In this document: piece after piece, positions 1 through 64,000 of the stretch | How the letters are laid out: the number at the start of each line of letters is the position of its first letter | How positions within the stretch are numbered: position 1 is the first letter of the stretch | NCBI GenBank assembly: GCA_021463465.1 | Contig: JAJTYH010000003.1 | Coordinates: forward strand, 211,549-275,548 | Reading direction: 5' to 3' | Source of the DNA: a bacterium | GTDB taxonomy: Bacteria; Patescibacteriota; Dojkabacteria; SC72 | Length of the DNA stretch: 64,000 bases | Program-made: the position numbers and the translations under genes | Notes under the pieces: model-generated | Told to the model about the DNA's origin: nothing | Databases searched by the model: none | Seen by the model: the letters and a program-made list of their open reading frames with translations, nothing else

Positions 1-569
1 ATAGCTCATTGACTAAGATCTTTGGGAAAATCTATGTCAATTCCAAAGGTTTAAATGTGCTTGAGACAATAAATCTAATACTAGATGAGACCCATTATGT
101 GGACTGGATTGATGATGGGAGTGAGCAAGCCCAGTCCAGAGTGGAAAATATTGATGAACTTAAGAGTGTAGCCACATCTTACTCTGTAAGCTCGGGAGAA
201 AATTCGGTTGCGCTATTTTTGGAGGAAATAACATTAATTGAGCAAGAACAGGACAAGAATAAAGATGGTAATGGTAAGGCCGTTACTCTGATGACGCTCC
301 ACTCATCGAAAGGTTTAGAATTCCCTTGCGTAATGATAGTCGGAATGGAAGAGGGAATACTCCCTCATTCAAGGTCTTTCGCTAACGATTCCGAAATGGA
401 GGAGGAACGAAGGCTTTGTTATGTAGGTATAACTAGGGCCAAAGATAGGCTTTGGCTAACATTCGCTGAGGGCAGAAGCTCTATGGGAGGGTTTACTTCG
501 CAGATTCCATCCAGATTTCTAGCCGAGATACCTCAAGATTTATGTGAGTATTATAGCTGGAATGGCTAA
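1..569 (+). CDS. UvrD/PcrA-family DNA helicase, C-terminal fragment (5' end outside window)
   Basis: Frame is open from the window edge; the helicase C-terminal motifs HSSKGLEFP and VGITRAKDRLWLTF are present. Confidence 0.6.
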   Translation, partial: SSLTKIFGKIYVNSKGLNVLETINLILDETHYVDWIDDGSEQAQSRVENIDELKSVATSYSVSSGENSVALFLEEITLIEQEQDKNKDGNGKAVTLMTLHSSKGLEFPCVMIVGMEEGILPHSRSFANDSEMEEERRLCYVGITRAKDRLWLTFAEGRSSMGGFTSQIPSRFLAEIPQDLCEYYSWNG

Positions 570-577
570 GGGTGTAC

Positions 578-1156
578 TCATACTCTTAACTGTCTTCTCC
601 TGACAACAAGCATAATTGTGCAAAGGGTATTGGCTATAAACCATGTTAAAGGATGTAAGGCGGTGTTAATTGAGTAATTCTGTACTGCTGTAAAGGTAAT
701 CCCATGCCTTACAGAGTTCAAAATATATGTGAATAAGGTTTCCTCCTGAGGCTTATTCCATGATTTCCGTATGGTCGGACCTAATGCTATTATCCCAGCA
801 GAAAGTTGGAGCATAGTTGCAATCTCAGGTAACTTTACAACCTTCCATAAAAACACAGCTATTAGTGCAAGGGTCAGAAATAAATAATCAATGGGTGTAA
901 TATTTTTAGATCCGTTTTTTAGTGCCACTAGAGCGATAAAAAGAGTAATTATAGAGGTTGTTAGTGTAATCCATGCACTTGGGCCTGCACCATGTGAGTA
1001 TTGTATTCCAAAGCCGATAAAAGCTAAGAAGGACCATAGAAACCAGCTAAAAATGTGTGGAGTTGTTCTTCCGGAGATAGTGTCTTTAATGTATGGGATA
1101 TAGCCTACAAATATTAGAATAATTCCAACTACCCCGAGTATCTCTTTTATATTCAT
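578..1156 (-). CDS. polytopic membrane protein, unknown function
   Basis: About 6 predicted TM helices; start set at MNIKEIL (internal ATG) so it does not overlap the upstream gene. Confidence 0.45.
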   Translation of the reverse strand: MNIKEILGVVGIILIFVGYIPYIKDTISGRTTPHIFSWFLWSFLAFIGFGIQYSHGAGPSAWITLTTSIITLFIALVALKNGSKNITPIDYLFLTLALIAVFLWKVVKLPEIATMLQLSAGIIALGPTIRKSWNKPQEETLFTYILNSVRHGITFTAVQNYSINTALHPLTWFIANTLCTIMLVVRRRQLRV

Positions 1157-1160
1157 ACTT

Positions 1161-2081
1161 TTAATCTGAATCTCTCTCGAAGGCTTTATTACATGCTGGC
1201 CAGTGATGTGCTGCATTGCCAGGCAAATCGTACATTTTTGAAACTATCTCAATTTGTTCGTGTCCGTCCCAAATATTGGTTCCACCATATGCGAAGTATG
1301 TTGATTTAGTAAACTGATAAAGGCCGTAGTAACTACTTTTATCATTGCCAGAGTTACAGCCTGATTCGCAGTACATGACATATCTCATCCATGCGTTCTT
1401 TTCAGGTTGCTCAGATCGAGGAGCGATTTCATTAATTACCTTATTCCAGTATGCGCAGCTATGAACTGTTACTGGTTTAGTACCAAACCTAACGACCTTA
1501 GTAATAGGGGCAATTACGATTTTTACTGCCGTGACTTCTGATCTGTAGGCAACTTCATCTTTATAAAGAACCCTGATTGTTTTCTCCAGAACTCCATTTT
1601 GACCCTCTACCTCAACAATACTTTGACCTTTATCCATTTTTTCATCCTCAACCCTTTTTACACTGAAAGGTACCATTTCAACCTGTACGAATACTTCGCT
1701 ATGTACTTTGACTATAACGATTTTCCCGTTGTGAGGGATATATTCGTTTGGACCAGGTAAAATTTCGTCATCGCCGTCCAGGCTGTATTTCACTTCGCTA
1801 AGGATATCTTTCGCACTGTCTGAGTAGACTAAATGAGTCTGTTCAAAGTCTAACCCTCTTACAGTAATAGTTTTAGGGGCAAAACCACGCTCGGGAAGAG
1901 TGTCACTCTCGTAAAGTTTTGGATGAACTACATTTGTTTGGCGGTTATCCTGAGCGTAAATACTACTATCTTGCAGAAATACACCCCCGCAAAAAAGTAT
2001 AAATATGCTAAGTAGGAAAAGGGTTCTAATACGCCTCTTGATTTGTTGGAGTTGTTTGCTCGCAGGGAGCAGACGCATCAT
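1161..2081 (-). CDS. RpfB-like secreted protein (G5 domain + Rpf/transglycosylase-like domain)
   Basis: N-terminal TM/signal; a G5-like stretch (VVRFGTKP); C-terminal CESGCNSGN...YYGLYQF..STYFAYGG matches the Rpf transglycosylase-like signature. Confidence 0.6.
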   Translation of the reverse strand: MMRLLPASKQLQQIKRRIRTLFLLSIFILFCGGVFLQDSSIYAQDNRQTNVVHPKLYESDTLPERGFAPKTITVRGLDFEQTHLVYSDSAKDILSEVKYSLDGDDEILPGPNEYIPHNGKIVIVKVHSEVFVQVEMVPFSVKRVEDEKMDKGQSIVEVEGQNGVLEKTIRVLYKDEVAYRSEVTAVKIVIAPITKVVRFGTKPVTVHSCAYWNKVINEIAPRSEQPEKNAWMRYVMYCESGCNSGNDKSSYYGLYQFTKSTYFAYGGTNIWDGHEQIEIVSKMYDLPGNAAHHWPACNKAFERDSD

Positions 2082-2180
2082 TAAGGATTTAAGATGTTAT
2101 TCTTTGCCAATATTTCATTGTATCGGGCAAAGCTCTGGCATTCTAGCAGATATTTGACATCAATTCATCAATTAAATAGT

Positions 2181-3629
2181 ATGAAGTTAATGAAAAATAT
2201 ATGGAAATACGTATTAATTGCTATTCCCGTGCTACTTTTAGTCGCTAGTGGAACCTTCTATTTCATACAGATGCCAACGCAAGAAAAACAGAATCAATAT
2301 GCAGGACTTATTGGTCACGGTAACGCCTTCCTGGAGCAGAAGGAGTATGCTAAATCTTTGAATGCTTTTAATGAAGCTGCATCGCTCTTGCCAGCAAGGT
2401 TTGAGGCATATGAGGGAGCCACCAAGGTTTTGGTGGCAAAAAATCAATTAGGACAATTAGCTACCTTACTAGATAACGCTGGAATGAATTTATCATCTGA
2501 AGAGAGGTCGAAATTGTATGCCATGTTAGGTAATGGCTATTTAGCAATTCAAAACCCTTCTCAGGCACAGATCTACTTTGAAAAAGCCATTGATCAAAGC
2601 TACCAGAATGATGTTGCCAAAGTGGGTTTAGCAAAATCATTATTGATGCAAGGAGATTATATGCGCGCTAGAAACTACTTAGATATTCCTACTAATTCCG
2701 CTTTATATGAAGAAGCATACGTTCTTAAACTCATTTCTAAATTCAGCGATTTAGAAGGGATTAAGGAAGTTTTAGCTGAAAACCTTACTCCAGTGGATCC
2801 GAATATAAAGAAGATTATAGATGATTATAAGAATGTGGCTAAGCGTGATGCTGGTGAAGAGCTTTATATAAAGGCTTTAATCGGAAGAGTTTACGTGAAT
2901 AGCGGATATTCGAAAATGGCGGTTGCGCTACTTGAACTGTCTAAAGACGCTCTTATGGAATACTCTGACGGTTTGTATGTATTGTCAGTGGCATACTTTA
3001 ATTTGGGAGATTACGACGATGTGACAACTTTGCTTAAAGATTTCTCTAATCCCAATGCTGACCATGACTTTTATCTCTTAGCTGCAAGGTCCTACCAATA
3101 TACAGGTGATAATACTGAGGCGATTAAGAGTTTTGACTCAGCGGTTGCCAGCAGTGGGGATAAGAATGAGGAGGTATATAAAGAGTATGTGAAGTTCCTG
3201 CTGAGCGAAGAACAGTACGTTAAAGCTAAAGAAGTATTGGATAAGGCAGATAAGAAATTCGATGAAGTTTGGATTGATACTGCTTATCTTCAAATGTATA
3301 CCTTGCAGAAGAATATTAGTAAGGCTTCTACTTATATAGAAAAGCTTTCAAAGGTTTCTGATATGACTGATTTAGAGAAAAAGGAGTACATGTACTGGGC
3401 TATCAGTCATTATATTGATCAGCAAAAAAATAATGATGCCATAATCGTTTTAGCCAAATTAAAGGAGTTGGATAAACAGAATGCAGAGTACTACTTACTT
3501 GCCGGGCGATTACACTTACAAACGGCAAATGTAACAGAGGCTAAGATTGAACTCGAGCAGGCTATTGACTACGATCTCACTGGCGAGGTGGTGGAAGAAG
3601 CGAAGAAGTTATTGTCACGGGTCAACTAG
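2181..3629 (+). CDS. TPR-repeat protein with N-terminal TM anchor
   Basis: Repeated 34-aa A/Y/L-rich TPR-like units; start at MKLMKNIW, followed by a hydrophobic helix. Confidence 0.55.
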   Translation: MKLMKNIWKYVLIAIPVLLLVASGTFYFIQMPTQEKQNQYAGLIGHGNAFLEQKEYAKSLNAFNEAASLLPARFEAYEGATKVLVAKNQLGQLATLLDNAGMNLSSEERSKLYAMLGNGYLAIQNPSQAQIYFEKAIDQSYQNDVAKVGLAKSLLMQGDYMRARNYLDIPTNSALYEEAYVLKLISKFSDLEGIKEVLAENLTPVDPNIKKIIDDYKNVAKRDAGEELYIKALIGRVYVNSGYSKMAVALLELSKDALMEYSDGLYVLSVAYFNLGDYDDVTTLLKDFSNPNADHDFYLLAARSYQYTGDNTEAIKSFDSAVASSGDKNEEVYKEYVKFLLSEEQYVKAKEVLDKADKKFDEVWIDTAYLQMYTLQKNISKASTYIEKLSKVSDMTDLEKKEYMYWAISHYIDQQKNNDAIIVLAKLKELDKQNAEYYLLAGRLHLQTANVTEAKIELEQAIDYDLTGEVVEEAKKLLSRVN

Positions 3630-3694
3630 ATTGCTATAATTGCGCCGTTAATTCCCTTAAAAGAGTGAAGAATAATTTTGTATAAACTATATTT

Positions 3695-5797
3695 ATGGCG
3701 TCCCAAACGTATAATGTTAAATTTGATTTAGAGAAGATTCGAAATATCGGAATCATTGCTCATATCGATGCAGGTAAGACTACTACTACTGAACGACTAC
3801 TCTTTTTCACAGGTCAAAAACATAAGATTGGTGAGGTGCACGATGGTGCAGCCACTACTGATTTCATGGTACAGGAGCGAGAGCGTGGTATTACTATCAT
3901 GTCAGCAGCTGTAACGTGTTTTTGGACTTTGGACGGTGTACAGCACCGAATTAATATTATTGATACTCCAGGGCATGTGGACTTCACAGCGGAGGTCGAA
4001 CGATCGCTTCGTGTACTTGATGGTGCCGTTGTCATTTTTGACGGTAAGATGGGTGTTGAACCTCAGTCTGAGACTGTATGGCGTCAAGCTTCTAAATATA
4101 ATGTGCCTAGAATGTGCTTTGTTAATAAGCTTAATCTTTTAGGTGGAGACTTTTATATGAGTTTGGCTTCTATTAAGGAGCGACTTAGTCCTAAGGCTTT
4201 GGCATTGACTTTGCCAATTGGAAAAGAGACTGAACTCAGAGGGTTTGTCGACTTGATTGATATGAAGGCTTATATGTATGACAATATCGACTCAACTGAG
4301 CTTCGTGCAGAAGAGATTCCAGCTGATTTAGTCGAAAAAGCCAAAGAATTCAGACATACATTGGTTGAAAGGGTAGCTGAGCAAGACGATGCGATGATGG
4401 AGAAGTATTTCGCTGGTGAAGAATTGACTGTCGAAGAACTTCGAAAGGGACTGCGAAAAGGAACGCTTAGTGGAGAAATATTCCCTGTTATGGGTGGAGA
4501 TTCTCGTACAGTAATCGTTCATAAGCTGCTTGATTATATTTTAGTGTGTTTGCCATCTCCAAAAGATTTACCTCCTGTTAAGGGAACTCACCCTAAGACT
4601 GAGGCAGAGGTAGAGCGTAAAGTTGATGAGAATGAGGCTTTCTCAGGTTTAGTGTTTAAAATTGTTTCTGATACACATATTGGAACTCTTTCATACTTCC
4701 GAATCTATTCTGGAAAACTTTCGGCTGGTTCTTACGTCTACAATTCAACTAGAAATATTCGGGAAAGAGTGGGCCGTCTTGTACTTATGCATGCTGATGA
4801 TAGAGAAGAGGTGCCTGAGCTTAGAGTCGGGGATATTGGTGCAATCGTAGGCCTTAAAGATTCGTTAACTGGAGATACATTGTGTGACGATGCAAATCCT
4901 ATTGTGCTTGAGAAGATTAAGTTCGCTGAGCCAGTTGTTTCTGAAGCTATTGAGCCTGTGACTAAGTCTGATCAAGAGAAGATGGGTATGGCGCTTGCAA
5001 GACTTGCTAAGGAAGATCCAACTTTCTTAGTCTCGAGTAACTCTGAAACAGGCCAGACTATTATTTCAGGAATGGGCGAGCTTCATCTTGAGATTATGGT
5101 AGATCGTCTTAATCGAGAATTTGGCGCTCAGGTGAAAGTTGGTAAGCCACAGGTTGCATACCGAGAAACTGTAAAGCAGTCCGTGAAGATGGAGGGAAGG
5201 TATATCAAGCAATCCGGAGGTAAAGGTCAATATGGTCACTGCTGGTTGAGAATTGAGCCTAATGAGAAGGGTAAAGGTGTTGAATTTATAAACGAGATCA
5301 AGGGTGGAGCTATTCCTAGAGAGTATATCCCCTCAATTGAGAAAGGTGTAAAGGAAGCTTCCCAGTCGGGTGTAATTGCTGGCTATCCTGTGGTTGATGT
5401 CAAGGTTTTCGTTTATGATGGTTCTTATCATGATGTTGACTCTTCTGAAGCAGCCTTTAAAATTGCTGGTTCAATGGCGTTTAGAGATGCATGTAAGATT
5501 GCAAATCCTGTTCTACTTGAACCTATTATGGATGTCGAGGTCACTGTTCCTGATAAATTTGTAGGTGATGTCACAGGTTCGCTTAGTAGTAAGCGTGGTC
5601 AGATTCTTAAGACTGAGGTTAAAGGTAATCTTCATGTGATTAGTGCTCTTGTGCCTTTGGCAGAACTCTTTGGATATACTACTGAACTTAGGTCGATAAC
5701 TAGCGGTCGAGGATCGGCTTCGGTCGAGCCTTCCAACTATTCTGAAGTACCTAGAAACGTCGCAGAAGAGATTGCTGGGGTACGTGCTGGTAAATAA
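3695..5797 (+). CDS. fusA: elongation factor G
   Basis: [13 protein letters not shown]-domain motifs; 700 aa. Confidence 0.97.
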
Positions 5798-5929
5798 CCT
5801 AGAGATTTAGTATATACAGCTTGAAAGGTGAAGGCGTTTTTGCTAAGATACGATGCAGTTTTGAGTGAAGCCTTAAAGTTTGACTTAAGACTGCCTTAAA
5901 AAATCAAATTAAATTAATTAAAAAATATA

Positions 5930-7096
5930 ATGGCTGATTTTGTAAGAACAAAGCCACATATGAACATTGGTACACTTGGTCACGTCGACCACGGTAAGAC
6001 CACACTTGTTCGTGGTATTTTGCGAGCATTCTCTCCGGATGCTGATAAGTTCATCGATAAGCTTGATAAAGACCCAATCGCAAGGGCTAAAGCTATTACT
6101 ATCTCTGTAGCTCACGTAGAGTTTGAGTCTGACAATAGACACTATGCTTTGGTAGATTGCCCAGGTCACAGAGATTATATTAAGAACATGATTACGGGTG
6201 CCGCACAGATGGACGGTGCTATTCTTGTTATCTCCAGCTCTGATGGTGCTATGCCTCAGACTAGAGAGCACGTATTGCTTGCTAAGCAGGTCGGTGTGCC
6301 TAAGATTGTTGTTTTTATTAACGATTTCGGTGGTACTGATCCTGAAATCCTTGAGCTTATCAAGTCTGACGTTTCTGATGTGCTTGATAAATATGGTTAC
6401 GGTAAAGATGCTCCTATTGTTATCGGAAGTGCACTTGCTGCATTCGAAGGTAAAGAGGAAGGTATTGCTAAGATTAAAGAGCTTATTGCTGCTGTTGATG
6501 CTTATATTCCTGAGCCTCAGCGAGCTTTGGATGAACCATTCCTTATGCCTATTGAGGATGTATTCTCAATTGAAGGCCGAGGAACAGTTGTAACCGGAAG
6601 AATCGAAAGAGGGAAAGTTACTGTAGGTGATGAGGTTGACGTACTCGGGCTTGGTAAGGCTGACCAAAAGACAGCTGTTACAGGTGTTGAGATGTTTAAT
6701 AAGTCTCTTAAGGAAGGTATTGCTGGAGATAACGTAGGTATTTTGCTTAGAGGTCTCAAGCGAGAAGATGTAGAAAGAGGCCAGGTACTCTGTAAGCCAG
6801 CTTCAGTAAAAACACACTCTGAATTCAAGGCTTCAGTTTATATCCTTAGCAAAGAGGAAGGTGGAAGACACACAGCCTTTGTATCAGGATATAAGCCTCA
6901 GTTCTATGTTAGAACCGCCGATGTTACAGGTGCTGTGACACTTGGTGATGGTGTTGAAATGGTAAACCCAGGAGATAACGTTGAATTCACCGTTGCTTTG
7001 GTAACTCCGGTTGCCATTGAGAAAGGTCTTAGATTTGCTATCCGAGAGGGTGGTCAAACCGTGGGCCAAGGTGTTGTAACGGATATCGTTAAGTAA
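5930..7096 (+). CDS. tuf: elongation factor Tu
   Basis: [18 protein letters not shown], NKxD motifs; 388 aa. Confidence 0.97.
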
Positions 7097-7106
7097 GAGA
7101 TGGGAA

Positions 7107-7135
7107 AGAGTGGGGGCGACCCCACTCTTTTATCA
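7107..7135 (+). terminator. rho-independent terminator after tuf
   Basis: Stem AGAGTGGGG / CCCCACTCT with loop GCGA, followed by TTTTAT. Confidence 0.55.
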
Positions 7136-7163
7136 TATTAATTTATTAGCTCTTTGATCGAAA

Positions 7164-7475
7164 ATGGCAAGTCCAGCTGCAAGAATTAGAGTTAAGCTAA
7201 AAGGCTACGACGCAGTTGTTGTTGATCGCTCTGCGAGGAGTATTATCGAAACCGCTATAAGTACTGGTGCGAAGGTTGCAGGACCTATTCCTCTTCCCAC
7301 TAAGCGAAGAAAGACTGCAGTGAATCGCTCTACGTTCATATACAAAAGTTCCATTGAACATTTTGAAATTCGTGCACATAAGCGAATTGTAGATATTATT
7401 GATCCTACGCCTAAGACAATTGATGCACTACAGCATCTTCAAATGCCAGCAGGTGTAGGTATTGAAATACAGTAA
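7164..7475 (+). CDS. rpsJ: 30S ribosomal protein S10
   Basis: IRVKLKGYD... S10 signature. Confidence 0.95.
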
Positions 7476-7480
7476 ATATT

Positions 7481-8059
7481 ATGAAAATGGTAATAGGTGT
7501 GAAAAAAGGAATGACCAGAGTTTTCAAGGCAGATAAATCTGTTCCTGTTACCGTTGTTGATATTACTAGTTGCGTGGTTGCGAACAAAGATGCTAAAGGG
7601 ATTGAGCTTGGTGTGGGTAAAGTGAAAGGAAATAAGGCTTTGCAAGGTAAGTATGCCAAATTGGGATATGTACCTGCGTTCAGAGAGTATTTCATCGGGG
7701 AATGGGCGGATTTAAATATTGGAGATGCGGTCAAACCTGAGGATTTTGCTTCAGGTCTGAAAGTATCTGTTTCGGGAGTAAGTAAAGGAAAAGGTTTTGC
7801 AGGTGTAATCAAGCGCTGGGGATTTAGTGGTGGTCCAAAGACTCATGGTCAGTCAAATAAGTGGAGATCACCTGGCTCTATCGGTGCTGGTACAACTCCA
7901 GGGCGTGTTCAAAAAGGTTTGAAGATGTCAGGACGAATGGGCGGTGACCGAGTGACTTTAAGAAATAGGGAAATTGTTGAAGTGGTAGAGAATTATCTTT
8001 TGGTCTCTGGTCCGCTTCCTGGAAGCATTGGTAAACCGTTAGTTATAGTTACGCAGTAA
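7481..8059 (+). CDS. rplC: 50S ribosomal protein L3
   Basis: N-terminal GVKKGMTRVF. Confidence 0.93.
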   Translation: MKMVIGVKKGMTRVFKADKSVPVTVVDITSCVVANKDAKGIELGVGKVKGNKALQGKYAKLGYVPAFREYFIGEWADLNIGDAVKPEDFASGLKVSVSGVSKGKGFAGVIKRWGFSGGPKTHGQSNKWRSPGSIGAGTTPGRVQKGLKMSGRMGGDRVTLRNREIVEVVENYLLVSGPLPGSIGKPLVIVTQ

Positions 8060-8706
8060 TGGCTACGAAAAAAGTTACAACCAAAACTAAAACAGTGAAA
8101 AAGGCCAAAGAGGTTAAGTCAGAGGTAAATGTAGAGCTTAATCCTAAGGTTTGGTCAGTTCCTTACAAGTCCGACTTGGTGGCTCAGGTCCTTTATGTGA
8201 TGCGCTCGAACGCTCGTCAGGGCGATGCTCATGCTAAAACCCGTGCAGATGTACGAGGTGGTGGTAGAAAACCATGGAAGCAAAAGGGAACTGGTCGTGC
8301 CCGAGCTGGTTCTATTCGGTCTCCGCTTTGGGCTAAAGGTGGTGTAACTTTTGTGCCTAATCTCAGAAATTGGGCTCGGAAGATTAATCGCAAGATGAGA
8401 AAACTGGCTGTTGCCGTGATTCTTTCTGAGAGATTACGAAAAGAAAATTTGGAATTTGTGGCAATCGCTGAGAAGAAAGAGATGTCAGAGACTAGAAAGT
8501 TGTTTACCAGTATGTTAGGTGAGAGACAGCAAAGTTTGGTTGTCACTAGCAATCCTGTTGTTGAGATGGCTCTGCGTAATGTAGGAAAGATTTCGGTCGC
8601 TCGACCTGAGAATTTGAACGTATTTGTACTTGTGTTAGCGAAGAAAATCGTTATTGATAATGAATGTTTAGATGTAATTGAAAAGAATGTTTTAAATGAA
8701 AAGTAA
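8059..8706 (+). CDS. rplD: 50S ribosomal protein L4
   Basis: Position between L3 and L23; L4-like composition; TAATG overlap with rplC. Confidence 0.9.
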   Translation: MATKKVTTKTKTVKKAKEVKSEVNVELNPKVWSVPYKSDLVAQVLYVMRSNARQGDAHAKTRADVRGGGRKPWKQKGTGRARAGSIRSPLWAKGGVTFVPNLRNWARKINRKMRKLAVAVILSERLRKENLEFVAIAEKKEMSETRKLFTSMLGERQQSLVVTSNPVVEMALRNVGKISVARPENLNVFVLVLAKKIVIDNECLDVIEKNVLNEK

Positions 8707-8986
8707 TCTTTTAATACAACCTGTGATTTCAGAGAAGTCATATGTTTTGGCTAATTCCCAAAATAAGTATGTCTTTTTGGTGGATGTAAAAGCTTCCAGA
8801 ATTGAAATTGAAAAAGAAGTGGAGAAAAGATACAAAGTTAAGGTTGTGAGCGTGAATATAGTTCGAAAACCAGGAAAGCTTAAAAGAGATTGGAGATTGA
8901 ATAAAAAATATCGAAAAGAGGATCAGAAAAAGGCCGTTGTGACTTTGAAAAAAGGAGATAAAATTGATGAATTCTTGAACATTTAA
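8696..8986 (+). CDS. rplW: 50S ribosomal protein L23
   Basis: Operon position; L23-like. Confidence 0.88.
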   Translation: MKSNLLIQPVISEKSYVLANSQNKYVFLVDVKASRIEIEKEVEKRYKVKVVSVNIVRKPGKLKRDWRLNKKYRKEDQKKAVVTLKKGDKIDEFLNI

Positions 8987-8988
8987 TT

Positions 8989-9837
8989 ATGGTAAAGACT
9001 TTTAGACCAAAAACACCTGCACTCCGATTCACCAAATTGGCAGATAGGTCAATGTTAGAGAAGCAAAGTGGCCCTAGGGGTTTATCTTATGCTAAGAAGC
9101 AGAATTCAGGTCGAAATAATCAAGGTAAAATTACTGTAAGACATAGAGGCGGTAGTGGAGTTAAACGAAGAGTCCGTATGGTTGATTTCAAGCGTAACAA
9201 ATTTGATATCCCTGCTAAGGTTGCAGGTCTTTTTTATGACCCTAACAGAAGCGCCTTTTTAGCTCTTCTTAACTATGCAGATGGCGAAAAACGATATATA
9301 ATTGCCCCCAGAGGTTTGAAGGGTGGAGATAGTGTTGTTTCGGGTGAGAAAGTAGATATCCTTCCAGGAAATGCGATGCGAGTTAAGAATATTCCGTCAG
9401 GAACAGTTGTTAACAGCGTAGAGATTACTCCAGGCGCTGGCGCCAAATTAGGAAGATCTGCTGGTCAAGCAATTACGGTTTTGGGTGTTGATGGTAGTGG
9501 AAAATATGTTCAGCTTCGAATGCCTTCAGGGGAAATTCGATTGGTATTTGCAGATGCGATGGCTACTATTGGACAGGTCGGTAATGAAGATCACTTGAAT
9601 GTGAAACTTGGTAAAGCAGGTAGAAAGCGATTAAAAGGTTGGAGACCAACAGTCAGAGGTATGGTAATGCACCCAGCCCAGCACCCGCATGGTGGAGGTG
9701 AAGGTAAAAGCGTTATTGGTAGAGCGAAAGATATTTGGGGACACAGAATCGGAACCCGAACCAGAAAGAATAAGCGAACCGACAGAATGATTGTAAGACG
9801 AAGACGAACTAAGACCAGACCGTTTGCTAAGAAATAA
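8989..9837 (+). CDS. rplB: 50S ribosomal protein L2
   Basis: MHPAQHPHGGGEGK motif. Confidence 0.95.
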   Translation: MVKTFRPKTPALRFTKLADRSMLEKQSGPRGLSYAKKQNSGRNNQGKITVRHRGGSGVKRRVRMVDFKRNKFDIPAKVAGLFYDPNRSAFLALLNYADGEKRYIIAPRGLKGGDSVVSGEKVDILPGNAMRVKNIPSGTVVNSVEITPGAGAKLGRSAGQAITVLGVDGSGKYVQLRMPSGEIRLVFADAMATIGQVGNEDHLNVKLGKAGRKRLKGWRPTVRGMVMHPAQHPHGGGEGKSVIGRAKDIWGHRIGTRTRKNKRTDRMIVRRRRTKTRPFAKK

Positions 9838-9853
9838 TTTAGACTAAAAGAAA

Positions 9854-10159
9854 ATGTCTCGATCACTTAAAAAAGGACCATATGTAGACGCGAAATTACA
9901 GAAGAAGGTTTTGGCTGCAAAGGCTAGTGGTGCTCGTACTGTGATTAAAACCTGGGCAAGAGCTTCTATGATTACCCCTGAGATGGTAGGTTTGACAATT
10001 GGAGTACACAATGGGAAAAAACATGAGCCAGTTTTGGTTTTGGAATCAATGGTTGGTCATCGTTTGGGAGAATTTTCACTTACTCGGAAATTCTTAGGTC
10101 ACGCTAAGAAGGGTAAGATTGCTAAAGTTTATGGTGGAAGTGGTCGTTTTGAAGAATAA
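9854..10159 (+). CDS. rpsS: 30S ribosomal protein S19
   Basis: [12 protein letters not shown]... signature. Confidence 0.95.
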
Positions 10160-10497
10160 TGGATAAAACAGTAAAAATACAAATCAAGAATATTCCCGTT
10201 TCCCCTTACAAAACTAGGCTTGTAGCTGATTTGGTCAGAAATATGGAAGTAGAGAAAGCACTTGATACTTTGAATTTTTTGAATAAGAAAGCCGCTGTAC
10301 ATATGAAAAAGGCTTTGGTTAGTGCTATAGCCAGCGCAAAGCAGATATTGGGAGTTGAAGCTAAAGGGTTAAAGATTGCCAAATTGACAGTTGGTGAAGG
10401 TGTTAAACGACCAGGTGTTCGTTTCGAGTCTCGAGGTCGGGCTACCAGGTTAATTACCCGAAGGTCGCACATTAATTTAGAGTTAAAAGCTAAGTAG
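10159..10497 (+). CDS. rplV: 50S ribosomal protein L22
   Basis: Operon position; L22-like. Confidence 0.92.
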   Translation: MDKTVKIQIKNIPVSPYKTRLVADLVRNMEVEKALDTLNFLNKKAAVHMKKALVSAIASAKQILGVEAKGLKIAKLTVGEGVKRPGVRFESRGRATRLITRRSHINLELKAK

Positions 10498-10498
10498 T

Positions 10499-11143
10499 AT
10501 GGGTCATAAGATAAATCCAAATGCAATTCGAATTGGTGTAAACAAAGGCTGGTCTTCAGTCTGGTATGCCAATAAGAGAGATTTCTCAGGTGAGTTAGGC
10601 TTGGATTTAAAGCTTAAGGATGCTGTGAGAAAAGCTTTGAATATGTCGGGTTTGGACAGTGTAAAGATTTACAAATATTCAAACCGTGTTGATATCGAAG
10701 CGCTAGTTGCAAGACCTGGTGTAGCTATTGGTCGGGCAGGTGCAGGTATCGATGAGCTGCAGAAGAAACTGAAGAAGATAGCCAAGATGGATGTTGAAGT
10801 AAAGATTAAAGAGGTTAAAAAACCTGATATTTCAGCACGAGTTATTGCTAGAAATATTGCGGATGGTATCGAAAGAAGGCAGCCTTCAAAACTTCTTATT
10901 GCTGCAGCAAAAGAAAAAGCTATGATGGCTGGAGCAACCGGAATTAAGATTCAAGTTGGTGGCCGAATCAATAATGCCTCTCAAGCAAGAAAGCAGAAAG
11001 ATGGAGCGGGTCCCGTGCCAAGGCAAACTCTCCGAGCTAACATTGATTATGCATTAGAAGTCGCTCAAACCGCTGATGCTGGTTTGTACGGCGTTAAGGT
11101 TTGGGTATATAAGCCACAGGAAAATACAGATGAGACTAAGTAA
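10499..11143 (+). CDS. rpsC: 30S ribosomal protein S3
   Basis: MGHKINPNAIRIG, KH domain. Confidence 0.95.
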   Translation: MGHKINPNAIRIGVNKGWSSVWYANKRDFSGELGLDLKLKDAVRKALNMSGLDSVKIYKYSNRVDIEALVARPGVAIGRAGAGIDELQKKLKKIAKMDVEVKIKEVKKPDISARVIARNIADGIERRQPSKLLIAAAKEKAMMAGATGIKIQVGGRINNASQARKQKDGAGPVPRQTLRANIDYALEVAQTADAGLYGVKVWVYKPQENTDETK

Positions 11144-11148
11144 AAATT

Positions 11149-11562
11149 ATGATGCAACCTAAGAAAACAAAATATACCAAAGGAATGAAAGGCAGAGTCA
11201 GGGGTATGGCTACATCCAATAACGGTGTTGATTTTGGTGAATACGGTTTGAAGACAGTGGATTCTGGTTGGGTTAATGCTAAGGAGATTGAGGCTGCAAG
11301 AAGGGCAATAACCGGTCATATGAAACGAAAAGGTAAAGTATGGATTAAGATTTTCCCCCATAAACCCTTTACAAGGAAACCTAACAACGTGAAAATGATT
11401 GGTGGTAAGGGAAGCGTTGAAGGGTATGTCGCTACTGTAAGGCCAGGAAATGTACTTTTTGAACTTAGTGGTGTTGATGAGCCTACCGCACGTGAAGCGA
11501 TGCGACTTGGAGCTCAAAAGCTCTCTGTTATGACTAAATTCGTTACCCGGTCTGGATTCTAA
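11149..11562 (+). CDS. rplP: 50S ribosomal protein L16
   Basis: MMQPKKTKYTKGMKGR N-terminus. Confidence 0.95.
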   Translation: MMQPKKTKYTKGMKGRVRGMATSNNGVDFGEYGLKTVDSGWVNAKEIEAARRAITGHMKRKGKVWIKIFPHKPFTRKPNNVKMIGGKGSVEGYVATVRPGNVLFELSGVDEPTAREAMRLGAQKLSVMTKFVTRSGF

Positions 11563-11756
11563 TGAAAGCTACTGCAGTACGAAAAATGGAAGAGAGTGCT
11601 ATCCGAAAAGAATTAGTAAAGCTTTATGAGGATTTGAAGCAGAGTGTTGAGGATACTCGACTTGGAAAAGAGAAGGATTCGCAAAAAAGCTTGAAGATAA
11701 AAAGAAATATTGCTAGAATGCTAACCGTTTTGCGTGAAATGAATTTTAAGAAATAA
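11562..11756 (+). CDS. rpmC: 50S ribosomal protein L29
   Basis: Operon position, TAATG overlap, 64 aa helical. Confidence 0.85.
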   Translation: MKATAVRKMEESAIRKELVKLYEDLKQSVEDTRLGKEKDSQKSLKIKRNIARMLTVLREMNFKK

Positions 11757-11758
11757 TT

Positions 11759-12013
11759 ATGAAAAAGAGTAAAGCAGAGGTAAAAGTTACAAATCGCCGA
11801 ATCCTTGAAGGGGTAGTAGTCAGTAATAAGATGGTTAAGACAGTAAAGGTTTTGATTGAATATTTGCAAGCTCATCCAAGATACAAAAAGGTTATTACCA
11901 AACGAAAAACATACTTTGCTCATACAGAGAAAGAATTGAAAGAAGGCGATAAAGTTAAGATTAAAGAAAGCCGACCATACTCTAAAAATGTAAGGTGGGT
12001 GGTAGTTGATTAA
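11759..12013 (+). CDS. rpsQ: 30S ribosomal protein S17
   Basis: Operon position; S17-like OB fold. Confidence 0.9.
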   Translation: MKKSKAEVKVTNRRILEGVVVSNKMVKTVKVLIEYLQAHPRYKKVITKRKTYFAHTEKELKEGDKVKIKESRPYSKNVRWVVVD

Positions 12014-12015
12014 TT

Positions 12016-12387
12016 ATGGTTCAGTTAAATACTTTACTAACAGTTGCAGATAATAGCGGAGCCAGAGTTGCTAAACTGATTGGTATCCCTGGATATTCTC
12101 GACGTAGATGGGCAAGAGTTGGTGATTTGATAACTGTAGCTGTACATGAAGCTATTCCTAATGCACCTGTGAAAAATCATCAGGTAAGTAGAGCGGTTGT
12201 GGTTCGTACAGCTAAGGAAACCAAGCGAAAAGATGGATCGTATATTAGATTTGATGATAATGCTTGTGTTTTGCTAGATAGCAAGACCAAAAATCCTAAA
12301 GGAACTAGAATTTTTGGTCCGCTCTCTAGAGAGTTAAAGGAGAGAGGTTATGACAAGATAGTTTCGTTAGCGGTGGAGGTACTTTAA
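12016..12387 (+). CDS. rplN: 50S ribosomal protein L14
   Basis: VADNSGAR motif. Confidence 0.95.
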   Translation: MVQLNTLLTVADNSGARVAKLIGIPGYSRRRWARVGDLITVAVHEAIPNAPVKNHQVSRAVVVRTAKETKRKDGSYIRFDDNACVLLDSKTKNPKGTRIFGPLSRELKERGYDKIVSLAVEVL

Positions 12388-12773
12388 TGAATATCAAAAA
12401 AGGAGATACAATAAAAGTATTATACGGGAAGGACTCAGGAAAGACTGGGGAAGTTTTAGCTGTTTTACCTAAGACTGATAAAATATTAGTCTCAGGTGTT
12501 AACAAAGTAACTCGCCATGTTAAGGGTGATGGTAAAAAGCGAAAGTCAGAGATTGTGATTGTAGAGAGGCCTTTGACAGCTTCTAAGGTTATGGTGATAT
12601 GCCCTAACTGTAAGAAACCTACGAGAATTGGAACGCAGAGAAAGGGAGCTGGTTACGTTCGTGTTTGTAAACAGTGTGGAAAAGAGTTTGCAGCAACTGT
12701 TAAAGCTGAAAAAGTGGAGAAGGTAACTGAAAAGAAAGAAGTTAAACCAAAGAAAAAGACAAGTAAAAAATAA
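12387..12773 (+). CDS. rplX: 50S ribosomal protein L24 with C-terminal zinc-ribbon and Lys-rich extension
   Basis: KOW core IKKGDTIKVLYGKDSGKTG; extra CPNC...CKQC motif and a K-rich tail. Confidence 0.85.
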   Translation: MNIKKGDTIKVLYGKDSGKTGEVLAVLPKTDKILVSGVNKVTRHVKGDGKKRKSEIVIVERPLTASKVMVICPNCKKPTRIGTQRKGAGYVRVCKQCGKEFAATVKAEKVEKVTEKKEVKPKKKTSKK

Positions 12774-13330
12774 TGAGTGCTAGATTAAGAGAAGAATACA
12801 AATCAAAAGTAAGAGGAGAGTTAATGAAAGAGGGTAACTTCTCTACTGTTATGGCGGTACCAACCTTTTCCAAGATTGTTATCAATTCTGGTGTAGGTGA
12901 GGCCACTACCAATAAAGGTGCACTAGATGAAGTAAGTGAGATTTTAACTCGTATTGTCGGTCAAAAAACTGTCATAACCAAAGCGAAGAAGGCTGTCTCA
13001 GCTTTTAAAGTAAGAGAAGGTATGGAAATTGGAGTTATGGCAACCCTTCGTGGTGATCGAATGTGGGAGTTCTTAGACAAATTGATAAATGTAGTATTAC
13101 CTCGTACCAAAGACTTTAGAGGTTTGAACCCTAAAGCCTTTGACGGCGTAGGTAACTATGCGATGGGTATTAAAGAGCACACTGTCTTTCCTGAGATTGA
13201 TACTAATAAAGTTCAGAAGATTAGACCATTGCAGATAATTATTGTTACGACAGCGAAAAACGATCAGGATGCGAAAGCACTTTTAACTAAATTCGGATTC
13301 CCATTCAAAGAAGATGGCGACAGAAGCTAA
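12773..13330 (+). CDS. rplE: 50S ribosomal protein L5
   Basis: Operon position; L5-like. Confidence 0.94.
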   Translation: MSARLREEYKSKVRGELMKEGNFSTVMAVPTFSKIVINSGVGEATTNKGALDEVSEILTRIVGQKTVITKAKKAVSAFKVREGMEIGVMATLRGDRMWEFLDKLINVVLPRTKDFRGLNPKAFDGVGNYAMGIKEHTVFPEIDTNKVQKIRPLQIIIVTTAKNDQDAKALLTKFGFPFKEDGDRS

Positions 13331-13508
13331 AAAAGCACAAGTAGTAAAGCTTAAAAAGAAGGCAAAATACTCTTCGAGAGTGTATAATAGATGCCAAAAT
13401 TGTGGTAGAGCTAGAGGATATTTGAGAATGTATGGGCTTTGCAGAATTTGTTTAAAGAAATTAGCTAGTGACGGAGAGATTCCTGGAGTTAAGAAATCAA
13501 TTTGGTAA
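13314..13508 (+). CDS. rpsZ: 30S ribosomal protein S14 type Z (zinc-binding)
   Basis: CQNCGR...CRIC zinc motif; about 64 aa. Confidence 0.9.
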   Translation: MATEAKKAQVVKLKKKAKYSSRVYNRCQNCGRARGYLRMYGLCRICLKKLASDGEIPGVKKSIW

Positions 13509-13524
13509 TTTAAGTAAAGTATAT

Positions 13525-13905
13525 ATGGTTACAGACACAGTTGCAGACTTTTTGGCAAGAATGCAAAACGGAATAGTTCGAAAGAAAGATAGTATATTGG
13601 CACCTAAGACTAGAATGGTCCTTGAGATTACTAGAATTTTAAAAGAAGAGGGTATGATTGAAGGCTTTGAAGAGAATGATGGTGTAGTTAATGTGATTGT
13701 GAAGTATGTAGAAGGTGAGCCAATGGTTACTAAGTTTGTCAGAATAAGTAAGCCTGGTCAGAGAGTATATGTTGGTGCCAAAGAGATTTTACCAGTAATG
13801 AACGGCAGAGGGATCTCCATTGTTAGTACCTCTAAGGGTATGCTAAGTGGAGGAGTGGCCAAGAAACAAGGTATTGGCGGTGAATTAATATGTGAGATTT
13901 GGTAA
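13525..13905 (+). CDS. rpsH: 30S ribosomal protein S8
   Basis: Start moved to MVTDTVADFLARMQN (ATG at 13525) to avoid overlap with rpsZ. Confidence 0.9.
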   Translation: MVTDTVADFLARMQNGIVRKKDSILAPKTRMVLEITRILKEEGMIEGFEENDGVVNVIVKYVEGEPMVTKFVRISKPGQRVYVGAKEILPVMNGRGISIVSTSKGMLSGGVAKKQGIGGELICEIW

Positions 13906-13910
13906 TTGCT

Positions 13911-14459
13911 ATGTCAAGAGTAGGACTTAATCCAATCAAAATTGAAGAAGGTGTTCAGGTCACACTTGAGGGTAAGGATGTCTTAATTAAGGGTCCAAAA
14001 GGAGAGCTTAAGATAACTCTTCCTTGGAAGCTCGATTTAGATATCAAAGAGGGGGTTGTTGCTGTGAAGAGAACTGAGGAAGATCTTAAAACGAAGGCTT
14101 CGCACGGAACGTTTAGAATGCTGATTGACAATGCGATTGAAGGTGTGAAGAACGGTTTTAATCGCAATTTGGAATTAGTTGGTGTAGGTTACCGAGCGCG
14201 AATGGAAGGTACAGCTTTAGTGATGAACTTAGGGCTTAATCATCCAGTGAAGTTTGAAGCTCCCGAGGGTATTACTATTGAAGTACCTGAAGAAACCAAG
14301 ATTTTCATTAAAGGAATTGATAAGCAGAAGGTTGGAGAATTTGCAGCAAAGGTAAGAGAATTCAAGAAACCTGAACCTTACAAGGGTAAAGGAATTAGAT
14401 ATGAAGGGGAATATGTCCGGAGAAAGAGTTCTAAATCAGGAGTAACATCTAAGAAGTAA
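13911..14459 (+). CDS. rplF: 50S ribosomal protein L6
   Basis: MSRVGLNPIKI N-terminus. Confidence 0.9.
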   Translation: MSRVGLNPIKIEEGVQVTLEGKDVLIKGPKGELKITLPWKLDLDIKEGVVAVKRTEEDLKTKASHGTFRMLIDNAIEGVKNGFNRNLELVGVGYRARMEGTALVMNLGLNHPVKFEAPEGITIEVPEETKIFIKGIDKQKVGEFAAKVREFKKPEPYKGKGIRYEGEYVRRKSSKSGVTSKK

Positions 14460-14464
14460 AGATT

Positions 14465-14788
14465 ATGAGTAAAGTAACACCAAGAGAAAGGCGAAAAAAG
14501 CGAGTACGTAAAATCTTAAGTGGTACTGAAAGCCGACCTAGAGTTTTTGTATTCAAGAGTAACAAGTATTTACATGCAGGAGTCGCAGATGATATTGCGG
14601 GAAAAGTTTTGTTTGGAGCTACTGGTGCAAAGAATACTGCAGGTGCATCTAAGCTTGCTGAAGAGATTGCAAAACTACTTAAAAGTAAGAAATTGAGCGA
14701 GGCAGTATTTGATCGTAGTGGTTACAAGTATCATGGGGTACTTGCGAAATTTACTGACACCTTAAGAGAAAAAGGAATTAAGATATAA
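14465..14788 (+). CDS. rplR: 50S ribosomal protein L18
   Basis: Operon position; L18-like. Confidence 0.9.
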   Translation: MSKVTPRERRKKRVRKILSGTESRPRVFVFKSNKYLHAGVADDIAGKVLFGATGAKNTAGASKLAEEIAKLLKSKKLSEAVFDRSGYKYHGVLAKFTDTLREKGIKI

Positions 14789-14791
14789 TAC

Positions 14792-15415
14792 ATGGCAATG
14801 GAAAGATATAGAGAAAAAAGAGAAAATCGAGGCTATGACCGTAAAGTGGTCAGTATTCGTAGAGTCGCAAAAGTCAGAGCTGGTGGAAAGAACATGCGAT
14901 TTAGCGTGATGATTGTTGCAGGTGATCGCAAAGGTAGAGTTGGTGTATCTATGGGTAAAGGACTTGATACTCGATCCGCTTCAGAGAAAGCTGAACGCCG
15001 AGCTTCTACGTCAATGCGAAAGATTGAATTGATTGGTGATACTATTCCTCATGAAATTCTACATAAGACTGGTGCTGCTAAGATCTTGCTCAGACCTGCA
15101 AAACCAGGTACTGGTATTGTAGCTGGAGCTGCAGGAAGAAATGTACTTGAGATGGCAGGTATTGAGAATGTGTACTGCAAGCAGTTAGGTTCAAGTGATA
15201 TCATTGCTAACACCTACTGTGTTTACGAAGCGCTCTTGCTTTTGAGAAAAGGTAGAGTTTTGGAGCGAATGGGTAAGATGAGAGAACGAATTGGAATCAA
15301 AGAGAAAATTGACCAGGAGCGAATGAAGAAAGCTGCAAAGAAGAAAACCGAAAAGAGAGAATTTAAAGTTAGATCCAGAAGAGATGCAACTCGAAAGAAT
15401 ACCAAGAAGAAATAA
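14792..15415 (+). CDS. rpsE: 30S ribosomal protein S5 with about 40-aa Lys/Arg-rich C-terminal tail
   Basis: S5 core (RVAKVRAGGKNMRFSVMIVAGD); tail KKAAKKKTEKREFKVRSRRDATRKNTKKK. Confidence 0.93.
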   Translation: MAMERYREKRENRGYDRKVVSIRRVAKVRAGGKNMRFSVMIVAGDRKGRVGVSMGKGLDTRSASEKAERRASTSMRKIELIGDTIPHEILHKTGAAKILLRPAKPGTGIVAGAAGRNVLEMAGIENVYCKQLGSSDIIANTYCVYEALLLLRKGRVLERMGKMRERIGIKEKIDQERMKKAAKKKTEKREFKVRSRRDATRKNTKKK

Positions 15416-15422
15416 AAGAAAA

Positions 15423-15824
15423 ATGCCAAGTAAAAGACTTGGTAGAGGCGTGGGTTCCGGCGTAGGTGGTCACACCGTAGGTCGTGGACAGAAAGGTCAG
15501 AAATCAAGATCTGGTCACAAATCTACTATCTTTTTTGAAGGTGGGAACAGACCTTTCTTTAGTCGTGTACCGAAATATCCTGGATTTAAGAAAAAAGCAG
15601 AGGCCCATGAAGCTGTTAACTTGGGTACCTTAGATAAAGCTTTTAAAGTAGGCGAAGATGTTACATTGGAGGCTTTAAAGAGTAAAGGGTTGGTGCGTAA
15701 AAGAGTGAACTTGGTAAAGATTTTGAGTAGTGGCGAATTAACTAAGAAGCTTAACATTGTTGGATTGCCTCTTTCGGAAAGCGCAATGGAAAAGCTTACG
15801 AAAGCTGGCGGATTGGTAAAGTAA
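15423..15824 (+). CDS. rplO: 50S ribosomal protein L15
   Basis: MPSKRLGRGVGSGVGGHTVGRG; follows rpsE after a 7-nt gap, so there is no L30 gene. Confidence 0.9.
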   Translation: MPSKRLGRGVGSGVGGHTVGRGQKGQKSRSGHKSTIFFEGGNRPFFSRVPKYPGFKKKAEAHEAVNLGTLDKAFKVGEDVTLEALKSKGLVRKRVNLVKILSSGELTKKLNIVGLPLSESAMEKLTKAGGLVK

Positions 15825-15828
15825 AGAT

Positions 15829-17097
15829 ATGTTCAGAAATCTGCTAAATAGTATTGCCAACCTTTTCAAATCTGAAGAGGTTAGAAGAAAGGTGTTTTTC
15901 TCCCTTGTGATTTTGATAGTATTCCGAATTTTGGCAAGTATTCCTGTGGTTGGTATCCCGTCTGATGCAATTGCAAGATTATTTGCTGGAAGTAATTTCG
16001 GTGAATTACTCTCAACAATTTCAGGAGGAGTTCTGGAAACTGCATCTATAATTGCAATTGGTTTGAACCCTTATATTAATGCTTCTGTTACTCTTCAACT
16101 TCTGACCCCCGTAATCCCAAGACTTAAAGAACTTCGTAAAGAAGGATCGCAAGGCAGAAGGATTATTAGTATGTATACAAGGTGGCTGACTATTCCTTTG
16201 GCAATAATGCAATCGTTTGTAATCTACTCGACATTGAGAGGTTTTGGCTTGGTATCAGAGCTGTCTACATTAGAACTAACAGCAATGGTGGCTACTTTAA
16301 CTGGTGGTTCGATTTTGATGATGTGGTTGGGAGAGCTTATATCCGAAGACGGGATCGGCAGCGGTAGTTCTTACCTTATTTTTCTTGGGATTCTCTCCGT
16401 TATTCCTGGAAATGTTATTAACAACTTCCGAGTTATGGATCCTACACAGAAGCTAATGTTCATTCTAATGAATATGGGTATTATTCTTCTCGTTGTACTT
16501 ATTTCTGAAGCTGAAAGAAGGATTAAAGTTCAATATTCACGAAGAGTCCGTGCAGGAGGGACTTTGGATAGCCACATACCATTGAAACTTACACAGTCAG
16601 GAGTCATGCCAGTGATTTTTGCTATTTCACTACTCTCATTCCCTCAGCTTATTGCACAGTTCTTATTAAGTAGAGATATTAATTCGCAAGTTAACGGATG
16701 GGCTAATTGGGTAATTCAGACGTTAGCTAATCCTTACGTTCAGAATATTGGGACTTTTGTACTTGTAATCCTGTTCTCGCTTTTCTACATAACAGTTGTA
16801 TTTGATACAGATGAGATATCACAAGATTTGCAGAAGAACGGGGCTTTCATACAAGGAATTAGGCCAGGTAAGAGTACTTCAAAGTATCTTGCTGCTACTG
16901 CTTTTAAACTTACAGCTATTGGATCTTTAATTCTTGCCGTCCTTTCTGTTCTACCGAATATTTTGCTTGAGACTGGTTTTCTCACCTCGGTCATGATTAC
17001 AGGAACAGGATTCTTAATTTTAGTTGGTACAGCTTTGGATATGCGCAGACAGGTTAAATCGCTAGCTGTCGTCCGAGATTACAAACGGTACCTTTAA
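15829..17097 (+). CDS. secY: preprotein translocase SecY
   Basis: 10-TM protein at the canonical position after rplO. Confidence 0.95.
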   Translation: MFRNLLNSIANLFKSEEVRRKVFFSLVILIVFRILASIPVVGIPSDAIARLFAGSNFGELLSTISGGVLETASIIAIGLNPYINASVTLQLLTPVIPRLKELRKEGSQGRRIISMYTRWLTIPLAIMQSFVIYSTLRGFGLVSELSTLELTAMVATLTGGSILMMWLGELISEDGIGSGSSYLIFLGILSVIPGNVINNFRVMDPTQKLMFILMNMGIILLVVLISEAERRIKVQYSRRVRAGGTLDSHIPLKLTQSGVMPVIFAISLLSFPQLIAQFLLSRDINSQVNGWANWVIQTLANPYVQNIGTFVLVILFSLFYITVVFDTDEISQDLQKNGAFIQGIRPGKSTSKYLAATAFKLTAIGSLILAVLSVLPNILLETGFLTSVMITGTGFLILVGTALDMRRQVKSLAVVRDYKRYL

Positions 17098-17113
17098 TTA
17101 TTACCCTTTTGTT

Positions 17114-17764
17114 ATGAAAACAATTCTTTTCCATGGCCAGGCAGGAAGTGGTAAGGATACTCAGGTAGAGAAATTGTTGGAGAAATTCCCAGTTGAACGA
17201 ATTGCTACTGGTGCTATGTTTCGAACTATGAGCTCTGAGGGTGATCCAGATGCAGTAAAGGCTATGTCTAAAGTGGATAATGGGATATGGCCCACTCCCG
17301 AAGAGACCTACGCACTTGTAGGAAAATGGTTTAGCAGATTTGATAACAGTAAAGACTGGGTGCTAGTTTCAGTTGCAAGGTATGCGGAGCAAATTCCGTT
17401 CTTGGACGAAGCTCTTAAACCGTTTGACAGAGAAGTTGATTTAGTTATTCACTTTGTACTATCTGAGGAAGTTGCATTAGAGCGACTTGCTGGTCGTAAA
17501 ATTTGCGCTAAGTGCCAAGCTACTTACCACCCTAAATTCAAACCCGAAAAGGTAGAAGGCGTTTGCGATAGTTGCGGCAGTGAAATAGCGGTAAGGGTAG
17601 ATGATATGCCTGAGAAAATTAAGGAACGTTTCGCTCAGTATGCCAAGACGATCACTCCGTACTTAGACGAATATAAAAGTCGAGGAATATTGGTAGAAAT
17701 AGATGCTTCTGGAAGTATTGAGAATATCCATCAAGAAGTAGTTAAAGCCTTGGACTTGAAATGA
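17114..17764 (+). CDS. adk: adenylate kinase (zinc-lid type)
   Basis: GQAGSGKDTQ P-loop; CAKC...CDSC lid. Confidence 0.92.
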   Translation: MKTILFHGQAGSGKDTQVEKLLEKFPVERIATGAMFRTMSSEGDPDAVKAMSKVDNGIWPTPEETYALVGKWFSRFDNSKDWVLVSVARYAEQIPFLDEALKPFDREVDLVIHFVLSEEVALERLAGRKICAKCQATYHPKFKPEKVEGVCDSCGSEIAVRVDDMPEKIKERFAQYAKTITPYLDEYKSRGILVEIDASGSIENIHQEVVKALDLK

Positions 17765-18507
17765 AAGAGTACGTAGATATAGAGAAAATCGAGAAGATGG
17801 GGATTGCTGGAGATATTTTGTCAAATATTCTTAAAAAGCTATCAGATAAAGCTGGAATTGGTGTTAGACTTGATGAAATTGATGACCTTGCTGAAACGCT
17901 TTGTAAGCAAAACGGTGTTCTGCCGGCTTTCAAAGGATACGAGAACTTTCCCAAAGCTGTGTGTATAGGAGTAAATAATGTTGTGGTTCACGGTATTCCT
18001 AATGAAGATACCTTAAAAGATGGTGATATTGTGAGCATTGACATGGGAATTAAGTACCAGGATGTATACTCAGATTGTGCGGTGACAGTTGGGGTGGGTA
18101 AAATTTCCGCAAACGCACAAAAGCTTCTTGAGATAACGAAGAAAGCTGCCATGGATGCTATAAAAGAGGCGAAACCTGGTAAAAGAGTTGGAGATTTGGG
18201 TTTTGCAATGCAAAATGCTGCCGAAAGCAATGGTTTTTCCGTAGTACGGGAGATGACAGGTCATGGAATTGGCACAGCACTTCATGAAGAGCCGTATATT
18301 CCTTGTTATGGCATTAAAGGGCAGGGAGAAAGGCTATACGAAGGACAAACTCTGGCAATAGAGGCAATTGTTAACGAAGGTTCTCCTGATATCCGTATTT
18401 CGAGGGACGATGGTTGGACAAGTACGACTAAAGATGGTATGCTTTCAGCACTTTTTGAACACACAATTGTTGTTGGAAAGCAGCCTCAGATCCTTACCCG
18501 TTGGTAA
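17761..18507 (+). CDS. map: methionine aminopeptidase type I
   Basis: Pita-bread fold motifs; operon position. Confidence 0.92.
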   Translation: MKEYVDIEKIEKMGIAGDILSNILKKLSDKAGIGVRLDEIDDLAETLCKQNGVLPAFKGYENFPKAVCIGVNNVVVHGIPNEDTLKDGDIVSIDMGIKYQDVYSDCAVTVGVGKISANAQKLLEITKKAAMDAIKEAKPGKRVGDLGFAMQNAAESNGFSVVREMTGHGIGTALHEEPYIPCYGIKGQGERLYEGQTLAIEAIVNEGSPDIRISRDDGWTSTTKDGMLSALFEHTIVVGKQPQILTRW

Positions 18508-18536
18508 TTGCAAGAGGGCGTTCACTTTGATATAAT
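18508..18536 (+). promoter_or_regulatory. sigma70-like promoter upstream of infA (TTGCAA-17 nt-TATAAT)
   Basis: TTGCAA at 18508-18513, 17-nt spacer, TATAAT at 18531-18536. Confidence 0.4.
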
Positions 18537-18572
18537 CCGAAGGATTTTATATCACAGTGAGAAAATGGCTTT

Positions 18573-18806
18573 ATGTCACAAAAAGACAAGAATGTAATTG
18601 TGGTTGAAGGAGTGATTAAGGAGTGTTTGCCAGATACGCGATTTTTAGTAGAAATTGATATTAACGGCCAGAAGCACGAGATTCTGGGATATCTATCTGG
18701 GAAGATGCGTATGAATTATATTTGGTTGTTAGTGGGGGATAAGGTAAAACTTGAAATATCCCCGTACGATACCAAAATTGGACGAATAACATACAGAAAT
18801 AAGTAA
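18573..18806 (+). CDS. infA: translation initiation factor IF-1
   Basis: S1-like 77-aa protein with IF-1 signature. Confidence 0.93.
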
Positions 18807-18807
18807 G

Positions 18808-18924
18808 ATGAAAGTACAGGCTTCGGTAAAAATCAGGTGCTCGGGCTGTTATACCGTAAGACGTAAAGGGAGAGTTTATGTATATTGCAAGAAGAATCCT
18901 AAGCATAAACAGAGACAAGGTTAA
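18808..18924 (+). CDS. rpmJ: 50S ribosomal protein L36 (zinc ribbon); below the ORF-track size cutoff
   Basis: Translation [38 protein letters not shown]; ATG sits 2 nt after the infA stop. Confidence 0.85.
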
Positions 18925-18945
18925 TATATTTAAATAGCAAGCTTA

Positions 18946-19329
18946 ATGGCAAGAGTCGCAGGAGTTGAAATACCAGATCAAAAGCGAGTATGGGTGGCAC
19001 TCACTCGAGTTTACGGTATCGGTCAGGTTACAGCGAAAAAGATTATTGCTGCCTTGAATATTGAGGATGCAACTAAACTTAAGGAGTTAGGTGAGAGCAA
19101 GCTTGATGAATTGAGAAAATATATTGAGAGTCATTTTCAAGTTGAAGGTGAGCTCAGACAAAGAATATTTCGTGATATTAAGAGGCTGAAAGATATTAAA
19201 TCTTACAGAGGTCAAAGACATAAAGTGGGTTTGCCAGTAAGAGGTCAGAGGACCAGACATAACGCACATACCAGAAAAGGTAGAGCACAGCCAGTTGGAG
19301 GGCTTAAACGTAAACTTGAGAAAACTTAA
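18946..19329 (+). CDS. rpsM: 30S ribosomal protein S13
   Basis: MARVAGVEIP N-terminus. Confidence 0.95.
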   Translation: MARVAGVEIPDQKRVWVALTRVYGIGQVTAKKIIAALNIEDATKLKELGESKLDELRKYIESHFQVEGELRQRIFRDIKRLKDIKSYRGQRHKVGLPVRGQRTRHNAHTRKGRAQPVGGLKRKLEKT

Positions 19330-19344
19330 AGTTAGGAAGCTATT

Positions 19345-19731
19345 ATGGAAACCAAGAAAGTTAAAAAAACAACTAAGCGAACAGTGCCTAACGGTATTGT
19401 CAGCGTGCAGTCTACTTTTAACAACACAATTATTACGATTTCAGATGAAGAGGGTAAAGTACTTGTGCAGGGAAGTCCTGCCAATGTTGGTTTTAAAGGA
19501 GCTAGACGGAGTACTGCTTTTGCAGCTACGAAAGCCGCTATGTATGCAGGTGATATTGCTGTAAAGAAATATGGAGTAAAAGAAGTTAAAGCTTTTTTGA
19601 AAGGACCTGGTGCTGGTAGAAATGCCGCCATCAAGGGTCTTGATTCTGCAGGAATCAGGGTAACGCTCTTAATTGATAGAACCCCACTTCCTCATAACGG
19701 TTGCAGGCCAAGAAAAGCGCCAAGAAAGTAA
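19345..19731 (+). CDS. rpsK: 30S ribosomal protein S11
   Basis: S11 signature; operon position. Confidence 0.95.
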   Translation: METKKVKKTTKRTVPNGIVSVQSTFNNTIITISDEEGKVLVQGSPANVGFKGARRSTAFAATKAAMYAGDIAVKKYGVKEVKAFLKGPGAGRNAAIKGLDSAGIRVTLLIDRTPLPHNGCRPRKAPRK

Positions 19732-19747
19732 TTTGAAATTTATATAA

Positions 19748-20359
19748 ATGGGTAGACATACAGGACCAAAAGAAAGACTAAGCAGACGAGAAGGAGTAAA
19801 CCTCTTTTTGAAGGGCAGTAGATCTTTTTCTCAGAAAGCTGGAACCGTAAGAAAGCCTTATGCACCAGGACAGCATGGTAATGCTAAGCGCGTAAGACTT
19901 TCTAACTTTGGACTTCAGCTCCGTGAAAAGCAAAAAGTAAAGAGACTTTATGGTTTACGTGAAAAACAGTTCAGGAATTTGGTTAATGAGGCTACTCGAA
20001 TTGGTAAATTGAAGAATTTGGATCGAGGTTTAGTACTTTTGCGAATGCTTGAGATGAGACTTGATAATGTTTTGTACCTTTTGGGAATGGCTGCTTCAAA
20101 GAATGCTGGTCGTCAATATGTTACACACGGACATGTTAAGGTTAATGGCAAAAAGATGAGTATCCCTTCTTACACAACTAAAGTAGGAGATATGGTTGAA
20201 TTGAAAGATAACAATCTTGCGCCATCAGAGGTTTTGCTTAAAACCCCTATGTGGTTAGAGAAAGATGGATCGAAAGGGAAAATTGTCGGTCAGCCTGAGC
20301 GTGATCAAATAGATGAAGGTATTAAGGAGAACTTAATAATTGAGTTCTATTCTAGATAA
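19748..20359 (+). CDS. rpsD: 30S ribosomal protein S4
   Basis: MGRHTGPKERLSRREG N-terminus. Confidence 0.95.
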   Translation: MGRHTGPKERLSRREGVNLFLKGSRSFSQKAGTVRKPYAPGQHGNAKRVRLSNFGLQLREKQKVKRLYGLREKQFRNLVNEATRIGKLKNLDRGLVLLRMLEMRLDNVLYLLGMAASKNAGRQYVTHGHVKVNGKKMSIPSYTTKVGDMVELKDNNLAPSEVLLKTPMWLEKDGSKGKIVGQPERDQIDEGIKENLIIEFYSR

Positions 20360-20376
20360 TTTTAATTAAACCATAA

Positions 20377-21339
20377 ATGTTAAAGTTTACTGAAATTGCG
20401 GTAAAAACTATTAATGAGAATGAAGTGATGGGAACTTATGAAGTTTCCCCTATCCCTAAAGGATACGGTAACACCTTGGCGAACTCGATTCGCAGAGTAT
20501 TGCTCTCAAGCATTCCTGGAAGCGCAGTTACCGCTATCAAGCTTAAAGGTGTAGATCATGAATATTCAACCCTTGAAGGCATTAAAGAAGATGTTGTCGA
20601 GATAATCCTTAACCTTAAGCAAGTTAAGTTTAGAATGGCATCAGATGAGCCTCAGACTTTAACACTTAAAGTTAAAGGCAAGAAGGAAGTTAAGGCCAGC
20701 GATATTGCAATGGCTAATGGTGTGGAAGTTACCACCCCTGATGTACATATTGCCACCGTAACAGCTGAAAAAGCAGAATTCAATATGGAAATCACTGTTG
20801 AAAAAGGTGTTGGTTACAGAGAAGCTAAGAATGATGACAGGAGTGAGATGGGAAAGATTATGCTTGATGCAGACTTCTCTCCAATCCGAAACGTTAGCTT
20901 TGATGTAAGTGATGCTCGTAAGGGTAAGGAAACTAACCTTGATTCCGTTCTCGTAAACATTACAACCGATGGAAGTATTGCTCCTAAAGTGGCTCTGATT
21001 GAATCAGCCAAGATTATACAAGAATTTCTTGGTAAAGTAATTGTGGCACTCGGAATCTCTAAGAAAGAAGTCGAAGAGATGGTCGCTAGTGCAAATGCGA
21101 TGCCTGAGCAGCCATCTGAGAACGGAAGCGTAAGTGATGAGGTCGGAAGTTGGAGAATTGAAGACTTACCTATTTCCAAGCGATCTAAATCAGGTCTTTT
21201 GGCAGGTGGGTTTCAAACTGTTAATGATTTAGCAAATATTAAGAAAGCAGACCTTTTGGAACTTCCAGGTTTCGGGAGCAAGTCGCTTAATGAAGTGGTT
21301 GAATTAATGTCACAGTATGGAATTGAAATTAAAGAATAA
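20377..21339 (+). CDS. rpoA: DNA-directed RNA polymerase alpha subunit
   Basis: NTD with NSIRRVLLSSIPG; a CTD is present. Confidence 0.95.
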   Translation: MLKFTEIAVKTINENEVMGTYEVSPIPKGYGNTLANSIRRVLLSSIPGSAVTAIKLKGVDHEYSTLEGIKEDVVEIILNLKQVKFRMASDEPQTLTLKVKGKKEVKASDIAMANGVEVTTPDVHIATVTAEKAEFNMEITVEKGVGYREAKNDDRSEMGKIMLDADFSPIRNVSFDVSDARKGKETNLDSVLVNITTDGSIAPKVALIESAKIIQEFLGKVIVALGISKKEVEEMVASANAMPEQPSENGSVSDEVGSWRIEDLPISKRSKSGLLAGGFQTVNDLANIKKADLLELPGFGSKSLNEVVELMSQYGIEIKE

Positions 21340-21341
21340 TC

Positions 21342-21851
21342 ATGGTTAAAGGACAGAAGAAACTAAAATTAGGACGCAAGGCATCTCATAAAAGAGCTTT
21401 GGTGAGGAATCTTCTGAGATCTCTTTTTACCACAGGTTATTTGACTACTACCACTGTGAAGGCTAAGGCTTTAAGGCAAGAAGCTCTCAGAGTCCTCGCT
21501 ACATTGAAAGTTGGAGGCATCAATAATCTGAGAAGCGTTTCTGTAACCTTGGGTACAAGAGAATTGGTAGAGAAAGTTGTGAAGTACTTAAATGAAAATG
21601 AGGCCAAGATCAAGGTTTTGAAAATCGGTTTTAGAGATGGAGATATGGCTCAGACCAGCAGAGTTACCTTAGTAGGGTATAATGTGAAGAAAGAGGCCAA
21701 GAAAGCTGAAAAGAAAGCTGATGATAAGAAAGAGAAAACTGAGACTAAAAAGTCAGAGAATAGAGTTGCGGATATAGTTAAGAATGTAGGAAAGAATGTG
21801 CGTAATGTAGTTACACCTAAACAGAGGGCAACAAGTAGATCAGGACTTTAA
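21342..21851 (+). CDS. rplQ: 50S ribosomal protein L17 with Lys-rich C-terminal extension
   Basis: L17 core MVKGQKKLKLGRKASHKRAL; about 50-aa K/E-rich tail. Confidence 0.88.
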   Translation: MVKGQKKLKLGRKASHKRALVRNLLRSLFTTGYLTTTTVKAKALRQEALRVLATLKVGGINNLRSVSVTLGTRELVEKVVKYLNENEAKIKVLKIGFRDGDMAQTSRVTLVGYNVKKEAKKAEKKADDKKEKTETKKSENRVADIVKNVGKNVRNVVTPKQRATSRSGL

Positions 21852-21855
21852 TACT

Positions 21856-22296
21856 ATGATAAAAACACGTTGGACAAAAACTGAAGATGTAAAACGAGAT
21901 TGGCATTTAATTGATGCTAAGGACCAAGTTTTAGGCCGTTTAGCTACTAGAATTGCTTCCTTGCTTATCGGTAAGAGTAAAGTAAGTATGGTGCCTAACT
22001 TAGACAATGGTGATTATGTAGTCGTTATTAATAGTGAGAAGATAAAGTTGACTAGAGGTAAGGAATTCAAAAAGATGTACTATTCTCACTCAGGATATCC
22101 TGGAGGATTTAAGGAATTGAGATTTGATGAGGTGATGAAACGTGATGCACGTAAACCTATTACTCTTGCAGTAAAGCGAATGTTGCCAAGTAACAAGTTA
22201 AGAGCAGGAATGATTGCTCGACTGTTTGTTTACAAAGATGAAAATCATAAACACCAGGCCCAAAACCCTGTGGCAGTTAACTTAACCAAGTCATAA
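21856..22296 (+). CDS. rplM: 50S ribosomal protein L13
   Basis: WHLIDAKDQVLGRLA motif. Confidence 0.93.
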   Translation: MIKTRWTKTEDVKRDWHLIDAKDQVLGRLATRIASLLIGKSKVSMVPNLDNGDYVVVINSEKIKLTRGKEFKKMYYSHSGYPGGFKELRFDEVMKRDARKPITLAVKRMLPSNKLRAGMIARLFVYKDENHKHQAQNPVAVNLTKS

Positions 22297-22298
22297 TT

Positions 22299-22685
22299 GT
22301 GAAGTATTTTGAAGGAATAGGACGAAGAAAAACTACATCCGCACGGGTCAGAGTATACTCTGGCAAGTCAATGTCTACAATTAATGGTAAGGCTTTTGAT
22401 GAGTATTTTGGTGATAAATCATTAGGTAATGACGCGGTTAAGCCAATTTCAGTTGCAGGCCTCGATGGTAAAGTATATTTCACTGCTAAAGTTTCAGGTG
22501 GTGGAACTACTGGTCAAGTCGGAGCTGTAGCTCACGGTTTGGGAAGAGCGTTAGTAAAAATGGATGAGACCCTTAAGCCTGACCTACGAAAAGCTGGGTA
22601 TATCACAAGAGATCCTAGAATGGTGGAACGAAAGAAGTACCACCAAGTAAAAGCTCGAAAGAAGTCACAGTTCTCAAAGCGATAA
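22299..22685 (+). CDS. rpsI: 30S ribosomal protein S9
   Basis: S9 signature; C-terminal ...KKSQFSKR. Confidence 0.93.
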   Translation: MKYFEGIGRRKTTSARVRVYSGKSMSTINGKAFDEYFGDKSLGNDAVKPISVAGLDGKVYFTAKVSGGGTTGQVGAVAHGLGRALVKMDETLKPDLRKAGYITRDPRMVERKKYHQVKARKKSQFSKR

Positions 22686-22748
22686 CCCGTTTGTTTTACT
22701 TTCATTTTTGTGCCATATTATTTACGTGCTAATTTTTTAGTGTCTAAT

Positions 22749-23672
22749 ATGGAACTTAAGAAAAATCCTTTGTCAGTAGTAATGGTTCTGGCCGTTGGGC
22801 TAATCTTTCTTGGCGGTTTGGTGTATGTATGCCAAATGCTCTACTTTTCAGCTCAATCGAGTGTTGATACCTGGATTGGTGGAAAAGGTGAGGATGGTAT
22901 GGTATCAGAGTCTCCTTCAATGGCACCTTCACCTGATATGGATTATGTCGGTGGTGGCAGAGGAAACACGGGGAAGGATATGGCTATTGAACCTGGACTT
23001 GTGACCAATGGTGGTGATGGTTCAAAAATAGTGAAAAGTGCGAGTATGAGTATGACTGTTGCTGATTTTGATTCCACAGTTACTATGATTAAAGAACAGG
23101 TTAAAGCAGTCAGTGGTTTTGTACAGAATCTCTCCGATACAGCTACTGACAACAATAGACGAGTGATTTTGAGTGTACGTGTACCTTCAGATAAGTTTGA
23201 TGAGATGCTCGGCAAGATTAAGGCGTTAGGAGTAGAGGTAGAAGGAGTTTCTGAGAATTCAGATGATATTTCTGAGACCTATATGGATCTTCAGGCAAGA
23301 CTTAAGACTCAGAAGGCTCTGGAGAAGCAGTATCTTGAACTTTTGGATAAAGCCACAAAAGTAGACGATATTCTTGCCGTTCAAAGAGAGCTTGCAGTTG
23401 TAAGACAAAATATCGAGATGTATGAATCTCAAATGAAATTCTATGATAATCAGTCTGATATGTCCTACATCTCTGTATCTATGACCAAGGCTAGCGAGGC
23501 CTTAGATGTTACTGGAGACGGCTGGAGACCATTTGGAGTCGTTGTAGAGGCTTTCACGGCGCTTGTAGGATTTGGCAAAACGTTATTGACCCTTGCAATC
23601 TGGGTTTTGATATTCTCACCAGTGGTACTTGTACCTTACTGGATCTTCAAGATGGTGAAGAAAGAGAAGTAA
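22749..23672 (+). CDS. DUF4349-like membrane-anchored protein
   Basis: N- and C-terminal TM helices; central coiled-coil region resembling DUF4349. Confidence 0.45.
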   Translation: MELKKNPLSVVMVLAVGLIFLGGLVYVCQMLYFSAQSSVDTWIGGKGEDGMVSESPSMAPSPDMDYVGGGRGNTGKDMAIEPGLVTNGGDGSKIVKSASMSMTVADFDSTVTMIKEQVKAVSGFVQNLSDTATDNNRRVILSVRVPSDKFDEMLGKIKALGVEVEGVSENSDDISETYMDLQARLKTQKALEKQYLELLDKATKVDDILAVQRELAVVRQNIEMYESQMKFYDNQSDMSYISVSMTKASEALDVTGDGWRPFGVVVEAFTALVGFGKTLLTLAIWVLIFSPVVLVPYWIFKMVKKEK

Positions 23673-23702
23673 ACCTCAGCTTCAACTGAATTTAACTTGT
23701 TA

Positions 23703-23730
23703 CCGCCACACTTGTGGCGGTTTCGTTTTG
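23703..23730 (+). terminator. rho-independent terminator
   Basis: CCGCCAC-actt-GTGGCGG followed by TTTCGTTTTG. Confidence 0.5.
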
Positions 23731-23784
23731 ATTCATTCCTTTACTTCTTCAATTGCTGGTTATCCTATATAATCCAAGCAAGCT

Positions 23785-24300
23785 ATGTTTAATTATGTTT
23801 ACGGGATAAATAAAGACCTCAGAGATGTAGAACTGGCGGAAAGATTTTCAGGGTCTATTAGCAACGGTTTTTTAATACCTAATCAAAGAGTGCTTGAAGG
23901 TGTTGTTTATACTGGGGTAGAGGAAGAAGATTCATTGTTTGTTATTGACTACTTCCGAGAAAAACCTGTTTCATTCGAAAATAATCCAGTATTGAAAGGT
24001 GAGGTTACAAATTTTAACGCTTTTCTTGGTCACCTAAAAAATCGATCAGGATATTTACAGGTATTAAAGGAGGATGTATTTAGTGATGCGTTGGCGCTAA
24101 CTCAGAGCTTTTCGATGCTAGGAAAAGGGAACTTTTTCTACATATGTCAAGGTGGGTTCACGGAAGTATATAAACATAACGAGAGGCTTACTCATATTCA
24201 GATTGCCGCAGAAGAAGAAATATTTACTGTCGTAAGGGAGTTTTCTGAGGCCTCAAGGAGAACTGCTTTGTGGCAAAAGTGGCGTAATCGTTATAGGTAA
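23785..24300 (+). CDS. hypothetical protein
   Basis: 171-aa ORF in an AT-rich genome; no recognisable motif. Confidence 0.4.
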   Translation: MFNYVYGINKDLRDVELAERFSGSISNGFLIPNQRVLEGVVYTGVEEEDSLFVIDYFREKPVSFENNPVLKGEVTNFNAFLGHLKNRSGYLQVLKEDVFSDALALTQSFSMLGKGNFFYICQGGFTEVYKHNERLTHIQIAAEEEIFTVVREFSEASRRTALWQKWRNRYR

Positions 24301-24325
24301 AGTATAATTAGAGTGTAAGTATCCT

Positions 24326-24615
24326 ATGCAGTTGCTGTTACAATTTATGTAGCAGAGGAAAGTCCGGACTTCATTTCGGCTTCGTATTAACGAAGTAAGT
24401 ACCTGTGCGAGCAGGGTGGGAGTAATCTCACGGATAAAAGGGCAACAGAAAGTATACCGCTATCGCAAGATAGTAAGGGTGAAAAGGTAGTGTAAGAGAC
24501 TACCGGTCAAATAGCGATATTTGATGCATTGCAACCCCTATTTGAAGCAAGATACAACAAGTATCGCTTAGACAGATAGCTGCATAAAACAGAATTCGGC
24601 TTATGGGATGCTTAC
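24326..24615 (+). ncRNA. rnpB: RNase P RNA (bacterial, compact)
   Basis: P4 5' strand GAGGAAAGTCCGGAC; AAGGGTGAAAAGGTAGTGTAAGAGACTACC (P10-P12 consensus-like); 3' ACAGAATTCGGCTTAT (P4 3' strand). Ends are approximate. Confidence 0.8.
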
Positions 24616-24617
24616 AT

Positions 24618-25355
24618 TTAGTCAACTTCAATATATCGAAACCTCTCGTACTTTTTTCCGTTTTTCAAAAAATCCGTAAAAAAGTTTGCTGAGTCAGTTG
24701 CTTGTTCTACTGAATATTGAGAAGAATGTTTTGCGTGTGCCTGTATTCTGGTTTCCAAGAAGTCCGTTACCTCTATGCCTAATGTATCCAGGTGATTGTA
24801 ATAATCAACTAATAAAAGCTTTGTACATTTTGCAGGTTTGACAACATTATTTAGTTGCTCAGGGAAGAAATTTCTATCCCTTGAATATGGATATGCAGCA
24901 TCAATCGCTAATAGTCCAGTGTTTTGATGGTCACGGTGATTTACCCAATTAATCCCTTGTTCAAACCTTATTATTTTGTCTTCCGGATTGTGAGTTACTA
25001 ATACATCAGGTTGGTATTTTCTAAAAATTCTGGCCAATTTACTAATATTATCAACCGTGTATTCAACAGAACCATCGCCCAAATCTAGGTAAATAGAATT
25101 ATTTTCTGAAACGCCTAATACTTTCATTGAGGCTAAGTCTTCGTCTTTTCGCAAATGTCTTAATTGATCTTCAGGTATTAGCTCATCTCTAGAGCCTTTG
25201 TTACCCAATGTCATTTTGACACTGACGACTTTTATACCAGCCTGGATAAGTCTTGCTATTGTGCCACCTGCATATAATTCAGTATCATCCGGATGTGCAA
25301 AGACGCAGATAACTGTTTTTGCACCATCAAATATTTTATTAAAACTGTCTTCCAT
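24618..25355 (-). CDS. PIG-L/LmbE-family N-acetylglucosaminyl deacetylase
   Basis: VFAHPDDTELYAGGT motif. Confidence 0.72.
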   Translation of the reverse strand: MEDSFNKIFDGAKTVICVFAHPDDTELYAGGTIARLIQAGIKVVSVKMTLGNKGSRDELIPEDQLRHLRKDEDLASMKVLGVSENNSIYLDLGDGSVEYTVDNISKLARIFRKYQPDVLVTHNPEDKIIRFEQGINWVNHRDHQNTGLLAIDAAYPYSRDRNFFPEQLNNVVKPAKCTKLLLVDYYNHLDTLGIEVTDFLETRIQAHAKHSSQYSVEQATDSANFFTDFLKNGKKYERFRYIEVD

Positions 25356-25365
25356 AATTAAGAAT

Positions 25366-26283
25366 TTATTTTAAACTGTTAACTAAGTCTTTTACAAGTA
25401 CAGGACTTTTGCCCTCCAATTGTAACTCCAGCAACTCAAGAAAACCTTCTTTGGTTTTGAAGATTAGTTTCTTATTGATGACTTTGTAAGGTTGATTGTC
25501 CACGAAAGATAATTCAGAGATACAGGATTTGAGAAGTTTCGTTCTTTTTCCCTCGAACATAAACCAAGCTACCGGCCAAGGAATATAAGCTCTAACCATT
25601 CGTTCAATATACTCCGCAGTCATTTCTCCCCATTTGATTTCGGCTTTTTCTTTCTTTAGGTCCCGTTCATAACAGTATGTTGCTTGAGACTCATCTTGGT
25701 CATAGGCTTTAACCTTGCCGTTTACCCAATCAAATAAAATATTGGGTAAAGCTTTAGCACTAATCTCTACTAGCCTCTTTCTAAGTGATTCGTTCGTATC
25801 ATCAGGCCGAATTTCTTCCTTTATTATCTTTAAGATTTGCCCTCGATCAAATTTTTCTGACATTTTTTGGAAAGTTACGCCAGTTTCTTTTTCACCGTTG
25901 AGAATAGCTGCTTGAATAGGCACAGCGCCTCTATATTTGGGCAGGATTGAGAAATGAATATTGATGCTCTTGTATTTGGGATATTCCAGAAAGAAACCAG
26001 GAATGATTTCACCAAAGGCCTTGCAAACAATGAGTTCAGGCTGAAAATGGTCCAAAGCTTCTTGATATCTCTTGACATTGTTATCTGTCATGAATACTTC
26101 TATATCCTTTTCCAACGCGTACTGTTTAACTGGGGTTGGGGTTAGGACTAGTTTTCTACCAACAGGTCTGTCTGGTTGGGTGATTACAGCAATGATCTTG
26201 AAACGCTTGTCTTCATCTAAGACTTTTAAAGTTTCAAGAGATTCCCAATTGGTACCTATATACAAGACTTTTATTGGTTCCAT
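25366..26283 (-). CDS. fmt: methionyl-tRNA formyltransferase
   Basis: HFSILPKYRGAVPIQAAILNGEKETGVTFQKM and an N-terminal formyltransferase fold. Confidence 0.85.
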   Translation of the reverse strand: MEPIKVLYIGTNWESLETLKVLDEDKRFKIIAVITQPDRPVGRKLVLTPTPVKQYALEKDIEVFMTDNNVKRYQEALDHFQPELIVCKAFGEIIPGFFLEYPKYKSINIHFSILPKYRGAVPIQAAILNGEKETGVTFQKMSEKFDRGQILKIIKEEIRPDDTNESLRKRLVEISAKALPNILFDWVNGKVKAYDQDESQATYCYERDLKKEKAEIKWGEMTAEYIERMVRAYIPWPVAWFMFEGKRTKLLKSCISELSFVDNQPYKVINKKLIFKTKEGFLELLELQLEGKSPVLVKDLVNSLK

Positions 26284-26306
26284 CTGAGTATTTTAGCACA
26301 ATGTTC

Positions 26307-26936
26307 TTAGAAATCTTCAGTGGAGTATTCGCTTTCCGAAAAGGAGAGCTCTTTTTGGTCAAAGATTTGAAGAATGTCTTTAACTTCTTGTATGGGCTTT
26401 TTGAGGTAATCCCAAATATCTTGTTGCTTTACCCATTTATAGGTTCCTTCTTGGTTTTCGACCAACTCACCCCATGGGTTAATGAATCTACAAACAAAAA
26501 ATATTTTATCTTCCAATAACTTTTTCTCATTGTTATAAACGCGGTAATGTCGGATGCTGAAAAGTTCTGGCTCACCTACTAAACCAGTTTCCTCTTGAAG
26601 CTCACGTTTAGCTGCTTCTAAAATACTTTCACCTATTTTCACTTTGCCCGTAGGAAAACCTTGGTAGCTATAAAAAGGCGACTTCAAACGAGTATAAAGC
26701 AGGTACTCAGTTTCTCCGTTGTTTTCTCGTTGGCATGTCATTAGAACCGAAACTTTGGCTTGCTGTTCTATTGATGTATCTCCTAAATCCATCCGATTGG
26801 CAAGCTCCTTGCCTGATTCTGTCAGTACATATTTCCCTTCGACCTTAAGGACATAACCAGCTTTAGCTAATTGGTCTAAATGAAAAGTGAATTGGCTTCC
26901 TTCCATATCAACGGGTTTCATCTGTGAAAATTTCAA
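26307..26936 (-). CDS. NUDIX hydrolase with N-terminal winged-helix domain
   Basis: Nudix box GFPTGKVKIGESILEAAKRELQEETGL. Confidence 0.7.
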   Translation of the reverse strand: MKFSQMKPVDMEGSQFTFHLDQLAKAGYVLKVEGKYVLTESGKELANRMDLGDTSIEQQAKVSVLMTCQRENNGETEYLLYTRLKSPFYSYQGFPTGKVKIGESILEAAKRELQEETGLVGEPELFSIRHYRVYNNEKKLLEDKIFFVCRFINPWGELVENQEGTYKWVKQQDIWDYLKKPIQEVKDILQIFDQKELSFSESEYSTEDF

Positions 26937-26992
26937 GCCTTCTGAATAGAGCAGTTTCTGTAGAATTTTGAGTTGGAATTGATGGAATTCTT

Positions 26993-27724
26993 TTATGGTT
27001 TTATAAAGTTCATATTAAGTCTGTAAGGAGTTGTCTGTGAATTGATAAATTGAGGATATTTTATCACAAAGGCATCCGGAACCCCTGTCTCGAGTATAGC
27101 CTTTAATGTAAAGCCGTGTTTTGTAAAAGAATTGACGTAGGTTTGAAAAGTACGATTAATGAACGGAACTGTAAGATTATCGTTATGAGCAATGTTACCT
27201 TCAATTGTGATTTCGGAGAGGTAACCTTTATATTGTTGGAATTTTAAAAGACCTTGATGTTTTTCAGTCAGCCACTTAGCTGGATGTGTTACTGAAACAA
27301 TAAAATTGCCCTTTGGACTTATAATGTTAAAACATTGCCGAATTAATTTATCTAAGTCTTTGATGTACATCAGAGTAAGTTTTGCGGTAATTAATTCAAA
27401 TGTTCCACTAAACTGTGGAAAAGTATCCTCAAGATTGTGTTTTACAAAAGTAGCATTTGGATAGGTTTTTCTGGCGTACCTGAGCATCTTGTTGGAATTG
27501 TCTATGCCCATGACATTAGGGTAAATATTGGCTAGATCGTTAGTAAAGCGACCGTCACCACAACCTAGATCCAATGCATTGGAAATACCATTGGGGCAAA
27601 GACTAAGTATTGATGGGGTATTCACGTTCTTTTCGTAAGCAAATATTGACGTCTTATCTTGTTTGACGCTGTCAACATACTGCTCGAAAATAATGTCCCA
27701 GTAGTTTGTTGGCTGTTTTGACAT
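26993..27724 (-). CDS. class I SAM-dependent methyltransferase
   Basis: Motif I LDLGCGDGRF. Confidence 0.7.
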   Translation of the reverse strand: MSKQPTNYWDIIFEQYVDSVKQDKTSIFAYEKNVNTPSILSLCPNGISNALDLGCGDGRFTNDLANIYPNVMGIDNSNKMLRYARKTYPNATFVKHNLEDTFPQFSGTFELITAKLTLMYIKDLDKLIRQCFNIISPKGNFIVSVTHPAKWLTEKHQGLLKFQQYKGYLSEITIEGNIAHNDNLTVPFINRTFQTYVNSFTKHGFTLKAILETGVPDAFVIKYPQFINSQTTPYRLNMNFIKP

Positions 27725-27786
27725 GTTTGCAATCTTTTAAAAGAGCAGTTTTCGCCATAAGTATATGTCTGATAAGGTTTTATAAT

Positions 27787-27878
27787 CTAGTAAAGAGGAC
27801 TTTACTAGAAAATCGAGGTTTACTAAAGTAAACTTTACTAAATACTGCTTGACATACTTATTTGTTAAGGTAGTAAAC
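27787..27878. promoter_or_regulatory. cluster of palindromic TTTACTA/TAGTAAA operator-like motifs in a divergent intergenic region
   Basis: Perfect 9-bp inverted repeat CTAGTAAAG-agga-CTTTACTAG (27787-27808); GTTTACT-aa-AGTAAAC (27818-27833); further copies at 27835-27841 and 27872-27878; TTGACA at 27849-27854; TATAAT at 27781-27786. Confidence 0.45.
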
Positions 27879-27882
27879 GATT

Positions 27883-28830
27883 TTGGAGATCTCAACTCCT
27901 GAAAGTATTGTTAATGACTTGGCAGCTGTTCGTGGCCAACTAATTGACTTGCGTGAATCGAAAGTTCCAGACGATATGTCTTTCGGTGAATTGATATATC
28001 GTGCCACAAAGTTTGATAACTACTGGAGAGTTGGGGAAGTTACTGATTCCGACTTCCATGAGAATTGCGAAACTTTCCTCCGCGAGATAGTTCTTCTGGA
28101 AGAAAAAGTTAAAGAGGGTAACGCCGATGCAATAGGAGAACAGATAGGAGTGAGTCTTTTACTTGCTATACGGATTTTGGTTTGGAATTTCGGAATTGTT
28201 AGTCCACATGATTTGCTGTATGCAAAGTATTTAGCAAATGTAGATAAATACTTGATTTTGATGGCGGGAATGGAGGACATGGCTAATTTGAAGGCGCAAG
28301 TTGCACCTGAAATTTGGAAAGAGTTCCGAAAAGCAAACAAAAGTAACGACATTCACATGGAAAAGAAAAATGAATATCGTCATATATTGGATCTGATTGA
28401 TTCAAATAGCCGACCAACTTTTCCTTTCAACAGGGCAACTTTGAAGGCTTTCCATCTTGTCCAGCAGGAGTTTCTGATAAGAATGGGAAGGGACTTTTCT
28501 TTAGAGGAACTATGTTTTGAAGGAATGGTTGAGGAGTTGAAGGAGTTTGGGGAGGCGAGAGTCCTCCTTGAAAGTGATTTACGGGAGGATAGTCCTTGGA
28601 AGTTATTCTGTGCTTTCGAAGTCGCAGATGTTATGATTTATCTCACTCATATGCTCACCGTTATGGGTTTGGATATATCATCGGTGATAAAATCGGTCTC
28701 GGACCAAAAATATATTGAGACACTTGGGTTGGATGTGAGAACAGCCAGATGGAACCAATTTCTGAGACGTAAGAGATGGAGTAAATGGTTTGCATATACT
28801 AAATTACAATGGTTGAGTGAGTTTGATTAA
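27883..28830 (+). CDS. hypothetical protein with C-terminal MazG-like NTP pyrophosphohydrolase domain
   Basis: EELKEFGEA...FEVADVMIYLTHMLTVMGLD resembles the MazG EExxE/ExxD helices; TTG start. Confidence 0.4.
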   Translation: MEISTPESIVNDLAAVRGQLIDLRESKVPDDMSFGELIYRATKFDNYWRVGEVTDSDFHENCETFLREIVLLEEKVKEGNADAIGEQIGVSLLLAIRILVWNFGIVSPHDLLYAKYLANVDKYLILMAGMEDMANLKAQVAPEIWKEFRKANKSNDIHMEKKNEYRHILDLIDSNSRPTFPFNRATLKAFHLVQQEFLIRMGRDFSLEELCFEGMVEELKEFGEARVLLESDLREDSPWKLFCAFEVADVMIYLTHMLTVMGLDISSVIKSVSDQKYIETLGLDVRTARWNQFLRRKRWSKWFAYTKLQWLSEFD

Positions 28831-28832
28831 TT

Positions 28833-29873
28833 ATGAATAGTTTAGGGTTTGGAACAAAACCGATATTTATGCCTGATGCTACACGTGGTGCGGTCCGCGC
28901 GCTTACTACTGCTCAACTTAAGGCCACGGGTACTGACCATATAGTGGTAAATACGCTTCACCTATTGCTTTCTCCTGGTCCGGAGAGGGTTGCAGAACTT
29001 GGGGGTATAAAGAAGCTAATGAACTATGAGGGTACGGCCTTAAGTGATTCCGGAGGATATCAGGTATTTTCGTTACTTCATAGTAAAAAGTGGCAAGGAA
29101 AGATTACGAAGTTTGGTGCGGTATTCAAATCGCCTAAAGACGGTAGAAAACATGAACTTACACCCGAAAAGTCAATTGAAGTTCAAATGATGTTAGATAC
29201 CGATGTTATGGTAGTCCTCGATGATTGCAGAGACTCAAATGTCTCAAAAAAAGAGGCAGAGATAGCTGTTGAGTGGACATTAGATTGGGCAGACAAAGCT
29301 AAGCGACACTTTTTAAAGCTGGGACTGGATAAGAAGGGGAAATTGCTTTCTTGCGTTGTGCAAGGGGCAAGATTTCCTGAGTTAAGAGAGTTTTGTATGA
29401 AAGAGTTGATTAAGATAGGTTTTGATGGATACAACTATGGTGGAGTTGGAGGGTATGTCGTTGATAATAAAGGAGAATTAGCCTTGCCTGAAATGAAAGT
29501 TATTGCAGAGATGGTTCCTAAAGGTAAATTCCTTTATGCTATGGGTGTAGGGCGTCCACAAGATATCGAGTTTGCAAATAGAGAAATGGGCTGGAATGTT
29601 TTTGATACAGTTATCCCTACACGCAATGCTAGGCATGGTACATTGTACTGTGCAACTGAACCTGATGGAATTTTGCGGATTACACGCTCACGCTTTGCTA
29701 AGGATTTGCTACCGATTGAAAAAGGATGTGATTGCGAAGCATGTGTTAATTATAGTAGAGCATATATTCACCATCTACTTCGTAACGGCGAAATGACAGG
29801 AATGACCTTAGCAACTATTCACAACTTACGCTTCTATCAAAGATTAATGACCTCATTAGGAGGTAATTCTTAA
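28833..29873 (+). CDS. tgt: queuine/preQ1 tRNA-ribosyltransferase
   Basis: DSGGYQVFSL, VLDDC, GFDGYNYGGVGG, PTRNARHG; zinc site CDCEAC...HH. Confidence 0.85.
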   Translation: MNSLGFGTKPIFMPDATRGAVRALTTAQLKATGTDHIVVNTLHLLLSPGPERVAELGGIKKLMNYEGTALSDSGGYQVFSLLHSKKWQGKITKFGAVFKSPKDGRKHELTPEKSIEVQMMLDTDVMVVLDDCRDSNVSKKEAEIAVEWTLDWADKAKRHFLKLGLDKKGKLLSCVVQGARFPELREFCMKELIKIGFDGYNYGGVGGYVVDNKGELALPEMKVIAEMVPKGKFLYAMGVGRPQDIEFANREMGWNVFDTVIPTRNARHGTLYCATEPDGILRITRSRFAKDLLPIEKGCDCEACVNYSRAYIHHLLRNGEMTGMTLATIHNLRFYQRLMTSLGGNS

Positions 29874-30121
29874 TTGCAGTTTCAAGAGTGAAGTGATATC
29901 ATCAATGCATTCTAATATAATGAATATGTTAGAAGTTAGCTGGTTAGAAATATATAGAAATACTTGCAAAACATTTTAAATCTAATGAGAAAAGTTCGTA
30001 CATGCTACACAAATATCCCAACGTTATCAGAAGGTAATTAGCCTTTGATTTTTGTGATATTTACTTTTTCTCCTTAAAGTATATTTTTACCCGGTGTATG
30101 TAATTTAAGTGCTTTAGAAGT

Positions 30122-31642
30122 ATGGAAATACTTTATGTATTGATGTCTGCGGTTGCTGCAGGAGCAGGAGTCTTTGCCTTTCTTAAATACGGTAAAAGAT
30201 GGGTGTCAGTCTCAGACCTTCCTGAGGACGTTGTCCTGAAAGCTGCCAATGAACGAATGGCATCAAAGATGGCTGAGGCAGATGCTGAGGTCGCTAAGAT
30301 TAAAGAAGATGCTGATAACCGTGCTCGACAGGTGCGTCGTGAAATGGTTGAGCAAGAAGATTTACTTGTTCAGCGCGAGAAGAAGATTAATGAGAGATCT
30401 CGGCTTTTAGATAATAAGGCGGAAGAGCTAGAGAAAGGTAAAGATGAGCTTAAAGGTATGCAAAAAGGTATAGAAACCTCACGAACTAAGCTTAAGGAGC
30501 AGTTGGAAAAGATTTCGGGGTTGACCAAAGATGAAGCTAAGAAGAAGTTGATGGAAGAGGTAGAGGAAGATATGAAGAATTACGAAGCTACCTTAATCCG
30601 TAAGGCTGAGAAGAGTGCAGAAGAACAAGCAGAAGACAGAGCAAAAAACATTCTTGTCGAAACAATGCAACGTGTTGCCACTGATTATGTGGGTGAAACA
30701 ACAACAACTTCGGTTAAGGTCGAAGATGAGAAAGTCAAAGGTAGAATTATTGGTAAAGAGGGGCGAAATATTCGCGCATTCGAAAAGGCCACTGGTGTAG
30801 ACGTTATTGTTGATGAATCCCCAAATACTATTGGACTTTCCTCCTTCGACCCTCTTCGAAGAGAAATTGCGCGTGTAGCACTCCTTAAATTGATGGGGGA
30901 TGGAAGGATTCATCCAGGATTCATTGAAGAGGTAATTCAGAAAGCTAAAAACGAAGTAGCCATTGAGATTAAGAAAAATGGTGAAATTCTGGCAGATGAG
31001 TCAGATTGGCCAGGTATGGATATGGGTCTTTTAAAACTTGTAGGTAAGATGAAGTATAGGACCAGTTACGGTCAGTCATTAATGGGTCATACTATTGAAA
31101 TGATGAGAATAGGTGCAGCTTTGGCAGCCGAACTTAAGGCTGATGTCGCCTTGGTTAAAAAGGCGTGTCTCCTTCATGATGTGGGTAAGGTACTCACACA
31201 TAAATTAGATATTCCTCACCATCACATTTCAGGGCAGATTGCTCGTAAATATGGATTGGATGAGAAATTGGTCAATGCCATTGAATCACATCACGGTGAC
31301 ATTACTCCAACAAGTGTGGAAGCCATTATTGTAGCTGTTGCAGACGCAATTTCTGGTGCCAGACCAGGTGCTCGAAAAGATAGTTACGAGCAGTATGTAA
31401 AGCGAATTGAGGGAATTGAGAATGCAGCTAAAGAAGTTGGTGGAGAGAGGATTAATGAAGTATTTGCTATTAGAGCTGGTAGAGAGGTACGTGTAATTGT
31501 TGATCCAATAGCTATTTCCGATGATGAAGCAAAAGTCATGGCTAAAAAGATTGCTGAGAATATTGAGAAGACTCAGAACTACCCAGGTAATATTGAGATC
31601 TCAGTAATTCGTGAGTTTAGAGCTACAGAATTAGCAAAATAA
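30122..31642 (+). CDS. rny: ribonuclease Y
   Basis: N-terminal TM, coiled coil, KH domain (GRIIGKEGRNIRAFE), HD domain (HDVGK). Confidence 0.9.
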   Translation: MEILYVLMSAVAAGAGVFAFLKYGKRWVSVSDLPEDVVLKAANERMASKMAEADAEVAKIKEDADNRARQVRREMVEQEDLLVQREKKINERSRLLDNKAEELEKGKDELKGMQKGIETSRTKLKEQLEKISGLTKDEAKKKLMEEVEEDMKNYEATLIRKAEKSAEEQAEDRAKNILVETMQRVATDYVGETTTTSVKVEDEKVKGRIIGKEGRNIRAFEKATGVDVIVDESPNTIGLSSFDPLRREIARVALLKLMGDGRIHPGFIEEVIQKAKNEVAIEIKKNGEILADESDWPGMDMGLLKLVGKMKYRTSYGQSLMGHTIEMMRIGAALAAELKADVALVKKACLLHDVGKVLTHKLDIPHHHISGQIARKYGLDEKLVNAIESHHGDITPTSVEAIIVAVADAISGARPGARKDSYEQYVKRIEGIENAAKEVGGERINEVFAIRAGREVRVIVDPIAISDDEAKVMAKKIAENIEKTQNYPGNIEISVIREFRATELAK

Positions 31643-31643
31643 T

Positions 31644-32435
31644 ATGATAAAAGTCCTATTTATAGGTGATGTGTGTGGCAAACCAGGTAGAGTGGCTGTA
31701 ACTTCAGCTGTACACGATCTGGTACGGAAAGAGAAAATAGACGTAGTCATTACTAACGTTGAGAACTCTGCCCACGGCCGTGGAGCCACCGTAGAAACTG
31801 TCAATGAGCTTATGGGAGCCGGGGTGGATTTTATGACTGCTGGCAACCATATCTGGCGTCGTCCCGACCATGTGGATTTATTATCAGGAGATTATCCTGT
31901 GATTCGAGCTTTAAATTACCCTGAAGACTTGCCAGGAAAGGGTTTTGGTGAGGTCGATTTGGGTGGTAAGGGTAAACTTCTAGTAATTTCACTTATGGGT
32001 TGGGCGGGTATGAACGAGCGTACTATAACTGAACCATTTCGTAAGATTGACGAGTTTCTTAAGGGTGTAGATTATGATAAATACGCTGGTATTTTGATTG
32101 ATTTTCACGCTGAAAGTACGTCCGAAAAAGTATCATTCGGACTATACGTGGATGGTAGAGTGAGCGCTGTTGTGGGTACTCATACTCATGTTCCAACGGC
32201 TGACGAAAGATTGTTACCACAAGGTTCCGCGTATGTTACCGATACAGGAATGGTTGGGCCAATGAATTCGTCATTATGGGTAAAAAAGGAGATTATCTTC
32301 CAGCAAAATATGTTCCCATACTCTCCGAGGTACGACATCGAAGAAGAAGGCCCTGTCCGATTCGATAGTGTCCTTATAGAAATCGATAGCGCCAAATCAG
32401 CGAAAAGTATCCGTCGTATAAATAAAGTCCTATAA
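31644..32435 (+). CDS. YmdB-like metallophosphoesterase (2',3'-cyclic nucleotide phosphodiesterase family)
   Basis: MIKVLFIGDVCGKPGR, IDFHAESTSEK, GTHTHVPTAD; conserved rny-ymdB pairing. Confidence 0.85.
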   Translation: MIKVLFIGDVCGKPGRVAVTSAVHDLVRKEKIDVVITNVENSAHGRGATVETVNELMGAGVDFMTAGNHIWRRPDHVDLLSGDYPVIRALNYPEDLPGKGFGEVDLGGKGKLLVISLMGWAGMNERTITEPFRKIDEFLKGVDYDKYAGILIDFHAESTSEKVSFGLYVDGRVSAVVGTHTHVPTADERLLPQGSAYVTDTGMVGPMNSSLWVKKEIIFQQNMFPYSPRYDIEEEGPVRFDSVLIEIDSAKSAKSIRRINKVL

Positions 32436-32550
32436 TTCCGCCTAATATTGACTTCTACTTGCCAGTGCATTATTTTATGCTTAGATGACAACTTCTCGCG
32501 TCAAAACGCAAGAAAGTACATCTATCACTACGAGAAAGGAGGATACTATT

Positions 32551-32823
32551 ATGTTAAAGATGGATGTCGTACAAGCAGTTGCTTCTGCAGCTGGTCTTAC
32601 CAAAAAGCAAGCTACAATGGCAGTTGATGCTATGTTAGATGCAGTTGCCGCATCTCTTAAGAAGGGTGATCCCGTTCTTTTGACCGGCTTCGGTAAGTTC
32701 GAAGTTCGAACCAGAGCAGCAAGAGTAGGAATCAATCCTAAGACTCTTTCAAAGATTAACTTGCCTGCTTCTAAAGTCCCAGCATTCAAGGCTGGTAAGG
32801 CTTTAAAGATGGCTGTTAAGTAG
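32551..32823 (+). CDS. hup: DNA-binding protein HU
   Basis: 90-aa HU signature (GFGKFEVRTRAARVGINPKT); RBS AAAGGAGG upstream; ATG at 32551. Confidence 0.88.
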   Translation: MLKMDVVQAVASAAGLTKKQATMAVDAMLDAVAASLKKGDPVLLTGFGKFEVRTRAARVGINPKTLSKINLPASKVPAFKAGKALKMAVK

Positions 32824-32861
32824 GTGCTGCCGGTATTTCTCTGTATAAGAGAGGTATTACT

Positions 32862-32915
32862 GGGGCCCTGGACTGTAAGGACTCGCGTCTTTATTGTTCA
32901 GGGCCCCTTTCATAT
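32862..32915 (+). terminator. long GC-rich hairpin after hup (putative terminator)
   Basis: GGGGCCCTG (32862-32870) pairs with CAGGGCCCC (32899-32907), then TTTCATATTTCC. Confidence 0.35.
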
Positions 32916-32985
32916 TTCCTTTCGTATTGCGACTTTATCCCTTTTCTATTACACTGGAGGAAGTTAAGTATATAACTGCCGAAAA

Positions 32986-34335
32986 GTGCTTGAGCTGTTT
33001 GTTCCGAACATCAAAAATCATTACAAACCTTTGTTGCTTCGAAATAGCGCCTTACTCGTTTACACAGTGTTTATTTTCCTAGTTAACACGTACGGAGGAG
33101 TATTTGGGATTTCCCAAGTAGAAGCAAGCAGTATTACCCCAAATAATGTGATTAGTTTGACCAATAAAGAGAGAACTAAATATGGACTCTCTGGGCTCAA
33201 AAGTAATTCACAATTAGCTTCAGCAGCATTAGCGAAGGCTAATAATATGTTAAGCGTACAGTATTGGAATCACTTTGGTCCTAATGGCGAGACCCCTTGG
33301 CAATTTATTAAAGCTGCTGGATATACTTATATTTACGCCGGAGAGAATCTAGCGAAGGGCTTTAAAAGCTCTGAAGGTGTTGTAGAGGCCTGGATGGCTA
33401 GCCCTACCCATCGAGATAACATCCTCAGTGGTAATTACCGTGATATTGGTGTTGCTGTTGTTAATGGGCAGTTATTAGGTGACGAGGTAACCCTAGTAGT
33501 ACAAATGTTTGGGAATCAGACTAACTCTGTAGTGCCAAGTCCTAAACCGAATGTGAATGGTTCGCAAACTGAATCAGGACAGACTTTGAGTATCAAAATT
33601 ACTTCTCCAGAAAACAATACAATTCTTAATGATGCAAATGTTAACTTGAAAGGAACTGTATCTAAAAGTACGCCCTATACCGTAGAGATTTCTGAAAAAG
33701 GAGTACCTGTTGGTGCTTTTGAAAGTAATGATACCAATTGGGAATGGGATAAACAGTCAGATTGGAGCGAGGGGAAGCACACGGTAACAGTCAAATTGAA
33801 GAATGTGAAAGAAGCAAGTGATAGTGTTGTATTCAGAATCGATAGTACATCGCCTGTTCTCGAAAGATTTGAAGCAGTATCCAAAGGACTTGATTGGAAG
33901 ATATCAGGGAAAGTAGATGATTCTAATAGTACAATTAATATTGTATCAGGTGATTTTAATAAGTCTGCTGTGATTAATGAAAGTGGTGAATTTACAGCAG
34001 AAATCCCAGGATCAGAATTGAAAGAGAAGGTCACTTTGATTGTATCTGATACAATGGGAAATACAAATGAGGTAGATGTGACTGACTATTTTACAACTGA
34101 AAATGAAACAACGGCGCTTGGAGCAATTTGGAATGCAGTTAATAACCTTTATAGTAAAAGTACAATAAACGGAGTATTTTTAGGGTTCATACTGTTACTT
34201 CTAATTATAGAAATAATTACATATTGGAGGAAAGGATTGCTTATGAAGCATGGAGGGAATATTTTTACATTAGGATTTTGGTGGCTGCTTTTGCTAGTAG
34301 GGGTTGTCAATGGTTTCAATGGTAGTATAAACTAA
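32986..34335 (+). CDS. secreted CAP/SCP/PR1-like domain protein with C-terminal TM anchor
   Basis: GTG start; signal peptide; CAP-like motifs (HFGPNGE, GENLAKG, WMASPTHRDNIL, YRDIGVAV); C-terminal TM. Confidence 0.55.
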   Translation: MLELFVPNIKNHYKPLLLRNSALLVYTVFIFLVNTYGGVFGISQVEASSITPNNVISLTNKERTKYGLSGLKSNSQLASAALAKANNMLSVQYWNHFGPNGETPWQFIKAAGYTYIYAGENLAKGFKSSEGVVEAWMASPTHRDNILSGNYRDIGVAVVNGQLLGDEVTLVVQMFGNQTNSVVPSPKPNVNGSQTESGQTLSIKITSPENNTILNDANVNLKGTVSKSTPYTVEISEKGVPVGAFESNDTNWEWDKQSDWSEGKHTVTVKLKNVKEASDSVVFRIDSTSPVLERFEAVSKGLDWKISGKVDDSNSTINIVSGDFNKSAVINESGEFTAEIPGSELKEKVTLIVSDTMGNTNEVDVTDYFTTENETTALGAIWNAVNNLYSKSTINGVFLGFILLLLIIEIITYWRKGLLMKHGGNIFTLGFWWLLLLVGVVNGFNGSIN

Positions 34336-34347
34336 GGATAGAATCAT

Positions 34348-35145
34348 ATGTTTGAACTGATTAAGCAGTACCGTCGAGAATTTGTATATAGTTCTTATCT
34401 TTTTTTGATTTTCGAGCTTTTGGTAACGCCGTCTTTTTCGGTGAATATCTTCTATTTCTCCGTTGTAGCGTTAGTTGGGTATGTATTAATCAATATATGG
34501 CTACTCTCGACCTATCAGCTTCATTCCGCTCGTAGGGTATCTCAATATAGTGATGTTTTGCTGCGCGTAAACTTATGGGAGAGATTATTCTCTTACGTGC
34601 TTTTGCCTCTCTTATTTTATACCGCGGTAGTTACTTTTCTTCTGTTTTCTCCTTCAAGTACACTCAATCAAATTGTGACCGTAATATCGGTATTTCTCTT
34701 TTTCTACTTATTTCTATATGTTAGGACCTCTTATGAGAAGGTATATTCAGTTCACCGGATGACTCGAGTTTCCACAGATTTTGTATCAATTGTGGTCTAC
34801 TTCATGACCCTTTCTGTCTTAAGTCATGTGTTAGTCGATGAAGTGTATTTTGCTCTAATCCTGTTTTTCTTTACGCTTTTCTGTTTTATCTACATCCTCT
34901 ACCATCACAATAAATTTGAGATAAACTCAATTCTGCTTGGGCTAGTTTCCGCAGTTGTAATAACTTTCGTCTATTACAACTCTAATTTCGCAGGGCCCTA
35001 TGCCTTATCTGCAATTCTTTCCGTTCTTTATTATCTCGTTGTCTCGCTTTGGAACGTTAGGTTTTCAGGATCTACGGCGCTTGGTGATTATATCCCCCCC
35101 GTCATGTATTCAGTAATGGCGATTATTCTTATCCTTGGGTTATGA
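34348..35145 (+). CDS. polytopic membrane protein, unknown function
   Basis: About 8 hydrophobic helices. Confidence 0.4.
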   Translation: MFELIKQYRREFVYSSYLFLIFELLVTPSFSVNIFYFSVVALVGYVLINIWLLSTYQLHSARRVSQYSDVLLRVNLWERLFSYVLLPLLFYTAVVTFLLFSPSSTLNQIVTVISVFLFFYLFLYVRTSYEKVYSVHRMTRVSTDFVSIVVYFMTLSVLSHVLVDEVYFALILFFFTLFCFIYILYHHNKFEINSILLGLVSAVVITFVYYNSNFAGPYALSAILSVLYYLVVSLWNVRFSGSTALGDYIPPVMYSVMAIILILGL

Positions 35146-35843
35146 ACGCAAGTTTTGTCATAAAAATAGGTGGATCCCTCCTTTATAATGACGATGTAAC
35201 ACCCAACAAAGCCTTTCTATTGAAGCTGAAAGAGTGGCACGCAAAGTATAAGCCTTTAATTGATAAACTTGTCGTTGTAATAGGTGGAGGTAAACTATCT
35301 CGAGAGGTTGGTGAGAACGTAAAATCACTTATCCCTCCTGAACATATTCATGATGTAGCGATGCAGATTACACAGGTAAATGCTGAGATAGTTAAGGGAT
35401 ACCTGGCTGATGAGAGTATTATCACCCCTCAAACCCTCAAAGAAGCGCTTACAGTTTTAGAGAGTAATCAGCCCGGGATTGTTATTTCTGGAGGGCTTAA
35501 AAAAGGTTGGAGTACGGATATGGATGCTGCAGTATTTGCCGATGTACTCAAACTCAAACAGGTTTACAAGCTTAGTAATGTGGAAGGTGTTTTTGATGGA
35601 GATCCCAAGCAGAATCCAAATGCTAAATTAATTACGAAAATAACATGGAGAGAGTATATGTCGCTCTTTGAGATTAATTCTAAAAGCACGCACCAGCCTA
35701 ATAAGAGTAGTCCAATCAGCGCTGAAACGGCACTATTTTGTGCGCAAAAAGGAATCACATACTTTGTTGCAGGAGGCAAGAACATTTACGATAAAGCTGA
35801 TTTATCAATGGTTTTTGAGTCAGGAACGGTGATTACACCTTAG
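35142..35843 (+). CDS. amino-acid-kinase-fold protein, UMP kinase-like
   Basis: IKIGGS, VVVIGGGK, GVFDGDPKQNPNAKLI resemble PyrH motifs. Confidence 0.5.
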   Translation: MNASFVIKIGGSLLYNDDVTPNKAFLLKLKEWHAKYKPLIDKLVVVIGGGKLSREVGENVKSLIPPEHIHDVAMQITQVNAEIVKGYLADESIITPQTLKEALTVLESNQPGIVISGGLKKGWSTDMDAAVFADVLKLKQVYKLSNVEGVFDGDPKQNPNAKLITKITWREYMSLFEINSKSTHQPNKSSPISAETALFCAQKGITYFVAGGKNIYDKADLSMVFESGTVITP

Positions 35844-36304
35844 TCAATCACTTCAGCAATTTTGTACTCAACTTTCTCTTTAGGTGTAACAAATTCAAAA
35901 GTATCGCCTTCAGATAGGTTCAAAATAGCGCCACCCAGAGGGGAGTTATAAGAGACTTTCCCTTCTAAAGGGTTAGATTCATTGGCTCCAACAAGGGTAA
36001 TTTTCTTTTTAAGACCTTTTTTGTCCTGAAGTACAACTGTGTCTCCTAATTCTACTTTGCCTTTGGTTTTGGACTTTACAATTTTGGCTTTAGAAATAAG
36101 TTCTTCCAAGCGCATAATTTCAGCTTCATTGTTCTTGAAGTCCTCCATAGCCAAAGTAAAGCCGTCGTTCTCTCTTAAATCACCAGCATCTCGGGTAGAC
36201 TCTAGAACGACCTTTAACTCTTCTTTTTTAACCAGCTTTTCTGCAAGTTCAGCTTTAGCTTGCTCGAGCCCTTTGGCAGTGACCAAAAATCTATCTTTTC
36301 TCAT
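35840..36304 (-). CDS. greA: transcription elongation factor GreA
   Basis: Coiled-coil tip AGDLRENDGF and a C-terminal FKBP-like domain. Confidence 0.85.
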   Translation of the reverse strand: MRKDRFLVTAKGLEQAKAELAEKLVKKEELKVVLESTRDAGDLRENDGFTLAMEDFKNNEAEIMRLEELISKAKIVKSKTKGKVELGDTVVLQDKKGLKKKITLVGANESNPLEGKVSYNSPLGGAILNLSEGDTFEFVTPKEKVEYKIAEVID

Positions 36305-36411
36305 AGTTAAGACGTCAAAATTAATAAATTGATTTACAAAAAATGTTTTCTTGGGAAGTTAAAAATCAATACTGTCAAATGATAATACTTATGGTTTGGG
36401 TTGTCAATTTG

Positions 36412-36420
36412 TGATAGAAT
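36412..36420 (+). promoter_or_regulatory. possible extended -10 (TGATAGAAT) for tRNA-Glu
   Basis: TGn + TAGAAT 13 nt upstream of the tRNA 5' end. Confidence 0.3.
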
Positions 36421-36432
36421 CATCGCGTTTAT

Positions 36433-36504
36433 GCCGCCATCGTCTAGTGGTTAGGACGTATGATTCTCAATCATAGAACCAGAGTTCGATTCTCTGTGGC
36501 GGCA
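36433..36504 (+). tRNA. tRNA-Glu (anticodon CUC)
   Basis: Cloverleaf: acceptor GCCGCCA/TGGCGGC, anticodon stem TATGA/TCATA with loop TTCTCAA, T-arm CAGAG-TTCGATT-CTCTG; no encoded CCA. Confidence 0.85.
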
Positions 36505-36537
36505 GGTTATCGATACTCCCCAGAAAGTGTAAAAGTT

Positions 36538-37164
36538 ATGTATTTTGATGATCTCGACTTCTTCAATCATGAGCGTCGTTTGACACGGAGTAAATTTGTT
36601 ACCGGAATTGTTGATTTCTGCTTTAATATTCATAACGCTCAGTTTAAGTCCAATGCTGAAGCATATATCGATAATAAGGGGGAGTTTCGAGTTGAGGATG
36701 TAATAGAGGATGAAGCTTTGCAGTATGCTTGGGAGTTTGATACTGTCGATGCATTTAAAAAGTCTCTGCTTACTGCACACGGAGTAATGAGAGGGTTGTG
36801 TGAGCTTCACGGTAAAGATTACGTTTACACTATTTCTAATTCTCTGCTGGAGTTTTGTGACGAACTTGAAGAGTTAAGTGCAGGTAGTAAATACCTTCTT
36901 GCTATGCCTGCGCTAGGTATAGCCTTTAACTCTCTAGATAAAAGAAAAGTTGCCTTGAGCAAAGGCGATAGTGTCATCAAAGCTATTGTGATTGCAAAGA
37001 AAACTATTCAAGCAGTTGTAGCATTATCTGGAATGAAGCATAATAATAGTGAATCTATGGCATTGACTATATTTAGTACGTATCTTGATTGGTTTAAATT
37101 ATCTGAAACTCTTGGGCTCAGTTATGAAGATAGACGTCCTTACGATCTTTCCAGAGCAAATTAA
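36538..37164 (+). CDS. hypothetical protein (3' end overlaps trmD by about 40 nt)
   Basis: 208-aa ORF starting after the tRNA; no recognisable motif. Confidence 0.35.
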   Translation: MYFDDLDFFNHERRLTRSKFVTGIVDFCFNIHNAQFKSNAEAYIDNKGEFRVEDVIEDEALQYAWEFDTVDAFKKSLLTAHGVMRGLCELHGKDYVYTISNSLLEFCDELEELSAGSKYLLAMPALGIAFNSLDKRKVALSKGDSVIKAIVIAKKTIQAVVALSGMKHNNSESMALTIFSTYLDWFKLSETLGLSYEDRRPYDLSRAN

Positions 37165-37792
37165 AACCTTCCTTACAGAAGGACTTTTCCGGATTGCTTT
37201 TGAAAAAGGTTTAGTGGAAATTAAAGTTCACAATCTAAGAGATTGGACAGATGATGTCCATAAGAGTGTAGATGACACACCTTTTGGTGGTGGTGCTGGG
37301 ATGGTAATGAAGATTGAACCTATTTTTAAAGCCCTAAGAGAACTAAAAAAGAAAGAAACAAAGGTTGTAATTACTACCCCAAGAGGTGAAAAATTGACTC
37401 AGCAAAAACTGAAGTCACTGTCAAACAATTGTGACCATTACATTATCCTTTGTGGTCATTACGAAGGATTTGATGAAAGAATTCATGAGTTCTTGGCCGA
37501 TTATGAAATTTCAATAGGTGATTTTGTACTCTCGGGAGGAGAACTACCCGCTCTAGTTATAATGGATGGCTTAATTCGCCTTATTCCAGGCGTGTTGGGC
37601 AATCAAGAGTCTTTAGCTGAAGAGTCTTTTGAAGAAGGTTTGGAGTATCCGCAGTATACTCGACCAGCAGATTTTGAAGGTATGAAGGTACCCGAGATTC
37701 TTCTGTCAGGACATGATGAAAATATCAAGAAATGGCGAAAGAAGAAATCGGAGGAGATAACAAGAAAACGCCGACCCGATATTGCTAAATAG
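37124..37792 (+). CDS. trmD: tRNA (guanine37-N1)-methyltransferase
   Basis: MKIDVLTIFPE N-terminus, SPOUT fold motifs. Confidence 0.85.
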   Translation: MKIDVLTIFPEQIKTFLTEGLFRIAFEKGLVEIKVHNLRDWTDDVHKSVDDTPFGGGAGMVMKIEPIFKALRELKKKETKVVITTPRGEKLTQQKLKSLSNNCDHYIILCGHYEGFDERIHEFLADYEISIGDFVLSGGELPALVIMDGLIRLIPGVLGNQESLAEESFEEGLEYPQYTRPADFEGMKVPEILLSGHDENIKKWRKKKSEEITRKRRPDIAK

Positions 37793-37859
37793 CCTCTAAT
37801 ATGATTTAATTGCAAATGTTTTAAGGGTATTAAGGCATGTAATTTCTATCAACAGAATT

Positions 37860-38327
37860 ATGATTTTTGGTAAGAAATACAAAATCACGACCCAGAAGAA
37901 AAATGAATTAGAGAAAGAACTCAAGCAACTTGAGACTGTTGGTAGGAAGAATATTGCTGATAAACTCGACTGGTTGCGAGGACAGATGGTGGACGACGAA
38001 GATGATCCTATCTCTGATGCCTTAGATGACAAGAACTTCCTTGAAAAAAGAATTGCTGAATTGAAAGATATTTTGGCTAATTGCTCAGTCGTTGAGGATA
38101 ATAAGAATTTCAAAATTGTTGAGGTAGGTTGTAAGGTGAAAGTAGGATTTGAGGGTTTTGAAGAAGAATATACAATTGTATCTTCTCTTGAGGCTGATCC
38201 TGTGAAGAAGAGAATTTCCGATGAATCTCCTGTAGGGAAAGCTCTGTTAGGTGCCAACGTAGGTGATGAAGTCGAAGTGAACATTGGGGCTGTAAACAAA
38301 AAGTTTAGGGTACTTAAGATTAATTAA
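37860..38327 (+). CDS. GreA/GreB-family paralogue with non-canonical coiled-coil tip
   Basis: GreA-like architecture; C-terminal SPVGKALLGANVGDEVEV; tip region VDDEDDPISD lacks the canonical GDLxENxEY. Confidence 0.7.
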   Translation: MIFGKKYKITTQKKNELEKELKQLETVGRKNIADKLDWLRGQMVDDEDDPISDALDDKNFLEKRIAELKDILANCSVVEDNKNFKIVEVGCKVKVGFEGFEEEYTIVSSLEADPVKKRISDESPVGKALLGANVGDEVEVNIGAVNKKFRVLKIN

Positions 38328-38338
38328 ACATTAATTGC

Positions 38339-39679
38339 ATGGCTAAGATTAAAAAGTTTAGAGTAAATACATCTCATCTTAGACCAGACGAAATGGAGGT
38401 GTTAGATATTTTGGAAGAGGTGGGTCAGGTGATTCATGATATCTGGGAAGTTCAGGTAAACCCAACAACAAAGAAAATAACTTTGTATGATGAAGGTATT
38501 TCACGTGATGAAGTAGTTCAAGCTGCTGAAACTGATCCTGAAATCCTTTCACCCTACACAGTAGTGCGAAGAGGGGATGATGGCTCACTTTACACAATTC
38601 CTTATACTCAAGAGTACAAAGAAGATATTGCAAAGATAATCGGACTTTTGAAAGATGCTGAAAAAGCATCTAAGGATTTTGGATTTAGAACCTACCTTCG
38701 AAATATTTACAGAGCATGGGAAAAAGGCGATTTTGATGCCGCACTACTTGAATATCTTAAGAATGACAATCACAAAATTGGCATTCTTATGGGACCGCTT
38801 GAGACATATGTAGACAAATTAATGGGCCTGAAGAAGGCCTTTCAGTTTAACCTAAGAGTGAAGCGAGATAAGGATACGCAAGAAGTAGAGAAGATGATTG
38901 AGATTGCTAAGAGTCTTCCCGTACTCAAACCTTACCTTTCCGTTTCTCATCAGTTTGGCGAAGATAAGATTTTTATGAGGGTTGATGATGTCGTGATGTT
39001 CTCAGGACGTCAAGCTGGCACTCGTTCTGCGTCTACTAACTTGCCTAATGAGGCTGCTTTGGTCAAGAAATTCGGTACACGAGTTGTTGTTTATAAAAAT
39101 TCACTTGATGAGAAATTCGAAGATCTTTTCATGCCATTCCTTAAGAAAATCAGCGGACAAAACTTTGTATTTGATAATGCTGGCATGAAGGTAGCAGCCA
39201 GCAGAATTATAATTTTGCATGAAATTTCGGAAGGCTTGATTAAATTTGCAGATGCTGGTGCTCGTTTGAAGGGGAATGAGGATGCAGTGCGAGAAATTAA
39301 TGCTTATCTTATGGGAGTTAAGAGTGCTACCCATCATATGCTTAAAGGTTTGATTTCTGAGAAAGAGTATTATGAAATAATAGTAATGCTCCTAGTTGTA
39401 GGATTAGATAAGCTTTCAAGAATGGAAACTGATCCTTCAGTTTATGAGTACGCTAGAGGTTTTGCTGTGGTTTTCAATTACCTTGAACAAGTTGGTGCAA
39501 TCAAGATTTCGAACAAAAAAATGAAATTGGATTTGTCTAAAGTGATTCAAGCAGTTGATGCACTCTCAAGCGTTATCCTTTCGATATATCACGAGAGCAA
39601 ATTCGATGAATCAGCACAACTTTTTGACACTTACGGAAGTTTTGATATTGGAAAAAGGTTACCACTTATCAAACGATAG
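38339..39679 (+). CDS. hypothetical protein (446 aa)
   Basis: Long ORF, no recognisable motif. Confidence 0.45.
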   Translation: MAKIKKFRVNTSHLRPDEMEVLDILEEVGQVIHDIWEVQVNPTTKKITLYDEGISRDEVVQAAETDPEILSPYTVVRRGDDGSLYTIPYTQEYKEDIAKIIGLLKDAEKASKDFGFRTYLRNIYRAWEKGDFDAALLEYLKNDNHKIGILMGPLETYVDKLMGLKKAFQFNLRVKRDKDTQEVEKMIEIAKSLPVLKPYLSVSHQFGEDKIFMRVDDVVMFSGRQAGTRSASTNLPNEAALVKKFGTRVVVYKNSLDEKFEDLFMPFLKKISGQNFVFDNAGMKVAASRIIILHEISEGLIKFADAGARLKGNEDAVREINAYLMGVKSATHHMLKGLISEKEYYEIIVMLLVVGLDKLSRMETDPSVYEYARGFAVVFNYLEQVGAIKISNKKMKLDLSKVIQAVDALSSVILSIYHESKFDESAQLFDTYGSFDIGKRLPLIKR

Positions 39680-39681
39680 GA

Positions 39682-40986
39682 TTAATTTGCTGTTAAGTGA
39701 TTTTCGAGCTCCTCAATTTTTACTCTTACCTGTTCCATAGTGTCTCGATCTCTTACCGTTACGGTATTATCCTCTAAAGTCTGGTAATCAATGGTTATAC
39801 ATTTAGGGGTTCCGATCTCATCTTGATACCTGTACCGTTTTCCTATATTACCTCTGTCATCGTAAACTACTTTCAACTTCTTTCTAATTTGTGTGTAGAG
39901 TTCATGAGCCTTTTCAGTAATATCCTTTTTGTTTGCAACGAGTGGGAATATAGCGGCCTTGTATGCTGCAACATCAGGGTTGAGTTTTAGTACAGTTCGG
40001 GATTCGCCATTTTCGAGCTTCTCTTCTTCGTAAGCATCAAAGAGTAGGAAGAGGAAGGTTCGGTCAACTCCTCCAGAGGTTTCAACAATCCAAGGTAGGT
40101 ATTTTTCGTTGGTCTTAGGGTCTGTGTAAGACAGGTCTTTACCCGAAAATTTGGAGTGTTGTGTTAAATCATAATCTCCACGCCAGTGTATCCCTTCATT
40201 TTCAGCCCACCCCCAAGGGGTTTTGTATTCAATATCAAATGCGACCTTAGCGTAGAAAGCTAATTCATCTTCTGGATGTTGTCTGAATCTCAAGCTATCA
40301 TGTTTGCGGTAGAGATGCTTGAAGAAATTCATTCTCTCTTCTTTCCAGTATTCATACCATTTCTCCATTTCAGACTGATGAACGAAGAACTGGAGATCCC
40401 ATTGTTCGAATTCTCTGGCTCGGTAAAAAAGTTTGCCTGGGGTAATCTCATTACGAAATGCCTTCCCAATTTGTGCAATACCAAACGGAACTTGAACTCT
40501 TGAGGAATCAACTACGTTTTTGAAATCTAAATAGATAGTTTGGCAAGCCTCAGCTTTAAGATATGCTTCCATTTTTTCACCTTCCACTACACCTATTTCA
40601 GTCTTGAACATGAGATTGTACTTTTTAGGAGTGGTAAGTTCACCTTTACACTCAGGGCATTCCTTGGCAAAGTCGATCAAGTCAGGTCTGAATCTTTTGT
40701 GACACTTCTTACACTCAACCAATTGATCGTTGAAGTTTTTGATATGCCCTGATGCTTCCCAAACTTTAGGATGAGTGATGATAGTACCGTCTATACCTAC
40801 AACGTTATCTCGGTCGTCTACCATATACTTCCACCATAGTCTTTTGAGGTTGTTTTTCATCTCAACACCGACGGGTCCGTAATCAAAGAAACCTCCGACT
40901 CCTCCATAGATTTCGGAATTGGGGAATATGATCCCTCTGCGTTTAGCTAATGCGGTAATTTTTGCGAGCAAATCATTCTCTTGCAT
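39682..40986 (-). CDS. glyQS: glycyl-tRNA synthetase, α2 (eukaryote/archaea-like) type
   Basis: IFPNSEIYGGVGGFFDYGPVG N-terminus typical of dimeric GlyRS. Confidence 0.9.
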   Translation of the reverse strand: MQENDLLAKITALAKRRGIIFPNSEIYGGVGGFFDYGPVGVEMKNNLKRLWWKYMVDDRDNVVGIDGTIITHPKVWEASGHIKNFNDQLVECKKCHKRFRPDLIDFAKECPECKGELTTPKKYNLMFKTEIGVVEGEKMEAYLKAEACQTIYLDFKNVVDSSRVQVPFGIAQIGKAFRNEITPGKLFYRAREFEQWDLQFFVHQSEMEKWYEYWKEERMNFFKHLYRKHDSLRFRQHPEDELAFYAKVAFDIEYKTPWGWAENEGIHWRGDYDLTQHSKFSGKDLSYTDPKTNEKYLPWIVETSGGVDRTFLFLLFDAYEEEKLENGESRTVLKLNPDVAAYKAAIFPLVANKKDITEKAHELYTQIRKKLKVVYDDRGNIGKRYRYQDEIGTPKCITIDYQTLEDNTVTVRDRDTMEQVRVKIEELENHLTAN

Positions 40987-41087
40987 ATTGGGAAGTATAT
41001 CACCATGATAAAGGAAGTGTCACTTGTTTAGTTTAAAAAAAAGAGCTAAATTGGACTAATCGAGTTTATTTGTTGTACTGGTTAATT

Positions 41088-41582
41088 ATGTCAGAATTAT
41101 TTCCAAAAGAAATAAACGAATCAGAGGCTGTTACGCCGCCTAATCGTTTTGCGTTGGCTGCAAATAAAGCCCTGTCTAAGGTTTGGGAAGTGGTAAAAGA
41201 CGATGTAAAGTTTGCAATAAACACAACATATGGTTCTTTTTTGAAAACCGGTGAGACCTTTGTTGGTGCAGCTGTAGTCGGTGCTGGGACAGTCATTGAT
41301 AGGTCTCCTGATATATTAAGAATTTTAGGATTAGGGTTTGCCATAAATCTTTTACCTTCGGTTGAAACGGCAGCACAGGGAGCTATGGTATTGACGATAT
41401 CAGGCGCTCTCGCTGGAATGGGAAGTTTAATGGAAAGAGCTTTAGAATTTGGACCAATTAACTTGAGAGAAAAGTTTGGCCGAGATTTAGTAGATACTGG
41501 TATTAATATAATGACACTTAATCCTTTAAGTGGCCCAGTTATGGCGGGGAAGATACTGGAGGGGGAAAAGTTAGATGAATAA
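41088..41582 (+). CDS. hypothetical protein
   Basis: Chosen over the low-complexity antisense ORF because its stop overlaps the next gene's start (ATGAATAA). Confidence 0.35.
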   Translation: MSELFPKEINESEAVTPPNRFALAANKALSKVWEVVKDDVKFAINTTYGSFLKTGETFVGAAVVGAGTVIDRSPDILRILGLGFAINLLPSVETAAQGAMVLTISGALAGMGSLMERALEFGPINLREKFGRDLVDTGINIMTLNPLSGPVMAGKILEGEKLDE

Positions 41583-41931
41583 AGAATACAAGATTGTTTT
41601 AACCTTATTAGGGTTGTCTGCTGAAGAAGTCGTGCATTTTTCAACTGAACTTGAGAAAGCTGGTAGTATGCTTGCACTTAAGAATTTTCGAGAACTTGTA
41701 CAACCTCAATTGCAAAGCCAGTTTGATTTAGATATAGCTAATTCCAAAACAATTGGAGATCTTTCAAACTTATACAAAAAGTATGGATTAAGATTAGAAC
41801 AATTTGAGGAATGCCAGAAAAGTGCTCACAAAGAAACAATTGAAAAGTTTGTGCGGCATTTTTTGCAAGAGTTACCAGAAAAAGAAAGGAATGAGTTGCA
41901 AACTAAAATGAGAGCGATTTTTAAAACCTAG
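41575..41931 (+). CDS. hypothetical protein
   Basis: 118-aa ORF with 8-nt overlap to the previous gene. Confidence 0.4.
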   Translation: MNKEYKIVLTLLGLSAEEVVHFSTELEKAGSMLALKNFRELVQPQLQSQFDLDIANSKTIGDLSNLYKKYGLRLEQFEECQKSAHKETIEKFVRHFLQELPEKERNELQTKMRAIFKT

Positions 41932-41965
41932 ATTTTGTGAGGAATGTGGCATATAATTCCGCATT

Positions 41966-42825
41966 ATGTTGTATATTCTTCCTCTTCTTGTTGGTGTTTT
42001 TTACGGAATTGGAGGGCTTTTAAATAAAAAAGTCGCAAATTTAGTCGATAACCCCGTATTATCATCTCTTTTATTTAATGTTTTTACATGGCTATTTGCA
42101 TTACCGTTTATTTTTCTGATTTATATACTGGCGGCATACGCATTTCTGATCAATCTAGTGACTGGTTTTATCTTGTAATTAGTGGCATTCTGACACTCTT
42201 TAGCTTCTGGGGACTTTTTAAAAGCATGAGAGAACTGCCAGTGTCAGAGCAGATTTTATTAAGTCGAGCCTCTGTAATCACATATACATTGGGTGGTTTT
42301 ATAATTTTGGGAGAGAATGTTACAAGGAATTCGCTGTTGGGGATAATGTTAATCATATTAGGAATCCTACTTTCATCTATACGTAAAGAGAAGTTAGTTT
42401 TTAATAAATGGGTTATCATTCAACTCCTATCTAGTATTAGTTTTGGATTATCAGTAATGATTGACAAAGTTGTTAGTCCAAACTTTTCTGTTGGTATGTA
42501 CACTTTAGTTAATATTGGAATTACAACAGTTTTTATTCTTGGATGGTCTTACTACACTAAATCAATAAATGAGATACACAAAGTGCCTAAAGAGTATATT
42601 AAATTTATAGCAATTGCAGGGGCATTCAGTGTTACCGCATATTTCTTGCAAATTAAAAGTTATGAATTAGGGGGATTAGTATCTTTAGTCGGAGCTTTAA
42701 GTCAAGTGAAGATAATCGTTGTTGTTCTTGGTGGGTATTTTATTTTCAATGAAAAATCCAACGTTATTACTAAACTTTTGGGAGTAATTACAGTACTGAT
42801 AGGGGTTGTTTTGATAAAAACCTAG
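41966..42825 (+). pseudogene. DMT/EamA-family transporter interrupted by a -1 frameshift in a T4 run (42166-42169)
   Basis: ORF 41966-42178 (TM helices) and ORF 42088-42825 (EamA-like TMs) are consecutive parts of one about 290-aa transporter; adding one T restores ...LVTGFFYLVISGILTLF... Confidence 0.55.
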
Positions 42826-42849
42826 TTAGACTATTATAGGTCTAAGGGG

Positions 42850-42855
42850 TATAAT
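42850..42855 (+). promoter_or_regulatory. -10 box (AAGGGGTATAAT) for the downstream paralogue gene
   Basis: TATAAT preceded by AAGGGG; nearly the same AAGGAGTATAAT lies at 43597-43608 before the second paralogue. Confidence 0.35.
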
Positions 42856-42867
42856 CACATCACATAT

Positions 42868-43551
42868 GTGTGCAGTAAGTTTATCTTTCCTTTTAAAATG
42901 TATACCTATAGACACTATACAGATACTAAACAGCAAATAGATTTAAACCAAAGAAGATGGGCTTATATTTGGGGGCGGTACTCTGAAGCTGAAAAGAAGG
43001 TCATGAATCTTAACACACATGGGTTTTTGCAAAGAGTTGTTAACAATTTATTTTGTGAGCAAGTATTAAATGATGTGTCTGACAAGGCTCATGCCAATGG
43101 AATTGATTCGGCATATGAGGAGGTTCTTTTAAATAGTCTTGAAATAGTTAATGGATTAATGACATCTGGCCCTGCATTTAAACCAGGAGTTTATCAGGAG
43201 GTAGTTGAGAAATATCAAGGAATAGAAATTTATATTCCTAATCCTGAAGATGTTTTAGAGCCGTCAAGGGATTTTTTAATTTTCTCTACACAAGATTTTG
43301 TTTTGGTTTTCGAAAATATTGATTATCTACGTTCAGTAGGACTCACAATCATAGAAAAAGGTCCAGATTTTGATTTAAATCAGGTTTTAAGAAATAAAAC
43401 CGAAAGAGTGGAAGAGGAAAAGGATTTTTTCGAACCTATGAATACTGGTGAACCAAAACGTTACTGTATACCAGTTGTACTCTCTAATAAGCTTAGACTA
43501 GATGAAACTGCCGGCATTAAAGCGCATGTCTCACATGTTTCAACAATCTAA
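42868..43551 (+). CDS. hypothetical protein, paralogue A
   Basis: Shares diverged but alignable blocks with the next gene (HGFLQRVV / HGFLALIA; GIEIYIPNPEDV / GIDLWVPTEKEM; VLVFENIDY / VLVYDRDFH). Confidence 0.45.
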   Translation: MCSKFIFPFKMYTYRHYTDTKQQIDLNQRRWAYIWGRYSEAEKKVMNLNTHGFLQRVVNNLFCEQVLNDVSDKAHANGIDSAYEEVLLNSLEIVNGLMTSGPAFKPGVYQEVVEKYQGIEIYIPNPEDVLEPSRDFLIFSTQDFVLVFENIDYLRSVGLTIIEKGPDFDLNQVLRNKTERVEEEKDFFEPMNTGEPKRYCIPVVLSNKLRLDETAGIKAHVSHVSTI

Positions 43552-43634
43552 AATGTGATAAACATTTATTCCCCGAGTCTATACACTATAGGATCCAAGG
43601 AGTATAATAGATAAATAAAATTTTTCTAATTGCT

Positions 43635-44249
43635 ATGACAATTCAGAATAGACCACATCAATCAAGCTTCAAAGAGGGAATCTCTGCCCTTTTGGGCTTT
43701 ACCGATGTAGTTAAGGATGTAGCAGTATTGGACACAGTTACTATCTTGAAAGAACACGGTTTTTTAGCCTTAATTGCTAGATATACCAATGATGAAAGAT
43801 TGGATGCATTACTTAGGAAGTTTGACTCATTACAAGATGCTGATGATCAATATAATGTGCTAGAAGGTCTGTTACGAAGTAGCGCAATGATGCTAGAAAG
43901 ACTTGCAGAACCTGGGAGTTCTACTTCTCTTCAGGAGAATATTGATTATCTCAATGAAGAATTCGAAGGCATTGACTTGTGGGTTCCAACAGAGAAGGAA
44001 ATGCCAAATTCTTATGAAGACAACTTAGTTGTAACTTCTCGTTTATATCCAGGCGTTGTATTAGTTTATGATCGAGATTTTCATCAGGATCTATTACTGC
44101 ATGTTTTAACGGTTGATGAATCTTTTAGCCCCAAATCTTTTTTTGAGGAAAAGAAAAATAGCCATACTTTTGGTGATATGAAGACCTTTAAAGGCGTTAA
44201 GTCTGTTATAAGGTATGGATTTAAAGACGAAACGGCTGATGTTTTGTAA
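43635..44249 (+). CDS. hypothetical protein, paralogue B
   Basis: See paralogue A. Confidence 0.45.
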   Translation: MTIQNRPHQSSFKEGISALLGFTDVVKDVAVLDTVTILKEHGFLALIARYTNDERLDALLRKFDSLQDADDQYNVLEGLLRSSAMMLERLAEPGSSTSLQENIDYLNEEFEGIDLWVPTEKEMPNSYEDNLVVTSRLYPGVVLVYDRDFHQDLLLHVLTVDESFSPKSFFEEKKNSHTFGDMKTFKGVKSVIRYGFKDETADVL

Positions 44250-44265
44250 TACTCGTGTGACTTTG

Positions 44266-44513
44266 TGCTATAATCTCCTTGCAATGATAAGGAAAGAATA
44301 GGGCTAATCCATTGAAGTGAACTCTGTTAAGTGAAAAAGAGAAATGGAACTCATATTCTAAAGACCTTGAGCATCTGGAAGAAATCGCTTGCGAAAGTAG
44401 AACCAGACGTCGTCCTCACGACATAGAGGGAATGAGTAAAATTGAAGGTGGTACCGTGTTTATGACACCCTTCGTAAGTGATAGTAACCCTGTCATTTAC
44501 GAGGGGTGTTTTT
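44266..44513 (+). promoter_or_regulatory. T-box riboswitch leader (Lys) with promoter, antiterminator and terminator, upstream of lysS
   Basis: Extended -10 TGCTATAAT (44266-44274); T-box sequence AATTGAAGGTGGTACCGTG (44442-44458); antiterminator A1 GAAGG/CCTTC, 7-nt bulge TGGTACC, A2 GTG/CAC; overlapping terminator CACCCTTCGTAA/TTACGAGGGGTG + TTTTT (44466-44513). Confidence 0.6.
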
Positions 44514-44532
44514 AATTTTATTATTGACGACA

Positions 44533-46500
44533 ATGCAAGACTCACAAAGTTCACTTATCGGACAACGTTCAGGGAGACTTGAGAAGGTCAAGCGACTCCG
44601 AGAAATGGAGATTGACCCTTATCCCAGCGGATCTAAAAAGCAGGTAGCTAATTCTGAAGTAGTAAATGATTACGAAAAGTATAAAGACCAGAAGGTTGTC
44701 CTTACTGGCCGCCTTATGTCATGGCGTGAGCATGGGCACATCATCTTTGGTCATATTCAGGATGACAGTGGTAGGATTCAGCTTTATCTGAAAGATGAAG
44801 TATATCCGGTTAAAACCAGTAAGAATAAAATCGGTTGGAAGGATTTCGACCTGATTGATGTTGGTGATTTCCTCCAAGTTACTGGGACTGTCACTAAAAC
44901 TAATACAGGAGAAGTCTCTCTTTTGGTTGAAGCTATTGTTATTCTCACCAAAGCAATTAGGCCTTTGCCTGAGAAGTGGCATGGGATTGCTGATAAAGAG
45001 ATGAGGTATCGACGCAGATATTTGGATATGACGATGAATCCGGATGTGCGTGAGCGATTTAAAAGAAGATCTCAATTCTGGACAGCATTTAGGGAATTCA
45101 TGAACAAGAATGGCTTTTGGGAAGTTAATATCCCTGTACTTGAACATGTGACAGGTGGAGCTGATGCTAAACCTTTTGTTACTCACTACGATGCATTGGA
45201 TCAGGATTTCTACTTACGGATTTCGCATGAACTCCCTCTTAAAAGACTCCTAGGTGCGGGCTTTGAAAAAGTTTATGACATTGGAGCAAGATTCCGAAAT
45301 GAAGGCTTTAGTGATGAACATCTACCCGAGCATGTCGCCATGGAATTTTACTGGGCATATGCAGATATGGAAGACGGAATGAAATTCACCAAAGAAATGT
45401 TCCGATTCGTAATGGAAAAAGTTTATGGAAAGTTGAAGTTTAATGTTAAAGGTTTTGAGGTAGACTTGAGTAAGGAATGGGAGGTAATTAGTTATCCGGA
45501 AATCATTAGCGATCGATTCGGAATCGATGTATATTCAGAACCGATTGAAAATCTACGCAAGATTTTGCGTGAAAATGGTTTGGATTTAGGTAGTGGAGTG
45601 AATCGCAATAGGGCGATCGATAATCTTTGGAAGCTTATTCGTAAAGATATTGGAGGCCCAGCATTCATTACAAATGTGCCAAAGTTTCTTTCTCCGCTTG
45701 CTAAGTCAAATACGGAAAATCCTTTGTATACAGATCGATTTTTCTTACTAATTGCTGGAAGCGAGTTGGCTAATGCCTTCTCAGAATTGAACGATCCGGT
45801 CGATCAATTAGAGAGGTTTGTAGAGCAACAAGAAATTAGAGGGGGGGGAGATGAAGAGGCACAAATGATGGATATAGATTTTGTAGAAATGTTGGAGTGG
45901 GGCATGCCACCTGCGTTAGGCTTGGGTATTTCTGAAAGAGTCTTCTGGTACTTTGAAGATGTAACAGCAAGGGAGGGAGTTCCGTTTCCACAACTTAAGA
46001 GTGAAGTTGATACAAACACACAGAAAATATATTCCGACATTATGAAATATATTGATGAAGGAGTATTGGACGATAACCGAATTCAGGATTCAACTCGCAA
46101 GATTGTTGTTGTCATTGATGAAAAACTCAGGGGGTGGCAACTCGCTAACACAGTTGGTCACATCAGTGGGTATTTAGGAAACCATATTGAACATGACCAA
46201 TTCTTTACTCGAAAGCAATTCAAATTAAAAGATGCGTTAATTAATGCTAATTCACAGTATGCGATTGTCGTTTTGACGGCAAAACAGTCACAACTACATA
46301 AATTGCTTGACCAGGTCAGAGAGAAGAGATTAAAACATCTGGCGTATATTCAAGAGATGATTGATTATACGGATGATAATAAGTTGCAGAAAAGTGTAGA
46401 AAGTCAGAATCTGGCTGATGTAGACCTTTTAGGTGTAGGTATGTTTGGAACTAAAATTGAACTAGATGCTTTGACTAAGAAATTTAGCTTGCTTAAGTAG
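44533..46500 (+). CDS. lysS: lysyl-tRNA synthetase (class II) fused to a C-terminal PTH2/DUF2000-like domain
   Basis: OB anticodon-binding domain, class II motifs (FRNEG, GGGDEEAQMMDIDFVEMLEWGMPPALGLGISER); extra about 170 aa resembling PTH2 (KIVVVIDEKL...GH..., LLGVGMFGTKIELDALTKKFSLL). Confidence 0.85.
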   Translation: MQDSQSSLIGQRSGRLEKVKRLREMEIDPYPSGSKKQVANSEVVNDYEKYKDQKVVLTGRLMSWREHGHIIFGHIQDDSGRIQLYLKDEVYPVKTSKNKIGWKDFDLIDVGDFLQVTGTVTKTNTGEVSLLVEAIVILTKAIRPLPEKWHGIADKEMRYRRRYLDMTMNPDVRERFKRRSQFWTAFREFMNKNGFWEVNIPVLEHVTGGADAKPFVTHYDALDQDFYLRISHELPLKRLLGAGFEKVYDIGARFRNEGFSDEHLPEHVAMEFYWAYADMEDGMKFTKEMFRFVMEKVYGKLKFNVKGFEVDLSKEWEVISYPEIISDRFGIDVYSEPIENLRKILRENGLDLGSGVNRNRAIDNLWKLIRKDIGGPAFITNVPKFLSPLAKSNTENPLYTDRFFLLIAGSELANAFSELNDPVDQLERFVEQQEIRGGGDEEAQMMDIDFVEMLEWGMPPALGLGISERVFWYFEDVTAREGVPFPQLKSEVDTNTQKIYSDIMKYIDEGVLDDNRIQDSTRKIVVVIDEKLRGWQLANTVGHISGYLGNHIEHDQFFTRKQFKLKDALINANSQYAIVVLTAKQSQLHKLLDQVREKRLKHLAYIQEMIDYTDDNKLQKSVESQNLADVDLLGVGMFGTKIELDALTKKFSLLK

Positions 46501-46501
46501 T

Positions 46502-46807
46502 ATGGATTCAATACAGGATCTGATATCCCAAAAGCGTGAAGAACTTAAAGAAGGCTTATTGAAAAGGAAAAAACATATTACTACTGAACATCAGGATTAC
46601 GGTTACCGTTTGGCCTTAAAGCTTTGTGATATGGGTCATAAATCGTTGTACATGAAATTAGCTAAGGAGAAGCCTCGTGTGCTTTTGGAACAAGCTTTCA
46701 GTTTCGCGATTGACTATCCTAATGCTACGCCTAACAAAGGTAGACTTTTTATGTGGAAACTGAAACAATTAGAACAAGCAAATGGCAATACTAGTAAGCA
46801 ATCCTAA
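46502..46807 (+). CDS. hypothetical protein
   Basis: 101-aa ORF. Confidence 0.35.
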   Translation: MDSIQDLISQKREELKEGLLKRKKHITTEHQDYGYRLALKLCDMGHKSLYMKLAKEKPRVLLEQAFSFAIDYPNATPNKGRLFMWKLKQLEQANGNTSKQS

Positions 46808-47600
46808 ACAGTTCCTAAATGTCCTCTATCAGGAGATGAAGATGTATGTGAGCAGCGAGCTCGCATACCGTTGGCAGATTTTTGTATGGGTAATCTCAGA
46901 TGCTTTACAACCTTTGATTTTGGGTGTGGTGTGGGCGGCTGTTGCCAAAGAAGGAGGATTACTCTCTGTAAATCAAGTAATTACATATTTTTTTCTAGTA
47001 TCGGTTGTTTCCAAGTTGACCAAGGATTGGTCGGTTATTTATGTTAGTAATATCGTAGTATCGGGTGAGTTTTCTAAATATCTGGTAAAGCCATTTAATT
47101 ATTTAGCTGAAACGTTAGGTATCAGTTTGGGAGCAAGAGTGCTTAGGCTCTTAATGCTCGTACCCCTCTTAGGTATTGCTTACTTTGTACTCAAGGATTA
47201 CTTGGTTATTAATTGGGGTCATGATCGTTTTATGTTATTTTTAATTTCTTTGATTTTTGCATTCCTCATAAACTACCTCTTGGGTAATACTTTTGCATTG
47301 ATAAGTTTCTTTATTAACCAGATAGTTGGGCTTCGAACTTTCTATGAACACGCAGTGATTTTCCTCTCAGGTGAGGGTATCCCTTTGGTGGCTTTCCCCA
47401 GTTGGGCTAAATATTTCATTGAGATTTTACCTTTTCGTTATACTGTGTCATTTCCAATTGAGATCATTACAGGTTCAATATCAGGAAGGGAGATAGGTTA
47501 TGGCTTTGTGATTGCGGGATTTTGGATGGTAGTTTTAATAGTTCTCTATAAAGTGCTTTTCAGATTAGCTATAAAAAAATATGAAGCTTACGGTATTTAA
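46782..47600 (+). CDS. ABC-2-type transporter permease-like membrane protein
   Basis: 6 TM helices; pattern similar to the following paralogue. Confidence 0.4.
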   Translation: MAILVSNPKQFLNVLYQEMKMYVSSELAYRWQIFVWVISDALQPLILGVVWAAVAKEGGLLSVNQVITYFFLVSVVSKLTKDWSVIYVSNIVVSGEFSKYLVKPFNYLAETLGISLGARVLRLLMLVPLLGIAYFVLKDYLVINWGHDRFMLFLISLIFAFLINYLLGNTFALISFFINQIVGLRTFYEHAVIFLSGEGIPLVAFPSWAKYFIEILPFRYTVSFPIEIITGSISGREIGYGFVIAGFWMVVLIVLYKVLFRLAIKKYEAYGI

Positions 47601-48390
47601 AACGATAAAGTATTATTTGAATGTCTGGTGGGCTACATTTAAACTTAGCCTGAGTAAAGCAACAACCTATCGAATTGAAGTTGTGATGAGATTTCTGCGA
47701 GGAGTAATGCTTGTGGCTATTCAGATTATTTTCATCCAAGCAGTCATTGGAGACAGTGATAACATTGCTGGATGGAGTGAAGATCAGATGTATCTACTTT
47801 CTGGTGTTTTCAGTTTCATCAACTACATATCATGGGCCTTCTTCGCCATCAATCACTGGAGGATTGAAGAAAAAATTCTCAAAGGGGAGTTTGATGCTGT
47901 ATTGATGAAACCAATGTCTTCAATTTTCTCAGCTTCTTTCCCAGACTTTTTCATTGATGAAGCTATTACCGCTATCTCTGGAGTGTTTTTGATTTTGTAC
48001 TATGTCGCTCGTAATTTTACGACCTTAACTCTTGAGGGGACTGTCTTTGGAGTAATAGCTATGATTTGTGGATTTGTAGTTTGGTTTAGCCTTGAGCTTA
48101 TATTTGCTAGTTTTGACTTCTTACAAGTGAAGAATGGTTTGAGAGAGATTAAGAAAAATCTGACTAATGCAGGTCGATTTCCTCTTGAGATTTGGAATCC
48201 TAATGTACGTTTTGTCTTCTACTCACTTTTCCCAATTGCATTTGTTTCGACTGTTCCCGCTGGTTTAATTGCGGGTCTTTTTAACTGGCAGTACTTAGTG
48301 CTTTCTGTCTTAGTTACTTCCGTTCTTTTTCTTGTCGCTCGAACTTTTTGGAATCTTAGTATTCGTAATTATGCGAGTGGCGGAAATTAG
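47581..48390 (+). CDS. ABC-2-type transporter permease-like membrane protein
   Basis: 6 TM helices; tandem with the previous gene. Confidence 0.4.
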   Translation: MKLTVFKTIKYYLNVWWATFKLSLSKATTYRIEVVMRFLRGVMLVAIQIIFIQAVIGDSDNIAGWSEDQMYLLSGVFSFINYISWAFFAINHWRIEEKILKGEFDAVLMKPMSSIFSASFPDFFIDEAITAISGVFLILYYVARNFTTLTLEGTVFGVIAMICGFVVWFSLELIFASFDFLQVKNGLREIKKNLTNAGRFPLEIWNPNVRFVFYSLFPIAFVSTVPAGLIAGLFNWQYLVLSVLVTSVLFLVARTFWNLSIRNYASGGN

Positions 48391-48505
48391 TAATCAAAGA
48401 TTATCTCAAAGGCATTACAGTTGAATTGGAATTAGTGTGGATAGAGGGAAATCCTCCTGAAAAAGTAGTACAATCCCTTGAGATTTTAAATGATAAGTAA
48501 AACAT

Positions 48506-49060
48506 ATGTTAACTAGACAAAGAGCTTATGAACTTGTTGTCGAACATACGCAAAATAAAAACCTCATTAAGCATATGCTTGCCGTCGAGGCAGCTATGAG
48601 AGCATATGCTAAAAAGTTTGGAGAAAATGAAGAGAAGTATGCCGCCTTAGGACTCTCGCACGATTTTGATTATGAAAAAATGAAGGAACAGCATCCTTCA
48701 CAGTGGGGATATGATCTGCTAAAGGCAGAAGGTGCTGATGAAGACCTAATTCAAGGGATAGTGGGACATGCCGAACGGGAGAACACAGCTTCTAGAAAAA
48801 ATAATATGCATAGAGCATTATTTGCAGTTGACGAATTGACGGGATTTATTGTCGCTTACGCTTTGATGAAACCAAACCAAATCTCTGATGTTACTGTTGA
48901 AAGCATTATTAAGAAGTTCAAAGACAAGGCTTTTGCTAAAGGTGTTAATCGTGACGACATAACAAACGGAGCTGCTGAACTTGGCGTCTCACTTGAAGAG
49001 CATGTATCCATAGTTCTAGAGGCAATGAGAGGGATTAAGGAAGATTTAGGACTCCGATAG
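48506..49060 (+). CDS. HD-domain phosphohydrolase
   Basis: HMLAVE...LSHDFDYEK HD motif. Confidence 0.65.
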   Translation: MLTRQRAYELVVEHTQNKNLIKHMLAVEAAMRAYAKKFGENEEKYAALGLSHDFDYEKMKEQHPSQWGYDLLKAEGADEDLIQGIVGHAERENTASRKNNMHRALFAVDELTGFIVAYALMKPNQISDVTVESIIKKFKDKAFAKGVNRDDITNGAAELGVSLEEHVSIVLEAMRGIKEDLGLR

Positions 49061-49136
49061 CCATTGCGGACAATTTTGATATATAATCAGGATAAAAATG
49101 GTATATAGATTGAAATTAACATCACGCTCATCTTCA

Positions 49137-49162
49137 GGTCTGGCTTAACCAGACCACTTTTA
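49137..49162 (+). terminator. hairpin between HD gene and serS (terminator or leader structure)
   Basis: GGTCTGG-cttaa-CCAGACC followed by ACTTTTAC. Confidence 0.35.
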
Positions 49163-49207
49163 CGTATACCACAATTTCATATATACCTAATTTAATACAA
49201 AAGAGAG

Positions 49208-50476
49208 ATGATAGATATAAAATTGATTGTTGAAGATACACAGAGAGTAAAGCTGGCGCTTCTTAAACGCATGAAAGAAGAGGATATGCACCTATCTGAT
49301 ATTATTGAAGCATTCAATGTTAAGAAACAGCTTCAGGTAGACTTTGAAGATTTGAGAGCTAGGCAGAAAAGTTTCAACGAGTTGATGGCTAAGACAAATA
49401 AGAGTACTCCTGAATTCAAAAAGCAGCTGGAGCAACTCAAGGGTTTAGCAAATGAGGTAAAAGAGGTTGAGGAGAAGCTCAAAGAAGCGGATCTTAAACT
49501 CACCAGCTTGGTTGAAGTCTTGCCTAACATGCCTGACGAAGATGTTGTGGCTGGGGAGAAGGAGGCCAATAAGGTCGTAAAGACTTCAAGTAAGACTCCA
49601 GATTTTGATTTTGAGGTTCGAGATCATTTGGATGTAGCCAAAGGTGTTGGTATTTTAGACATGGACCGAGCGGCTAAGATTGCAGGCGCTAGCTTTTCAA
49701 TGTTTATTGGTAAAGGGGCACAGCTTGAATGGGCACTGCTTAACTATTTCATTGGCGAACATATAAAGGACAATTATACGATGGTTCTTCCTCCGCATTT
49801 GCTTACCGAAGCTTCTGGCTATACTGCTGGTCAACTTCCAAAATTCAAAGAGGATGTGTACTGGGTACAGGATGGTAACTTCTTGTTGCCAACAGCAGAG
49901 AGTGCTTTAGCGAATTTATATCGTGATGAGACTTTGCAGGAATCTGAACTTCCTAAGAAACTTTTTGCATATACTCCTTGTTATAGACGAGAAGCCGGAA
50001 GCTATAGAGCTAACGAACGAGGATTGATGCGAATGCACCAATTCAATAAGGTTGAGATGTTCCAGTACACTTTGCCTCAGTATTCAGAAGCAGCCTTGGA
50101 AGAATTGGTTGAAAAAGCTACTAGATTGGTTGAAGGCTTGGGTCTTCATTACAGAGTCACTCAACTAGCTGCAGGTGACTGTTCAGCAGGTGCCGCTAAA
50201 ACCTATGATGTGGAGGTATATCTTCCATTCTTAAAGACATACTATGAAGTGAGTTCGATTTCCAATGTAAGAGAGTATCAATCAAGACGAGGTAATATCA
50301 AATACAAACCAACCGACGGAGGAAAACCAGGATATGTTCATATGCTCAACGCTTCTGGTTTAGCCACCAGTAGGTTAATGGTTGCATTACTTGAAACATA
50401 TCAGAATAAGGATGGATCAATTACTGTTCCTGAAGTGCTTAGGCCATTTACCGGTTTTGATAAAATTGAAAAATGA
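49208..50476 (+). CDS. serS: seryl-tRNA synthetase
   Basis: N-terminal coiled coil plus class II core (e.g. RREAGSYRANERGLMRMHQFNKVE). Confidence 0.92.
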   Translation: MIDIKLIVEDTQRVKLALLKRMKEEDMHLSDIIEAFNVKKQLQVDFEDLRARQKSFNELMAKTNKSTPEFKKQLEQLKGLANEVKEVEEKLKEADLKLTSLVEVLPNMPDEDVVAGEKEANKVVKTSSKTPDFDFEVRDHLDVAKGVGILDMDRAAKIAGASFSMFIGKGAQLEWALLNYFIGEHIKDNYTMVLPPHLLTEASGYTAGQLPKFKEDVYWVQDGNFLLPTAESALANLYRDETLQESELPKKLFAYTPCYRREAGSYRANERGLMRMHQFNKVEMFQYTLPQYSEAALEELVEKATRLVEGLGLHYRVTQLAAGDCSAGAAKTYDVEVYLPFLKTYYEVSSISNVREYQSRRGNIKYKPTDGGKPGYVHMLNASGLATSRLMVALLETYQNKDGSITVPEVLRPFTGFDKIEK

Positions 50477-51036
50477 CCAAGAACTACTTTTTAGGTTTTT
50501 TCCCTGATCAACAGAGCAACTTTGCAATTCGTAAGGTTGTTGCTGCTGTGGGGAAAGTCTTTGATGGGCAGGAGATCAAAGTCAGGTGGAGTATCCCTGA
50601 GCACTTTCATGTATCTGTCATGTTTTTGGGGAATAACCTTAATCCTTTACAAAAAGTTCTGTTTAATCTTAAATTTCGTAAGCTCATCCTCCCGAAATTT
50701 GAGATAGGGTTTGATAGATGTGAACTTGGGATTTCCCGGGGCTACAAAGAACTAATATATCTGACAGTGAAAGTAGGAGGGGAGCAACTAAGGGACTTGG
50801 TGTACACCTTGCGTGAGAAGCTTAAGATTGAAGATCAAGGAAATTATATCCCACATCTGACTTTAGGAAGAGTTAGCAAAGATTTATCCAGTGAAGAATT
50901 CAAAAATCTTAGTACAGATTTGAGGAATGTGAACGGTACACTTAACATCTCGGATATTCGATTTACCCCTAATAACCTACTCTTTGTTGAAAGCAATTTG
51001 AATACTTATAAAGTTCTTAAGAAGTTTGATATGTGA
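50473..51036 (+). CDS. 2H phosphoesterase (LigT/ThpR-like RNA 2',3'-cyclic phosphodiesterase)
   Basis: Two H-x-[ST]-x motifs: HFHVSVMF and PHLTLGRV. Confidence 0.6.
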   Translation: MTKNYFLGFFPDQQSNFAIRKVVAAVGKVFDGQEIKVRWSIPEHFHVSVMFLGNNLNPLQKVLFNLKFRKLILPKFEIGFDRCELGISRGYKELIYLTVKVGGEQLRDLVYTLREKLKIEDQGNYIPHLTLGRVSKDLSSEEFKNLSTDLRNVNGTLNISDIRFTPNNLLFVESNLNTYKVLKKFDM

Positions 51037-51872
51037 ATCTTAGCTTCAGAGTAGTTTTTGATATATTTGATGTCTGGATTCCGTTTGAACCAGGTGCGTT
51101 GCCTCTTAGCATACTGTCTGGTGTGAATTAGGATTAACTCTTTTACATCTTCTAAAGTCATTTCATCTTTAAAATACTTTTCGAATTCTTGGTATCCAAT
51201 TGTTTGGAGGCTTGGCAAATCGTAGGATTTGTATTTGGTATAAAGAGCTTGATTCTCTTTTAATAGGCCTTGGGAAAACATTTCATCTATCCTTTTACTT
51301 AGCCTCGTTTCCAACTCTTCTTTTGGCACATCAATTACCAGGTATAGTGATTGGTTTTCAGATTTCTGGACCTTATGTCCTTTACGATTAATGAGTGACA
51401 CTAACCTTCTGGGGTTATTCTTATCACTTTCGTTTAGTATGTTTATCCGCTCTCCCGCCATTTCCTGCAACTCATTTAATGGTAAATCCCTCAGCGACCC
51501 ATTATCATGAATAGGTAAACTGTAATTATAAAGAATACTTTCAATGTAGAGTCCAGTACCCCCGACTAGGAAAATGACCGTATCTTTATTTTTGTGAACA
51601 ATTTTTGCCACATCAGTTTGGTACTTATATATATTGTAATAAGTCTTTGGGCTAATGAAATCAATAAGGTAGTGAGGTATGTCGTCTATATACCAAGTGC
51701 CATCTCGTTTGATTTTGTCCGGTTTGGGTTTAGCAGTTCCAATATTTAGTTCTTTATAGATTTGACGTGAGTCTGCGCTAATGACTATCCCTTTAAATTC
51801 TTTGGCTAACTTAATAGCCAAATTGCTTTTCCCCGATGCGGTAGGGCCTGAGATTGCAATCAAACTATTCAT
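51006..51872 (-). CDS. miaA: tRNA dimethylallyltransferase
   Basis: ISGPTASGKSNLAI P-loop; ADSRQIYKELNIGTAKP. Confidence 0.88.
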   Translation of the reverse strand: MNSLIAISGPTASGKSNLAIKLAKEFKGIVISADSRQIYKELNIGTAKPKPDKIKRDGTWYIDDIPHYLIDFISPKTYYNIYKYQTDVAKIVHKNKDTVIFLVGGTGLYIESILYNYSLPIHDNGSLRDLPLNELQEMAGERINILNESDKNNPRRLVSLINRKGHKVQKSENQSLYLVIDVPKEELETRLSKRIDEMFSQGLLKENQALYTKYKSYDLPSLQTIGYQEFEKYFKDEMTLEDVKELILIHTRQYAKRQRTWFKRNPDIKYIKNYSEAKIHISNFLRTL

Positions 51873-52329
51873 ATGTAGGCGTTCTTGAAGCCATCCAGAG
51901 AATTACTCCTGTAGAGAGTAGATAGGTAATTGCAAAGGTAAGGATGGGGTATATGGGAGCTGTACCTAATAAATAAATTGGGCCTAAAAGGATTAGTACT
52001 GAAATGGGGAAGAGAAAAGTCATACGGTTGTTGTAAGTAAGAGTAGCTAATACTGACATCATAAGAAAGGGAAGCAATAGGATAAGTGCAAAAAAGTAAT
52101 TGTCATGGCTTCCTTGGTCCCAAAGTCCTTGCATTAAGAGTTGCAAAGGTATGAATATAATCGGTGCACTTAGGATTACTAATGAAACCGAAAATCCTCG
52201 ACCTTCAAACTTAGTTGGTTCAAAAAAAGATAGAGCAAAAAATATTGCAGGTAAAGACATATAAAGAAGCAGAATTGTGAGGTATTCTACTTGGCTATAT
52301 TGGTAGAGCAATTCGAGTATCATGTTCAT
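51865..52329 (-). CDS. small polytopic membrane protein
   Basis: 4-5 TM helices; overlaps neighbours (operon). Confidence 0.4.
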   Translation of the reverse strand: MNMILELLYQYSQVEYLTILLLYMSLPAIFFALSFFEPTKFEGRGFSVSLVILSAPIIFIPLQLLMQGLWDQGSHDNYFFALILLLPFLMMSVLATLTYNNRMTFLFPISVLILLGPIYLLGTAPIYPILTFAITYLLSTGVILWMASRTPTYE

Positions 52330-53591
52330 TTTCTTAAAGTGGTTCTAAGTAATTGGAAATACTTCTCAACTGTCCACATCAAAAGAGGTAGGGTCAAAGT
52401 TGTAATCAAAAGATTGCCTGCCCACATTCCAGAAACGCCTTTAAGTGGATAATAGAGAATCAGGCTCACTAATAGTAAAGGTGACAAGGTTTGAAATCGG
52501 TTCTCATTTGTTAGTAAGAGAATCGAGAGAATTGTAGCAAATGTCAGTGTTAAGATTAGAGAAGTTGAGAGAATTGATACAGCTGCAAGTTTAAGTATCA
52601 CTAAGTAGATGCAGAAGTAGATTAGAACTGTCATGAAATGTGTGAGTAAATTGTATCGGAATGCATAGAAGGTAATCAAACTTGCAAGTAATACTGAAAG
52701 GATGACGGCAGCAAAGACTTGGAAGTAATTGATCGTTTTGGCTTCAATTGGTAAATCAACTGGTCCTTGATAGGAGTATTCCATTGGAATGGAACCTGAA
52801 TTGAACATAATTTCTTGAATAAACGCAGCATTAGTATCACTCGATAGTCCAACCGTCATAATAGGGCGAGGGGTGTTGCTACTTACACTCGCATCATAAA
52901 CTGGGATTGAAATAGGCGTGACAAAACCATCTACATTTACTCCACCGTCAGCCCCAGAATTCTCTTTTAAGAATTTATTGAACTTTCCATTATTCCAAAT
53001 CCATGGCTTAAAGATACCAAAGTAAGCTTCATCTCCTGCCGTTGTTTTAAGTTTAGTGATGTAAACGGTTCTAAAATCTTTGCGTGTTAATCCTGATTCG
53101 TTGTAGCTATCTGGAAGATATCGGGCAAGCTGTTGTTGCTGATCTCCGCTATCATCGAAAGTAACTTCAGGCTTTTTGACCATAATGGTTAGATTCCCTC
53201 GTTGGCGTAACAAGCCTTCAACATCCGTCGGATTTTTAGTTGATTTAACAGTTACAGTAATTATTCCTTTGGTTTCGCCTTGGTCTGTGTATTCAACAAA
53301 TACATGCTCAACACCCAGGCTACTCATTCTGTTATATAAAGTATTTTTGGCTTCATTGATCAAACTCCACTTATCTCCTACCTGAGTTGCTTCAAATGTA
53401 ACTTGTGCCGTGTAAGACTTCTGCCATACCTGCTGATCTGCGAGTTTAAGATCAAGACCTGAAGTCTGAAGCCATCTTTCAGTTTGAGGTAGTGCTGCTA
53501 CAAAAATTGAAAAGAAAAAGGCGGTGGTTAAAACGAGAAAGAGATATTTGAAGATTGTCTTGAAGTTTATCTTGATGGGTGGGAGTTTCAT
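52326..53591 (-). CDS. membrane protein with N-terminal TM, large extracytoplasmic domain and C-terminal TM bundle
   Basis: Hydropathy pattern; function unknown. Confidence 0.45.
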   Translation of the reverse strand: MKLPPIKINFKTIFKYLFLVLTTAFFFSIFVAALPQTERWLQTSGLDLKLADQQVWQKSYTAQVTFEATQVGDKWSLINEAKNTLYNRMSSLGVEHVFVEYTDQGETKGIITVTVKSTKNPTDVEGLLRQRGNLTIMVKKPEVTFDDSGDQQQQLARYLPDSYNESGLTRKDFRTVYITKLKTTAGDEAYFGIFKPWIWNNGKFNKFLKENSGADGGVNVDGFVTPISIPVYDASVSSNTPRPIMTVGLSSDTNAAFIQEIMFNSGSIPMEYSYQGPVDLPIEAKTINYFQVFAAVILSVLLASLITFYAFRYNLLTHFMTVLIYFCIYLVILKLAAVSILSTSLILTLTFATILSILLLTNENRFQTLSPLLLVSLILYYPLKGVSGMWAGNLLITTLTLPLLMWTVEKYFQLLRTTLRK

Positions 53592-53592
53592 A

Positions 53593-54168
53593 CTAGAGAA
53601 TTAACTGCCGAAGGCTCCCAACGATAGTAACAAAGTCGGAATTAATGCTGTTTAAAATTAAAGGTACACGCTTCTTTTTGCCAAAATCAAAATCGAGAGC
53701 GGTTATTGCTGCGTATTTAAGTTCTTTTTGCAGATACATTTCCACCTCTTTCATTCCCGCAGCTAGTTTTCTTACATCGATATCTCCAACAAAAAGAAAA
53801 TCAACATCATCTGGAGTATTATGCTGTCCTGAAAGGAATGAAAAAGTAGCAATGACAGTAGTTACTTTTCCGGATTCTTTAGCCACTCTGCTTACCTTCT
53901 TACCTAACTCTGATGATTTTATAACTAATGTTCTTAAATCCTCTAGCATTTGATTATTGGGATTCAAGGTGAAAAGAATTTTATTGTTTTGCTTTTGAGA
54001 TTTCAACAATCCAGCATCTTCAAGATTGAGTAACTCACGACGTATTGCATTAATCTCCTCATCTAAAATCCGCACTAAACCCCTGACATGATACTGTTGG
54101 GTCGGGTTGAAAAAGAATTGTTCTAAAACCTTTATTCTTACCTTCGAAATCAAAATGTTCTTAAGCAT
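53593..54168 (-). CDS. winged-helix transcriptional regulator-like protein
   Basis: N-terminal wHTH-like segment (VRGLVRILDEEINAIRRELLNLEDAGLL). Confidence 0.45.
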   Translation of the reverse strand: MLKNILISKVRIKVLEQFFFNPTQQYHVRGLVRILDEEINAIRRELLNLEDAGLLKSQKQNNKILFTLNPNNQMLEDLRTLVIKSSELGKKVSRVAKESGKVTTVIATFSFLSGQHNTPDDVDFLFVGDIDVRKLAAGMKEVEMYLQKELKYAAITALDFDFGKKKRVPLILNSINSDFVTIVGSLRQLIL

Positions 54169-54184
54169 AGCCTGTATTTAATAA

Positions 54185-55432
54185 CTATTGCTCAATTATA
54201 TCAAATTTTCCTTTCTCTTTTGAAATGACGCTAATCCATACTCTTCCTCTGTTAAATTCGATCTCTTCGCCGGAGCTGTTGTAGTACCGAGTTCGATCAC
54301 TGCGGGAACTTTTCTTCCACTTTGCATTTATAATCTTACCGTCCATAAGTATCTTGGCATTTCCTTGGCCGATTGTAGTGGTGATAACTCGTCCTTTACC
54401 GTCAAATGCATCGGTTACTGTGGTCTCCTCTACGATTACAGTTTTAGCTGTTATCGATTTTTTACTTTCCAAATCTATGTCGGTCTGTCCTCCGATTTTG
54501 TGGGTGTACATATTGGTATTCCGATTGTATATCCATTCCGAATCGTAATCTCCACCATTAGTCATATCTTGGCGGAAGGTAACTTTAACTTTAGTTTTGG
54601 TACCTCTTTCATCAAACTTGGCATCACGTTTAAATTTCCAACTCTCAGTTTTTTCAGGGAATTCATCCCAGTTGTTTTCTTTTCCATATTCCCAGGCATT
54701 AAGAATGGAGGAATATTCATTGTGAGGTGCAAGTCGGTCATTAGTCCTCCAAGCTCCTCTTGTTGCTACGCTTTTTATAGAATAGCTGTAGATGTTGCCA
54801 CAAGCGTTGGTCCGAGGGTCACTTGTACTCGCGCAACCGTCATAGATATACAGTGCGTCAAATGGACTGAGCCATTCTAAGAAATACTGTCGGGAGCTTC
54901 GAATTGGACCCACCTTGTTAGGCCCTTCACTCCAGAAAATAGACATGTATCTGGTAATCCCGGACTCTGTAACAGCTTCGTATACAATATCTGCATCATT
55001 AAGACCTGATTGAGGGCGTCCAGCTATATGATTATTGGTCATTACAGCAACAGGGCGTCGTTTGAGCATCTTAGACATTGCCTCTTTAGTAAAGAGTACC
55101 CCATTTAAGGGACTCTCTTCGGTTCGGGGTACCCCGGGAACTGTGGCTGTTGGGTAAACTGGAGCAAGTGATACCAAGGAGGGTTCAACAAAGTTGCCTA
55201 TTTTGCCAATGATTTGTGAAGGTAGCGGTGGAACCTTGATTACATAAAAATATAGGTAGAAAAGTGCACCAGCACTTATGGCGGCTGAGCCAATGGTTAA
55301 AAAGAGAAGTCCTTTGTTATTGGTTAACCAGGTTTTGAATTTGGAGGTGGACTTAGGTTTAGAAGATGGTGTAGGAGAAGTCTCTGTTTTAGGCTCTTCT
55401 ACAATCTTGTCGGACATGTTTTGTATTTTCAC
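54185..55432 (-). CDS. DUF3048 (YerB-like) membrane-anchored protein
   Basis: RRPVAVMTNNHIAGRPQSGLNDADIVYEAVTESGITRYMSIF matches the DUF3048 core as I recall it; N-terminal TM. Confidence 0.6.
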   Translation of the reverse strand: MKIQNMSDKIVEEPKTETSPTPSSKPKSTSKFKTWLTNNKGLLFLTIGSAAISAGALFYLYFYVIKVPPLPSQIIGKIGNFVEPSLVSLAPVYPTATVPGVPRTEESPLNGVLFTKEAMSKMLKRRPVAVMTNNHIAGRPQSGLNDADIVYEAVTESGITRYMSIFWSEGPNKVGPIRSSRQYFLEWLSPFDALYIYDGCASTSDPRTNACGNIYSYSIKSVATRGAWRTNDRLAPHNEYSSILNAWEYGKENNWDEFPEKTESWKFKRDAKFDERGTKTKVKVTFRQDMTNGGDYDSEWIYNRNTNMYTHKIGGQTDIDLESKKSITAKTVIVEETTVTDAFDGKGRVITTTIGQGNAKILMDGKIINAKWKKSSRSDRTRYYNSSGEEIEFNRGRVWISVISKEKGKFDIIEQ

Positions 55433-55504
55433 ACAACCATAATATCACTACAAAATATTAAATGGTATACTGATTACAGGCATTAAATTTTCACTTAAAA
55501 GATA

Positions 55505-56569
55505 ATGGATGCTAAAGAATCTAAACTCCCCTACGTACTTGCTTTTTTGATGGTTGGAGCGGTCGCTTTTGGGATCTACTGGATGTTTTTCAAGCCAGCA
55601 CCCCAAGAAGAAAAGAAAGATGACGGTGGTGGTGTAGCTATACTAGATGAAAGTCAGACTGATACACCTTTAACTCCTGAAACCCCGGCAGTTGTGGAGA
55701 AGCCAGACACCGTAGAGGAAGAGACTCCGGTTGAACCTACTGATACTGACTTTTCCACTTTCAGTAACTCCTCACAGAGCGTAGGTAATAGTGGGAATAG
55801 CTCACAATATACTTTGAAATCGGTTGAAGATAGTAAAGAGGATGGCTTCCATTCATTTGTCTTCAATGTACAAGCAAAGACATCCGAAACAATGGAATCC
55901 CCTTATGTAGTAGTAAAATATATGACTTCACAAGGGTCGATTCGTGTTGATTTGAATGGTGTTACTAAGGACGAAAGCGGAATCGGATATCAGAAAAGCC
56001 GCAATATTGATGAACAAGGAGTAATCCGTTTGTACCACAATATCAGTAGTGATCCAAAGGAAGAGCTCTATGACATTGGTGTAGCTAAGCAGACCCTTTT
56101 CAAGATTGTTTCGGTGGAAGACGCAGAAAATACTTGGAAAATTACTTTGAGCGTAAAGTATCCAGGTGGAAATACAACCAGCGAGACTTTTGGCAGTGAT
56201 GCTTTCTCGAAGGATGTGCAAGCCATTGATGGTGGTTTGAAGGTTGATAACAGCAAGGTAGTTTCGTATTCATATTCTACCGCGGGAGGTGTATTGTCAT
56301 TGGTATTTAATGTGTCTGGTTCAACATCAAGACCAGTACCTAGTGCAACAGCTGAGTACAACAGCGAAGGCAAGCTTGTTTTATCATTTACAAGCTTGGT
56401 ATCCGACAATATCCACAACTCATTGGATGGAGATGATTTGGGTGGATTTGGTATCACTACTGAAAAGGTAGGGGATAAGTATGTCTATACTTTCAATGGT
56501 CCAACTAAGGAATTTAAACTTTATGGCTCAAAGAGTCCTAACCAGGTAATTCTTGAAATCAAGTTGTAA
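55505..56569 (+). CDS. membrane-anchored secreted protein, unknown function
   Basis: N-terminal TM, Pro/Glu/Thr-rich linker, beta-rich body. Confidence 0.45.
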   Translation: MDAKESKLPYVLAFLMVGAVAFGIYWMFFKPAPQEEKKDDGGGVAILDESQTDTPLTPETPAVVEKPDTVEEETPVEPTDTDFSTFSNSSQSVGNSGNSSQYTLKSVEDSKEDGFHSFVFNVQAKTSETMESPYVVVKYMTSQGSIRVDLNGVTKDESGIGYQKSRNIDEQGVIRLYHNISSDPKEELYDIGVAKQTLFKIVSVEDAENTWKITLSVKYPGGNTTSETFGSDAFSKDVQAIDGGLKVDNSKVVSYSYSTAGGVLSLVFNVSGSTSRPVPSATAEYNSEGKLVLSFTSLVSDNIHNSLDGDDLGGFGITTEKVGDKYVYTFNGPTKEFKLYGSKSPNQVILEIKL

Positions 56570-57822
56570 TGAGTGGATTAAAAAAACAAGACTTTTGGAA
56601 ACAGATTGGTATCAGTGTAGTGACAATAGGTTTAGGTATAGGTAGCGGCGAGTTCATTCTTTGGCCATACCTAAGTTATCATTGGGGATTTTCAATTCTT
56701 TGGGGAGCATTGCTCGGAATTGCAATGCAGGTTTTCCTTAATATTGAGATTCAAAGATACGCTGTAGTTACAGGAAACTCCTTGCTCAAAGGTGCATATG
56801 GGTTATCAAATAAACTGGGTACCTGGTTTCTTATTTCAACAATATTAGGTTTTGGTTGGCCAGGATTTGTCGCTAGCGCAGGTTTCCTTATGTCTTCTGC
56901 CTTGGCTTTGCCTGAAAGTTTGGGTGGATATGTTTCCCTTGGCCTCCTATTACTAGCAGGGTTAATTTTAGTTGTAGGTAGGGGAATTTATCAACGAATC
57001 GAAAAACTGCTCAAAGTAATCGTGCCAGTTTCATTTATTGTCATTTTTTTGATTTTCATCAGATTTTTTGATTGGACTTTGGTTAAGGAGCTACTTGCTG
57101 GGTTTGTGGGTGTGGGAGTAGGAGGTGTAGATTCTACGGGTTTTAGTCTTTCAATGTTCCTTGGAGCTATTGTGTATTCAGGAAGTGGAGGAAACCTGCT
57201 TCTTTCACAAGCTTTTTATGCTTTAGAGAAAAGAAAGTTCAGCAATGACTTCCAAGAGCACAGGAGGTTTCAAATTTTTGAAAATGTGTTTGTATTCGGA
57301 GGTATTGGACTTCTCACTATTTTAATGCTCTCATATTTGAGTAGAGTATTAACCTTACCTCTGAGCTCCGTATCCAATGACCTTACCTTTTTGGTAGTTG
57401 AAGGATATTTCATTGGTAATGCAATGGGGAAGGTTTTCGAATATCTGTTCCTCTTTACTGGAGTATTTGCCCTCTTTGCTGTACAGCTTGGAGTTTTAGA
57501 TTTATTTGGAAGAGTATGTAGAGAGCTGTTCCACCTCAAGTTTGGTAAAGATAGTTTTCAGATTTATGTAATAGCAGTTTTGATGCAGGTAATGGTGAGT
57601 TCCGTGATTTTGCTAGCGCAAGCTTCTCAGCCTTTATGGCTTTTAGTAATTGGTTCGGTATTTAATGCTTTAGCTATGGGGGTGATTGCTATCGTTACTC
57701 TTGTCTTGAATATGAAGCTTAGAGAAGCTAATAGGCCTTCGAAATTTGTAGTAGTAACCCAGTTTGCCATAGCTCTGTTCTATATCATTTTCTTTGTAAT
57801 TACAGTCAAGGGTGGTATATAA
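56569..57822 (+). CDS. polytopic membrane protein (about 11 TM), unknown function
   Basis: Hydropathy; overlaps the stop of the previous gene. Confidence 0.45.
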   Translation: MSGLKKQDFWKQIGISVVTIGLGIGSGEFILWPYLSYHWGFSILWGALLGIAMQVFLNIEIQRYAVVTGNSLLKGAYGLSNKLGTWFLISTILGFGWPGFVASAGFLMSSALALPESLGGYVSLGLLLLAGLILVVGRGIYQRIEKLLKVIVPVSFIVIFLIFIRFFDWTLVKELLAGFVGVGVGGVDSTGFSLSMFLGAIVYSGSGGNLLLSQAFYALEKRKFSNDFQEHRRFQIFENVFVFGGIGLLTILMLSYLSRVLTLPLSSVSNDLTFLVVEGYFIGNAMGKVFEYLFLFTGVFALFAVQLGVLDLFGRVCRELFHLKFGKDSFQIYVIAVLMQVMVSSVILLAQASQPLWLLVIGSVFNALAMGVIAIVTLVLNMKLREANRPSKFVVVTQFAIALFYIIFFVITVKGGI

Positions 57823-57832
57823 TCCAAAACAT

Positions 57833-57906
57833 CGGGGTGTAGTTCAGATGGCTAGAATGCTTGCATGGGGTGCAAGAGGTCGCACGTTCAAGTCGTGTCA
57901 CCCCGA
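57833..57906 (+). tRNA. tRNA-Pro (anticodon GGG)
   Basis: Acceptor CGGGGTG/CACCCCG, anticodon stem CTTGC/GCAAG with loop ATGGGGT (G37), T-arm GCACG-TTCAAGT-CGTGT. Confidence 0.8.
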
Positions 57907-57926
57907 AAATATTCAATAAAATTCTT

Positions 57927-58412
57927 ATGATTCAAGCAACACTCCTTTTCCTTATAAAAAGAGAAAACGGAGATATTTCTCAAATTTGCCTTGCAATGAA
58001 AAAACGAGGTTTTGGTGTGGGTAAATATAACGGAGTGGGAGGTAAATTTGATAGTGAACTGGATAGTAATATTTTGGATACGGTCAAACGAGAAGCTAAA
58101 GAAGAAATAGGAATTGACATGGATAAATCCTGGCAAGTTGCTGACATGGATTTCTATTTCCCTCACAAGACTAAAATCAACATGAAAGTCAGAGCGTTCT
58201 TGACGGATAGATAGGAAGGCGAACCTATTGAAACTGAAGAGATGAAACCAGAGTGGTTTGACATAAAGAACATACCATATGAAAAAATGTGGGATGGGGA
58301 TGAATATTGGATATCAAGGGTAGTAAAAGGAGAGAAAGTTAGAGGTAAATTCACCTTCAACGACAAAGAAAAAGTGATAAAGAAATTGCTAACTAGAGTG
58401 AAGGTATTTTAG
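57927..58412 (+). pseudogene. MTH1/NUDT1-like NUDIX hydrolase interrupted by in-frame TAG (58212-58214)
   Basis: LAMKKRGFGVGKYNGVGGKF...TVKREAKEEIGI (Nudix box) then ...FLTDR*EGEPIETEEMKPEWFDIKNIPYEKMWDGDEYW continues in the same frame and aligns collinearly with human MTH1 on both sides of the stop. Confidence 0.6.
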
Positions 58413-61400
58413 TTACTGTCCGTTCCAAATCAGCGTATCCTCTGGATTTTGGGTCTTTAACTTCATGAAATATCCTTGCTTAGGATCAAGTCTGAAATCG
58501 AATCCAAAGATTTCACCATCTTTTACTTGGAAAGTCTCATATCGTCCTTTGGTACTATCCCAACTAGTAACACTTTCTACTGTAACACCGTCTACTTTGT
58601 TCATAGAAGTTACGGCGCTTTGAGCTGTAAACTCCTGTTCATAACCGTGTACAGCCACTAAGTTCCAGCCAGATTCAAGAGATACTGCTACCGGATCAAG
58701 CAATGCTGTTCCTGGTACTTGAATCGTACCATTGCGAGTAGTCATAACAGCATATCCTTTGCCGTATGTCAGATTAAAGTCGTTACCCATATCGGTATTT
58801 GATAAGGCATCAAACATAAATGTCTGTGTCCAGTTACTCTCATCAAATTCAATAATACCTTTAACCGTACCTGGTGAAGACTGGTTAGCAAGCTTAATGA
58901 ATTCAGATGCTGAGATAGGTGTGAACTTGTCTTGTGTCGGTAGGAATGGGAAGGAGATCACATTGAAGCCTTTTTGAAGCTTGTACGAGTAAGTGTCAGC
59001 AACTTTGGACACTCTAACCTTGTCTAAATTGATCTCAATTAATTCATCTACATTAGCTTGGAATCCAGGTTGAGCATTCTTATTCTTAAAGAAGTGGTAT
59101 GCATTATCTTTGGTTGCCACTACCGAATATGATTTCACTCCATCAACATCAATGTCGTACAAGCCTTCCTGTGCAAAGTACAAAGTATATTTGTCACCAT
59201 TTTCGTCAGTCTTGATGAACTCGTGACCATCACTCCCATCATGCTCTTGAGCAAAGACTTTGTTGAAAAGCTTATCGAAGAGAGAGAGTGAATCATCGTT
59301 AGTCTCTATAAATCTAGCTTGATTATCACAATACTTATCACGGCTCTCGTCTTTCACTGAGGTTGGAAAGTCATCCGGGTCAGCAAACCATGACCATTGG
59401 GTTTTAAGCTCGTTTAGCCATTGCCTTCCTGCCTCTTCATTACATTGACCAGATCTATATACAGCAGCCCAACTTACCATTGGATCTGAAATGTTGGCAC
59501 AAGGCTGTTTGAAGTTATGATTTCGACAAACAAAGTCATTTAACTGCTCGTTGAAGTAACTTCGACTTACTGTGCTGACATTTTTTCCATTACCCCAGTG
59601 GATTCCAAAATCCTCAGCCTCACCTGCTGCTTGGTAATTACTACAAGCCGACTCATGCATCCAAACAACTAAAGAAATCTTAGGATCTACTCCCGCCATC
59701 TTGGATCGATAGACGACATCATTGAAACATTCGGCGGCGTATGTTTTGCCTCGGTTGTAAATTCCGCGGTAACATAGTTCAGCAAATTTAGCTTTGTCGA
59801 CACCTGGTACAGTTTGGACTGGTGCACTTGTATCGCACGAAATTCCGATTGAACCTCCAGGAGTAGTAGAAGGTGTAACAACTGGGGGAACTGTACTTCC
59901 ATTTACACAAGCATTTTCGTTTGCCCTGCCAGTTATATCTTGCGCGATTGCCAAAATATCTCCTCCTGCAATCTGTCTGCCTCGGAAGAGATCATAACAA
60001 CTCTTGTTATTAACATTACGTTCAAAGTCTTTGTAAGGTTTGTTTTTACCCCCTACTGTGAGGACACAACAGATATTGCCCGACTGAGCTATGTCTTGCG
60101 GGTTTCTGGTTACGTTTGGACCTGTTGGAGGTGTTGGGATTGGTGTGGGCGTTGGCGTTGGTGTAGGTGTAGGGGTAGGGGTAGGGGTAGGAGTAGGAGT
60201 TGGGGTTGGAGAGGGCGTAGGTGTTGGAGTGGGAGTTGGTGTCGGAGTTGGCATTGGCATTGGTTCTGGAACAAGTACTTCAGGGTGAGCTGCATCGTAT
60301 GCAGCGTTGGCGGAATCTACTTCTGCTTGAGTCCACCTTCTCTCACATGCAGGATAAGAATCAATTCCTTTGACTTCTTGTGCTCCGACGTATGTTCCTC
60401 CATAAAGCTGTTGTCCACCAAAAGCCTCGTCAAATATTTCACATCCATCTCCAGGCTTGTCATTTTCAAAGTCGCCAATTAGATCATTTCTTCCGCTTAT
60501 GGTCAAAGCGCAACACAGATTGGGGTTAGTGTCAGGTTCAAGTGAATGATTAGGATGAGCATTAACCGCAGTCAAAGGGAATCCATTGTTCCTATTATTA
60601 CTAAATTGTGCGTCTTCGATATTCCACTCTTCATATACATAATCCTGATCTGGAGTATCTTCAATTCCCCATGATAGAAGTCTACCTGGTGCAGTTTGAA
60701 GGTTTGCTAACTGAGCATAAACTAGTAACTTATCTACCCCAACTAGCATAGAGGTCATCTTCTGGCCACTACTGGATCGAAGGTTGGATTTGTCGATTGC
60801 CCAACCACCTTGAGCATTCGTTACAGAGGAACTAATGAGTGATTGGGGTGTTTGAGTATCTCGCTGTTGTCCTTCAATCTCTCCTAGATATGCTTGGGCG
60901 AAAACGATTGAATCGCTACTTGGTTTTGATTCACCGTTCTTAAGTTTAGTAGTTACTTTGCCGAATGCAGGCTGAGGTACTGAAATATTGTTTTCCGTTT
61001 GGGCAAATGTAGTGAATTTCTGATTAAGCGTTACAGGTACATCAAACCATTGCGTATTAGATTTGATGTCTTTGTCGTTCCACTGTTTAAGGCTACTTAC
61101 TATTTTGAAACTGTAAGTAGTTTCAGCTTTCAAATCGTTGAGTGTTACATGATGAACAAAGTATCTGCCGACCTTTTTAACTTCAACCTCTTCCTTCTTC
61201 ACATCTTGCCCACTTAAGACAGCTTCTTCCTTAGTCTGCGCGACATCTCTATCATCGTAGTAATTCTTTTCATCCATTAACACATAACCCTTGTCTTGCG
61301 TTTTCGTAAACCAGGTAATAGTTGCACTTTCATCGGTCAGGTTAGTTATTCTTAGGTTGTAAGGATTATTGGTAAAGCTTTTGTAATACTGGAAGAGCTC

Positions 61401-61493
61401 TTTCTGATAAAGGAATACTAAAACGGGTATAGCAAGCACAATTAAAAGGTAAACAAAAAAGCGCAAGCTAAGTGTTAATCTGAATTGTGACAT
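58413..61493 (-). CDS. 1026-aa surface/secreted protein with N-terminal TM, Pro-Thr linker and duplicated Cys-containing domains
   Basis: N-terminal TM; PTPTPT... linker; two similar modules (LCCALTISGRNDLIGDFE...C / ICCVLTVGGKNKPYKDFE...C) flank the linker. Confidence 0.6.
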   Translation of the reverse strand: MSQFRLTLSLRFFVYLLIVLAIPVLVFLYQKELFQYYKSFTNNPYNLRITNLTDESATITWFTKTQDKGYVLMDEKNYYDDRDVAQTKEEAVLSGQDVKKEEVEVKKVGRYFVHHVTLNDLKAETTYSFKIVSSLKQWNDKDIKSNTQWFDVPVTLNQKFTTFAQTENNISVPQPAFGKVTTKLKNGESKPSSDSIVFAQAYLGEIEGQQRDTQTPQSLISSSVTNAQGGWAIDKSNLRSSSGQKMTSMLVGVDKLLVYAQLANLQTAPGRLLSWGIEDTPDQDYVYEEWNIEDAQFSNNRNNGFPLTAVNAHPNHSLEPDTNPNLCCALTISGRNDLIGDFENDKPGDGCEIFDEAFGGQQLYGGTYVGAQEVKGIDSYPACERRWTQAEVDSANAAYDAAHPEVLVPEPMPMPTPTPTPTPTPTPSPTPTPTPTPTPTPTPTPTPTPTPIPTPPTGPNVTRNPQDIAQSGNICCVLTVGGKNKPYKDFERNVNNKSCYDLFRGRQIAGGDILAIAQDITGRANENACVNGSTVPPVVTPSTTPGGSIGISCDTSAPVQTVPGVDKAKFAELCYRGIYNRGKTYAAECFNDVVYRSKMAGVDPKISLVVWMHESACSNYQAAGEAEDFGIHWGNGKNVSTVSRSYFNEQLNDFVCRNHNFKQPCANISDPMVSWAAVYRSGQCNEEAGRQWLNELKTQWSWFADPDDFPTSVKDESRDKYCDNQARFIETNDDSLSLFDKLFNKVFAQEHDGSDGHEFIKTDENGDKYTLYFAQEGLYDIDVDGVKSYSVVATKDNAYHFFKNKNAQPGFQANVDELIEINLDKVRVSKVADTYSYKLQKGFNVISFPFLPTQDKFTPISASEFIKLANQSSPGTVKGIIEFDESNWTQTFMFDALSNTDMGNDFNLTYGKGYAVMTTRNGTIQVPGTALLDPVAVSLESGWNLVAVHGYEQEFTAQSAVTSMNKVDGVTVESVTSWDSTKGRYETFQVKDGEIFGFDFRLDPKQGYFMKLKTQNPEDTLIWNGQ
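60128..60265 (-). repeat. tandem hexanucleotide repeat encoding a (Pro-Thr)n linker
   Basis: GGTGTNGGNGTNGG... repeats on the + strand, which is (PT)n on the coding strand. Confidence 0.8.
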
Positions 61494-61536
61494 ATACTGT
61501 GAATAATCGCTTTTTTGCCGGAAAAAGTCAACCTTT

Positions 61537-62403
61537 TTAAAGGATTTCTCCCTCTCTGTCTTCCCTAGTGCCTTTAACTAAATAGACATCTTTTTTAGTC
61601 TTAGAATCTGTATACACAAACTCTCCCTCCCCATTTAATATTGCTTCGTAGGGTTTGCAATCACGACACATTTCGTTTCCATTAGGGCATTTGAAGCTCT
61701 CCAATTTTCTAGCCAGTTGAATTTTTTTGGCGATATTGAGAACGCGTTCATAAGAGGTATCATAATCTGGAAGTTGGGTTGAAGTTGGTTCGTCATTTTG
61801 TTCTATATACCAGTAGTATGCTCCCAAGACTTCATATCTCTGGCAGTTTCGAACTAACAGGTGATAGATAGGTAACTGTAGAGATTCTGGGTCTTCTGTT
61901 GAATTTTGTCCGGTTTTGAAATCAATGATGTTTACACTGTTGCTATCTGGCAAGTACTCCAACCAGTCAATTTTCCCACACAGAATAAGATCTTCTTCAG
62001 GTGTCAAAGGGAATTTAGGTAGGTCCATATTTATTTTGACCGCAGGCTTACTTATTGGACCGGGATTTTGTCGGATTCGCTCCAGCATTACTTCACCTCT
62101 GGATTTATATTCAAGCTCTTCCTGAGTATTTTGAAAGCCCCCTTTTTTGCCTGATACATTGCTCCAAACCTCATCAAATCTCTTGATTAAAGGTGTCTTG
62201 AACCGATCTTCAGTTTTAATTGTTGAGAGGGATTCAATTACCTCGTGTACAGCAGAACCTAAAGCCAAAGCTGGACTAGTAGTTTGTATTTTATTTCCAC
62301 TCTTAGGGTCTTTGTAAACATTTTTCAAATAGTAGGCTCGGGGGCATCTGAGAAAATCGGAAATTGAACTGTGTGATACCCAGACCTGACTTGCGTATGC
62401 CAT
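61537..62403 (-). CDS. PD-(D/E)XK nuclease, Cas4/RecB-like (PDDEXK_1) with Fe-S Cys cluster
   Basis: N-terminal SHSSISDFLRCPRAYYL, GSAVHE, KIDWLEY, IIDFKTG (D..K), C-terminal CPNGNEMCRDC. Confidence 0.65.
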   Translation of the reverse strand: MAYASQVWVSHSSISDFLRCPRAYYLKNVYKDPKSGNKIQTTSPALALGSAVHEVIESLSTIKTEDRFKTPLIKRFDEVWSNVSGKKGGFQNTQEELEYKSRGEVMLERIRQNPGPISKPAVKINMDLPKFPLTPEEDLILCGKIDWLEYLPDSNSVNIIDFKTGQNSTEDPESLQLPIYHLLVRNCQRYEVLGAYYWYIEQNDEPTSTQLPDYDTSYERVLNIAKKIQLARKLESFKCPNGNEMCRDCKPYEAILNGEGEFVYTDSKTKKDVYLVKGTREDREGEIL

Positions 62404-62489
62404 AAATGTTTATTATATGGAATTAGTTTCATAATTGTAGCAGATTTGATGTATAGTATTAAATGTAGGTTAAATAACTCTTAATCAAT

Positions 62490-62885
62490 ATGGTGTGTAC
62501 AGATGAAAGCATTTTAAAAGGATTTGTTTTTGTAGATTTAGATCGAAATGGTGTGCGAGAAGGTCGGGAGAGAGGCTTGAAAAATGTAGAAATTTCCTTG
62601 CTCGATGATGAAGGTAAAGTTTTGACGGTGGTAAAGAGTGAGGATACAGGTGAGTATAAATTCTCTACTTGTGTTGGAAATTATACACTTAAAGCCACTT
62701 ATAACCTGGGTAAGAATTCCTTTCTTAATCAAGATACTCTGTCTGTTACAACTGAAAGTTTTTCACAAAACCAAAATTTCCCTATTTATCAAAACAAATC
62801 TACTGATCCTTCCTTATTTCTGTGGATGGGGGTAACCTTATTAGGTTTTGGGATTTTGTTCTTTGCAAAGTCGAAAATCTTATAG
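62490..62885 (+). CDS. small SdrD-B/Cna-B-like domain protein with C-terminal TM anchor
   Basis: GFVFVDLDRNGVREGRERGLKNVEISLLDDEGKVLTVVKSEDTGEYKF pattern; C-terminal hydrophobic helix. Confidence 0.45.
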   Translation: MVCTDESILKGFVFVDLDRNGVREGRERGLKNVEISLLDDEGKVLTVVKSEDTGEYKFSTCVGNYTLKATYNLGKNSFLNQDTLSVTTESFSQNQNFPIYQNKSTDPSLFLWMGVTLLGFGILFFAKSKIL

Positions 62886-63641
62886 CGTTAAAGCATCTTC
62901 TATACGGTGATCACCTGAGCGAGTTCTGTAGATTTCCATGGAAATAGCGCTTGTTCCAGCGGCTTTGCCGATATCATGGCAAAGAGTACGAATGTAGGTT
63001 CCCGATGAGACATAGGCATAACCCTCAACTACTAAAAACTGTTGCTTAGGCTCTAAAATCTCTTCATAACTTTTTAAGATCTCGGCTTGTCGGAAATCTC
63101 CCCGTGTAATTAGCCTGAGTCGTCTTTTGACCTCTTTTAATAATTCAGGACCACTAATTTCGTAGTGTTTGGTGAGTTCCAGGTCCTTTATTTCTCTTGT
63201 TACATTCGGAATCTCTTGTGACTTCAAAGAATTATTTTGCACTTGTACGTACATGGGTTTTCCTCTCACTTTGTACGCGGAATATTTAGGTATACGTTGG
63301 CTTATTTTTCCCTTGAAATTGGGTAAAGTCTCTTTGATTTCTTCATACGTCACATCATTCCTGTTCAATTTGGGAATACCGCAGATGTCGTAAGTATCAC
63401 TTTCGATTCCAAATACCATTGTAAAGAGGTATTCTTTGTCAGAAAGTTCCCTTTTTCTTCTGTTTCTGTTTTCAGAATCACCTACAAGTAGAACTAATAC
63501 TCCGTGAGCCATTGGATCTAGCCTTCCTGCATAGCTAACCTTCTGGCCAGAATATTCAGGGTATCTCTTTTTGAGTAGCTCAATCATCTCCACCGGGGTT
63601 TTGCCCAGTGGCTTGTTGATATTTATCTGTTTAGAATTCAT
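62880..63641 (-). CDS. truB: tRNA pseudouridine(55) synthase TruB (no PUA domain)
   Basis: AGRLDPMAHGVLVLLVG (catalytic Asp motif), KYSAYKVRGKPMY, SSGTYIRTLCHDIGKAAG. Confidence 0.8.
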   Translation of the reverse strand: MNSKQININKPLGKTPVEMIELLKKRYPEYSGQKVSYAGRLDPMAHGVLVLLVGDSENRNRRKRELSDKEYLFTMVFGIESDTYDICGIPKLNRNDVTYEEIKETLPNFKGKISQRIPKYSAYKVRGKPMYVQVQNNSLKSQEIPNVTREIKDLELTKHYEISGPELLKEVKRRLRLITRGDFRQAEILKSYEEILEPKQQFLVVEGYAYVSSGTYIRTLCHDIGKAAGTSAISMEIYRTRSGDHRIEDALTL

Positions 63642-64000
63642 GTGTTAGAAAAAATCTGAGTATAGACTCTTTTCTTTCGGTATCAATATCAAAATGAGCT
63701 TTTCCTTTCAAAGTCTCCAATGACATATTCTTAAATCCAAATCCTTTATATCGATTGTAAAGGTTTAAGCTTAGAGAATAAGGGACATTTACATCTTGAT
63801 TTCCGTGCTCAACCATTATAGGAATTCGTTTTATTGTGGCTAATTGATCTTTTGTGTATTCACGTGAGGTAGGTGCTAGTAAGAAGATAGAATTAATTTC
63901 TTTGGGGTATAGAAATGCAAAGTTATAAGTAGGCAATCCTCCCATGCTAAAACCAAGCAAATTCACTTGAGTTTGAATAAGGTATCTATTTTCAATCCAA
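63631..64000 (-). CDS. α/β-hydrolase (esterase/lipase-like), C-terminal part; 5' end beyond window
   Basis: GFSMGG nucleophile elbow; frame stays open to the window edge. Confidence 0.5.
   Translation of the reverse strand, partial: WIENRYLIQTQVNLLGFSMGGLPTYNFAFLYPKEINSIFLLAPTSREYTKDQLATIKRIPIMVEHGNQDVNVPYSLSLNLYNRYKGFGFKNMSLETLKGKAHFDIDTERKESILRFFLTHEF

Follow-up and report, generated by a model that had tools for sequence, protein, structure and literature searches.

A clustered palindromic motif in a divergent promoter region of Dojkabacteria and its probable link to a winged-helix–Nudix regulator

Results

Gene content of the locus

The intergenic region between positions 27725 and 27882 of the window, the 64-kb stretch of DNA analysed here, separates a methyltransferase gene on the minus strand from a MazG-like/tgt operon on the plus strand, the same flanking genes that the first-pass annotation had named. 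Reading away from this region on the minus strand, with gaps of at most 23 nt, are the genes of a class I SAM-dependent methyltransferase (26993..27724; Pfam Methyltransf_11/25/31), which would be the first gene of the proposed regulated operon, a protein that combines a winged helix-turn-helix with a Nudix domain (wHTH-Nudix, the proposed regulator), Fmt (25366–26283; NCBIfam fmt 232 bits, cut-off 201.5) and a PIG-L-family deacetylase (24618–25355; Pfam PIG-L). The wHTH-Nudix gene occupies 26307..26996 and encodes ~229 aa; its frame is open up to 26996, and its homologues measure 229 aa. The first-pass annotation had seen no obvious regulator gene adjacent to the motif; this has to be revised, as the wHTH-Nudix gene is the second gene of the adjoining minus-strand operon. 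The gaps downstream of it, before fmt and the PIG-L gene, are 23 nt and 10 nt, and these two genes (24618..26283) are likely co-transcribed with it. The order methyltransferase–regulator is kept in the related loci L005 and L009–L014, with fmt directly after the regulator gene in L009–L011.

The divergent operon (27883..29873, plus strand) comprises a gene with the start codon TTG (27883–28830), which encodes a 315-aa all-alpha protein that we tentatively describe as MazG/PRA-PH-like, and tgt (28833–29873; TGT match 3.7e-95). The matches of the 315-aa protein and two relatives to PRA-PH fall in the same C-terminal region, with E-values of 0.018, 0.0016 and 0.002, all below the cut-off. A PDB search with the 315-aa protein returned no match, and its single-sequence AF2 model had a pLDDT of 42. 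Relatives of this protein were found only by exhaustive search (5 representatives), the word-indexed search returning nothing beyond the query itself; its homologues hold the same divergent position in L009 and L010.

The window, part of a Candidatus Dojkabacteria MAG, is bacterial, as seen from a ribosomal-protein cluster, RNase Y, YmdB, RNase P RNA and tRNAs, and its closest tgt and Nudix homologues carry the label Candidatus Dojkabacteria (WS6). A megablast search against a phage collection gave no match to the window, and no close relative turned up when species-representative genomes were scanned with tgt. Exact copies of tgt occur in the NCBI MAG GCA_020853275.1 and in several Logan assemblies.

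A cluster of TTTACTA/TAGTAAA in the intergenic region

Five exact copies of TTTACTA/TAGTAAA lie within 27788–27877, starting at 27788 (−), 27801 (+), 27819 (+), 27834 (+) and 27871 (−). A total of six copies had been claimed at first; five of these are exact, and the sixth, AAGTAAA at 27826, is a near-copy with one mismatch. Across the 64-kb window we counted 21 exact copies of the 7-mer against 16.3 ± 4 expected from shuffles, so that it is not over-represented window-wide. An unremarkable frequency had been put forward in the first-pass annotation as an argument against an operator array; the total is indeed ordinary, yet among all 7-mers of the window this one is the most clustered (5 within 100 bp). 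With a Poisson background of 0.025 copies per 100 bp, the rate outside the cluster, the chance of at least 5 copies in any 100-bp stretch of 64 kb is ~1e-7. The cluster is real. Another clustered 7-mer, AGCATATGCT, which occurs twice (48570 and 48601), was set aside because both copies lie within coding sequence.

A repeat search of the region recovered a perfect inverted repeat, TCTAGTAAAG-N4-CTTTACTAGA, at 27786–27809, whose arms are 10 bp long rather than the 9 bp given previously, together with the second palindrome noted before, GTTTACT-AA-AGTAAAC, at 27818–27833. It also resolved three overlapping 20-nt units resembling TAGTAAAG-N4-CTTTACTA, with starts at 27788, 27806 and 27821. The palindromes are nested because the half-site and its flanks, TTTA[G/C]TAAA, nearly equal their own reverse complement. 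An Rfam scan of the intergenic region found no family, and a consensus promoter scan of the same region, by its own criteria, called no promoter and no terminator-like site.

The wHTH-Nudix protein

The wHTH-Nudix protein consists of an N-terminal winged helix (residues 6–66), a linker, a Nudix domain beginning at about residue 80 and a C-terminal extension. The AF2 model built with 61 homologues (pLDDT 93) shows a three-helix bundle with a β-hairpin wing (H6–16, H23–26, H33–45, E49–52, E55–58), followed by a Nudix fold. The Nudix domain is recognized by Pfam NUDIX (1.7e-13), while for the N-terminal domain HTH_45 (23.9 bits, cut-off 25.5) and DUF7347 (22.2 bits, cut-off 27.6) stay below their cut-offs and the best PDB matches of the wHTH profile, QsrR and AspA, are non-significant (E 0.06–0.5). 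The winged helix fits a MarR/HxlR/PadR-like fold, with no specific family assignable.

The Nudix box GX5EX7REUXEEXGU is complete (GKVKIGESILEAAKRELQEETGL), and G117, E123, E132, E135 and E136 do not vary across 61 sequences, while R131 hardly does. Both the box and the alpha/beta/alpha fold that define the Nudix superfamily are present, catalysis being predicted. Foldseek matches are confined to the Nudix part, with MTH1 and Bacillus halodurans MutT as the best and the Nudix domain of NrtR (3gz8) lower; no solved structure covered both domains (TM-score normalised to query length at most 0.56). In the window genome ATA stands where homologues have ATG, which means that either translation of the regulator begins at a codon other than AUG, or the protein is missing its first helix. 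Homologues are annotated as 'NUDIX hydrolase', 'MutT' or 'ADP-ribose pyrophosphatase', with DNA binding unmentioned.

Linkage of the palindrome to the wHTH-Nudix gene across Patescibacteria

From species-representative genomes, 80 loci were retrieved by protein alignment alone, using 13 sequences, a 37-sequence alignment being too diverse. By record title they fall into Dojka-, Woese-, Ames- and Saccharibacteria and other Patescibacteria, some titles being evidently mislabelled. A site, defined by at least 12 of 14 matched template positions, lies within 130 nt directly upstream of the wHTH-Nudix gene in 49 of 75 loci against 0.5 expected, and homologues of this gene are thus the particular genes upstream of which the motif, as the first-pass annotation had proposed to check, is enriched. 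In Dojkabacteria the site precedes the methyltransferase gene that stands before the regulator gene. The consensus of 57 sites is TAGTAAAG-TCGA-CTTTACTA followed by GA[T/C]. A template-free count of 8-mers in the 72 non-Dojkabacteria loci gave TTTACTAG, TTACTAGA and CTTTACTA as the most enriched upstream words, TTTACTAG being found upstream in 27 loci (0.16 expected).

In a Dojkabacteria relative whose regulator is 59% identical, the upstream region of the orthologous methyltransferase carries CTAGTAAAG-ATAA-CTATACTAG and a second site; the methyltransferase–Nudix pair is kept there and the plus-strand neighbour is unrelated. A reciprocal search of metagenome contigs with TAGTAAAS-N4-STTTACTAGA yielded 127 exact matches, 40 of which are followed by the regulator gene. 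These 40 have spacers of the TCGA/TTGA type, whereas those of the remainder are essentially random, as expected of chance matches in AT-rich DNA. The wHTH-Nudix gene is the only gene consistently linked to the palindrome across Patescibacteria. Since the palindrome stands upstream of this gene in many of their genomes, the wHTH-Nudix protein is likely the binding protein.

The half-site also varies in step with the protein. Arm position 5 changes symmetrically, giving TAGTCAA..TTGACTA, TAGTGAAG..CTTCACTA and TAGTATAG..CTATACTA. Over 45 pairs of helix and half-site, chosen independently of the operator sequence, TTGACT is confined to [E/D]NN[Q/K]xxFH helices (7/9), TTCACT goes mostly with xYH helices (8/9) and TTTACT with the remaining xFH helices (21/27). 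The half-site variants thus appear to track the predicted recognition helix, an association that is confounded by shared ancestry and that we therefore count as supportive only.

Operators of the window

A position weight matrix (PWM) scan of the 64-kb window returned scores at the level of the training sites only at 27784–27845. Operator 1 (27788..27807), which of the three lies nearest the minus-strand promoter and reads TAGTAAAG-TCCT-CTTTACTA on the minus strand, has perfectly palindromic 8-bp arms and scores 24.5 as a symmetric 20-mer and 29.8 as a 26-mer, values that equal or exceed the median of the 57 training sites; L005/L009–L013 have orthologous sites. Operator 3 (27821..27840; TACTAAAG-TAAA-CTTTACTA) has one mismatch in one arm and scores 20.0, within the range of the training sites. 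The centres of operators 1 and 3 are 33 bp apart, ~3 helical turns. Between and overlapping the two lies the weak operator 2 (27806..27825; TAGAAAAT-CGAG-GTTTACTA), with one good and one degenerate arm and a score of 8.9, lower than the training minimum of 11.6; a middle site is also found in the relatives L009 and L010, 15 bp from each neighbour. A lone half-site, TAGTAAAC, at 27871..27878 on the plus strand has no partner at the standard spacing and forms no 20-bp PWM site. The best other match in the window, at 22466 (score 15.9), was rejected as a second locus, lying inside a ribosomal-protein gene and without promoter context.

Most loci have a single operator, and the window holds the richest array among those examined. 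Multi-site arrays occur in the four Dojkabacteria loci with a divergent gene (the window, L009, L010 and L011/L005); in L012 and L013 there is a single site and the upstream gene is codirectional. L009 and L010, where the homologue of the 315-aa protein is divergently transcribed, have three-site arrays with 15-bp steps.

Promoter geometry

A hexamer was taken as −10-like if it had an A in second place, a T in sixth and no fewer than 4 matches out of 6. Of the 58 sites, 42 have such a hexamer beginning 22 nt past ...ACTA and a further 10 have it at 21 nt, 52 in all. TAGAYW occupies the −35 position of the 58 sites, most commonly as TAGATT (20) or TAGACA (12). Given the −10 at 21–22 nt and a 17-nt spacer, the −35 is therefore TA plus GAYW, its first two bases being held in common with the operator, and the geometry of the related sites reads −35 TAGAYW, 17 nt, aATAAT. 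In the 57-site consensus the arm beside the −35 is more strongly conserved than the distal arm, which this sharing explains, as it does the absence of a mirrored counterpart to the GA extension.

In the window, the candidate minus-strand −35, TAGATT (27784..27789), overlaps operator 1 by 2 bp, the operator ending with the two bases that open the −35 hexamer of the methyltransferase/regulator operon. The candidate −10, TATACT (27760..27765, minus strand), follows with an 18-nt spacer and starts 23 nt after ...ACTA; the ATG is at 27724. The palindrome overlaps the core promoter of the regulator's own transcription unit, the arrangement that we take as the mark of autoregulation.

In operator 1 the TAGA extension flanks both arms (TCTAG...CTAGA), and the same two-sided symmetry is found in the metagenome loci L139 and L183, where a single operator separates the regulator gene from a divergently oriented stand-alone Nudix gene. 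A plus-strand promoter of the MazG-like/tgt operon, mirrored on operator 1, can be drawn from a candidate −35 TAGAAA (27806..27811) and a candidate −10 TAAACT (27829..27834), with a 17-nt spacer and the −10 inside operator 3; L010 is similar in that the TATAAT of its divergent promoter lies within the distal operators. The earlier candidate −35, TTGACA (27849..27854, plus strand), has TAGTAA at 27871–27876 as its sole −10 candidate. Motif copies had been described as overlapping both elements: TTGACA is present and the copy at 27871–27877 does overlap the candidate −10, but the nearest copy ends 8 nt upstream of TTGACA and leaves it free. The start of a TTGACA promoter would nearly coincide with the TTG start codon (27883), and we therefore rank this promoter second, as less likely than the mirrored one, which is probably the better fit to the geometry of related loci.

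Further targets

The only recurrent extra targets are stand-alone Nudix genes, which come after good sites in L123, L171, L139 and L183; the other genes after metagenome sites are a glycosyltransferase gene in one locus and otherwise unassigned ORFs. Downstream of the regulator gene there is no common functional partner, the genes found there including those of an M50 peptidase, EamA, RuvB, TrkH and DHH as well as uncharacterised ones. On this thin evidence, targets beyond autoregulation appear to be few and mixed. The stand-alone Nudix genes, together with the sub-threshold PRA-PH/MazG matches, hint at nucleotide 'house-cleaning'.

Discussion

The TTTACTA/TAGTAAA cluster is probably the operator array of the wHTH-Nudix protein encoded at 26307–26996 and would serve its autoregulation. 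The first-pass annotation had read the cluster as a set of operators, placed between divergent genes, to which a dimeric DNA-binding protein would attach, and comparative evidence backs this reading; the annotation's mention of a partition-like protein finds no such backing, the neighbourhood being free of ParA/ParB-like genes, the motif having a single locus in 64 kb and its geometry being tied to −35 and −10 elements. In the mechanism that we propose, a wHTH-Nudix dimer would bind the 20-bp palindrome TAGTAAAG-N4-CTTTACTA, and operator 1 would abut, with 2 bp of overlap, the −35 of the operon's near-consensus sigma-70-type promoter. Occupancy of operator 1 would block RNA polymerase and so place the methyltransferase, the regulator, fmt and the PIG-L gene under negative autoregulation. 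The upstream sites (27806–27840), mainly operator 3, which lies 33 bp off on the same helix face, would cover the core of the mirrored plus-strand promoter and thus shut off the divergent MazG-like/tgt operon too, an operon that the protein probably controls. The Nudix domain would act as the sensor, with binding and probably hydrolysis of a nucleotide-type ligand releasing the protein from DNA.

That the protein represses rather than activates seems the better supposition, held with less assurance than the identity of the array. Were it a class II-type activator bound to the same palindrome, the position of the operator would suit it, as its centre falls ~43.5 bp before the inferred start of transcription and the overlap with the −35 is only 2 bp; about −43.5 is typical of class II activators. 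Activator-dependent promoters, however, usually have a poor −35, and the promoters associated with the palindrome are already near consensus (TAGACA/TAGATT, 17 nt, aATAAT). In the window and in L010, moreover, further sites cover the −10 and start of the divergent promoter, which fits occlusion, and NrtR, the family nearest in function, is one of repressors (PMC2330246). We consider activation unlikely. A greater departure would be to assign the sites to another, unlinked binder, such as a global regulator or nucleoid protein, and to see in the wHTH-Nudix gene merely one of its targets. The few good-looking sites before other genes (stand-alone Nudix, glycosyltransferase) could be read in this way, and the tie between protein and DNA comes entirely from comparative genomics. 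Such a binder would nevertheless have to be reconciled with a single locus in 64 kb, with a regulator gene that alone is consistently beside the site in Dojka-, Woese-, Ames- and Saccharibacteria while its neighbours vary, with half-site variants that follow the wHTH-Nudix recognition helix and with the lack of any other conserved DNA-binding gene nearby, and we regard it as very improbable.

Explanations that dispense with a dedicated regulator fare worse still. The repeats could be promoter elements in themselves, either reiterated TTTACT hexamers of the −35 type or UP-like AT-rich elements; TTTACT agrees with TTGACA at 4 of 6 positions, and on the divergent strand of L010 one TTTACT precedes a perfect TATAAT by 16 nt. 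On the regulator side, however, the −10 comes 21–22 nt past ...ACTA, too far for TTTACT to be its −35; the distal arm and the central TCGA are kept as a palindrome even though they lie upstream of the promoter, and the other promoters of the window have no such motif, which leaves this reading little credit. The last to be weighed, and the least credible of all, takes the palindromes for RNA hairpins (an attenuator or terminator) or for a chance product of AT-rich sequence. Perfect arms of 8–10 bp could fold if transcribed, and the symmetric changes at arm position 5 are what pairing would need; against this, the sequence itself and not just the pairing is conserved across phylum-level groups, and the region shows no Rfam match, no T-tract after the palindrome and no called terminator. 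The palindrome lies upstream of the −35 and −10 of the gene beside it, outside that gene's transcript, and a role as RNA hairpin is therefore unlikely; chance is excluded by the ~1e-7 computed within the window and by the cross-genome enrichment.

Taken as the operator of the wHTH-Nudix protein, TAGTAAAG-TCGA-CTTTACTA is near-identical base for base from Dojkabacteria to Saccharibacteria. Patescibacteria have small genomes and few transcription factors, and most cannot be grown alone; to our knowledge, almost nothing is known of gene regulation in this group (the Candidate Phyla Radiation). The present analysis provides a predicted regulator–operator pair for it, with the gene, a 20-bp operator with its PWM and a promoter geometry, which recurs in genomes whose labels span four or more candidate phyla or classes and which is open to direct testing with recombinant protein and synthetic DNA, without cultivation. 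A literature search of incomplete coverage found no link of the motif or of the wHTH-Nudix architecture to regulation, and within the literature searched the family would be previously undescribed as a regulator; beside NrtR it would represent a second, independently assembled type of Nudix-linked regulator. The catalytic site is intact, so that the protein may both act on its substrate and report its presence. We tentatively suggest, as a possibility that we would not yet favour over its alternatives, that the catalytically competent wHTH-Nudix protein is a substrate-sensing autorepressor across Patescibacteria, a 'reverse NrtR', which adjusts the expression of nucleotide-sanitising hydrolases (itself, MazG-like and stand-alone Nudix proteins), and in Dojkabacteria also that of the tRNA and translation genes tgt, queA and fmt, to how much of an aberrant or signalling nucleotide is present.

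Comparison with known systems

Several known proteins resemble parts of this predicted system. The C-terminal 150 residues of the wHTH-Nudix protein superpose on MTH1 and Bacillus halodurans MutT (TM-score by target length 0.74–0.81, E ~1e-9), but those are hydrolases without a DNA-binding domain. Autorepressors of the MarR/HxlR/PadR type, such as QsrR, are small dimeric wHTH proteins that bind palindromes over their own −35 and −10, often in divergent regions; the wHTH-Nudix protein differs from them in lacking significant membership of any of these families and in that its proposed sensor is a separate Nudix domain, not a pocket of the wHTH dimer.

In trigger enzymes such as NadR and BirA a competent enzyme domain is joined to an N-terminal HTH, and a palindromic operator lies at the promoters of related genes. 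The wHTH-Nudix protein is like them in carrying an N-terminal HTH on an enzyme domain with an intact box, its activity and ligand control being predicted only, whereas its enzyme fold and DNA-binding domain are unrelated to theirs. The operator of NadR is TGTTTA-N6-TAAACA (PMC2330246).

The closest parallel in function is NrtR, a family of repressors (Rodionov et al. 2008, PMC2330246) with an N-terminal Nudix-like domain and a C-terminal wHTH, which governs a regulon of NAD synthesis and salvage with ADP-ribose as effector, binds a 21-bp palindrome with a GT-N7-AC core and has a Nudix box that is degenerate in most members (PMC2330246). Both systems fuse a Nudix fold to a winged helix and place palindromic operators of ~20 bp in their own promoter region, and the proposed logic, autorepression relieved by a nucleotide-derived ligand, is alike. 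In the wHTH-Nudix protein, however, the domain order is reversed (wHTH 6–66, Nudix from ~80) and the catalytic box is intact and invariant. Its operator is 20 bp long, TAGTAAAG-TCGA-CTTTACTA, with GT-N12-AC. No NAD genes lie near the wHTH-Nudix loci, whose neighbours are methyltransferase, fmt, PIG-L, MazG-like and tgt genes here and Nudix, M50, EamA, RuvB, TrkH and DHH genes elsewhere, and the distribution of the protein in this analysis is one of Patescibacteria MAGs. Domain order, box, operator and targets all differ, and the wHTH-Nudix protein is therefore not an NrtR, though it probably works like one.

Stand-alone Nudix genes share the predicted operator

The predicted 20-bp operator, with its TTTACTA/TAGTAAA half-sites, also precedes genes that encode a Nudix hydrolase alone. 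On four metagenome contigs (L123, L171, L139 and L183), stand-alone Nudix hydrolase genes of 145–157 aa lie downstream of the same predicted operator, with the same promoter spacing as at the operator of the proposed regulator, the wHTH-Nudix protein. In L139 and L183, the Nudix hydrolase gene is divergent from the regulator gene, and a single symmetric predicted operator is common to both.

Scanning the window with the operator PWM returned TGGTAAAGTATATTTCACTG (22466–22485; score 15.9) as the top operator-like match outside the locus; since it falls within one of the ribosomal-protein cluster genes, where promoter context is lacking, it is probably a chance match. A k-mer clustering screen also recovered two copies of the palindrome AGCATATGCT, 31 bp apart (48570–48579 and 48601–48610), a pairing that is probably coincidental because both lie in DNA that codes for a 184-aa protein (48506–49060).

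A second short motif, ACTGCC(C), is repeated in the methyltransferase leaders of Dojkabacteria relatives (L009–L013), 8–14 nt 3′ of the −10 element; in L009 and L010 it is also present in the divergent leader. The window contains related sequences at 27743–27749 (ACTGCTC, minus strand) and 27844–27849 (ACTGCT, plus strand); across the whole window the motif showed no enrichment. Its role could be that of a further regulatory site or of an element in the start region.

Start codon of the proposed regulator

In regulator homologues, the start ATG overlaps the methyltransferase stop codon (ATGA), whereas the window reads ATAA at this position (26993–26996, minus strand), making the expected start codon ATA. 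The identical ATAA sequence is present in L001, an independent assembly. The regulator frame is open and conserved 5′ of the first listed start (TTG, 26936), and initiation at this TTG would leave the wHTH domain without its first helix.

Neighbouring genes

The methyltransferase-regulator-fmt-PIG-L operon ends facing a convergent bacterial class A RNase P RNA (24316–24618, plus strand; 176.7 bits). Further away, ARAGORN called a tRNA-Pro(GGG) at 57832–57907 (plus strand), overlapped by the listed ORF 57861–58214; at its gathering threshold, the Rfam tRNA model reported solely a tRNA-Glu at 36433 and not this tRNA-Pro.

The family of the 315-aa protein encoded 5′ of tgt (27883–28830, plus strand) is very small, with five representatives among 1.84 billion protein clusters, and evolves fast. 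All matches of the protein to PRA-PH/MazG-type models fell below threshold. In L009 and L010, its homologues are likewise encoded at this divergent position. In another Dojkabacteria relative (L005, GCA_013558295.1; 2128–3171 and 5001–6023), the methyltransferase-regulator pair is divergent from an operon that includes queA and, farther along, tgt, which makes queuosine-tRNA genes recurrent neighbours of the regulator in Dojkabacteria.

Follow-up and report, generated by a model that had tools for sequence, protein, structure and literature searches.

The intergenic leader of lysS lies in a stretch of bacterial DNA of 64,000 nucleotides, the whole of which was analysed and is called the window below. 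An earlier note on this DNA had presented the leader as a canonical T-box riboswitch of Lys specificity in a CPR-like genome. This raises the question of whether the RNA is indeed a T-box and, if so, of which kind and for which tRNA. The features described here make it very probable that the lysS leader is a T-box riboswitch which responds to tRNA-Lys and acts by transcription attenuation. It is, however, a structural variant of the T-box and not a canonical member.

The Rfam T-box model RF00230, which the earlier note had expected to recognise the leader, matches positions 44275-44475 over the full length of the model, with a score of 44.9 bits. The expectation holds as far as significance is concerned (E value 8.5e-9 for the leader alone, 1.2e-6 for the 64-kb window) but not with respect to the gathering score of 93 bits: the match is reported only under an E-value threshold, and Rfam run at the gathering threshold reports no T-box in the lysS leader. 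The 93-bit score serves as a working cutoff and does not define the T-box by its structure. In terms of structure (Table 1), the leader possesses a specifier loop, a distal platform, an antiterminator, a terminator exclusive of it, a Stem II S-turn and a IIA/B pseudoknot. Besides the gathering score, the membership feature that it lacks is the Stem III helix, and it is filed as a variant because this helix is missing and only its purine flanks are present. The description as canonical is further at odds with a G-C pair at the base of helix A2 and with an AG bulge that reads AGUGA. The individual elements on which the earlier note had built its case, namely the 283-nt leader with its -10 element and T-box sequence, the antiterminator helices on either side of the bulge, and a terminator that uses their 3' strands, were all found in place, the terminator being longer (20 bp) than claimed. 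The reading as a T-box of the terminator type, with Lys specificity, preceding lysS is likewise upheld by the RF00230 match, the AAG specifier and the LysRS gene. No part of the window other than the lysS leader matches RF00230, a loose motif scan found no second leader-like UGGNACC core in it, and direct reading of the glyQS and serS leaders found no T-box features in them, in agreement with the claim that lysS is the only one of these three genes to carry a T-box.

Table 1. Features of the lysS leader and of neighbouring genes (positions counted from the first nucleotide of the window)
Feature	Position	Strand	Details
glyQS	39682-40986	-	confirmed
lysS intergenic leader	44250-44532	+	283 nt
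Extended -10 element	44266-44274	+	TGCTATAAT; from sequence
Stem I	44281-44372	+	base pairs GC/GC; Rfam alignment and single-sequence fold
k-turn-like GA motif	44283-87 with 44369-70	+	AAUGA with GA
Helix below specifier loop	44289-92 / 44365-68	+	AAGG / CCUU
AG bulge	44316-20	+	AGUGA; aligned to AGAGA of RF00230
Distal helix	44322-25 / 44338-41	+	CUCU / AGAG; closes GUUAAGUGAAAA
Distal loop	44326-37	+	GUUAAGUGAAAA; aligned to RF00230 distal loop GgUUGGUGaaA
Specifier and following purine	44361-63, 44364	+	AAG, A; directly 5' of CCUU strand
Stem II	44374-44407	+	UCUGG 44374-78 / CCAGA 44403-07
Stem II S-turn elements	44381-83, 44396-99	+	GAA, AGUA
Stem IIA/B pseudoknot	44408-44430	+	
Stem IIA	44408-10 / 44418-20	+	CGU / ACG; 7-nt loop CGUCCUC
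IIB	44413-17 with 44426-30	+	UCCUC (IIA loop) with GAGGG
Linker, 13 nt	44431-44443	+	AAUGAGUAAAAUU; unstructured, purine-rich, in Stem III position
T-box sequence	44440-44458	+	AATTGAAGGTGGTACCGTG
Antiterminator	44444-44473	+	loop UUUAUGA
Helix A1	44444-48 / 44469-73	+	GAAGG / CCUUC
T-box bulge, 7 nt	44449-55	+	UGGUACC; UGGU complementary to tRNA 3' ACCA
Helix A2	44456-58 / 44466-68	+	GUG / CAC
Intrinsic terminator	44465-44513	+	20-bp hairpin 44465-44509, then U5 (UUUUU 44509-13)
lysS	44533-46500	+	ATG 44533; class II LysRS, 655 aa
101-aa ORF and two ABC-2 permease genes	46502-48390	+	tightly packed 3' of lysS
serS	49208-50476		confirmed

The product of the regulated gene contains the Pfam domains tRNA_anti-codon and tRNA-synt_2 and ends in a C-terminal DUF2000 domain (residues 523-655); a PDB sequence search with this tail gave no match. 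An identical protein is present in the database, together with a near-identical cluster member, MCC7290153.1, on a contig of 452,990 bp. The gap between lysS and the 101-aa ORF is a single base, the two permease genes belong to Pfam ABC2_membrane_6, and no convincing terminator was found between lysS and the three genes 3' of it. These three genes are thus possibly co-transcribed with lysS, in which case they would also come under T-box control. The synteny of lysS with the three genes is kept at the loci L162, L164 and L166-L169 described below; in L161 it is interrupted, and L172 and L174 lack it.

Homologous leaders were sought first at a distance. The lysS loci compared, the closest among the matches listed (80 from species-representative genomes and 80 from metagenomes), were at most 59% identical and nearly all from CPR bacteria (Saccharibacteria, WWE3, Dojkabacteria, Collierbacteria), and a T-box core was found 5' of lysS in none of the 160. 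A search of a large protein collection gave closer LysRS-DUF2000 proteins (55-64% identity), encoded on metagenomic contigs. Leaders homologous to that of the window precede lysS in L161, L162 (=L163), L164 (=L165) and L166-L169, with more distant ones in L172 and L174; at L170, L171 and L173, which also have closer lysS genes, no T-box was found. In L166-L169 a 157-aa ORF is located between the T-box and lysS, for which a Pfam search (L166) gave no match. The relatives' leaders score 50.9-67.1 bits against RF00230 (E values 1e-8 to 1e-12), all below 93 bits.

Alignment A2 comprises the eight leaders of the window's clade (mean column identity 78%), six of which are clearly diverged (LysRS 58-64% identical), and all of which retain bulge, specifier and paired helices. 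The structure tested in it consists of 40 pairs, drawn from the base and distal helices of Stem I, the lower and upper helices of Stem II, IIA and the terminator. Standard pairs fill 96.2% of the cells, compared with 37-51% when the pairing is slid by 1-3 columns, and 18 of the 40 pairs change on both sides, compared with 1-4 in the slid controls; these values were reached in 0 of 500 shuffles. The base and distal helices of Stem I covary, as do the lower and upper helices of Stem II (changes on both sides at three of five and two of three pairs, respectively) and the terminator (20 pairs, of which 6 show substitutions on both strands and 7 on a single strand). RNAalifold, used as an independent predictor, also arrives at the distal Stem I helix, Stem II, IIA and the terminator, with compensatory changes in 14 of its 37 pairs. 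On the raw MAFFT alignment the program missed the lower and middle helices of Stem I, so that each Stem I was folded separately instead, and its pairing of the post-specifier CCU with the 5' strand of A1 was discarded as spurious, the raw alignment being misaligned by indels. The IIB complementarity, 4-7 bp long, is found in eight of eight leaders with differing sequences (UCCUC/GAGGG, AUAACUU/AAGUUGU, ACUU/AAGU, AUACU/AGUAU, GACUA/UAGUU, GCUU/AAGC), and its summed length was reached in none of 5000 shuffles. Judged by this conservation and covariation across leaders, the lysS leader RNA is under selection for the T-box fold.

Above the specifier loop, Stem I continues into a middle helix and then into the distal platform for the tRNA elbow, an architecture that recurs in the relatives' leaders, each folded separately. 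The k-turn is absent in L162 and L166-L169 and an extended helix stands in its place, a replacement seen in about 29% of T-boxes (PMC11404447). The sequence AAGUGA, which contains the AG bulge, is invariant in the eight clade leaders, while L172 and L174 have AGAGA. The AGAGA singled out as a motif in the window by the earlier note is a helix strand. The distal helix varies among leaders (CUCU/AGAG, CCUC/GAGG, GCCUA/UAGGU, GCCUU/AAGGC); the pairing UCUGUU/AAUGGA was considered for the window and rejected, the homologous helix being CUCU/AGAG. The A-rich GTGAAAAAGAGAAA (GUGAAAAAGAGAAA), which had been proposed to offer AAA or AAG specifier codons, consists of the distal loop GUUAAGUGAAAA and the AGAG 3' strand of that helix. 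Stem I does present a Lys codon, as had been claimed, but elsewhere, at the AAG of 44361-63.

The AAG specifier is invariant in all ten distinct lysS leaders, that is, in the window and in nine homologous leaders. In the Rfam alignment, the S-turn consensus (AGUA/GAA) was not recognisable in the specifier loop. The window reads UAAAGACC at this place, which contains AAA in the -1 frame and AGA in the +1 frame, so that a functional T-box could conceivably be addressed to tRNA-Lys (UUU) through AAA, the usual Lys specifier (PMC7778990), or to tRNA-Arg through AGA. Cross-induction by tRNA-Asn may also be envisaged, given that the Bacillus cereus lysK T-box responds to tRNA-Asn too (PMC2916919). 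Yet the base 5' of AAG is A, C or U across the leaders, such that relatives read CAA or UAA in the -1 frame, and L167, which reads AAG-C (AAGCCC), keeps AAG while breaking AGA. Moreover, the canonical order of codon, purine and helix gives AAG, and the regulated gene is lysS. Recognition in another frame, or of another tRNA, is on these grounds very unlikely, and AAG is retained as the specifier.

Stem II, with an apical hairpin UCGC-UU-GCGA, carries S-turn elements embedded in the sequence AAGAA...GUAGAA, which is invariant in the clade leaders. For IIA, a wider helix in the window (GUCGU/ACGAC) was rejected in favour of the 3-bp stem and 7-nt loop common to all relatives.

The antiterminator sequence is invariant in the window's clade. 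In L172 and L174, helix A1 is CAAAG/CUUUG, which amounts to two compensatory changes with respect to GAAGG/CCUUC. The pair at the base of A2 is G-C in place of the usual G-U, a variant known from streptococci (PMC11404447). The arms of the terminator are CACCCTTCGTAA...TTACGAGGGGTG, the 5' arm beginning with CACCCUUCGUAA, and its hairpin has a folding energy of -27.2 kcal/mol (z -8.3), equalled in none of 200 shuffles. Since the 5' arm of the terminator is made of the 3' strands of A2 and A1 (44466-73), terminator and antiterminator are mutually exclusive. The window antiterminator folds at -7.5 kcal/mol as MFE and at -3.5 kcal/mol in the canonical register, and in every leader a terminator of -17.8 to -32.2 kcal/mol overlaps an antiterminator of -0.8 to -3.5 kcal/mol. 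The two structures are thus not thermodynamically competitive, as the earlier note would have them be (-3.5 to -7.5 versus about -27 to -32 kcal/mol). Such a gap is normal for a T-box and does not refute the assignment, because stabilisation of the antiterminator is supplied by the uncharged tRNA; competitiveness is not the proper criterion here, and what counts is that both folds draw on the strands 44466-73.

The same hairpin bears on the level at which the leader would act. One might suspect a translational T-box, whose alternative fold would mask the ribosome-binding site, as happens in actinobacterial ileS leaders: CPR leaders often have no clear Shine-Dalgarno sequence, and most of the reduced T-boxes known are translational. 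But the hairpin is a textbook terminator, 20 bp followed by U5, the U-run ends 20 nt 5' of the lysS ATG and the start region is left uncovered; hairpin and U-run are present in all relatives, and Stem I is long, not ultrashort. Translational control is hence extremely improbable, and transcription attenuation is the preferred reading.

At the position of Stem III, the eight clade leaders have linkers of 13-16 nt with an MFE of 0.0 and a consensus (U/A)A(A/U)GAG-U(U)-AAAA; that of the window keeps the purine flanks of Stem III as AUGAG and AAAA (RRxGAG and AAAA in the clade). By contrast, L172 has 49 nt with two hairpins (-11.7 kcal/mol) and L174 a Stem III of 7 bp between GAAAG and GAAG. When the clade leaders are aligned with these two (alignment A3), 34-41 columns at this place are empty in the window's clade. 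In the Rfam alignment of the window leader, the [17] positions for Stem III shrink to [1]. A tiny Stem III made of AU pairs alone, such as UUAA-GAG-UUAA in L164, was rejected: it is unconserved, L161 and L162 having none, and no stability is predicted for it. Since the outgroups L172 and L174, like the T-boxes of the literature, have a Stem III, the most parsimonious interpretation is that the helix was lost in the window's clade and its flanks were joined by one or two U.

Stem III and its flanks (5'-RRRxG-Stem III-AA-3') have been described as integral and indispensable to the discriminator and as needed for tRNA binding (PMC7583486). One possibility is therefore that the leader is a decayed T-box, which would have lost tRNA sensing with Stem III and would now be a constitutive leaky attenuator, or one regulated by a protein or an NTP. 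Besides the reported necessity of Stem III for binding of tRNA by the discriminator, the very weak antiterminator (-3.5 kcal/mol by itself in the canonical register) and the score under the Rfam cutoff speak for this. However, a relic should decay, whereas no substitution is seen in the bulge, AAG, the AG bulge, the distal loop or the S-turn elements of leaders that have accumulated compensatory changes in their helices. The purine flanks, which are reported to contact the tRNA-bulge duplex (PMC11404447), are retained, and an argS family of CPR bacteria is likewise devoid of Stem III while displaying a matching Arg codon. Decay thus appears improbable, and the favoured reading is that the Stem III-less discriminator would still be working.

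Activation of the lysS T-box would then proceed as follows. Transcription would start at the extended -10 promoter a few bases 5' of Stem I, presumably near position 44281, at the Stem I base. A TGNTATAAT or TATAAT-like box is found at equal distance 5' of Stem I in L161, L164, L166-L169 and L172; a consensus promoter scan left the TGCTATAAT of the window leader unlisted, because a good -35 hexamer is absent. The specifier loop would present AAG to the anticodon of tRNA-Lys (predicted CUU) and the distal platform would stack on the tRNA elbow, while Stem II with its S-turn and the IIA/B pseudoknot would buttress the codon-anticodon duplex. If the tRNA is uncharged, its 3' ACCA would pair with UGGU and stabilise the weak A1/A2 antiterminator, allowing read-through into lysS; if it is charged, the 20-bp terminator would capture the 3' strands of A1 and A2 and transcription would stop at the U-run. 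In this scheme the pairing of UGGU with the tRNA 3' end, the binding and identity of the tRNA and the response to charging are all deduced from the sequence of the leader and its homologues.

The ligand is predicted to be a tRNA-Lys(CUU) that carries A73. This discriminator base is the general one in bacterial tRNA-Lys, and the complementarity of UGGU to ACCA would fit it, as the earlier note had pointed out. ARAGORN found no tRNA-Lys gene in the window or in 174 loci. The window encodes a tRNA-Glu(CUC), so that this genome does have C34 isoacceptors and a tRNA-Lys(CUU) is plausible; it is also possible that AAG is read by a UUU anticodon through wobble. Both Lys codons are in common use (328 AAA versus 279 AAG in 17 long ORFs). 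Among Lys T-boxes, AAG is a minority specifier, AAA being found in more than 85% (PMC7778990). No second LysRS was found within the 64-kb window, and the host genome probably has one LysRS.

That the genome is CPR-like, as the earlier note had supposed, is consistent with its closest named relatives: the nearest named homologues of LysRS and of SecY are from Candidatus Dojkabacteria/WS6 (SecY 63-71% identity). By these homologies the window genome belongs to Candidatus Dojkabacteria (WS6), within the CPR. The contigs that bear the T-box are those with a SecY 82% identical to that of the window. The idea that the T-box would itself inform on lineage affinities fares less well, T-boxes being absent from lysS at 160 of 160 distant loci and at three closer ones. 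The lysS T-box is patchy within the CPR, possibly through vertical retention with loss or through lateral transfer, and because of this patchiness it says little on affinities.

A literature search, which was not exhaustive, gave nothing on T-boxes or native riboswitches from CPR, Patescibacteria or Saccharibacteria; regulation in CPR organisms has been described as virtually unknown (PMC11665869). I favour, with modest confidence, the broader proposition that CPR bacteria carry miniaturised functional T-boxes whose discriminator does without a Stem III helix, and that one of these, in Dojkabacteria, uses the rare AAG specifier and controls a housekeeping LysRS that is probably the only one. 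If true, this would run counter to the notion that every T-box has a Stem III and cannot do without it, and would provide a candidate counter-example to the notion that T-box control is unsuited to housekeeping LysRS. Regulation by tRNA-sensing T-boxes would then reach into the Candidate Phyla Radiation, where the 93-bit Rfam cutoff hides T-boxes scoring 33-67 bits. The clade, which shows clear purifying selection and covariation, would amount to a natural experiment on the discriminator, having deleted the Stem III helix that structural studies had found to be needed for binding of the tRNA 3' end, and the argS family to another of the same kind; such RNAs bear on the question of what constitutes a minimal aminoacylation sensor. 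The lysS T-box could also serve as a native, ligand-defined part for the genetic tools now under construction for Patescibacteria.

How does the lysS leader compare with known systems? With the class I T-boxes described by RF00230, such as that of Bacillus subtilis tyrS, it shares the order of modules, the position in front of an aaRS gene and a specifier that matches the gene. It differs from them in having no Stem III, no recognisable specifier-loop S-turn, G-C rather than G-U at the A2 base, AGUGA rather than AGAGA and a score of 44.9 bits, as well as in its host, which is a CPR bacterium and not a Firmicute. The phyla with T-boxes in published lists are Firmicutes, Actinobacteria, Chloroflexi, Deinococcus-Thermus and two Proteobacteria (PMC2494555). 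The LysRS T-boxes of Foy et al. 2010, compared here by their published description, likewise place a Lys specifier before a LysRS gene. They comprise B. cereus and B. thuringiensis lysK, Clostridium beijerinckii lysS2 and Symbiobacterium thermophilum lysS, in four species among 891 genomes, and always occur beside a second LysRS without a T-box, which led the authors to suggest that T-box control may be unsuited to a housekeeping LysRS (PMC2916919). The host in the window, in contrast, has a small CPR genome, probably with a single LysRS. Lys T-boxes are among the rarest, and their usual specifier is AAA, in place of the AAG of the window leader (PMC7778990).

Stem III is retained in the lysS T-boxes of L172 and L174, two uncultured relatives (LysRS 55-57% identical). 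They also precede a LysRS-DUF2000 fusion and have an AAG-A specifier, the same layout of Stem II and IIA/B, the same UGGUACC-GUG core and a terminator as in the window leader, but they possess a Stem III of 7-9 bp with RRRxG and AA flanks, AGAGA, the A1 helix CAAAG/CUUUG and higher RF00230 scores (67 and 60 bits). Natural loss of modules is also known from the actinobacterial ileS T-boxes (class II), where Stem I is ultrashort and Stem II and the pseudoknot take over part of tRNA recognition. In the ileS T-boxes, however, it is the distal part (half) of Stem I that has gone, Stem III is still there and control is exerted on translation, whereas the window leader has a long Stem I, has lost Stem III and is of the transcriptional type. 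The argS T-boxes of Collierbacteria-type CPR genomes (L008, L014, L093, L096-L099) combine an ultrashort Stem I, displaying CGC in its terminal loop, with a 20-22 nt unstructured linker ending in ...AAAGAG-UAU-GG before A1 and a terminator followed by a U-run, and score at best 32.5 bits against RF00230. They differ from the window leader in that Stem I, in the gene concerned and in being much shorter as a whole, but share with it a CPR host, an aaRS target, a specifier that matches the gene, the absence of Stem III and the AAGAG that precedes A1.

The Lys T-box, the predicted tRNA-Lys-sensing leader of lysS, may control more than the synthetase gene. In four related metagenomic contigs (L166-L169), a 157-aa ORF lies between this leader and lysS and would therefore also fall under the predicted tRNA-Lys control. 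Pfam gave no match for it; its first residues, MEIERKW..., are suggestive of CYTH-domain proteins. On the 3' side of lysS in the window, a 101-aa ORF begins after a gap of one base and is accompanied by two ABC-2 permease genes (PF06182), with no adjoining ATPase gene. Since this order of genes after lysS is kept in L162, L164 and L166-L169, the Lys T-box may govern a membrane transporter along with the synthetase.

The encoded LysRS ends in a DUF2000 domain (PF09391), for which no sequence match was found in the PDB. The fusion is widespread in CPR LysRS, being present in most of the best 120 matches, while HD, tRNA_bind or B3_4 domains replace DUF2000 in other relatives of the enzyme. Among the homologous lysS leaders, only that of L167 carries a C (position 2342; AAGCCC) instead of the conserved purine after the specifier, which represents either a genuine exception or an assembly error.

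The serS leader (window 49088-49210) is no T-box. It forms a long hairpin instead, GGUAUAUAGAUUGAAAUU...AAUUUCAUAUAUACC, capped by GGUCUGG/CCAGACC and preceded by a TATAAT box at 49082-87. The predicted fold (-22.7 kcal/mol, z -3.2) was equalled by 0 of 200 shuffled sequences, and the hairpin may be a regulatory structure of another kind.

The class A RNase P RNA of the window is shortened: two segments of the model, 39 and 24 nt long, shrink to 2 and 0 nt, whereas one 13-nt segment is expanded to 28. The window also matches RF03531 (n00280) below threshold; this family is a C. difficile sRNA located within a helicase gene, and the match probably reflects conserved coding sequence, because it falls within ORF 9-569. 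The sole tRNA genes within the window encode tRNA-Glu(CUC) and tRNA-Pro(GGG); since both are 'extra' isoacceptors, this small genome has more than a minimal set of tRNAs. The listed ORF 36460-37164 overlaps the tRNA-Glu gene, and its 5' end is probably not real.

Positions of the RNAs, genes and domains described in the text
Feature	Locus	Position	Details
RF03531 match	window	372-474	52.2 bits, below cutoff of 65.2; E 7.8e-6
RNase P RNA, bacterial class A	window	24316-24618	176.7 bits
tRNA-Glu(CUC)	window	36432-36505	
DUF2000 domain of LysRS	window	46099-46497	residues 523-655; E 2e-21
101-aa ORF and two ABC-2 permease genes	window	46502-48390	
tRNA-Pro(GGG)	window	57832-57907	
157-aa ORF	L166, L167, L168	2515-2988	
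157-aa ORF	L169	2519-2992	
argS T-box	L008	~1040-1205	
argS T-box	L099	981-1135	

A very small T-box precedes argS in seven Collierbacteria-type CPR loci (L008, L014, L093, L096, L097, L098 and L099), where the gene order is T-box, argS, lysS. Rfam picks up only one of the seven, at 32.5 bits. Stem I consists of a k-turn and a 5-bp helix closed by the terminal loop GUCGCGA, within which CGC is an Arg codon; both Stem III and the distal platform are absent. Ultrashort Stem I elements have so far been found mainly in translational T-boxes. Because it ends in a strong terminator followed by a U-run, the argS T-box is predicted to be of the transcriptional type despite its ultrashort Stem I.

What the first reader, a model, noticed from the sequence alone, without database searches (positions are those of the whole stretch)
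57927..58412. Eukaryote-type MTH1/NUDT1-like NUDIX gene interrupted by an in-frame TAG
The reading frame that starts at ATG 57927 encodes a protein collinear with human MTH1 (8-oxo-dGTPase). LAMKKRGFGVGKYNGVGGKF matches [20 protein letters not shown], the Nudix box REAKEEIGI is present, and MKPEWFDIKNIPYEKMWDGDEYW matches [23 protein letters not shown]. A single TAG at 58212-58214 falls at a position that is a sense codon in homologues (TDR*EGEP against TDSIQGTP). The frame stays open for 65 more codons to TAG 58410. TAG is a genuine stop elsewhere here, for example the TPR gene, rplV and trmD. So this is a recent nonsense mutation (pseudogene), a sequencing error or a read-through site, and not a recoded genetic code. 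The gene also starts 21 nt after tRNA-Pro(GGG).
Basis: seen in the sequence. Interest (0 to 1): 0.55.

Follow-up and report, generated by a model that had tools for sequence, protein, structure and literature searches.

The report
Nonsense-mutated MTH1-like Nudix gene (young pseudogene)
A small nucleotide-cleaning (MTH1-like Nudix) gene in an uncultured Dojkabacteria-type bacterium has a real Trp-to-stop mutation, seen in every sampled copy of this species, so it is most likely an ordinary, recently inactivated accessory gene.

Summary
Frame 57927-58412 (+) encodes a complete MTH1/NUDT1-like Nudix domain (PDB MTH1 E=3e-28; read-through model pLDDT 96.9, TM 0.90 to MTH1), broken by one TAG at 58212-58214.

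In homologues this position is a nearly invariant Trp (W 60, F 16, Y 3, I 1 in 80 other genomes). The lesion is therefore TGG>TAG, a G>A change at 58213.

- **Not an assembly error.** The same TAG occurs in four Logan assemblies from different SRA runs and in the NCBI contig, on two haplotype backgrounds. No intact allele exists among 15 billion proteins.
- **Not a recoded codon.** TAG is a normal stop here: 13 genes use it, and rplV, trmD and pyrH end at their profile ends.
- **Not "eukaryote-type".** More than 2,100 prokaryotic homologues exist, in CPR bacteria, DPANN archaea and others.
- **Accessory gene.** Sister species keep the flanking synteny and tRNA-Pro(GGG), but carry unrelated small genes in this slot and no Nudix remnant.

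The stop removes three strands, helix 2 and the equivalents of MTH1 Trp117 and Asp120. The best reading is a young pseudogene fixed in a near-clonal population (about 0.8). Read-through cannot be fully excluded, because the rest of the genome and the reads were not available.

The parts
57794..57823 (+). Sigma-70-like promoter match (TTGTAA-18-TATAAT), 9 nt upstream of tRNA-Pro. It could drive a tRNA-Pro/Nudix transcript.
   Evidence: 10 of 12 consensus matches. However, the number of sites in the region equals the shuffle expectation, so this is weak evidence.
57832..57907 (+). tRNA-Pro (anticodon GGG). It is a conserved anchor, orthologous in the sister species.
   Evidence: ARAGORN; Rfam RF00005, 56 bits. 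One search finds the same tRNA in L085, L086 and L087. One search shows it nearly identical apart from a compensatory T-stem change.
57927..58211 (+). Nudix gene, codons 1-95. This is the only part translated if TAG terminates. It contains strands 1-5, helix 1 and the Nudix box motif REAKEEIGI (residues 55-63).
   Evidence: Gene callers report it as a 95-aa protein (P0001) in NCBI and Logan.
58212..58214 (+). In-frame TAG at family position Trp96. The inferred ancestral codon is TGG, with a G>A change at 58213.
   Evidence: W96 is nearly invariant. W 60, F 16, Y 3, I 1 in 80 other genomes, and none has a stop. TAG is present in L001-L004.
58215..58412 (+). Untranslated remnant of the Nudix gene (codons 97-161 plus terminal TAG 58410-58412). 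It is still fully intact and encodes strand 106-112, helix 125-132 and strands 137-144 and 150-158. It also holds the equivalents of MTH1 Glu100, Trp117 and Asp120 (E105, W122, D125).
   Evidence: all 12 invariant family columns after the stop are retained; the C-terminal/N-terminal identity ratio is 0.87, against 0.88 +/- 0.06 in intact relatives. Searches give the structure and its match to MTH1.
58413..61493 (-). Convergent 1026-aa gene whose stop codon directly abuts the Nudix ORF end. It forms the right-hand conserved border of the variable slot.
   Evidence: Searches show syntenic 989- and 1005-aa genes in sister species.
56569..57822 (+). Nramp-like 417-aa transporter gene. It forms the left-hand conserved border of the slot and carries a recombination tract that defines two haplotypes, both with the TAG.
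   Evidence: 40 of 44 L002 differences lie in 56796-57723. One search gives the NCBI name. Searches cover the sister species.

Best explanation
This is a real, recent nonsense mutation (Trp96 TGG>TAG, G>A at 58213) in a lineage-specific MTH1-like Nudix (putative oxidised-purine dNTP pyrophosphatase) gene of a Candidatus Dojkabacteria (WS6)-related CPR bacterium.

**How it works (inferred).** Ribosomes terminate at the TAG and release a 95-residue fragment. The fragment keeps the Nudix box but lacks three beta strands, helix 2, the equivalents of MTH1 Glu100, Trp117 and Asp120, and the position that aligns with Asp119 (Gly124 here). It should therefore be inactive.

**Setting (shown).** The gene sits in a variable slot just downstream of tRNA-Pro(GGG). 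That slot holds different small genes in sister species, so the gene is dispensable cargo. The mutation is carried by every sampled genome of this near-clonal species.

**Age (inferred).** The mutation is too young for the downstream 65 codons to have decayed.

**Status of the steps.**
- Shown: the stop, its position at a conserved Trp, its presence in independent assemblies, normal TAG usage, and the accessory nature of the locus.
- Inferred: loss of function, and absence of read-through.
For: - **The stop.** There is a single internal TAG in an otherwise full-length frame.
- **Full-length homology.** MTH1 gives E=3e-28 across the stop. The family HMM gives 225 bits. The AlphaFold model of the read-through product has pLDDT 96.9 and pTM 0.90, with TM 0.90 and rmsd 1.3 A to MTH1 crystal structures.
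- **Sense codon in relatives.** The position is W in 60 of 80 other genomes (F 16, Y 3, I 1). None has a stop there, and all relatives run to about 156-165 aa.
- **Independent assemblies.** The TAG is present in four independent Logan assemblies (SRR17318676, SRR35280563, SRR26868045, SRR36303774) and in the NCBI 452,990-bp contig. It occurs on both g417 haplotypes.
- **No intact allele.** There is no homologue above 54% identity other than the truncated cluster. None of the seven single-base revertant proteins exists among 15 billion sequences.
- **TAG is a normal terminator.** Thirteen ORFs end in TAG. rplV, trmD, pyrH and the EamA gene end at their profile ends.
- **Accessory locus.** Sister species keep g354-g417-tRNA-Pro-[slot]-large gene-PDDEXK-SdrD_B, but the slot holds unrelated ORFs and no Nudix trace.
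- **What is lost.** Four of the nine secondary-structure elements lie after the stop. MTH1 Trp117, Asp119 and Asp120 are needed for substrate recognition, and W117A abolishes activity (PMC11532495).
- **No recoding signal.** Only tRNA-Glu(CTC) and tRNA-Pro(GGG) are found in the window. Rfam finds only the tRNA near the gene.
Against: - The 65 codons after the stop are perfectly preserved: all 12 invariant family positions are kept and there is no second lesion. This fits a very young pseudogene, but it also fits continued selection on a read-through product.
- The sampled genomes are almost identical around the gene (0-1 differences in 3.4 kb). Neither relaxed nor purifying selection after the mutation can therefore be measured.
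- Only 64 kb of the genome was visible, so a suppressor tRNA(CUA) elsewhere cannot be excluded.
- Raw reads were not available, so a minor TGG allele within populations cannot be excluded.
- The stop codon lies in the stem of a small predicted hairpin, in a segment with fold z = -3.78. The signal is not robust to window placement.
Confidence: 0.8

Rival explanations
1. The gene is still functional. The UAG is partly read through, by a near-cognate tRNA or by a suppressor tRNA encoded elsewhere, which yields a low or regulated amount of full-length Nudix enzyme.
For: - The downstream 65 codons are fully intact and keep every invariant family residue.
- The read-through product folds confidently as MTH1.
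- The TAG is the only allele seen in all samples.
- There is a local hairpin around the stop with fold z = -3.78.
Against: - The stop is not conserved in any of 80 other genomes with this family. Sister species lack the gene altogether.
- The window has no suppressor tRNA and Rfam finds no recoding element.
- TAG is an efficient, normal terminator for 13 genes here.
- Intactness is expected anyway, given a near-clonal population with 0-1 SNP per 3.4 kb.
- The hairpin signal disappears with other window placements.
Confidence: 0.1
2. There is population heterogeneity or reversible switching. TAG and TGG alleles coexist, in a mutator on/off state, and the assemblies report only the major allele.
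For: - Loss of an 8-oxo-dGTPase is a classical mutator lesion (established knowledge of mutT and MTH1).
- Assemblies collapse minor variants.
Against: - No TGG allele, nor any other sense allele, was found in any assembly or among 15 billion predicted proteins.
- Five assemblies all show TAG.
- A single base substitution has no built-in switching mechanism: there is no repeat tract at the site.
Confidence: 0.04
3. The gene is split. The 95-aa N-terminal piece and a re-initiated C-terminal piece (for example from ATG 58243, 56 aa) assemble into an active enzyme.
For: - Gene callers report the 56-aa ORF separately.
- An AGGAAGG string overlaps the stop.
Against: - This genome does not use Shine-Dalgarno sequences: only 6 of 71 genes have one. 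The AGGAAGG string is therefore irrelevant.
- Re-initiation at ATG 58243 would drop residues 96-105, which include invariant G98, E102 and E105.
- No split homologues occur among the 80 loci.
Confidence: 0.03
4. The TAG is a sequencing or assembly error, or TAG is a sense codon in this organism.
For: None beyond the bare presence of an in-frame stop.
Against: - The identical TAG occurs in independent assemblies of four different SRA runs plus the NCBI contig.
- TAG terminates rplV, trmD, pyrH and the EamA gene at their profile ends.
- The only other TAG lying between two long same-frame ORFs (42823) is an ordinary gene boundary.
Confidence: 0.02

Closest known systems
Vertebrate MTH1 / NUDT1 (oxidised purine nucleoside triphosphate hydrolase; e.g. 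PDB 3ZR0, 5GHI, 5MZF)
   Same: - About 33-36% identity over the whole domain, E=3e-28.
- The model superposes with TM 0.90 and rmsd 1.3 A.
- Equivalents of Asn33 (N35), Phe72 (F76), Glu100 (E105), Trp117 (W122) and Asp120 (D125) are present.
   Different: - The gene is interrupted by TAG at the position aligned with MTH1 Ile91.
- The Asp119 equivalent is Gly124.
- The Nudix-box loop is longer than in MTH1: the phmmer alignment places a 2-residue gap in MTH1.
- The host is a bacterium, and the activity is untested.
Prokaryotic MTH1-like Nudix proteins (those with a source name are mostly annotated '8-oxo-dGTP diphosphatase' or MutT), from Patescibacteria, DPANN archaea and others (P0002-P0120; loci L005-L084)
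   Same: - Same length class (156-165 aa).
- 44-54% identity, with all invariant residues shared.
- A subset (P0018, P0021, P0111, P0118, L007) shares the extended 'GGKxDxEkgDxn' loop.
   Different: - All of them have a sense codon at position 96 (W, F, Y or I) and are uninterrupted.
- The nearest is only 54% identical, so there is no close orthologue.
E. coli MutT (TIGR00586 / PRK10776 equivalogs)
   Same: Nudix fold and the conserved 'W-x-G-x-P ... E' segment. Presumed nucleotide-pool sanitising role.
   Different: It scores only 29 and 28 bits against cut-offs of 97.9 and 148, so this gene is not a MutT equivalog.
Young nonsense pseudogenes in reduced or host-associated bacterial genomes
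   Same: A single inactivating substitution in a dispensable gene, with the rest of the ORF still intact, fixed in a clonal population.
   Different: Nothing distinctive. The only notable context is the location in a variable slot next to a tRNA gene.

Membership tests
Nudix hydrolase superfamily (PF00293) | Significant match to the NUDIX domain profile. | tested here: met
   31.7 bits against a cut-off of 21.1, covering residues 10-130 across the stop.
Nudix hydrolase superfamily (PF00293) | Canonical Nudix box GX5EX7REUXEEXGU. | tested here: inconclusive
   REAKEEIGI fits REUXEEXGU, and G38-x5-E44 is present. However, the E-to-RE spacing is 10 residues rather than 7 (GGKFDSELDSNILDTVKRE). 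Intact relatives P0018, P0021, P0111 and P0118 show a similarly extended loop, so this is a subfamily trait and not decay.
MTH1/NUDT1-like subfamily | Full-length collinear sequence similarity to MTH1. | tested here: met
   E=3.3e-28, query residues 19-156 against chain residues 17-151. All 26 distinct PDB sequences hit are MTH1/NUDT1.
MTH1/NUDT1-like subfamily | MTH1 fold. | tested here: met
   pLDDT 96.9. TM 0.90 and rmsd 1.3 A over 160 columns. This applies to the hypothetical read-through product only.
MTH1/NUDT1-like subfamily | Substrate-pocket residues Asn33, Phe72, Trp117, Asp119 and Asp120 (PMC11532495). | tested here: inconclusive
   N35, F76, W122 and D125 are present and invariant in the family. 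The Asp119 equivalent is Gly124, a position that also varies in intact relatives. W122 and D125 lie after the stop.
MTH1/NUDT1-like subfamily | 8-oxo-dGTP / 2-OH-dATP pyrophosphatase activity. | not testable with these tools
   This requires an enzyme assay or a mutT-complementation test.
MutT equivalog (TIGR00586 / NF008044) | Score above the curated cut-off. | tested here: not met
   29.2 bits against 97.9, and 27.6 bits against 148.
Nonsense pseudogene | An in-frame stop at a position that is sense in all homologues, with homology continuing after it. | tested here: met
Nonsense pseudogene | The lesion is real: reproducible in independent data, with no intact allele. | tested here: met
Nonsense pseudogene | Loss of the full-length product, or relaxed selection. 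| not testable with these tools
   There are no expression data. The strains are too similar for dN/dS.
Programmed stop-codon read-through or suppression | The stop codon is conserved at the same site in diverged orthologues. | tested here: not met
   0 of 80 other genomes; sister species lack the gene.
Programmed stop-codon read-through or suppression | A suppressor tRNA(CUA) or a known recoding RNA element. | tested here: inconclusive
   None was found in the 64-kb window, and there is no Rfam element. The rest of the genome was not available.
Reassigned genetic code (TAG = sense) | TAG is not used as a terminator, and conserved genes read through TAG. | tested here: not met
   TAG ends 13 ORFs, and several of them stop at the end of their family profile.

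The most novel reading that the evidence does not exclude
The UAG is maintained and partly decoded, through a near-cognate tRNA or an unseen suppressor tRNA. This Dojkabacteria species would then make only trace or conditional amounts of its MTH1-like nucleotide-pool sanitiser, which would act as a translational throttle on mutation rate. That would explain why the downstream third is flawless in every sample.
Probability: 0.06. Interest if true: 0.5.

Novelty: new member of a known kind. Interest (0 to 1): 0.15.

Why it matters
The finding matters little beyond correct annotation. The locus should be called a pseudogene, or a truncated 95-aa product, of an MTH1-like Nudix hydrolase. It is not a recoding event, an assembly error or a "eukaryotic" gene.

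Two points are mildly useful:
- MTH1-like Nudix proteins are widespread in CPR bacteria and DPANN archaea.
- This lineage has very recently lost one that sat in a variable, tRNA-adjacent accessory slot. If the enzyme sanitised oxidised purine dNTPs, the loss could raise the A:T>C:G mutation rate of the species.

Tried and rejected
- **JGI metagenome scan.** I scanned with the 31-nt site pattern, using N at 58213, to catch either allele. It gave 0 hits.
- **Own genome in GTDB.** The taxon was inferred instead from SecY homologues: the best named hits are Candidatus Dojkabacteria / WS6, while NCBI labels the genome only 'bacterium'.
- **Decayed Nudix remnant in sister species.** I searched the sister-species slot with tblastn at E<=10 and with the family HMM at --max sensitivity. 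Neither found anything.
- **Integration scars.** I looked for a direct repeat of the tRNA 3' end around the gene. None was found.
- **Re-initiation from the AGGAAGG string.** Rejected, because the genome shows no Shine-Dalgarno usage.
- **RNA structure as a read-through stimulator.**
  - The segment 58195-58300 folds with z = -3.78.
  - Neighbouring 106-nt windows give z of -0.5 to -1.6 in a sliding scan of 261 windows.
  - One unrelated window elsewhere reaches -4.3.
  - I therefore treat the signal as incidental.
- **Recurrent stops in the family.** The two apparent cases (L039, L042) are just the natural C-terminal stops.
- **Literature.** A search for the SRA run accessions found no paper. 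A search for 'Dojkabacteria' plus 'pseudogene' found three general CPR papers, none on this locus.
- **The other TAG between two long same-frame ORFs (42823).** It is an ordinary gene boundary.

Full report
**What is in the sequence**

The + strand frame from ATG 57927 runs 162 codons to TAG 58410-58412. It contains exactly one internal stop, TAG at 58212-58214, which is codon 96.

tRNA-Pro(GGG) lies at 57832-57907 (Rfam gives 57833-57906). That is 19-20 nt upstream of the ATG, not 21.

The ORF ends directly against the stop codon of a convergent 1026-aa gene at 58413-61493.

**Is the homology real?**

Yes, on four counts, with X placed at the stop:
- The product hits Pfam NUDIX at 31.7 bits against a cut-off of 21.1.
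- It hits only MTH1/NUDT1 chains in the PDB. The best E-value is 3.3e-28, and a single alignment covers residues 19-156 across the stop.
- A profile built from 31 homologues scores 225 bits (E=4e-70) on this frame and nothing on the other five.
- An AlphaFold2 model of the read-through product has pLDDT 96.9 and pTM 0.90. It superposes on MTH1 crystal structures with TM 0.90 and rmsd 1.3 A.

E. coli-type MutT models score far below their cut-offs. "MTH1-like" is therefore accurate.

"Eukaryote-type" is not accurate. The protein database holds more than 2,100 prokaryotic homologues of 156-165 aa. Those that carry a source name are mostly called 8-oxo-dGTP diphosphatase or MutT. A GTDB scan finds the family in Patescibacteria, DPANN archaea, Bdellovibrionota, Clostridia and others.

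**What the stop replaces**

- In an alignment of 31 relatives, position 96 is a nearly invariant Trp.
- Across 80 genomes of other species it is W 60, F 16, Y 3 and I 1, and never a stop. All relatives continue to full length.
- The lesion is therefore TGG>TAG, a G>A transition at 58213.

**Is it an artefact?**

No.
- The truncated 95-aa product (P0001) is on record from NCBI and from Logan assemblies.
- Four Logan contigs from different SRA runs were retrieved (SRR17318676, SRR35280563, SRR26868045, SRR36303774). All carry TAG at the same site.
- They represent two haplotypes, which differ by a dense tract of substitutions confined to the upstream Nramp-like gene. In L002, 40 of the 44 differences lie in 56796-57723, and L004 shares the part of the tract that it covers. 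Both haplotypes have the TAG.
- No intact allele exists. The best non-truncated homologue is only 54% identical.
- None of the seven proteins obtainable by a single-base change of TAG to a sense codon (W, Q, Y, K, E, L, S) is among about 15 billion sequences.
- A JGI metagenome scan with N at 58213 found nothing.

**Is TAG a stop in this organism?**

Yes.
- All three stop codons are used. Among long non-overlapping ORFs the counts are TAA 58, TAG 13 and TGA 7.
- The TAG-terminated rplV, trmD, pyrH and an EamA transporter gene end within a few residues of the ends of their family profiles.
- A systematic scan for single stops between two long same-frame ORFs finds only one other TAG, at 42823. 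It is an ordinary gene boundary.
- The window holds only tRNA-Glu(CTC) and tRNA-Pro(GGG). Rfam finds no recoding element near the gene.

**Organism and evolutionary setting**

- NCBI labels the genome only "bacterium". The best named SecY homologues are Candidatus Dojkabacteria / WS6.
- Unnamed sister lineages reach 82% SecY identity.
- S5 is followed directly by L15, with no L30 between them, as in CPR bacteria.

Using the upstream Nramp-like gene as a handle, I retrieved the syntenic locus from sister species at 58-60% identity.
- L085, L086 and L087 keep the order g354, g417, tRNA-Pro(GGG), [slot], large convergent gene, PDDEXK nuclease, SdrD_B protein.
- The tRNA is nearly identical, apart from a compensatory T-stem change.
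- Sequence similarity ends right after the tRNA. The slot holds an unrelated 71-aa ORF in L085 and a 117-aa membrane ORF in L086/L087.
- L088 lacks the tRNA-Pro gene and has a hexapeptide-repeat gene directly after the transporter gene.
- Neither tblastn (E<=10) nor the family HMM at maximum sensitivity detects any Nudix remnant there.

The Nudix gene is thus lineage-specific cargo in a variable, tRNA-adjacent slot. I found no att-like repeat.

**Consequence of the stop**

- Four of the nine secondary-structure elements of the model lie after residue 96: strand 106-112, helix 125-132, and strands 137-144 and 150-158.
- The stop aligns with MTH1 Ile91.
- The lost part contains the equivalents of MTH1 Glu100 (E105), Trp117 (W122) and Asp120 (D125).
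- Trp117, Asp119 and Asp120 recognise the oxidised base, and W117A abolishes activity (PMC11532495).
- The 95-aa fragment is therefore expected to be inactive. This is an inference.

**Age of the mutation**

- The downstream 65 codons retain all 12 invariant family residues.
- They are no more diverged than in intact relatives. The C-terminal/N-terminal identity ratio is 0.87, against 0.88 +/- 0.06.
- Outside the recombination tract the sampled genomes differ at 0-1 positions in 3.4 kb.
- This intactness is what a young mutation in a near-clonal population would show. It does not by itself argue for selection.

**Alternatives**

*Read-through or suppression.* This cannot be excluded, because only 64 kb of the genome and no reads or expression data were available. 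Nothing positive supports it:
- The stop is not conserved in any relative.
- There is no suppressor tRNA in view.
- TAG terminates normally elsewhere in the window.

*RNA structure.* The stop lies in the stem of a 6-bp hairpin (58210-58229), inside a segment with fold z = -3.78. In a sliding scan of 261 windows the neighbouring windows are unremarkable, and one unrelated window reaches -4.3. I treat the hairpin as incidental.

*Two-piece enzyme by re-initiation.* This is unlikely for three reasons:
- The genome does not use Shine-Dalgarno sequences; only 6 of 71 genes have one.
- The next ATG (58243) would drop invariant residues G98, E102 and E105.
- No split homologues exist.

**Verdict**

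This is an ordinary, real and recent nonsense pseudogene of an accessory MTH1-like Nudix gene (confidence about 0.8). Interest is low. The residual novel reading, a maintained and partly decoded UAG, has a probability of about 0.06.

Noticed in passing
window 57908-58412; L085 1950-2425; L086 2856-3217; L088 1684-2202: The slot just after tRNA-Pro(GGG), between two conserved syntenic blocks, holds a different small gene in each related species. This genome has the Nudix gene, L085 a 71-aa ORF and L086/L087 a 117-aa membrane ORF. L088 has a hexapeptide-repeat gene and no tRNA. No att-like repeat was found.
   Followed up: partly
window 56796-57723 (Nramp-like gene 56569-57822): Of the 44 differences between the window and strain contig L002, 40 are packed into about 930 bp of this one gene and are mostly synonymous. 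The next 3.4 kb has 1 difference. This looks like a recombination import that defines two haplotypes. L004 shares the part of the tract that it covers.
   Followed up: partly
whole window (71 gene starts): There is essentially no Shine-Dalgarno usage: 6 of 71 genes have an SD-like motif at -16 to -6. Upstream regions are simply A/T-rich.
   Followed up: partly
window 44506-46500 (+): The lysyl-tRNA synthetase matches the LysS profile to residue 499. It is followed by a C-terminal extension of about 165 aa that matches DUF2000 (PF09391, E=1e-22). This is a LysRS-DUF2000 fusion.
   Followed up: partly
window 14792-15824 (+): Ribosomal protein S5 is followed directly, with a slight overlap, by L15. 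There is no L30 gene between them, which is the pattern reported for CPR bacteria.
   Followed up: partly
window 26307-26936 (-): A second, unrelated Nudix protein of 209 aa has an N-terminal winged-helix domain (PF00293 E=1.7e-13; HTH_45 E=4e-5). It is not a close paralogue of the MTH1-like gene (BLASTP E=0.001 over the Nudix box only).
   Followed up: partly
window 35142-35843 (+): The UMP kinase scores better on the archaeal pyrH model (TIGR02076, 104.6 bits) than on the bacterial one (TIGR02075, 41.6 bits). Both scores are below their cut-offs.
   Followed up: no
window 58195-58300 (+), hairpin 58210-58229: The in-frame TAG sits in the stem of a 6-bp hairpin. The 106-nt segment folds with z = -3.78, and 0 of 200 shuffles fold as well. 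Adjacent windows are unremarkable. The ancestral G at 58213 would still pair, as G-U.
   Followed up: partly
window residues 38-56 of the Nudix ORF (58038-58094): The Nudix-box loop is extended (GGKFDSELDSNILDTVKRE). The conserved acidic residue lies 9 residues before the Arg-Glu rather than 8. Similarly extended loops occur in intact relatives P0018, P0021, P0111, P0118 and in locus L007, so this is a subfamily variant of the motif.
   Followed up: partly
window 58413-61493 (-); L085 2426-5395; L086 3214-6231: A large protein of about 1000 aa is conserved in sister species. Its only domain hit is N-terminal, to the purple-acid-phosphatase-N / Fn3-like family. The L086 orthologue has long Pro-Thr repeats, so it is probably a surface protein.
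   Followed up: no
loci L024, L030-L032, L034, L036, L039, L042, L049, L057, L063, L064, L070, L072: MTH1-like Nudix genes at 36-48% identity occur in many DPANN and other archaeal MAGs as well as in CPR bacteria. This suggests the family is shared among small-genome, episymbiotic lineages.
   Followed up: no
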